Shown: positions 1 to 4,936 of the stretch, piece after piece
Numbering within the stretch: position 1 is the stretch's first letter
Layout of the letters: each line of letters starts with the position of its first letter
Source: a virus
Taxonomy: Duplodnaviria; Heunggongvirae; Uroviricota; Caudoviricetes
Direction: 5' to 3' (one strand)
Length of the DNA: 4,936 nucleotides
Virus record (IMG/VR): IMGVR_UViG_2657245521_000011
Span: 1-4,936 of that record
The notes under the pieces: generated by a model
Databases searched by the model: none
What the model was told of the DNA's origin: nothing
The model's input: only the letters and a program-made list of their open reading frames with translations
Translations under genes and position numbers: made by a program

Positions 1-43
1 AGCGCGGGACCATTCACAACACCAGAAGGACTCACTTTCAGGT

Positions 44-118
44 ATGGATCGTAGACGATTTATTAAAGGTTCAATGGCTATGGCCGCCGTGTGCATTACC
101 ACTGACTTGTATTCCTGA
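44..118 (+). pseudogene. opgD: 5' fragment of host opgD/mdoD (glucans biosynthesis protein D): Tat signal-peptide N-terminus only, reading frame broken after codon 17
   Basis: ATG at 44-46 translates to [17 protein letters not shown], a twin-arginine (RRxFIK) signal-peptide start that matches my recollection of E. coli OpgD/MdoD ([21 protein letters not shown]...). From nt 95 the translation becomes ITTDLYS then stop (TGA 116-118) instead of the expected continuation. Identification rests on recalled sequence, not on a search. Confidence 0.5.
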
Positions 119-310
119 AGAGTTATTACCAATCACTTGGCTTATAGAGGATGACTTCTTCTTGTCACTTATTAAGTTGGCTACAGCAGTTAGAAAAGCC
201 CCTAAGCTGACTAAGAAAGCCAGTAGAGAAGCCAGTCCATGATGCTGGTATGCCTGATACCCGAATCCGCATGTTGCAACGAACGAAATTAGACAGATTA
301 ACTTTCTCAC
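71..310 (-). CDS. doubtful hypothetical small protein (79 aa, two hydrophobic stretches); possibly spurious or a truncated remnant
   Basis: ORF from the six-frame track. The start is GTG at 308-310 directly after an in-frame stop, with no convincing Shine-Dalgarno and no internal ATG. The coding strand is T-rich, which can give hydrophobic-looking peptides by chance. The last 8 codons are antisense to the opgD fragment, so the ORF crosses the apparent junction at about nt 95. Confidence 0.2.
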   Translation of the reverse strand: MRKLICLISFVATCGFGYQAYQHHGLASLLAFLVSLGAFLTAVANLISDKKKSSSISQVIGNNSSGIQVSGNAHGGHSH

Positions 311-866
311 GCGTCATATCTCTCTATAGGTTAAATGGCACTAAAAGCAACGCAGGATGTGCTTTGCTCTGAGCACATCATTGATTCATCTTACTAATAT
401 CTATTAATTAAAAGATAAAACTAGGGGGTTTATGGTAAAACAGGACTGGACAGTGCTGCAACACCAGTCTCTCGCCGACTATGCCAAAACGGGTATATCA
501 CCAAAAGAGTGGTGCTAAGCAGGGAGACGGATTAACACATCTGCACGTTTAGGTGAAGAGTGGACTGACCTGATACAGGTATATGATCCTGTTCTAAGCA
601 TTAATTAGTATAATCGATATTCATTCTCATTTGATGGGGCCTGTTATGCGATCCAACCTGTTACGGGGCGGCGACCGTGTGGATTCTCTCTATTTATGAA
701 TATTGTCCACTATTTGCCATTTCCGTTTTTCTCTCCGAGTACAACATGATTTCTATCCAACAAACAGGGCAACGCCGATGCCAGCACGTGCTAAACGTCC
801 ATGCCGACAAGGGACGTGCGGCAATCATAGTCGCATTGCACGCGTATAAATAACAAGGAGGGGGGA

Positions 867-1100
867 ATGCGCCTCACTGTATTAGATGATGATCCCGGCA
901 GGAAGATTGATATCAGAGTAGAGCGGTACACTGTCTATCTTGATGGTGTTGATGTTAAGCGCGCGCTCACTGCTGATGATGAGAAAGGTGAAGTAATCGC
1001 TGTTGCATGTGATGAATATGGCCACGCGACCATAGAGAACGGCGAAGTGAAGAGGCAGATGCTTTACGGCTTAGTGAGGATTGAACGGTGTCCGCACTGA
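867..1100 (+). CDS. hypothetical protein (77 aa), first gene of the HNH/terminase gene string
   Basis: ATG at 867 is preceded by a strong Shine-Dalgarno AAGGAGG (855-861, 5-nt spacer). The stop TGA at 1098-1100 lies 18 nt before the HNH start on the same strand, an operon-like arrangement. The protein is mildly acidic and has no motif I can recognise. Confidence 0.6.
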   Translation: MRLTVLDDDPGRKIDIRVERYTVYLDGVDVKRALTADDEKGEVIAVACDEYGHATIENGEVKRQMLYGLVRIERCPH

Positions 1101-1118
1101 TTTACAGGTAATGGTGGT

Positions 1119-1472
1119 ATGAACAAAGAACCGCGCATCTATGACAGCAGATGGGGTAAAGCCCGCCAGGCATTCCTGCGCGAACATCCTTTATGCATTA
1201 TGTGTCAGGCACTGGGAAGGATTGAGCTGGCGACTGTGGTCGATCATATCACGCCACACAGGTTGAAAGATGCTCTCATAACAGGAAATCCCGCAGATAT
1301 CTCCCGGGCGCAAAAGCTGTTCTGGGACAGAGGAAACTGGCAAGGGTTATGTAAACCCCATCACGACTCAACCAAACAGCGTATGGAAAAGAGCGGGAGA
1401 ATGACTGGCTGTGATGCTGATGGGATCCCGCTTGACCCCGATTCACACTGGAACAGGGGGAGGGGCGGGTAA
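1119..1472 (+). CDS. phage-associated HNH endonuclease
   Basis: 117 aa with CxxC (CIMC), then DHITPH, then N in GNWQGLC, then CKPHH: the Cys/His/Asn arrangement of HNH zinc-finger nucleases. ATG at 1119 with AGGT about 9 nt upstream. It sits immediately upstream of terS, the position where HK97-like phages carry an HNH gene involved in cos cleavage/packaging. Confidence 0.85.
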   Translation: MNKEPRIYDSRWGKARQAFLREHPLCIMCQALGRIELATVVDHITPHRLKDALITGNPADISRAQKLFWDRGNWQGLCKPHHDSTKQRMEKSGRMTGCDADGIPLDPDSHWNRGRGG

Positions 1473-1686
1473 AAACTTAAATACCTTTGCAGTAAATGAC
1501 CCCCGCTTCTCCTTTCTGTGTACAACCGCGAAATGAAAAGTTTTTTTTTGGCTTGTTTTTTGGTTAAAAAACAACCTCGAATTACTTCAGTGTATTGATA
1601 TATAAGAAAATGATGAAAACAGCAAAGCTACTGTATTAAAATACATATGTGATTTAATGCAGTAGTTTTATTGGGAGGTGCCCGGC
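1473..1686. other. AT-rich intergenic region between HNH and terS; candidate cos / packaging-initiation region
   Basis: About 214 bp of non-coding, AT-rich DNA with long T/A runs (T9 at 1541-1549) and an A/T-rich inverted repeat TTGTTTTTT-ggtt-AAAAAACAA (1553-1574). In HK97-like genomes cos lies between the HNH gene and terS. The call is by synteny; the cleavage site itself cannot be identified from sequence. Confidence 0.35.
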
Positions 1687-2151
1687 ATGGCAGGGAGACG
1701 TCCGAAACCGTCCCATCTGAAAGCGGTAACCGGCAACCCAAGCAAGCGAAAACTCAATGACAAAGAGCCGTTGCCCTCACGCGAAATACCGTCGCCGCCC
1801 CCGCACCTGACCGACTGGGGAAAGGTTGCCTGGGGAAAACTGACCGTACTGCTGGATGGGATGGGAGTGATGACGGTAGCTGACGGACTGGCACTGGAGC
1901 GCCTCTGTGATATCTACGCCGATATCCTTCAGTTACGTGACACTGTCGCAGTGGAAGGCAGAACCTATACGGTACAGACAGATGGTGGATTTCTGATAAA
2001 ACCGCATCCTGCTGTCGCCATGCTGGCAGACGCTGACCGCCGTTTTAAAAGTTATCTGGTTGAATTCGGTCTGACCCCGGCCGCCAGAACGAAGGTAAAA
2101 GTTGATGGTGGAGAAAAAGACGAAGATCCGTTCAACCAGTTCTTCGGTTGA
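1687..2151 (+). CDS. phage terminase small subunit, P27 family
   Basis: N-terminus MAGRRPKPSHLKAVTGNPSKR is the characteristic start of P27-family TerS proteins. ATG at 1687 with GGAGG at 1674-1678 (8-nt spacer). The ORF-track start at 1678 is a GTG three codons upstream and is less likely. Stop TGA at 2149-2151. Confidence 0.85.
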   Translation: MAGRRPKPSHLKAVTGNPSKRKLNDKEPLPSREIPSPPPHLTDWGKVAWGKLTVLLDGMGVMTVADGLALERLCDIYADILQLRDTVAVEGRTYTVQTDGGFLIKPHPAVAMLADADRRFKSYLVEFGLTPAARTKVKVDGGEKDEDPFNQFFG

Positions 2152-3840
2152 TCCAGCCACGCAGTATGCAATGGATGTGGGTACCGGTAAGAAAATTGCC
2201 GGACCAGATATTCGTAATGCCTGTAAACGTCATTTGCGCGATCTTGAATTTGGGCATAAGCGCGGCTTGTCATGGGATACAGAAGCAGCACTACGCGCGA
2301 TTGATTTTTTTGCGAAGGTACTGAAGCTTAACGGTGGGGAGTTTGAAGGAGAACCCTTCATTCTGTTGCCCTGGCAGTGCTTTATTGTGGGATCCATTTT
2401 TGGATGGAAACGGCGGAACGGGGCGCGCCGCTTTCGTACCGCTTATGTGGAATCAGGCAAGGGATCAGGTAAATCCCCTCTGGCGGCAGGGGTTGGCCTG
2501 TACTGCATGACTGCGGATAAGGAGCCCAGGGCCGAGGTGTATGCTGCGGCGACGAAAAAAGACCAGGCTATGGTGTTGTTTCGTGATGCGGTGGCGATGG
2601 TGGATCAATCACCGGCGCTGGCACAACGTATCAGCAAATCAGGAGGGGCGGGCAAAGAGTGGAATCTGGCATTTTTGCAGACGGGATCATTTTTCCGCCC
2701 GATTAGTTCTGATGACGGGCAGTCAGGCCCACGACCACATTGTGCCTTGATTGATGAAATCCATGAGCACAAAAGCAACATTGTGGTTGAAATGATGCGG
2801 GCTGGTACAAAAGGCAGGCGTCAGGCGCTGATTTTCATGATAACTAACAGTGGTCATGACAAAACCAGCGTCTGCTATGACTATCACCGGTACGGACAAA
2901 AAGTCGCAGCCGGACAACTGGATAATGATGCATTTTTCTCTTTCATTTGTTCCCTTGATGAAAGAGATGATCCCTTCCAGGATGAATCCTGCTGGCCAAA
3001 AGCGAACCCTTCCATGGGGCATACATTTGAGGACAGTTATTTACGGGAACAGGTTGATGATGCCCGCGGTATTCCGTCCAAAGAGAGCATTGTACGACGC
3101 CTTAATTTCTGTCAGTGGGTTGATGCTGAAAATCCATGGATTAGCAGTGATGCCTGGATGGCATGCGAAAAAAAATTCGATCCTGAAGAGTTCCGGGGGC
3201 AGATTTGTTACGGAGGACTGGATCTTTCCGGCAAAAGAGATCTCACTTCTCTTTCTCTGTATTTCCCTGGAAGCAATGCGTTGCTTACTGAGTTCTGGAC
3301 GCCGCGCGATACACTTTTCGATCGCGCAAGGGTGGATCGTGTTCCTTATGACGTCTGGCTGAAGAAGGGGTATGTACACGCGCCGCCAGGTGCTGCAATT
3401 GATTATGGCTTTGTGGCAAAACGTCTGGCAACACTTGCTGCAATGTTCGACATCCGTAAGGTGGCGTTCGACAGTTACCACATTGATTACCTTTTGCCGG
3501 AACTGGATGATGAAGGTGTAAACATCCCACTGATTCCGCACGGCCAGGGATTCGGCAAGTCCGCCAAATCCGGACTGTGGATGCCGCATTCCATTGAGTT
3601 GTTTGAACAACTCATCATGGATAAAAAAATAAACATCGTACTCAACCCCTGCCTTCGCTGGTGTGCGGCCAATGCCGTTATAGAGGAGGACAAAAGCGGA
3701 AACCGTGTATTCAGCAAGCGTCGCAGCAATGGGCGTATTGATGGCGTGGTGTCCGGTGCCATGGCAATTGGTGTTGCAGGATCCTGTGAAGATGACGGCG
3801 ACGGCGATATCAGTGATTTCTTTAATGACCCCATATTTAT

Positions 3841-3844
<4 letters not shown>
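2105..3844 (+). CDS. phage terminase large subunit (ATPase plus nuclease)
   Basis: 579 aa. Walker A GKGSGKS (nt 2456-2476) and Walker B-like hhhhDE (CALIDEIHE, nt about 2741-2767), followed by a C-terminal region with conserved acidic residues (GGLDLSGKRD) as in terminase nuclease domains. N-terminal YAMDVG...CKRHLRDLE is typical of this family. Preferred start is ATG 2105 (AAGGT at 2092-2096), overlapping terS by 47 nt; alternatives are TTG 2102, GTG 2108 and ATG 2171. Stop TGA at 3842-3844. Confidence 0.9.

Positions 3845-4936
<1,092 letters not shown>

Follow-up and report, generated by a model that had tools for sequence, protein, structure and literature searches.

The join points of RecA-independent tandem duplications in enterobacteria connect, tail to head, two loci of one strand that are separated by tens of kb. 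At the join a gene is left as a truncated fragment while an intact copy of it persists, such that the parental sequences are expected to be found beside the new one. When spontaneous rearrangements were surveyed across the Salmonella genome, every verified duplication had 11 bp or more of junction microhomology, ligation chimeras were typically blunt, and random chimeras joined loci irrespective of their genomic distance (PMC3411829). The aberrant excision that gives rise to lambda dgal and lambda bio has the same geometry, in that an illegitimate joint links an internal point of the prophage to host DNA flanking it on one side. Host reading frames can also be broken by mobile elements, as by the prophages in wrbA or yehV or in genes interrupted by insertion sequences (IS), and mobile-element DNA then follows the break. 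In short-read draft assemblies, chimeras and misjoins at contig ends take the form of a short terminal tail attached by a blunt joint in a fragmented assembly.

The DNA described here, referred to as the window, is a stretch of 4,936 bp that makes up the entire contig CCBR01000312.1 (locus L010) of GCA_000940555.1, a fragmented draft assembly of Escherichia coli with more than 300 contigs. It joins the 5' end of opgD to prophage DNA. OpgD, formerly MdoD, is described as a periplasmic beta-1,2-glucanase that depends on the twin-arginine pathway and sets glucan chain length (PMC10514313, citing Lequette et al. 2004).

The joint in the window resembles both tandem-duplication joins, minus the microhomology, and contig-end chimeras, except that it recurs. 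It shares with the former the tail-to-head order of two loci tens of kb apart on one strand, and the truncated gene fragment at the join; both parental sequences would be expected to remain, and native opgD is found in a sister assembly (L008). It differs from the Salmonella duplications in its lack of microhomology. It shares with contig-end chimeras the short terminal tail, the blunt joint and the fragmented assembly, to which an overlay of ambiguous bases in L008 and a tail in a further contig (L005) can be added; it differs in that two assemblies connect the same two loci, which are neighbours in cis and in direct order. The geometry of lambda dgal and lambda bio is matched, but an excised interval would be devoid of the early region and replication genes of the phage, the portal gene of the prophage is broken, and the product could not propagate as a phage; excision of that type is therefore relevant only as a possible route to a duplication. 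As in genes disrupted by prophages or IS elements, a host reading frame is broken and mobile-element DNA follows, but the break has no att core, integrase or terminal inverted repeat, and the only IS lies 4.6 kb away, at the other end of the window.

The opgD end of the window

The breakpoint between host and phage DNA falls exactly at 94/95, as seen directly in alignments of the window with native opgD and with the native phage (Table 1). The first 94 nt have a match in 5,418 of the 5,426 complete E. coli genomes searched, without a single mismatch to the O157 strain PV15-279, to strain 99-3165 or to the closest complete relative, 2021CK-01784 (94/94), and a match extending beyond nt 104 was found in none of the 5,426. 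A preliminary description, made from the sequence alone, had recognised nt 44-94 as the start of the Tat signal peptide of OpgD/MdoD and had noted that the sequence departs from opgD at nt 95 and reaches a stop 7 codons later. Both statements are borne out. Nucleotide 44 is the start codon of annotated opgD, and the reading frame of nt 44-118 begins with ATG, carries RRRF as its residues 3-6, such that a twin-arginine motif and identity to the 5' end of opgD are found together, and ends in ITTDLYS and a stop.

Across the breakpoint, native opgD reads GTGTGC followed by GGTACCAGCGGC, the native phage reads GGTTAA followed by ATTACCACTGAC, and the window reads GTGTGC followed by ATTACCACTGAC. 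Native opgD therefore continues differently from the ITTDLYS-stop frame of the window. The crossover has 0 bp of microhomology, with no base common to both parents. Both opgD and the phage have a TACCA pentamer, offset from the crossover by 2 nt to the right, and the two sequences match at 14 of 23 bases over nt 95-117. The preliminary description had also proposed to look for an abutting IS end or att core; neither was found by alignment, given that the DNA from nt 95 onward is phage DNA and that the sole IS end in the window is at nt 4694. The 24-codon reading frame that begins with opgD is a by-product of the joint.

Table 1. Features of the window (positions 1 to 4,936; strand relative to the window as given)
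Feature	Position	Strand	Evidence or remark
hglS(ydcJ)-opgD intergenic DNA, native E. coli	1..43	+	left contig end; 100% identity to E. coli
opgD codons 1-17, N-terminal part of twin-arginine signal peptide	44..94	+	
Chimeric 24-codon ORF: 17 opgD codons, 7 phage-derived codons and stop	44..118	+	
Blunt novel joint, opgD codon 17 to phage position p8977	94..95	.	three-way alignments
81-codon phage gene, small membrane protein (phrog_27656), minus last 9 codons	95..310	-	PHROG E=3.8e-7
77-aa phage ORF of unknown function	867..1100	+	phrog_24619, E=1.4e-7; called in all related contigs
HNH endonuclease, packaging module	1119..1472	+	phrog_2323, E=2.7e-48
AT- and T-rich spacer, HNH to terS	1473..1686	.	
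Terminase small subunit	1687..2151	+	PF05119 E=6.5e-23; phrog_83 E=4.9e-47
Terminase large subunit, 579 aa	2105..3844	+	PF03354, PF20441; phrog_9 E=1.2e-156
Portal gene, cut by IS after codon 281 of 441	3850..4693	+	PF04860 profile positions 1-224 of 321
ISEc31 (IS3-family), terminal 243 nt, end sequence TGTAGTGG...	4694..4936	-	rve_3 and rve_2 domains

Phage genes and the ISEc31 end

From nt 95 to nt 4693 the window is 99.4-100% identical to the interiors of prophages in other assemblies, in agreement with the earlier view that the DNA to the right of the junction is prophage-derived. This DNA comes from a defective lambdoid prophage of the IntR/Rac type, of which it is the late region, with an HK97-style HNH-TerS-TerL-portal module; the HK97-like order of these four genes follows from their Pfam and PHROG assignments. 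The spacer between the HNH gene and terS has long T runs, such as TTTTTTTTTGGCTTGTTTTTTGG, and occupies the site at which HK97-type phages have cos; it is presumed to be the cos region. Scans with Rfam and for tRNA genes returned no Rfam family and no tRNA in the window.

The phage gene that is truncated at the joint reads through it as a 79-codon reading frame (nt 71-310). Its native counterpart of 81 codons corresponds to L004 8947-9192 on the minus strand and overlaps by 4 nt the start of a downstream gene for a 302-aa protein. The junction-spanning 79-aa frame was not found when it was searched for as a called gene. Assignment of this minus-strand frame as the remnant of an AT3 acyltransferase was rejected, given a Pfam E-value of 0.0018, below the cut-off, and the 81-aa family phrog_27656 was preferred. 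The two genes form a minus-strand cassette (L004:8042-9192, of which the window holds the part at nt 95-310) that encodes the 81-aa phrog_27656 protein and the 302-aa protein (Pfam Vpar_1526, phrog_19542). A PADLOC scan of the cassette gave no match; its role may be that of a moron or of an exclusion system.

At the other end of the window, the portal reading frame continues past the IS boundary to a stop at nt 4698. An intact portal gene for 441 aa is present in L003, and divergence begins after nt 4693 of the window. The ISEc31 stretch is identical to E. coli copies of ISEc31 at 243 of 243 nt; it encodes the C-terminus of the transposase (nt 4702-4935, minus strand), and the contig ends within the IS. 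The same junction between the portal gene and ISEc31 (4693/4694) is present, without a difference, in at least 17 NCBI assemblies, in two Logan runs and in one ENA metagenome contig, and so marks a lineage with this defective prophage. A search for other contigs of the window's own assembly by way of the partial IS product returned only the window contig.

The prophage and its relatives

The closest well-known prophage is Rac of E. coli K-12, which has an IntR-family integrase beside ttcA-dbpA and early genes for RecE, RecT, YdaE, YdaT and a DnaC-like protein. The same arrangement is found in relatives of the window's phage: in L049, L051 and L052 a tyrosine integrase adjoins ttcA and a RecE/RecT early region is present, and one related Salmonella integrase is named IntR in its source record. 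The prophage lies in the orientation that Rac has on the K-12 map. It differs from Rac in its very low nucleotide similarity to the prophages of the 5,426 complete E. coli genomes, from which it is essentially absent, with none holding more than a few hundred bases of it. It also differs in its late region, given that the HK97-like module of HNH, terminase and portal genes has its best match in a phage collection at 76% identity, to Klebsiella phages, though the host is E. coli. The best match to its large terminase subunit among GTDB species representatives has 75% protein identity. Shigella or another species was considered as the host, as the phage is missing from complete E. coli genomes, and was rejected, because the 6.2 kb of flanking chromosome in L008 match three complete E. 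coli genomes at 100.0% identity and the source records attribute the phage proteins to E. coli.

In at least 15 other contigs the phage DNA runs on leftwards past the point that corresponds to nt 95 of the window. With phage positions numbered as in loci L003 and L004, contiguity across p8976/p8977 is seen in L003-L006, L009, L043-L047 and L056; one IMG/VR contig has the native phage sequence uninterrupted at the breakpoint, and the phage is continuous through it in 14 of 17 sibling contigs. Leftwards from the breakpoint come the 302-aa gene, on the opposite strand, then lysis genes, a DoxX gene, a Q-like antiterminator and genes of the nin region. Two homology searches extended the series further left, to YdaT, YdaE, the DnaC-like gene and then the 1,038-aa RecE and RecT, beyond which lie the IntR-family integrase, two cargo genes, ttcA, dbpA, ynaL and zntB. 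The breakpoint has the lysis module on one side and the packaging module on the other, and is 27 bp away from where the 302-aa gene starts. Because it falls inside the 81-codon gene of a continuous phage, nt 95 is an internal point of the phage, and not an att site, an IS end or the left limit of the prophage. The preliminary description had taken the junction as the left limit of the foreign DNA, a view that the continuation of the phage as far as its integrase contradicts.

The lysis cassettes differ between L004:5913-7633 and L043:15591-17735, the backbones of which are otherwise 99% identical; one cassette is a holin_3-type set, and the other consists of holin_2, lysozyme and DUF2514. Between the integrase and ttcA, two cargo genes are found on the opposite strand (L049:17710-19949), one for a protein of 402 aa with no Pfam match and one for a homologue of NA37, a YejK-like nucleoid-associated protein.

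Integration site and order of the pieces

The integrase adjoins NA37-ttcA-dbpA at every place where it was recovered (L049, L051, L052, L054), about 20 kb from the breakpoint. The late-region contig L043 overlaps the contig L049, which carries the integrase and ttcA, at 99.95% identity, and the window-type phages L004, L005 and L009 are 98.7-99.6% identical to the backbone of L043 and L049, save for the swapped lysis cassette. Both the integrase-ttcA locus (L054) and the identical portal-ISEc31 junction (L011) are found in one Logan run, ERR13951490, which has many contigs and may be an impure isolate.

In the complete relative, opgD is intact at 693,748-695,403 on the minus strand, and an empty attachment site lies between uspF (730,964) and ttcA (731,574, plus strand). 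Therefore ttcA and opgD are about 36 kb apart, and the stretch from attR to opgD would hold about 36 kb of chromosome, to which the right arm of the phage is added. No prophage is present within 18 kb downstream of opgD in this genome. In the closest complete genomes opgD is intact and synteny is normal. Since the integrase is on the strand of ttcA and the late genes are on the opposite one, the late genes lie upstream of opgD and on the same strand as opgD. The order in which nt 94 of opgD is followed by p8977 of the phage is thus a tail-to-head joint, a topology established in sibling genomes and the complete relative rather than in the window's own genome.

Given that the prophage at ttcA is upstream of opgD and on the same strand, neither insertion into opgD nor a simple deletion can yield the observed order; a simple deletion would join the phage up to p8976 to opgD from nt 95 onward. 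A simple deletion between opgD and a prophage downstream of it was likewise rejected, in view of the 18 kb free of prophage in the relative and of the upstream position of the phage at ttcA. The observed order is that of a tandem-duplication join, or of a circle excised from that interval; a chimera also fits it. The interval from the phage late region to codon 17 of opgD would measure about 41 kb with the IS as the end of the phage, or as much as about 65 kb with the remaining late region present.

The two loci in a sister assembly

A sister assembly, GCA_000937355.1 (L008), departs from the window sequence only in the vicinity of the joint. Left of the junction it has 6.2 kb of chromosome, in the order gap-cybB-ydcA-trg-ydcI-hglS, and it is this stretch that is 100.0% identical to three complete E. 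coli genomes. After the position equivalent to nt 94, L008 continues in native opgD for 23 nt (95-117), followed by NNNNNNTNANNNNCANTCN and then by phage DNA that is shifted by +1 nt. Within L008:6245-6290 (equivalent to nt 95-140 of the window), the native opgD bases are followed by a 19-nt stretch marked with N. In the first 13 positions of this stretch, N stands at exactly the 11 positions at which opgD and the phage differ, and bases are called at the 2 at which they agree. This pattern shows that L008 consists of two contigs laid over one another, one ending in native opgD and the other starting in phage DNA, rather than of a sequenced joint; the overlay was presumably made by paired-read scaffolding. 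The isolate behind L008 has native opgD beyond nt 94 and no read-supported sequence of the joint. Because native opgD continues beyond nt 94 and the overlay is filled with N, opgD is probably intact in this isolate. L008 nevertheless connects the same loci as the window, with their orientation unchanged and a register that agrees to within 1 nt.

A different tail is seen in L005, a 115-kb prophage contig of GCA_000936455.1. At L005:13317-13460 the portal gene is left bluntly, at the equivalent of nt 4434 of the window, for a tail of 144 nt that is 100% identical to E. coli kdpA and inverted with respect to the chromosome map, after which the contig ends. Such a tail reflects either another rearrangement or a contig end that is chimeric. 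An attempt to derive the k-mer size of the assembler from the overhangs (94 nt at the left end of the window, 243 nt into the IS at its right end and 144 nt in L005) led to no conclusion, as the overhangs are inconsistent.

Explanations for the joint

The leading explanation, which is tentative and is given a probability of about 0.45, is that the joint is of the duplication type and that an intact opgD is retained. The joint would then be part of the isolate's DNA, created by illegitimate, homology-free recombination in a tandem duplication that covers about 41-65 kb and extends from the phage late region to codon 17 of opgD. By an alternative route to the same structure, an aberrantly excised circle of the interval might have recombined back into the chromosome. 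The second copy would still have a complete opgD at its far end, so no change in periplasmic glucan synthesis would be expected. The linkage in L008 alongside native opgD is as a duplication predicts, with the parental junction and the new joint coexisting. The stop of the contig only 94 nt beyond the joint fits a fork in the assembly graph between native opgD and the joint, and the closeness of the partners (about 1% of the genome or less) and their direct order favour a real joint over a random chimera. Several observations count against a duplication. There is 0 bp of microhomology at the joint, as against the 11 bp or more of the Salmonella duplications, and the opgD part is only a 94-nt tail at a contig end in an assembly of more than 300 contigs. 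L008 has an N-filled overlay in place of a read-supported joint, and L005, which comes from the same ENA batch, has a similar blunt 144-nt tail from portal to kdpA. The window contig shows no fork on its phage side, though the native phage junction should persist there. Large tandem duplications are unstable, yet the joint would be common to two isolates. The joint sequence was not found in GTDB species representatives or in JGI metagenomes.

Rather than a joint in the genome, the window may hold an artefact of assembly or library preparation, in which 94 nt of opgD were attached to a prophage contig by a chimeric fragment or by the misjoin of a dead-end tip, while opgD and the prophage are both intact and unlinked. 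This has a substantial chance of being correct, if a smaller one than the duplication. The opgD part is a terminal tail on a contig that is only 4.9 kb long, the joint is blunt, as in ligation chimeras (PMC3411829), and the phage is continuous at this point in 14 of the 17 sibling contigs. L008, with native opgD to nt 117 and then N at exactly those 11 of the next 13 positions at which opgD and the phage differ, offers an overlay rather than a sequenced joint, and the tail of L005 would require a 700-kb inversion if it were real. What an artefact explains poorly is recurrence, in that these loci are linked in two assemblies with separate accessions, with orientation and register alike in both, an outcome that independent random chimeras would not repeat. 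The loci are also close in cis and in direct order, for which the prior is only about 1% with a random chimera, and the joint in the window is clean and free of N, such that it had enough k-mer coverage to survive assembly. A true disruption of opgD, in which a deletion or translocation on a backbone already rearranged, for example by IS-mediated transposition or inversion of the prophage region, fused codon 17 to the phage, is unlikely; a broken opgD had been the main reading of the preliminary description. The reading frame in the contig does stop after 24 codons, the portal gene has already been hit by ISEc31, which makes more IS-driven rearrangement plausible, and the window contig has no competing native phage predecessor at nt 95. 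However, the prophage lies upstream, at ttcA and on the same strand, such that a simple deletion gives phage followed by the 3' part of opgD; the sister assembly L008 has native opgD past nt 94; and opgD is intact, with normal synteny, in the closest complete genomes. Were opgD truly disrupted, no intact copy would be left, OpgD would be lost and the chain length of periplasmic glucans would be altered. Least credible by far is site-specific integration of the phage into opgD, with the junction as attL and nt 95 as the left end of the prophage. The TACCA pentamer common to both parents, 2 nt rightwards of the joint, together with the match at 14 of 23 bases over nt 95-117, could be taken for a trace of a common core, but there is no identity at the crossover itself and no core common to attB and attP. 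An att site is refuted by the loci listed above, in which the phage runs unbroken across p8976/p8977 and the breakpoint is internal to the 81-codon gene and 27 bp from the 302-aa gene, and by the integrase, which is about 20 kb away beside ttcA.

Significance

The preliminary description had offered two possibilities, that opgD is inactivated or that the window crosses a rearrangement boundary, and had added that loss of OpgD would alter periplasmic glucan synthesis. The alignments support the boundary. They do not support the loss, given that native opgD extends at least 23 nt past the breakpoint in L008 and is intact in the closest complete genomes; opgD is not inactivated if the joint is a duplication or a chimera, the two leading explanations, and the predicted effect on glucans falls away with it. 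The warning of a possible misassembly in the preliminary description is apt. An apparent broken gene at the end of a short-read contig should not be scored as a pseudogene or a prophage boundary unchecked. Before such scoring, the place of the foreign DNA in related genomes has to be established, and the order of the pieces has to be compared with what insertion or deletion would produce. For opgD in this assembly, neither a pseudogene nor a prophage boundary should be called without a check of the reads. A search for literature on the assembly accessions found none.

The prophage is uncommon yet of a familiar type, and nothing mechanistically new is seen here. It is improbable that the joint is both real and inherited, such that a defective prophage at the Rac site seeded a stable tandem duplication of about 41-65 kb in a sub-clade of an E. 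coli lineage. The seeding might have occurred, for example, by aberrant excision, or by replication in situ, and subsequent recombination into the chromosome. In that event about 36 kb of adjacent host genes, from uspF to hglS, would be doubled, and the locus would be a case of prophage-driven amplification of the flanking chromosome by a homology-free join. In short, the biological weight of the joint is small: it adds at most a further structural variant to a prophage region in decay, and opgD has probably been retained.

Follow-up and report, generated by a model that had tools for sequence, protein, structure and literature searches.

The window, i.e., the whole stretch of DNA analyzed here, comprises 4,936 nt of the record IMGVR_UViG_2657245521_000011. 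Within it, an initial annotation had flagged nt 95-866 as about 770 bp of AT-rich DNA of unclear origin. The features of the window are as follows (coordinates, strand, description).

1-94, + strand: host fragment, the opgD (mdoD) upstream region and first ~15 codons, ATG at 51
95-310, - strand: truncated gene for a small two-TM membrane protein, codons 1-72 of 81, GTG start at 310
311-431, no strand: AT-rich spacer (35.5% GC) separating the terS relic from the divergently oriented moron gene
356-379, in the spacer: hairpin GATGTGCT/AGCACATC
398-417, in the spacer: AT palindrome TATCTATTAATTAAAAGATA
432 to ~555, + strand: small-terminase (terS) pseudogene, N-terminal ~40 codons, phrog_370/51/32222 type, like that of Klebsiella phage RothC
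~606-745, + strand: lambda/phi80/N15-type cos, 74-79% identity to the cos sites of lambda, HK630, HK225, mEp237 and phi80 prophages (E 1e-17)
636-642, + strand: cosQ-like GGGGCCT
666-677, + strand: cosN GGGCGGCGACCG, with TTACG to its left (TTACG and cosN together, 661-677)
718-733, + strand: R3-like CATTTCCGTTTTTCTC, 13/16 to the pattern, at the lambda cosN-R3 spacing
778 to ~830, + strand: HNH_5-type endonuclease pseudogene, first ~17 codons (MPARAKRPC...), with its leader at 746-777
867-1100, + strand: 77-aa gene (phrog_24619), Shine-Dalgarno AAGGAGG at ~853-859
1119-1472, + strand: HNH endonuclease (phrog_2323, E 3e-48)
1457-1551, + strand: predicted HK97-type cos in the HNH-terS gap, outside the flagged stretch, with a G-run (1458-1469), AAATGACC (1494-1501) and a G+T-tract (1540-1551)
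1678-4693, + strand: terS (Terminase_4), terL (PF03354) and portal

The boundaries given for the flagged interval are confirmed, since identity to opgD ends and identity to prophage DNA begins at nt 95, and nt 866 directly precedes the ATG of the 77-aa gene. The stretch is, however, just moderately AT-rich, with 43.5% GC compared with 50.8% in 867-4693, and its minimum falls in the spacer. The four elements originally listed are all present (the - strand ORF at 71-310, a start-less + strand frame at 96-242, a 28-codon ORF at 432-518, and the palindrome), and no full-length gene covering most of the region was found. Nucleotides 95-866 are 100% identical to the equivalent interval of intact prophages in other assemblies, and the identity between the window from nt 95 to beyond 4693 and the intact prophages L003-L009 is 99.4-100%. 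Assembly GCA_910665095.1 is one source of an intact prophage of the L003 type. The order of the 77-aa gene, the HNH gene and the packaging genes is conserved in these prophages; in the window, the portal gene is interrupted at 4693/4694 by an ISEc31-like element of the IS3 family. Leftward of the position equivalent to nt 95, the intact prophages carry a 302-aa gene and then a holin/endolysin cassette, which in intact relatives lies on the same strand 1-2.7 kb upstream. As noted initially, this lysis cassette is missing from the window; it was lost through deletion, and the flagged stretch itself is phage-derived and not host DNA.

The host fragment shows 97-98% identity to opgD in 5418 of the 5426 complete E. 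coli genomes. Searches of the region against the same 5,426 genomes by megablast and blastn found the prophage interval in none of them, the sole matches being to opgD (1-104) and, at ~77% identity, to the phi80/lambda cos. The junction at 94/95, which is known from this window alone, can be read directly from the sequences (gtgc/ggtaccagcg in opgD versus gtgc/attaccactg in the window) and places prophage DNA from within the 81-aa gene directly after opgD codon 15. An exact search for the 79-aa ORF across this junction gave no match. The earlier suggestion that the locus may be a deletion scar is therefore true of this junction but not of the whole of 95-866, which is 100% identical in intact prophages. 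Since every close copy of the entire region shows 91-100% identity, selection on its non-coding parts is poorly measurable.

The segment at 432 to ~555 is the start of a terS gene. It matches phrog_32222 (E 4e-9) and the terS family phrog_51 (E 5e-6) at profile positions 1-28, shares 78% DNA identity with the start of the RothC terS gene, and gives 60% identity over 38 aa by tblastn, across the stop; homology to RothC terS is gone by about codon 40. The "28-codon ORF" at 432-518 is created by an in-frame TAA at 516-518. In the related locus L093, the match is likewise limited to profile positions 1-39. The resulting ORF differs by lineage, with 28 aa in the window, 58 aa and a different stop in L093, and a frameshifted form of 42 aa in the Klebsiella locus L099, where the frame is lost after codon 7. 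A full-length terS ORF (~240-280 aa) with oligomerization and TerL-binding parts is not found at 432-555, and the pN/pS ratio of the relic is ~1.0 (0.120/0.115), as under neutral drift. Thus, the N-terminal-only match, the nonsense, frameshift and different-stop changes of the individual lineages, and the pN/pS ratio near 1 show that this terS relic is dead.

To the right of the terS relic lies a lambda-type cos site. Its alignment to lambda (NC_001416) and mEp237 covers roughly -50 to +70 relative to cosN and has no indels; beyond this range, the similarity stops. The homology to the lambda-like cos sites (lambda, phi80, 21, N15, mEp237, HK225) extends to the 12-nt core, to a motif at the cosQ position, and to an R3-like TerS site equally far from cosN (bp 53); an I2-like region, ATTCTCGCTATTTATGA, is also present. 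The cosN core reads GGGCGGCGACCG in the window, GGGCGGCGACCT in lambda, and GGGCGGCGTCCG in N15 and mEp237, so that the sole difference from lambda is at bp 12, as in N15 and mEp237. The position of cosQ, ~24-30 bp to the left of cosN, is conserved, whereas the sequence of this 7-bp element has changed: in the alignment, the GGGTCCT of lambda and mEp237 corresponds to GGGGCCT in the window and to GAGTCCT in L093, i.e., to different single changes. Exact-pattern scans for the cosN variant of the window found it in neither the GTDB species representatives nor IMG/VR. No second R-like element was found in 734-866; unlike the lambda-like cos sites, the window has no R2, I1 or R1, no rR2-carrying terS/Nu1, and a fragment of an HNH pseudogene instead. 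A lambda-type Nu1/gpA terminase is not encoded downstream of the site, which is followed by the HNH pseudogene, the 77-aa gene, the HNH gene, the Terminase_4 TerS and the PF03354 TerL; in contrast to lambda-like phages, the terminase of this phage belongs to the HK97/P27 class, which uses another cos. The functional cosB is known in two forms, a complex R3-I1-R2-R1 array and a simple N15-type array of a single R3 with rR2 inside terS. Since a single R3 can suffice as cosB in N15 (PMC4669245), the missing R2 and R1 do not prove inactivity.

The fate of this element in related genomes was followed in 80 loci with HNH_5 genes. The cosN site is lambda-like in 5 of them and altered by 2-4 core substitutions in another 12; all remaining loci have it deleted or lack it, with deletions of 2-3 bp or complete loss. 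The HK97-type motif is meanwhile nearly invariant. With ~5/80 related loci near-canonical at cosN, the copy in the window is among the best preserved; L127 and L134 have an intact cosN, whereas L106 reads GGGCAAGAACCG. Across the loci, cosN is less well conserved than either the I2-like segment or the leader just before the HNH start. The lambda-type cos is an orphan site and presumably inactive. A PICI or a capsid-forming PICI was considered in view of the lambda-like cos beside HNH, terS and terL. This reading was rejected, as the intact relatives are full-length prophages in which genes for lysis, portal, protease and capsid are all present, and as the cos is eroding.

The third relic, at 778 to ~830, shares the ATG and nine codons with the intact HNH gene of L093, which encodes 120 aa (PF01844/PF14279). 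It has a 2-bp deletion between 806 and 807, and its homology to the intact gene ends at ~830, at a recombination joint with the present module. The HNH catalytic motif (residues 73-116 in L093) is absent from the relic, which is distinct from the intact HNH gene at 1119-1472. Leader and start of this HNH gene recur in about 35 IMG/VR loci.

The present packaging module carries its own candidate cos. The order of genes in the window is that of HK97 (gp74 HNH - cos - gp1 TerS - gp2 TerL), and the HNH-terS gap contains a sequence homologous to the HK97 right end, with a G+T-tract where the HK97 TerS binds; the gap differs in length (205 bp in the window vs. 368 bp in HK97), and the HNH genes are only about 66% identical in DNA sequence. 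Over the final 52 nt of the HK97 genome, the predicted site is 77% identical; the physical end of HK97 aligns at ~1510, and cleavage would be expected near this position. HK97 TerS binds at +15 to +29, a G plus A-tract (PMC11331095), and the G+T-tract at 1540-1551 is likely the TerS site of the phage in the window. Where the HNH DNA of other loci has only ~68% identity, conservation of nucleotides 1456-1547 still reaches 79-87%. The G-run and ATCAAA motif occurs 3' of the HNH gene in 41 of the 80 HNH_5 loci, and in L093, the sole locus with its terS located, it lies 120 bp upstream of terS. We predict that the functional cos of the phage itself is this HK97-type element. The lambda-type cos was rejected for this role, given the HK97-type cos in the HNH-terS gap of the window, of L093, and of 41/80 loci.

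An alternative role for the lambda-type cosQ-cosN-R3 array is that of a working signal in trans, through which a lambda/phi80/N15-type terminase would cut and package the prophage or adjacent DNA. The orphan site would then be retained because a co-resident lambda-like terminase packages the HK97-type prophage or neighboring DNA in the manner of cos-PICIs, an idea to which we give little credence. The cosN site is intact except for bp 12, which varies among functional phages (PMC4669245), R3 is placed at the lambda spacing and the single-R3 cosB of N15 is functional, PICIs do exploit their helpers via lambda-like cosQ and cosN (PMC9026076), and the lambda-type cos element is found upstream of HNH in several IMG/VR lineages. 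However, cosQ, which is reported to be highly conserved among functional lambda-like phages (PMC4669245), is independently mutated in the window and in L093, and cosN in most relatives has been substituted, shortened or lost. Moreover, the site has no neighboring gene for an Rpp-like or Nu1-like specificity factor, and the prophage of the window genome, being defective, would be unable to provide a replicating concatemer. Taken together, a role in trans is very unlikely; if it were true, the prophage would have two cos sites of different classes and a second, "borrowed" transfer route.

To the left of the three relics, the - strand ORF, which had been regarded as doubtful, is a genuine conserved gene. 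In the window, its ORF extends to nt 71 via antisense opgD, whereas the intact 81-aa ORF is found at 4947-5192 of the intact prophage L004, where it overlaps the 302-aa gene by an ATGA stop/start. Homologs of the 81-aa protein from five genera (Klebsiella, Cronobacter, Serratia, Pantoea and Enterobacter) align over the full length with 59-93% identity, and most have exactly 81 aa, with a few called at 84-112 aa. The pN/pS ratio of the gene is 0.20-0.28; it is thus a real gene under purifying selection. The + strand frame at 96-242, formerly interpreted as the possible 3' end of a lost gene, was rejected, since it has no family matches or homolog and runs antisense to this selected gene. The 81-aa protein matches phrog_27656 (E 4e-7) and, more weakly, the holin family phrog_217 (E 0.0035). 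A holin function was rejected on the basis of the weak phrog_217 score, the better score of phrog_27656, the antisense position outside the lysis cassette, and the coupling to the 302-aa gene, which is not a lysis gene.

This partner encodes an LPO_1073/Vpar_1526 protein and is absent from the window by deletion. Wherever the 81-aa gene was found, the 302-aa gene follows it, and the pair always lies antisense between lysis and packaging genes, both in Terminase_2/Terminase_3 phages (Pantoea) and in Terminase_4/HNH phages (E. coli, Klebsiella, Cronobacter). Phage morons are genes of independent origin that have been inserted between modules of the late operon. The cassette resembles them, since it is oriented against the late genes and occurs in unrelated phages where the lysis and packaging modules adjoin, but the copy in the window has been destroyed by truncation of its first gene and deletion of the second. 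The suggestion of a decayed moron locus holds for the - strand ORF, the truncated gene 1 of a two-gene moron, but not for the bulk of the stretch, as 432-830 consists of relics of packaging modules. No match to the PADLOC 2.0 anti-phage defense profiles was obtained for the 81-aa, 302-aa or 77-aa protein, and the literature on Vpar_1526/LPO_1073 yielded nothing useful. Outside the main finding, the cassette offers a lead as a mobile, selected and uncharacterized moron across Enterobacterales.

Between the moron gene and the terS relic, the spacer may contain a relic of the start of a second terS gene, of the Terminase_2 type, at nt 335-394 (MALKATQDVLCSEHIIDSSY and a stop). This segment has a weak tblastn match to the N-terminus of Pantoea terS (47% over 17 aa, E 0.005) and lies 24 bp from the start of the moron gene, compared with 20 bp in Pantoea; profile searches with it gave no match.

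The flagged stretch had also been proposed to be regulatory, and in its fullest form this proposal would make 95-866 a divergent promoter/operator region that directs the moron leftward and the 77-aa, HNH and terminase genes rightward, with the palindrome at 398-417 as the operator. The spacer is the most AT-rich part of the stretch and its best conserved part relative to L093 (94.7% identity), it holds both the palindrome and the hairpin, and the moron requires a separate promoter at some point upstream of nt 310. However, scans of both strands of 95-866 found no sigma-70-like promoter or intrinsic terminator, a relaxed scan reached at most 8/12 matches, and an Rfam search gave no match in the interval. 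In Pantoea, the moron starts just 20 bp from an intact terS start, and thus a long control region is unnecessary; in addition, the equivalent of 505-866 is missing outright in the Klebsiella locus L099. By analogy with lambdoid phages, transcription of the packaging genes would start at the late promoter, which lies upstream of the lysis genes. A regulatory part could span ~120 bp (311-431) at most, and the reading of the whole stretch as regulatory DNA is unsupported and very improbable.

It is scarcely credible that functional small proteins are made from the short ORFs at 432-518 (58 aa in relatives) and 677-853; one such product could be a decoy made of the TerS N-terminus, which would hinder packaging by competing phages. 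The ATG and Shine-Dalgarno of the terS-start ORF are kept in three lineages and PICIs do encode TerS-binding or TerS-like interference proteins (PMC9026076), but this ORF drifts neutrally, ends differently in each lineage and is too short for the terS DNA-binding domain. ORF 677-853 has no family matches and runs through the remains of the cos site and of the frameshifted HNH gene. Neither ORF should be annotated as a gene.

Thus, we propose that nt 95-866 are very probably ordinary prophage DNA, composed of a cut-off membrane-protein gene and dead remnants of packaging modules left by successive recombination, with no function of their own. The interval is fully accounted for in these terms, and no new biology is needed. 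In the intact prophage, it lies between the head-packaging genes and the antisense moron with its two genes. Recombination would have repeatedly replaced the module downstream of the lysis genes and moron, each swap leaving a remnant. Read from left to right, the stack opens with the 5' end of a RothC-type terS gene. Next come the cosQ, cosN and R3 elements of a lambda/N15-type cos and then an HNH_5-type HNH gene, reduced to its leader and ~17 initial codons; from ~831, the current module follows, with the 77-aa gene, HNH, HK97-type cos, terS, terL and portal. The order of these recombination events is inferred from the arrangement of the segments. In the window's genome, a later illegitimate deletion brought opgD codon 15 up against the truncated 81-aa gene, taking the last nine codons of this gene, its 302-aa partner, the lysis cassette, and everything further left.

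Lambdoid and HK97-like phages are mosaic, and gene fragments remain at their recombination boundaries. The locus shares with such mosaic joints the different relatives of its segments (Klebsiella phage RothC, lambda-like phages, and the phiKO2/PY54-type HNH genes), as well as sharp transitions of similarity, which fall at 431/432, ~606-616, ~745 and ~830, and staggered left boundaries of homology among its relatives, which in the 80 HNH_5 loci lie at 432, ~612, 645, 659, ~750 and 778. Phage mosaicism is also mentioned in PMC4669245. The locus differs from other such joints in that it stacks at least three relics of the same module in 400 bp, which is unusually dense, and in that one of the relics is a cis-acting site and not a gene fragment.

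The stretch is therefore a good but ordinary example of recombination relics at the boundary of lysis and packaging genes. It provides a worked example in which traces of three generations of packaging modules (pac-like terS, lambda-type cos and HNH_5 module), replaced in turn and finally succeeded by the present HK97-type module, are legible within 400 bp, and it illustrates that cis-acting sites, too, may survive as fossils. For the annotation of prophages, it carries the warning that a lambda-like cosN does not identify the packaging class of the prophage in which it is found.

Nucleotides 95–866, described in the initial annotation as AT-rich DNA of unclear origin between a host fragment and the phage genes, are exactly delimited at both ends and have a GC content of 43.5%, compared with 50.8% in the phage genes. 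The features reported there are all present, namely a minus-strand ORF (71–310), a start-less frame (96–242), a palindrome (398–417), and a 28-codon ORF (432–518). The features of the window and of the related prophage locus L004 are as follows:

1–94: opgD upstream region and first ~15 codons (found at 97–98% identity in 5418 of the 5426 complete E. coli genomes)
From 95: prophage DNA
95–310, minus strand: 81-aa gene for a two-TM protein, truncated in the window (intact at L004:4947–5192, minus strand)
L004:4042–4950, minus strand: 302-aa gene
356–379: hairpin in the spacer
398–417: AT palindrome in the spacer
432–~555, plus strand: dead small terminase (terS) start fragment, from terS profile matches and DNA identity to phage RothC
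~606–745: orphan lambda-type cos, from blastn and alignment to lambda NC_001416
778–~830, plus strand: dead HNH gene start, from alignment to the related prophage L093
867–1100, plus strand: 77-aa gene
1119–1472, plus strand: HNH endonuclease, phrog_2323-type
1678–2151, plus strand: small terminase (Terminase_4)
Then, plus strand: large terminase, followed by the portal gene, cut at 4693/4694
4694–4936: ISEc31-like IS3-family element, interrupting the portal gene at 4693/4694

Searching for exact copies of the HNH protein retrieved seven prophage loci (L003–L009), whose DNA is 99.4–100% identical to window positions 95–4693 and further. Leftward of nt 95, these loci contain the last nine codons of the minus-strand ORF, the 302-aa minus-strand gene, and a plus-strand lysis cassette. 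The cassette, correctly reported as missing from the window, is placed 1–2.7 kb upstream on the plus strand, and is composed of holin and endolysin-type genes in L003–L007 and of holin/lysozyme/DUF2514 in L008–L009. The junction sequences are ...gtgc|ggtaccagcg in opgD, ...taaa|attaccactg in the prophages, and ...gtgc|attaccactg in the window; the window's genome therefore carries a joint at 94/95 that arose by illegitimate deletion or rearrangement. The proposed deletion scar is thus confined to this left edge; the remainder is unbroken prophage DNA as in L003–L009. The interval 105–866 occurs in none of the 5,426 complete E. coli genomes, and identical prophage copies were found in several draft assemblies and one metagenome scaffold. 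The opgD gene is broken after approximately codon 15, inside a Tat-type signal peptide (window 51–94), so OpgD should be missing from the source strain if there is no second copy. The ISEc31-like insertion in the portal gene is shared by L004–L007 and missing from L003, while L008 (6910–7035) carries a related IS end after window-equivalent 2027, within terS; the prophage is therefore defective in several lineages.

The minus-strand ORF, previously considered doubtful, is instead a real gene, truncated in the window. Its intact form starts with GTG and encodes 81 aa, and its stop codon and the ATG of the 302-aa gene overlap in the sequence ATGA. A database search for the 81-aa protein identified 26 homologs in Klebsiella, Cronobacter, Serratia, Pantoea, and Enterobacter (59–93% identity, 100% coverage), mostly of exactly 81 aa, with a few called longer (84–112 aa); the pN/pS ratio of the gene against three homologs is 0.20–0.28. 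The plus-strand frame at 96–242, proposed as the 3' end of a lost gene, is antisense to the 81-aa gene and has zero homologs. In all contexts examined, the 81-aa and 302-aa genes are antisense and separate the lysis cassette from the packaging genes, even though these packaging neighbors are unrelated (Terminase_2/Terminase_3 in Pantoea; HNH/Terminase_4 in E. coli, Klebsiella, and Cronobacter). With this constant position, the pair behaves as a moron. A holin identity of the 81-aa protein was rejected, as the match is weak (E 0.0035) and the gene's surroundings are unlike those of a holin. The 302-aa protein is a member of the NCBIfam family NF045477 ("LPO_1073/Vpar_1526 family"), for which our literature search found no functional work, and a PADLOC search with the moron proteins gave zero matches. 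The cassette, coupled by the ATGA overlap (window 95–310 and L004:4042–5192, both minus strand; also L093 and L096–L102), is conserved in prophages of E. coli, Klebsiella, Cronobacter, Pantoea, Serratia, and Enterobacter and is a candidate exclusion or defense moron. A G-x-QV-[ST]-G-[ND] motif is present in both proteins, in the 81-aa protein at the C-terminal tail (GNNSSGIQVSGNLTIN) and in the 302-aa protein at the N-terminus (GDGSTAIQVTGDAIIGN), which might reflect interaction or common origin of the two proteins.

The following spacer (311–431) has the lowest GC content of the interval (35.5%) and is 94.7% identical to L093; promoter scans of this spacer gave no convincing candidates. Identity among all close copies of the entire region is 91–100%, hence non-coding constraint is poorly measurable. 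The translation of nt 335–394 (MALKATQDVLCSEHIIDSSY*) weakly resembles the N-terminus of a Pantoea Terminase_2 terS that adjoins the moron at an equal distance. Profile searches for a terS relic at 335–394 gave no confirmation; a second terS start relic at this site is possible. To the right, the 28-codon ORF matches positions 1–28 of the terS families phrog_32222, phrog_51, and phrog_370, and the relic DNA is 78% identical to the terS gene start of Klebsiella phage RothC. The protein likeness spans ~38 residues and crosses the TAA codon at 516–518. In L093 this fragment forms a 58-aa ORF, and in the Klebsiella relative L099 it has a frameshift following codon 7; the pN/pS ratio of the fragment between the window and L093 is ~1 (0.120/0.115). 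Segment 432–~555 is a pseudogene fragment of a small-terminase gene.

In blastn searches of phages and E. coli genomes, segment ~606–745 matched solely the cos regions of lambda-like phages, namely lambda, HK629/630, HK225, mEp237, and phi80 prophages (74–79% identity, E down to 1e-17). In the alignment to lambda with joined genome ends, cosN (666–677) reads TTACG|GGGCGGCGACCG in the window vs. TTACG|GGGCGGCGACCT in lambda, the ...CTATTTATGAA... block is retained, an R3-like CATTTCCGTTTTTCTC lies at bp 53 from the nick with the lambda spacing, and the likeness ends at ~745. R2 and R1 were not found near this cos, nor are there Nu1/A genes downstream of it. Since N15 functions with one R3 (Feiss et al., PMC4669245), the missing R2 and R1 by themselves do not prove inactivity. 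The right half of cosN is variable in functional lambda-like phages, whereas cosQ is highly conserved (Feiss et al., PMC4669245); the window has GGGGCCT at the cosQ position vs. GGGTCCT in lambda and mEp237, a mark against function as judged from sequence. Scans of GTDB species representatives and of IMG/VR yielded no exact copy of the window's cosN variant. Just left of the cosQ position, nt 619–636 match exactly and in inverted orientation 18 nt (ATTCATTCTCATTTGATG) of the HK97 right end, 62–79 nt before the genome end, which could represent a shared host-factor site or chance.

The L093–L095 prophages, whose 81-aa gene is 93% identical, match window positions 96–825 at 91%. In these prophages, the ATG at window-equivalent 778 begins an intact 120-aa HNH gene (PF01844/PF14279). 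The window retains MPARAKRPC, followed by a 2-bp deletion, and homology is gone by ~830; 778–~830 is a dead HNH gene start. Beyond it lies a different module with the 77-aa gene and the phrog_2323-type HNH, whose closest arrangement is in L099, where the 77-aa homolog directly follows the terS relic and there is no lambda-type cos.

We compared 80 IMG/VR loci whose HNH proteins are related to that of L093 (HNH_5 loci); in ~35 of them, the DNA preceding the HNH start is homologous to the window, with staggered left limits (window-equivalent 432, ~612, 645, 659, ~750, and 778). The cosN core is GGGCGGCGACC[GT] in 5 loci, GGGCAAGAACCG or GGGCAAAAACCG in 11, and GGGAGACGACCG in one; some loci (e.g., L105 and L130) have a 2–3-bp deletion, and the remaining ones lack cosN. 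By contrast, the HK97-type motif is nearly invariant. Moreover, the single substitution in cosQ is not the same in the window as in L093, and none of the cultured phages in the collection has both an HNH_5-type HNH and a lambda-type cos, with phiKO2, PY54, and SfV sharing the HNH gene alone. This is the pattern expected of a fossil that is passed on together with the HNH leader and erodes. It seems very improbable that lambda-like helper terminases still cut the well-preserved copies. Across lineages (L105–L135), an I2-like block ATTCTCGCTATTTATGA and a leader CAACAAACAGGAC..ATGCC, ~60–90 nt upstream of the HNH start (window-equivalent 684–700), outdo cosN in conservation and may serve the HNH gene as a leader or a signal for translation.

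The phage's own cos is predicted to be HK97-type and outside the flagged interval. The HK97 genome ends after its HNH gene (gp74), and terS begins 49 bp from the left end; both HK97 and the window place the cos region between the HNH gene and terS. Window positions 1457–1506 share 77% identity with the final 52 nt of HK97, which places the HK97 end at ~1510, and several HK97-like IMG/VR contigs terminate exactly at the equivalent position. Segment 1456–1547 is 79–87% conserved in loci where the HNH DNA is only ~68% identical, and a G+T-tract (1540–1551) is positioned where HK97 TerS binds (+15 to +29; PMC11331095). L093 has GGGGGAGGGGGGATCAAATC 120 bp upstream of its own terS, and this HK97-type motif is located downstream of HNH in 41 of the 80 HNH_5 loci. 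The last bases of HK97 (...GACCGCCGCCAAA; window 1494–1510 region) read GGCGGCGGTC on the other strand and resemble the lambda cosN core GGCGGCGACC, which may be a coincidence. At 1624–1669, between the predicted point of cleavage and the start of terS, a self-inverted blast match revealed an imperfect palindrome (CTACTGTATTAAA ... TTTAATGCAGTAG), which might be a site for TerS or for regulation.

Altogether, the flagged interval is a relic stack where the lysis/moron region meets the packaging module. Leftmost is the moron gene, which the later opgD deletion truncated in the window; next come the spacer and the relic of a terS start, then the relics of a lambda-type cos and of an HNH_5 start, and finally the current HK97-type module. 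The nearest relatives differ for each relic and the similarity boundaries are sharp, which is what mosaic joints should show; the succession of recombination events is inferred. The finding is real and explained, yet ordinary.

Follow-up and report, generated by a model that had tools for sequence, protein, structure and literature searches.

ORF77, a gene upstream of the HNH-terminase module of a defective prophage, belongs to a large uncharacterised family of small phage proteins with a predicted all-beta fold

Sequence comparisons indicate that ORF77, a 77-codon reading frame directly upstream of the HNH endonuclease gene in an HK97-type packaging module, is a genuine gene under purifying selection and that it belongs to PHROG 24619/3540, a large, phage-restricted family that is catalogued but uncharacterised. 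The encoded protein is predicted to be small, soluble, single-domain and all-beta. Judged by its distribution among phages, ORF77 is facultative and is not a fixed part of the HNH-terminase packaging machine. As a whole explanation we tentatively favour, with slightly less than even confidence, a mobile late accessory gene whose product would act by binding a partner, as a dispensable modulator of packaging or head completion.

The ORF77 gene and its surroundings

ORF77 occupies positions 867-1100 on the plus strand of the window (the whole stretch of DNA analysed, 4,936 nt in length), from an ATG at 867 to a TGA at 1098-1100, as called from the list of open reading frames and from PHROG matches. 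The Shine-Dalgarno motif AAGGAGG was read from the sequence at 855-861 (plus strand), 5 nt 5' of the ATG, and an 18-nt spacer (1101-1118, plus strand), in which a terminator was not found, separates the stop codon from the HNH gene. The original prediction had pointed to a near-consensus ribosome-binding site and to tight spacing with HNH, and both are borne out. Its description of the product as a small, mildly acidic protein encoded upstream of the HNH gene is likewise accurate: the protein has 77 residues, a mass of 8.8 kDa and a pI of 5.06, and no hydrophobic segment was found in it.

The gene order in the window is ORF77-HNH-terS-terL-portal. The HNH gene (1119-1472, plus strand) encodes a 117-aa endonuclease of the HK97 gp74 / HK022 type (phrog_2323, E 2.7e-48). 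It is followed by an AT-rich intergenic region of 214 nt (1473-1686, GC 0.34) which, from its composition and its position between HNH and terS as in HK97 (PMC9410871), we infer to be where cos would lie in phages of the HK97 type. This gap also contains long runs of T and of A. The terminase small subunit gene terS (1687-2151, plus strand; Terminase_4, E 6.9e-23) encodes 154 aa in contigs identical to the window, and the large subunit gene terL (2105-3844, plus strand), delimited by the gene call in the full contig L120, encodes TerL_ATPase and TerL_nuclease domains. The portal gene is cut at 4698 by the end of an IS3-family (ISEc31-like) element (4684-4936), and the prophage is therefore defective. 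Copies of this IS end in complete E. coli genomes reach 98.8% identity; outside it, the window has no match of at least 85% identity in 5,426 complete E. coli genomes. A near-identity DNA search with positions 600-1700 gave no phage match, and a search of Rfam found no RNA family within the window. In the arrangement we propose, ORF77 would be the first cistron of ORF77-HNH-(cos)-terS-terL-portal in a defective HK97/lambdoid-type E. coli prophage.

Upstream of ORF77 lies mosaic debris (431-740, plus strand), delimited by matches to phrog_32222/phrog_51 and by blastn. Positions 432-515 hold a 28-codon N-terminal fragment of a different terS (phrog_32222/phrog_51) that ends in a stop codon and looks like the remnant of an older packaging module; the DNA at 431-544 is 78% identical to the start of the Klebsiella phages RothC/D (blastn). 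A second stretch, at 608-740, resembles (~75-79% identity, blastn) the right-hand extremity, immediately before cos, of the lambda-like phages HK225, mEp237, and HK630. Taken together, the terS fragment and this lambda-like stretch show that old module borders have been patched together upstream of ORF77. Still farther upstream, the minus strand carries a hydrophobic-rich 79-aa ORF at 71-310 with weak holin-like and phrog_27656 matches, and in full contigs (L120) this ORF lies upstream of a 302-aa gene of the Vpar_1526 family.

Since an IS element interrupts the portal gene and the upstream DNA is mosaic debris, ORF77 itself might be a spurious or decaying ORF in a defective prophage. However, the median dN/dS was 0.12 at a median dS of ~1.0 (1,326 pairs from 60 unique homologous coding sequences), and the copy in the window is complete and undamaged, sharing 94% identity with the copy in the intact-looking relative L119. 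Furthermore, nearly all of 85 related loci retain a GGAGG-type Shine-Dalgarno and the ATG, at an unchanged distance from each other; the DNA farther upstream of the homologues is unrelated between these loci and falls into many classes. The signal of purifying selection thus effectively refutes the notion of a spurious ORF, which we regard as vanishingly improbable, and the earlier claim that ORF77 is a real gene stands.

We scanned the window with simple consensus patterns and found no promoter-like or terminator-like site between ORF77 and HNH, and no promoter or terminator of its own flanking ORF77. In contigs identical to the window, a Q-like gene and a lysis cassette lie upstream of ORF77. 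Because no such site separates the two genes, ORF77 is probably transcribed together with the late genes, and read-through of a late, Q-antiterminated transcript is the simplest inference; the protein would be translated from its own strong Shine-Dalgarno. Expression with the packaging genes, as originally proposed, is very probable given the strong Shine-Dalgarno, the 18-nt gap, the lack of a separating site and a 13-nt overlap with HNH in 40 of the 83 enterobacterial loci described below. By eye, a hairpin followed by a T-run was seen just before the Shine-Dalgarno of the ORF77 homologue in some relatives, within the 60 nt upstream.

A large family with a predicted all-beta fold

Homology searches recovered 223 clusters of close ORF77 homologues, 62-94% identical, nearly all of 75-78 aa and every one labelled 'hypothetical'. 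They come from Enterobacteriaceae prophages of Citrobacter, Enterobacter, Klebsiella, Escherichia, Salmonella, Atlantibacter, and related genera. E. coli draft assemblies contain a protein identical to ORF77, and a Salmonella protein falls into its cluster at ≥90% identity. Searching 1.84 billion representatives with a profile extended the family to 934 clusters at 50% identity (E ≤ 1e-3), whose members are mostly stand-alone proteins of 70-100 aa. The designation 'orphan' that ORF77 had been given can therefore be dropped. A second, word-indexed homologue search with a diverse alignment returned close relatives only.

ORF77 matches phrog_24619 and phrog_3540 with E values of 1.4e-7 (residues 1-73) and 4.1e-5, and among 121 diverse family members 120 and 104, respectively, match these two groups. 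Consistent family matches were found only to PHROG 24619, 3540, and 20178, all of 'unknown function'. Consistent with the original remark that the protein carries no recognised motif, ORF77 and 120 diverse relatives gave no consistent match to Pfam, NCBIfam, or PADLOC, and no curated family of these collections was matched. The best Pfam matches of ORF77, DUF3929 (E 0.09) and DUF7412 (E 0.12), fell far short of the cut-off; DUF7412 / phrog_3155, an 'internal virion protein', was rejected as a relative, with E ~0.1 only and none of 121 relatives matching at E ≤ 0.01. A literature search found nothing on the family, its sole relevant finding being that HK97 packaging needs TerL, TerS, and gp74.

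Several members depart from the simple stand-alone form. Two tandem family paralogues occur within the same phage contig (L148, 298-1100; L149, 4001-4542), the representative P0249 is a fused tandem duplicate, and other members have C-terminal extensions, including a zinc-ribbon-like CxxC...CxxC tail (P0231). The Klebsiella phage ST13-OXA48phi12.4 (L004) carries an ORF77 homologue at 4001-4222 on the plus strand, over which the deposited annotation calls an opposite-strand ORF (3959-4315) that is probably a mis-annotation.

The family consensus reads MRiSVd.dDPGY-(about 10)-V.LDG.Ev...TADEE.G.V...D..G......tl.G.V.Ie. Asp37 is invariant in the family alignment, and at least 90% of the sequences share Met1, Arg2, Asp9, Gly11, Ala36, Gly52, Gly68, and Val70. 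We found no catalytic motif in ORF77, and most of the best-conserved residues look structural (Gly and Pro at turns, Arg2 with Asp9/Asp37), a reading made from the alignment without viewing model coordinates. AlphaFold (AF2) with a diverse alignment returned a confident, compact, all-beta model (pLDDT 94.8, pTM 0.80); with a shallow alignment the model was mediocre (pLDDT 76). Sequence-profile searches of the PDB gave no significant match to the family, and the predicted fold, though confident, is unmatched there. No similarity was found to the folds of solved neck proteins (adaptor, head closure, Neck1, tail terminator), and Foldseek matches in BFVD were to uncharacterised small phage proteins only. 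Profile searches and structure prediction, the follow-up suggested with the original prediction, have in this way led to uncharacterised PHROGs and to a confident all-beta model that no PDB entry matches.

Two leads from narrow profiles were pursued and discarded. The RNA-binding attenuation protein TRAP (MtrB) has the same length as ORF77 and is also all-beta, and a narrow profile gave a weak collinear match to it (E 0.23); however, the match was gone with a diverse profile, the hhalign probability was 2%, and neither profile-level homology nor the conserved RNA- and Trp-binding residues of TRAP were found in ORF77. The narrow profile also matched giant multi-repeat Calx-beta proteins. With the diverse profile A2 there were 0 such matches, and the initial ones were an artefact of a TVLDDD motif.

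Variable partners and variable slots

We examined the context of ORF77 homologues in 83 close enterobacterial loci and the window. In 40 loci the downstream gene is an HNH of a first type ('MPALIPRAC...') that overlaps the ORF77 homologue by 13 nt; the second type ('MNKEPRIY...'), to which the HNH in the window belongs, follows at a spacing of 9-18 nt in 7 loci and of >300 nt in 6. In another 29 loci a 485-aa GT2-like gene follows at 16-20 nt and is itself followed by HNH_3, a 192-aa gene and the packaging HNH, and in 1 locus a gene of another kind follows at 157 nt. The types of terL and portal downstream of ORF77 homologues also vary between loci. Thus, given its varied HNH, terL, and portal partners, ORF77 sits at a mosaic junction and is bound to no single partner. 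The GT2 cassette between the ORF77 homologue and the packaging HNH (L001, 4246-6916, and 28 other loci, e.g. L041, L043, L050) encodes a 485-aa GT2-like glycosyltransferase, a 193-aa HNH_3 endonuclease and the 192-aa protein, which is probably the product of the gene annotated 'glucosyltransferase' beside HNH in HK542/ECP1-type phages.

Phages with the same HNH/terS module often lack the gene. An HNH ~70% identical to that of the window is found in HK022, HK75, HK106, mEp234, and many other Hendrixvirinae, the copies in HK022, HK75, and mEp234 being at the right ends of the genomes, and a terS 82-89% identical to that of the window is found in 14 records of Klebsiella, Pantoea, Salmonella, and Serratia phages. 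ORF77 homologues were detected by tblastn in only ~13 of 50,697 phage isolate records (plaque-forming carriers include vB_EcoS-733R5, vB_VIPKPNMC05, and ST13-OXA48phi12.4), and a six-frame HMM search around HNH found no family member in HK022, in Serratia phage OS31 or in the Klebsiella phages ST147-VIM1phi7.2 and ST899-OXA48phi17.2. Among related phages, then, the HNH/terS/terL module is not consistently accompanied by ORF77. The position immediately 5' of HNH is taken by phrog_3909 in OS31 and by DUF2560/phrog_571 in ST147-VIM1phi7.2; both stand before the same HNH type as ORF77 but show no detectable homology to it (hhalign probability 0.1% for phrog_3909 and 0.04% for DUF2560).

The HK97 gp74-type HNH and ORF77 lie in one neighbourhood, at the end of the late region nearest cos, and probably on one transcript. 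ORF77 is nevertheless not an HNH protein: it is unrelated to the gp74 type in sequence and fold, and what we take to be the gp74-type HNH and zinc-site motifs are absent from its sequence. Furthermore, phages with gp74 are mostly without ORF77.

ORF77 could still be a dedicated partner of HNH or terminase that modulates cos cleavage as a cofactor, an inhibitor or a specificity factor. Its position directly upstream of HNH in 47 of the 83 loci, with the 13-nt overlap in 40, is consistent with such a role, as are distant homologues located between terS and terL (Rhodobacter phages) or downstream of terL (L090) and the endonuclease-annotated neighbours in some distant loci. However, ORF77 homologues pair with two different HNH families, are split from HNH by a 2.5-3.5 kb GT2/HNH_3 insertion in 29 of the 83 loci, and mostly do not lie beside HNH or terminase genes when they are distant. 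The gene is moreover lacking in phages with an HNH ~70% identical (HK022 and relatives) or a terS 82-89% identical to that of the window, and TerL, TerS, proheads, and gp74 suffice for HK97 cos cleavage and packaging in vitro (PMC9410871), with no protein of this kind. Because same-module phages lack ORF77 and the HK97 reaction proceeds without an ORF77-like protein, we consider an HNH/terminase cofactor improbable. The functional link to HNH and terminase that the original prediction implied is weakened by these phages and by the distant homologues in neck, tail, and early regions, to which we now turn.

The distant homologues occupy many different slots. In Rhodobacter phages the domain forms the N-terminus of a 178-aa protein encoded between terS and terL, and in one metagenomic lineage (L090) the homologue has a GpA-type terL with a Mor-like gene on one side and a gpW-like adaptor and portal pair on the other. 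In Xanthomonas phages of the Septimatrevirus type it is found among small early genes and overlaps its neighbours, which are annotated as Vsr endonuclease or I-TevIII-like in the deposited records and which gave only unknown-function matches in a PHROG scan. Other copies follow a DUF3854 primase-like gene or a metallophosphoesterase gene, or stand in arrays of small ORFs. A further 49 viral contigs were retrieved by the TADEExG motif. Their large neighbouring ORFs are mostly of capsid, portal, tail-tube, and other virion families, and the two nearest neighbours on each side match mostly Neck1/tail-completion, tail-terminator, head-tail adaptor, major-tail, and portal PHROGs, together with several HNH endonucleases. 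Direct checks revealed three arrangements: Ad1-(Hc1?)-family-Neck1, Neck1-family-tail terminator, and major tail protein-family-chaperone. Adjacency to terminase or HNH is thus not conserved among the distant homologues, some of which adjoin terminase and many of which lie in neck, tail, and early regions. Overall, most of the slots in which the gene is found belong to late morphogenesis operons.

This distribution bears on whether ORF77 is a stoichiometric minor virion protein of the head-tail connector, or neck. The family gene abuts Neck1 and/or tail terminator in at least 18 of 67 distant loci; since this sample was pattern-selected, is partly redundant and rests on crude gene calls, the enrichment is to be read qualitatively, and a few ancient insertions may be all that lies behind it. 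In L134/L146 a homologue that shares 47% identity with ORF77 lies between Neck1 and tail terminator, and in L146 the short overlaps were verified, with both the start and the stop of the family gene overlapping its neighbours. The Pfam and PHROG neighbours, mostly head, neck, and tail genes, point the same way. Against this, the slot varies, base composition marks the gene as foreign and its predicted fold has no match, which together make a neck protein less likely, and we regard it as a rather poor candidate explanation.

Compared with flanking genes on the same strand, the family gene has a lower third-position GC content (GC3) in 85% of 86 enterobacterial loci and in 79% of 66 distant ones; the median of the difference is -0.07. 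In the window ORF77 has a GC3 of 0.47 against 0.50-0.60 in its flanks, and in L146 the family gene has 0.49 against 0.63-0.72 in the surrounding neck genes. Such low GC3 is what would be expected of an accessory gene that moves horizontally, and not of a co-evolving core gene.

Hendrix and colleagues reportedly described lambdoid morons as extra genes between core late genes, such as HK97 gene 15 and lambda bor/lom. Classical morons bring their own promoter and terminator. Like these morons, ORF77 is present or absent between otherwise syntenic late operons, occupies variable slots and deviates in base composition. In contrast to them, it has no detected promoter or terminator of its own and is integrated into operons, its start and stop overlapping or abutting its neighbours; it also differs from envelope-protein morons in being, by prediction, a cytoplasmic soluble protein. 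Two of the three moron traits considered, presence/absence and composition, are thus found in ORF77, and the third, an own promoter plus terminator, is not. The original prediction had left it to comparison whether the gene is conserved beside HNH and terS or varies like a moron, and the second description fits best.

Possible roles and significance

The reading we prefer is that ORF77 is a facultative, horizontally mobile accessory gene residing in variable slots of late (packaging, neck, tail) operons. Since it lacks a catalytic motif, is small and has conserved residues that mostly look structural, its product most likely acts by binding, and we propose that it would bind a partner late in infection in a non-catalytic manner. 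Our best guess is a dispensable modulator at the DNA-packaging/head-completion stage, at the portal vertex or the neck, and neither an enzyme nor a major virion protein. The homologues in early and replication regions count against a purely morphogenetic role.

Those homologues would fit more readily with a role in anti-defence or against the host, in which a small binding protein would neutralise a component of bacterial immunity, for example one that detects terminase, portal, tail or similar late proteins, or some other host target. Horizontal spread would then follow from the usefulness of the protein in many phage backgrounds. The patchy presence among otherwise syntenic phages, the many slots, including early arrays of small ORFs, the lower GC3 than in neighbouring genes, the small, acidic, non-enzymatic protein and the occasional tandem paralogues and C-terminal extensions are all consistent with this function. 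However, ORF77 has no similarity to any characterised protein, and PADLOC, which covers defence systems only, gave no match. Furthermore, in the window and most relatives the gene is in a late operon, translationally coupled to structural or packaging genes; such late timing is unusual for most counter-defence, and no promoter of its own was found that would allow expression from the prophage. We treat an anti-defence function as the main alternative, somewhat less probable than the late accessory modulator.

More speculatively, and in our view doubtful as matters stand, the family might be a widespread, previously unrecognised class of small beta-fold phage factors without a counterpart among solved structures, which would either act at the portal vertex as terminase gives way to neck proteins or shield terminase, portal or neck from defence sensors. 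If this were true, either role would explain why the gene has repeatedly landed beside terminase, portal, Neck1, and tail-terminator genes in unrelated phages.

For annotation, ORF77 should be called as a gene and labelled an uncharacterised member of PHROG 24619/3540, not a packaging protein. Taken alone, it is one among many conserved hypothetical phage proteins. The family stands somewhat apart, with ~10^3 clusters at 50% identity, no Pfam model, a predicted fold that is unmatched in the PDB and a recurrent presence at the junctions of packaging and neck operons, and it is a reasonable and inexpensive target for structure determination and knockout.

Follow-up and report, generated by a model that had tools for sequence, protein, structure and literature searches.

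An HK97-type cos site and a clade-specific A/T-rich module predicted between the HNH endonuclease and small terminase genes of an Escherichia coli prophage

Among the described packaging systems closest to the locus reported here, that of phage HK97 has defined cos ends, and the HK97 genome record begins at position +1. The overhang of HK97 is a 10-nt 3′ extension (PMC11331095, PMC9410871, PMC5557969), and the PhageTerm peaks for HK97 are located at 2047 (left) and 2036 (right), the 10 bases upstream of +1 being the overhang (PMC5557969). The HNH protein gp74 stimulates cleavage at HK97 cos. The HK97 small terminase (TerS, gp1) binds the region from +15 to +29, where an arginine reads one G:C pair and the adjoining A tract is required for deformability. 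For the cleavage itself, the HK97 authors leave two models open, in one of which gp74 cuts one strand and the large terminase (TerL) cuts the other. Two further phages provide reference points among relatives whose small terminases resemble that of the present locus. The genome ends of Pantoea phage AH07 were determined with PAUSE and PhageTerm (PMC8567787), and in the mitomycin-induced Serratia phage vB_SspS_OS31 (OS31) a coverage break at position 19,032 was read by the authors as the packaging site, while the coverage gradient was ascribed to aborted packaging in a defective phage (PMC7556043).

The window analysed here, which is the whole 4,936-nucleotide stretch at positions 1 to 4,936 of IMG/VR record IMGVR_UViG_2657245521_000011, carries the beginning of a cluster of phage head genes, with the gene order HNH, predicted cos, P27-family TerS, TerL, and portal, all on the + strand. 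A 77-aa ORF (867–1100, + strand) is followed by an HNH endonuclease gene of the gp74 type (1119–1472, + strand), the product of which shares 70% amino acid identity with HK97 gp74 (E 1e-55) and matches phrog_2323 (E 2.7e-48), its Pfam HNH score being below threshold only. The HNH gene is separated by 214 bp of non-coding DNA (1473–1686) from terS (1687–2151, + strand), a member of the P27/Terminase_4 family (PF05119, E 6.5e-23) that is preceded by the ribosome-binding site (RBS) GGGAGGTG at 1673–1680. The terL gene (2105–3844, + strand) encodes TerL_ATPase and TerL_nuclease domains and was assigned to the HK97 type on the basis of PF03354, PF20441, and a match to HK97 gp2 (27% full-length identity, E 2e-64). 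The portal gene (3850–4698, + strand) is truncated after about 282 codons, covering profile positions 1–224 of 321 in PF04860, and is interrupted by the end of an ISEc31-like element of the IS3 family (4687–4936, - strand), which carries rve_3 and rve_2 domains at 4702–4908 on the - strand and is 97–99.6% identical to ISEc31 copies in E. coli genomes.

The same prophage is present in L012 (GCA_910665095.1) with an intact portal of 441 aa and a full head and tail cluster, and many other assemblies with the prophage stop at the IS element. By exact-protein look-up, the identical TerS and HNH proteins were found in draft E. coli assemblies. The prophage was not found in 5,426 complete E. coli genomes, in which the IS element was the sole match, nor among the GTDB species representatives. 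Since its portal gene is truncated by the IS element, the copy in the window is unable to package itself, and the cos in this defective copy is an intact but idle site. The feature is of a well-studied kind and an ordinary, expected part of a defective prophage.

The intergenic region has a GC content of 34% over 1473–1686, compared with 50% for the whole window, and falls to 26% in 1548–1672. It contains a T9 run (1541–1549), a T6 run (1556–1561), and an A6 run (1566–1571), and an inverted repeat is formed by TTGTTTTTT (1553–1561) and AAAAAACAA (1566–1574), which are complementary at 9/9 positions and enclose the 4-nt loop GGTT. Folding of the repeat at 1553–1574 gave a z score of -1.9 as RNA (10 of 200 shuffles were as good) and -3.7 as DNA (0 of 200), no more than a modest excess over what chance gives in DNA this rich in A/T. 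The original prediction had described an HNH gene, A/T-rich non-coding DNA with long T and A tracts, P27 TerS, and TerL as the layout of an HK97-like cos region, and both the coordinates and gene identities of this layout and the tracts agree with the present analysis.

The last ~51 bases of HK97 are homologous to the left half of the predicted cos (1457–1510, + strand), which comprises a G-rich block (1457–1469), AAAAACTTA (1471–1479), ACCTTTGC (1483–1490), and AAATGACCCCC (1494–1504), and the last codons of the HNH gene overlap its G-rich left edge. The right end of HK97 aligned with window positions 1460–1510 without gaps and with 36 of 51 bases identical (71%), the HK97 segment ending in ACCTTTGCCCCAAATGACCGCCGCCAAA and the window segment in ACCTTTGCAGTAAATGACCCCCGCTTCT. 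When this query was placed on both strands of 3.6 kb around the HK97 junction, the best placement scored 36 and the next best 24, and the maximum reached by 200 shuffled queries was 28. The comparison with characterised HK97-like cos regions that had been proposed as a check shows a site that is homologous to HK97 cos on its left side.

To describe the constraint on this region, 89 loci with TerS proteins 81–92% identical to that of the window were sampled, and column conservation was calculated from 83 distinct sequences. An HNH gene lies upstream on the same strand in 88 of the 89 loci. On the left side, columns 1463–1465, 1468–1469, 1497–1501, and others are 98–100% conserved; the pentamer TGACC (1497–1501) reaches 99–100%, as do parts of the G-rich stretch 1463–1469 and the block AAAA.TT.A at 1472–1480. 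The positions equivalent to the HK97 overhang are mostly variable, with 1505–1510 conserved at 54–87%. The lineage of the window departs from the consensus at the near-invariant columns 1479, 1502, and 1521. The best-conserved left motif reads TGAC/CGCC in most relatives and TGAC/CCCC in the window, the slash marking the predicted bottom-strand nick that the motif straddles.

Three independent experimental landmarks in relatives converge on a single base. Position 1 of the HK97 record aligns with window position 1511, as does position 1 of the AH07 record, which begins CCTTTTTATGCACAACCGCGAAATGAAAAGTTTTTTT. In OS31, the base at which coverage breaks (19,032) is the first C of CCTTTCTGTG and likewise aligns with 1511. 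The TerS proteins of AH07 and OS31 are 88% and 82.5% identical to that of the window, respectively. Virion ends fixed at the equivalent of 1511 are thus a feature of relatives, namely of HK97, of AH07, and, as a coverage break, of OS31. Aligned to HK97, the window is predicted to carry the 10-nt 3′ cohesive end CCCCGCTTCT at 1501–1510 (+ strand), and the predicted nicks fall between 1510 and 1511 on the top strand and between 1500 and 1501 on the bottom strand. We infer the overhang length and the bottom-strand nick from the alignment to HK97, and the overhang length may vary among relatives, since the left side of cos in AH07 is shorter and diverged. Among Salmonella relatives with the intergenic layout of the window, the base equivalent to 1509 is the first of one Logan contig, and the base equivalent to 1521 is the last of a contig from another run. 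These contig ends lie 2 and 11–21 nt off the predicted cuts and hint that the DNA ends, or the coverage breaks, near this site.

The original prediction of a cos or packaging-initiation region at which an HNH protein assists terminase, as in HK97, gains support from homology, the ends or packaging starts of three relatives lying at the 1511 equivalent. It had also named a packaging site elsewhere, or headful ends, in related phages as evidence that would speak against it; what the relatives display favours a cos. Its placement of the genome ends within 1473–1686 holds for the predicted cut at 1500–1511, which falls in the first 40 bases of that interval, but the conserved cos begins earlier, at about 1457 inside the HNH gene.

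The right half of the predicted cos (1511–1549, + strand) consists of CCTTTCTGTG followed, at 1521–1549, by the predicted small-terminase site TACAACCGCGAAATGAAAAG and the T9 run. The core ACAACCGCGAAATGAAAAG was found in 88 of the 89 loci with up to three errors allowed, so selecting on the core motif hardly biases the sample. In the 83 distinct relatives, columns 1522–1547 are 98–100% conserved, with the exception of 1523 (87%). For comparison, third codon positions of the terS coding sequence in the same loci average 0.745 in conservation, and the longest near-invariant run there is 11. The right-side block is more constrained than the neighbouring terS coding DNA. AH07, OS31, and Klebsiella and Salmonella prophages, whose P27-family TerS proteins are 82–89% identical, share this right half in the form CCTTT.TGTG.ACAACCGCGAAATGAAAAGTTTTTTT, and window position 1511 is homologous to the first base of the AH07 genome and to the base at which packaging of OS31 starts.

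The invariant block lies at +11 to +39 from the predicted cut and ends in the T run, which is where the +15 to +29 binding site of HK97 TerS is located. By its position and constraint, the block at 1521–1549 is likely the binding site of the small terminase, and the T9 run, as part of this conserved block, is probably bound by TerS as well. The protein itself had no BLASTP similarity to HK97 gp1, and sequence searches of TerS and HNH against the PDB returned no significant match. An AlphaFold model of TerS, built from an alignment of 35 sequences, had a pLDDT of 69 (core >84), and its top PDB match in Foldseek was HK97 TerS (8pop, 6z6e), with a probability of 0.82–0.90, a TM score of 0.55–0.65, and a weak E value of 0.4–1. 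This match is consistent with a fold common to HK97 TerS, short of proof. Given the lack of gp1 sequence similarity and the weak fold match, the analogy between the two TerS sites draws on position and conservation.

Compared with HK97 and HK022, the locus is alike in the gene order HNH, cos, terS, terL, and portal, in the architecture of TerL, in its HNH protein (70% identical), in the 51 bases to the left of the cut (71% identical with the same endpoint), and in having a conserved block with an A/T tract 11–39 bp to the right of the cut, at the position bound by HK97 TerS. It differs in that its TerS belongs to the P27/Terminase_4 family and lacks sequence similarity to gp1, its TerL and portal are just 27% and 39% identical, and its right cos half is unrelated, with 13 of 40 bases matching HK97, as expected for random sequence. 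In addition, HK97 has a small ORF and about 320 bp between the HNH gene and the cut, whereas in the window the HNH gene runs into cos, and an extra 125-bp A/T-rich module precedes terS. Similarity to HK97 is thus close on the left (HNH and left cos) and distant on the right (TerS, TerL, and portal), and the boundary of this similarity coincides with the predicted cos cut site.

Taken together, it is highly probable that this E. coli prophage has its cos at 1457–1549, as part of a packaging module of the HK97 type in which an HNH protein assists. A small terminase ring would bind the invariant block at 1521–1549 (ACAACCGCGAAATGAAAAG and the T run), 11–39 bp downstream of the cut, and the large terminase together with the HNH protein encoded upstream would introduce staggered nicks, at 1510/1511 on the top strand and at about 1500/1501 on the bottom strand. 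The product would be a 10-nt 3′ cohesive end at 1501–1510, from which packaging would proceed rightward with terS entering first. We infer these steps from work on HK97 and from sequence conservation.

The stretch from the T run to the terS RBS is occupied in the window by a clade-specific A/T-rich module of about 125 bp (~1548–1672, + strand; 26% GC), with the copies of an imperfect direct repeat, AGTTTTTTT / AGTTTTATT, at its borders. The module is absent in 87 of the 89 sampled relatives (TerS 81–92% identical), including AH07, and in those 87 the terS ATG follows the T run and core by 19–21 bp (...TTTTTTTCCGGGAGGTTCCGATG). Most relatives of the AH07 and OS31 type differ from the window in having the terS start codon within 20 bp of the T run. 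OS31 and one other locus contain a different insert at the same spot, that of OS31 being its own insert of ~100 bp, in the way that the clade of the window has its own 125-bp module. Salmonella lineages (Denver, Ngili, diarizonae, and others) and further lineages of E. coli, with TerS 88–100% identical, have diverged versions of the module in the corresponding place. Common to all versions are a T-run/A-run inverted repeat, the motif AAAAAA(Y)AACCT, and a palindrome of 34–46 bp followed by TTTT before the RBS. Searches of IMG/VR, JGI metagenomes, phage records, plasmids, and complete E. coli genomes detected no copy of the module elsewhere, and Rfam gave no match at E ≤ 1. A mobile element or MITE, or borrowed DNA, was considered for 1548–1672 and rejected, the module being found at this position only.

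One alternative that was weighed makes the inverted repeat and the rest of 1548–1672 essential to cos, where they would bend the DNA, bind IHF, or give terminase a second site, in the manner of I1 and R2/R1 in lambda cosB. Located immediately downstream of the predicted TerS site, the module has tracts of A and T and is kept in several E. coli and Salmonella lineages; it also includes an IHF-like site with one mismatch on the - strand at 1588–1600 and, at 1571–1581, the sequence ACAACCTCGAA, which nearly repeats the core. However, it is missing from 87 of the 89 relatives, AH07 among them, in which packaging starts from the same base. IHF-like sites are not above chance, with eight found in the window against 4.7 expected. 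As a second TerS site, ACAACCTCGAA was rejected: its match to the core (10/11) is about what chance would give in 361 bases, and the copy is not conserved, the CG being lost in other lineages, which read ATAACCT(A/T/G)AAA there. An essential role of the module is accordingly unlikely. Because of their absence in 87 of 89 relatives, AH07 included, the module and its inverted repeat do not belong to the core cos, and the module would be dispensable for cos function in AH07-like relatives. The inverted repeat in the original prediction is indeed present at 1553–1574, as a perfect 9-bp repeat, but is no required element of cos.

The original prediction had missed a second structure in the module, a 46-bp palindrome (1624–1669) that is 83% complementary, ends in front of TTTTATT, and closely precedes the terS RBS. 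As a + strand RNA, the palindrome folds into a hairpin of -22.6 kcal/mol (z = -7.0). The hairpin and the TTTT are kept in nine sequences from about five lineages. Among these nine, double-sided changes (U-A to A-U) occurred twice at one pair, which is broken by U-U in three sequences, and several pairs showed G-U substitutions. In five sequences, the covariation score of the palindrome was not above shuffles (91/500), and the strand asymmetry in folding energy was mixed. A scan for the consensus of rho-independent terminators found none; the stem is long and stable but A/T-rich, with TTTTATT after it. Our best guess is a role of the module in terS expression, exerted by a hairpin before the RBS that is terminator-like or structure-forming. 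Alternatively, it may possibly be a protein-binding palindrome or a DNA-bending site.

Several more specific signals in the module were considered and rejected. A sigma-70-like promoter at 1613–1642 is weak and no better than in shuffled sequences, and its -10 element is not conserved, since in L110 the palindrome has its inner arms exchanged. A LexA box at 1631–1646 (CTGT-N8-ACAG) has one mismatch (ACAT), and its CTGT core is CTGA in L110 and L121. The mini-ORF at 1613–1642 (MMKTAKLLY and a stop codon), whose stop codon falls within the hairpin arm and whose reading frame is intact in three lineages, was set aside as the leader peptide of an attenuator, not being conserved in L123, L126, and L127. 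Pairing of ACCUC (1574–1578) with the terS Shine-Dalgarno sequence, as proposed by RNAalifold, is too marginal, consisting of a 5-bp helix with a 96-nt loop.

Headful packaging is the main alternative to a cos. The site would then be a pac site at which packaging starts, and the ends would be terminally redundant, not cohesive. The OS31 data bear on this most directly, with coverage that jumps at the homologous base and declines gradually downstream in a pac-like gradient. Given this gradient and the defective state of the phage, they mark a packaging start and are no proof of cos-type termination. However, the OS31 authors ascribed the gradient to aborted packaging of a defective phage, whereas in AH07 the ends were called by PhageTerm and PAUSE, and the unique linear sequence deposited starts at the homologous base. 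The left flank is, moreover, homologous to the cos of HK97, a proven 3′-cos, and an HNH gene adjoining the terminase genes is a hallmark of the HK97 cos mechanism. We consider a pac site very improbable. It can hardly be right that the intergenic region is regulatory only, controlling the head genes as promoter, operator, or terminator without any packaging role, because the one weak sigma-70-like match at 1613–1642 and the palindrome at 1624–1669, a possible operator or terminator-like hairpin before TTTT, are set against promoter-like counts no higher than in shuffled sequence, the unconserved -10 element with its swapped palindrome arms in L110, and the fact that the HK97-end homology, the three mapped ends, and the invariant 1522–1547 would be left unexplained. 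A regulatory role for 1548–1672 alone could be compatible with the cos explanation.

Apart from the HK97-type cos, the window contains a remnant of a lambda-type cos (600–745, + strand) about 840 bp upstream. Lambda cos is organised as cosQ-cosN-cosB and yields 12-nt 5′ ends. The remnant resembles it in the cosQ side, in a cosN GGGCGGCGACCG (666–677) that matches lambda cosN at 11 of 12 bases, and in an R3-like element CATTTCCGTTTTTCT; the cohesive-end sequence GGGCGGCGACCT of cosN and the flanking cosQ are both present. By blastn, the remnant matched HK225 and mEp237 in their cos regions, and it was aligned with the lambda and HK225 junctions in MAFFT. In the remnant, I1, R2, R1, and Nu1/A are missing, the homology ending at about 745 after the R3-like element, and the next gene is the unrelated 77-aa ORF. 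With I1, R2, R1, and Nu1/A absent, lambda-type packaging cannot start at 600–745. The remnant is limited to the lineage of the window (L012–L016). A 28-codon N-terminal fragment of another small-terminase family was also observed at 432–518. The remnant and this fragment are read as scars of successive replacements of the packaging module at the lysis-to-head junction.

The HK97-type cos of the window can be viewed as a natural swap, in which the HNH gene and left cos are as in HK97 and the terminase and right cos are different, and which bears on the question of which enzyme cuts which strand. A speculative reading, to which we attach little confidence, is that recognition and nicking of the bottom strand fall to the HNH protein rather than to the terminase, that the top strand is nicked by TerL once TerS has positioned it, and that each half of cos is inherited together with its own enzyme. 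The HK97 model in which gp74 and TerL cut one strand each would fit such a division, since the similarity switches at the cut and the left motif straddles the predicted bottom-strand nick. If true, the assignment of the strands to HNH and TerL would settle an open point of the HK97 mechanism. The analysis provides a base-level prediction of the ends (1500/1510) and a candidate recognition block for the terminase, both of which extend to a large clade whose members are enterobacterial prophages of Klebsiella, Salmonella, Serratia, Pantoea, and E. coli that encode a P27-family TerS, and ACAACCGCGAAATGAAAAG with its T run would be usable to find cos in P27-TerS prophages. The module with its conserved palindrome before terS may represent a new control element for terminase expression.

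In addition to the HK97-type site predicted between the HNH gene and terS, the window carries at 600-745 the remnant of a lambda-type cos, which comprises cosQ-side sequence, cosN GGGCGGCGACCG, CTATTTATGAA, and an R3-like CATTTCCGTTTTTCT. The cosN at 666-677 matches lambda at 11 of 12 bases, the similarity to both lambda and HK225 stops at about 745, and I1, R2, R1, and Nu1/A are absent from this remnant. The prophage therefore contains two cos sites of different types, approximately 840 bp apart. Only the E. coli lineage to which the window belongs (L012-L016) has the lambda-type remnant. A 28-codon ORF MVKQDWTVLQHQSLADYAKTGISPKEWC located at 432-518 matches the N-terminal part of small terminases from another family (phrog_51, phrog_370, and phrog_32222) and shows blastn similarity to positions 454-567 of Klebsiella phage RothC. 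This ORF probably represents the truncated remains of a previous packaging module.

Near the predicted HK97-type nicks (1500 and 1510), Logan contigs of two Salmonella relatives were found to terminate in separate sequencing runs. The first base of the L109 contig (SRR8492451) is equivalent to window position 1509 and the last base of the L120 contig (SRR15924143) to position 1521, both no more than approximately 20 nt from the predicted nicks. These contig ends may reflect linear phage DNA in the sequenced cultures.

Downstream, in the A/T-rich module, the 46-bp palindrome (1624-1669) has its inner arms exchanged between the window and the equivalents in two relatives with diverged modules, L110 and L121, reading AAAATACAT...ATGTGATTT in the window and AAATCACAT...ATGTATTTT in L110. 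It looks as if the palindrome centre has been flipped between lineages, and there is a compensatory T>A / A>T change in the outer arms. Serratia phage OS31 (L004, about 1590-1677) and one further locus, L023, have a different A/T-rich insert, approximately 100 bp long. L023 is labelled Pseudomonas lundensis and probably represents either a Serratia-like prophage or contamination. This other insert lies at exactly the same point as the window's insert, after the T run and before the terS RBS, and this point seems to be an insertion hotspot.

The portal gene (3850-4698) is broken after about 282 of 441 codons by an ISEc31-like element of the IS3 family (4687-4936, minus strand), which shares 97-99.6% identity with E. 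coli copies. The defective prophage copy is widespread, since contigs end at this point in many draft E. coli assemblies. One assembly, GCA_910665095.1, has an intact portal gene.

Upstream of the HNH gene, a 77-aa ORF (867-1100) contains the motif V.LDGVDVKR. The small ORF of HK97 (39414-39700), which lies between the HNH gene and cos, contains a similar motif, AIDGVEMKR. If the two ORFs are related, the gene order with HNH would be reversed between the phages.
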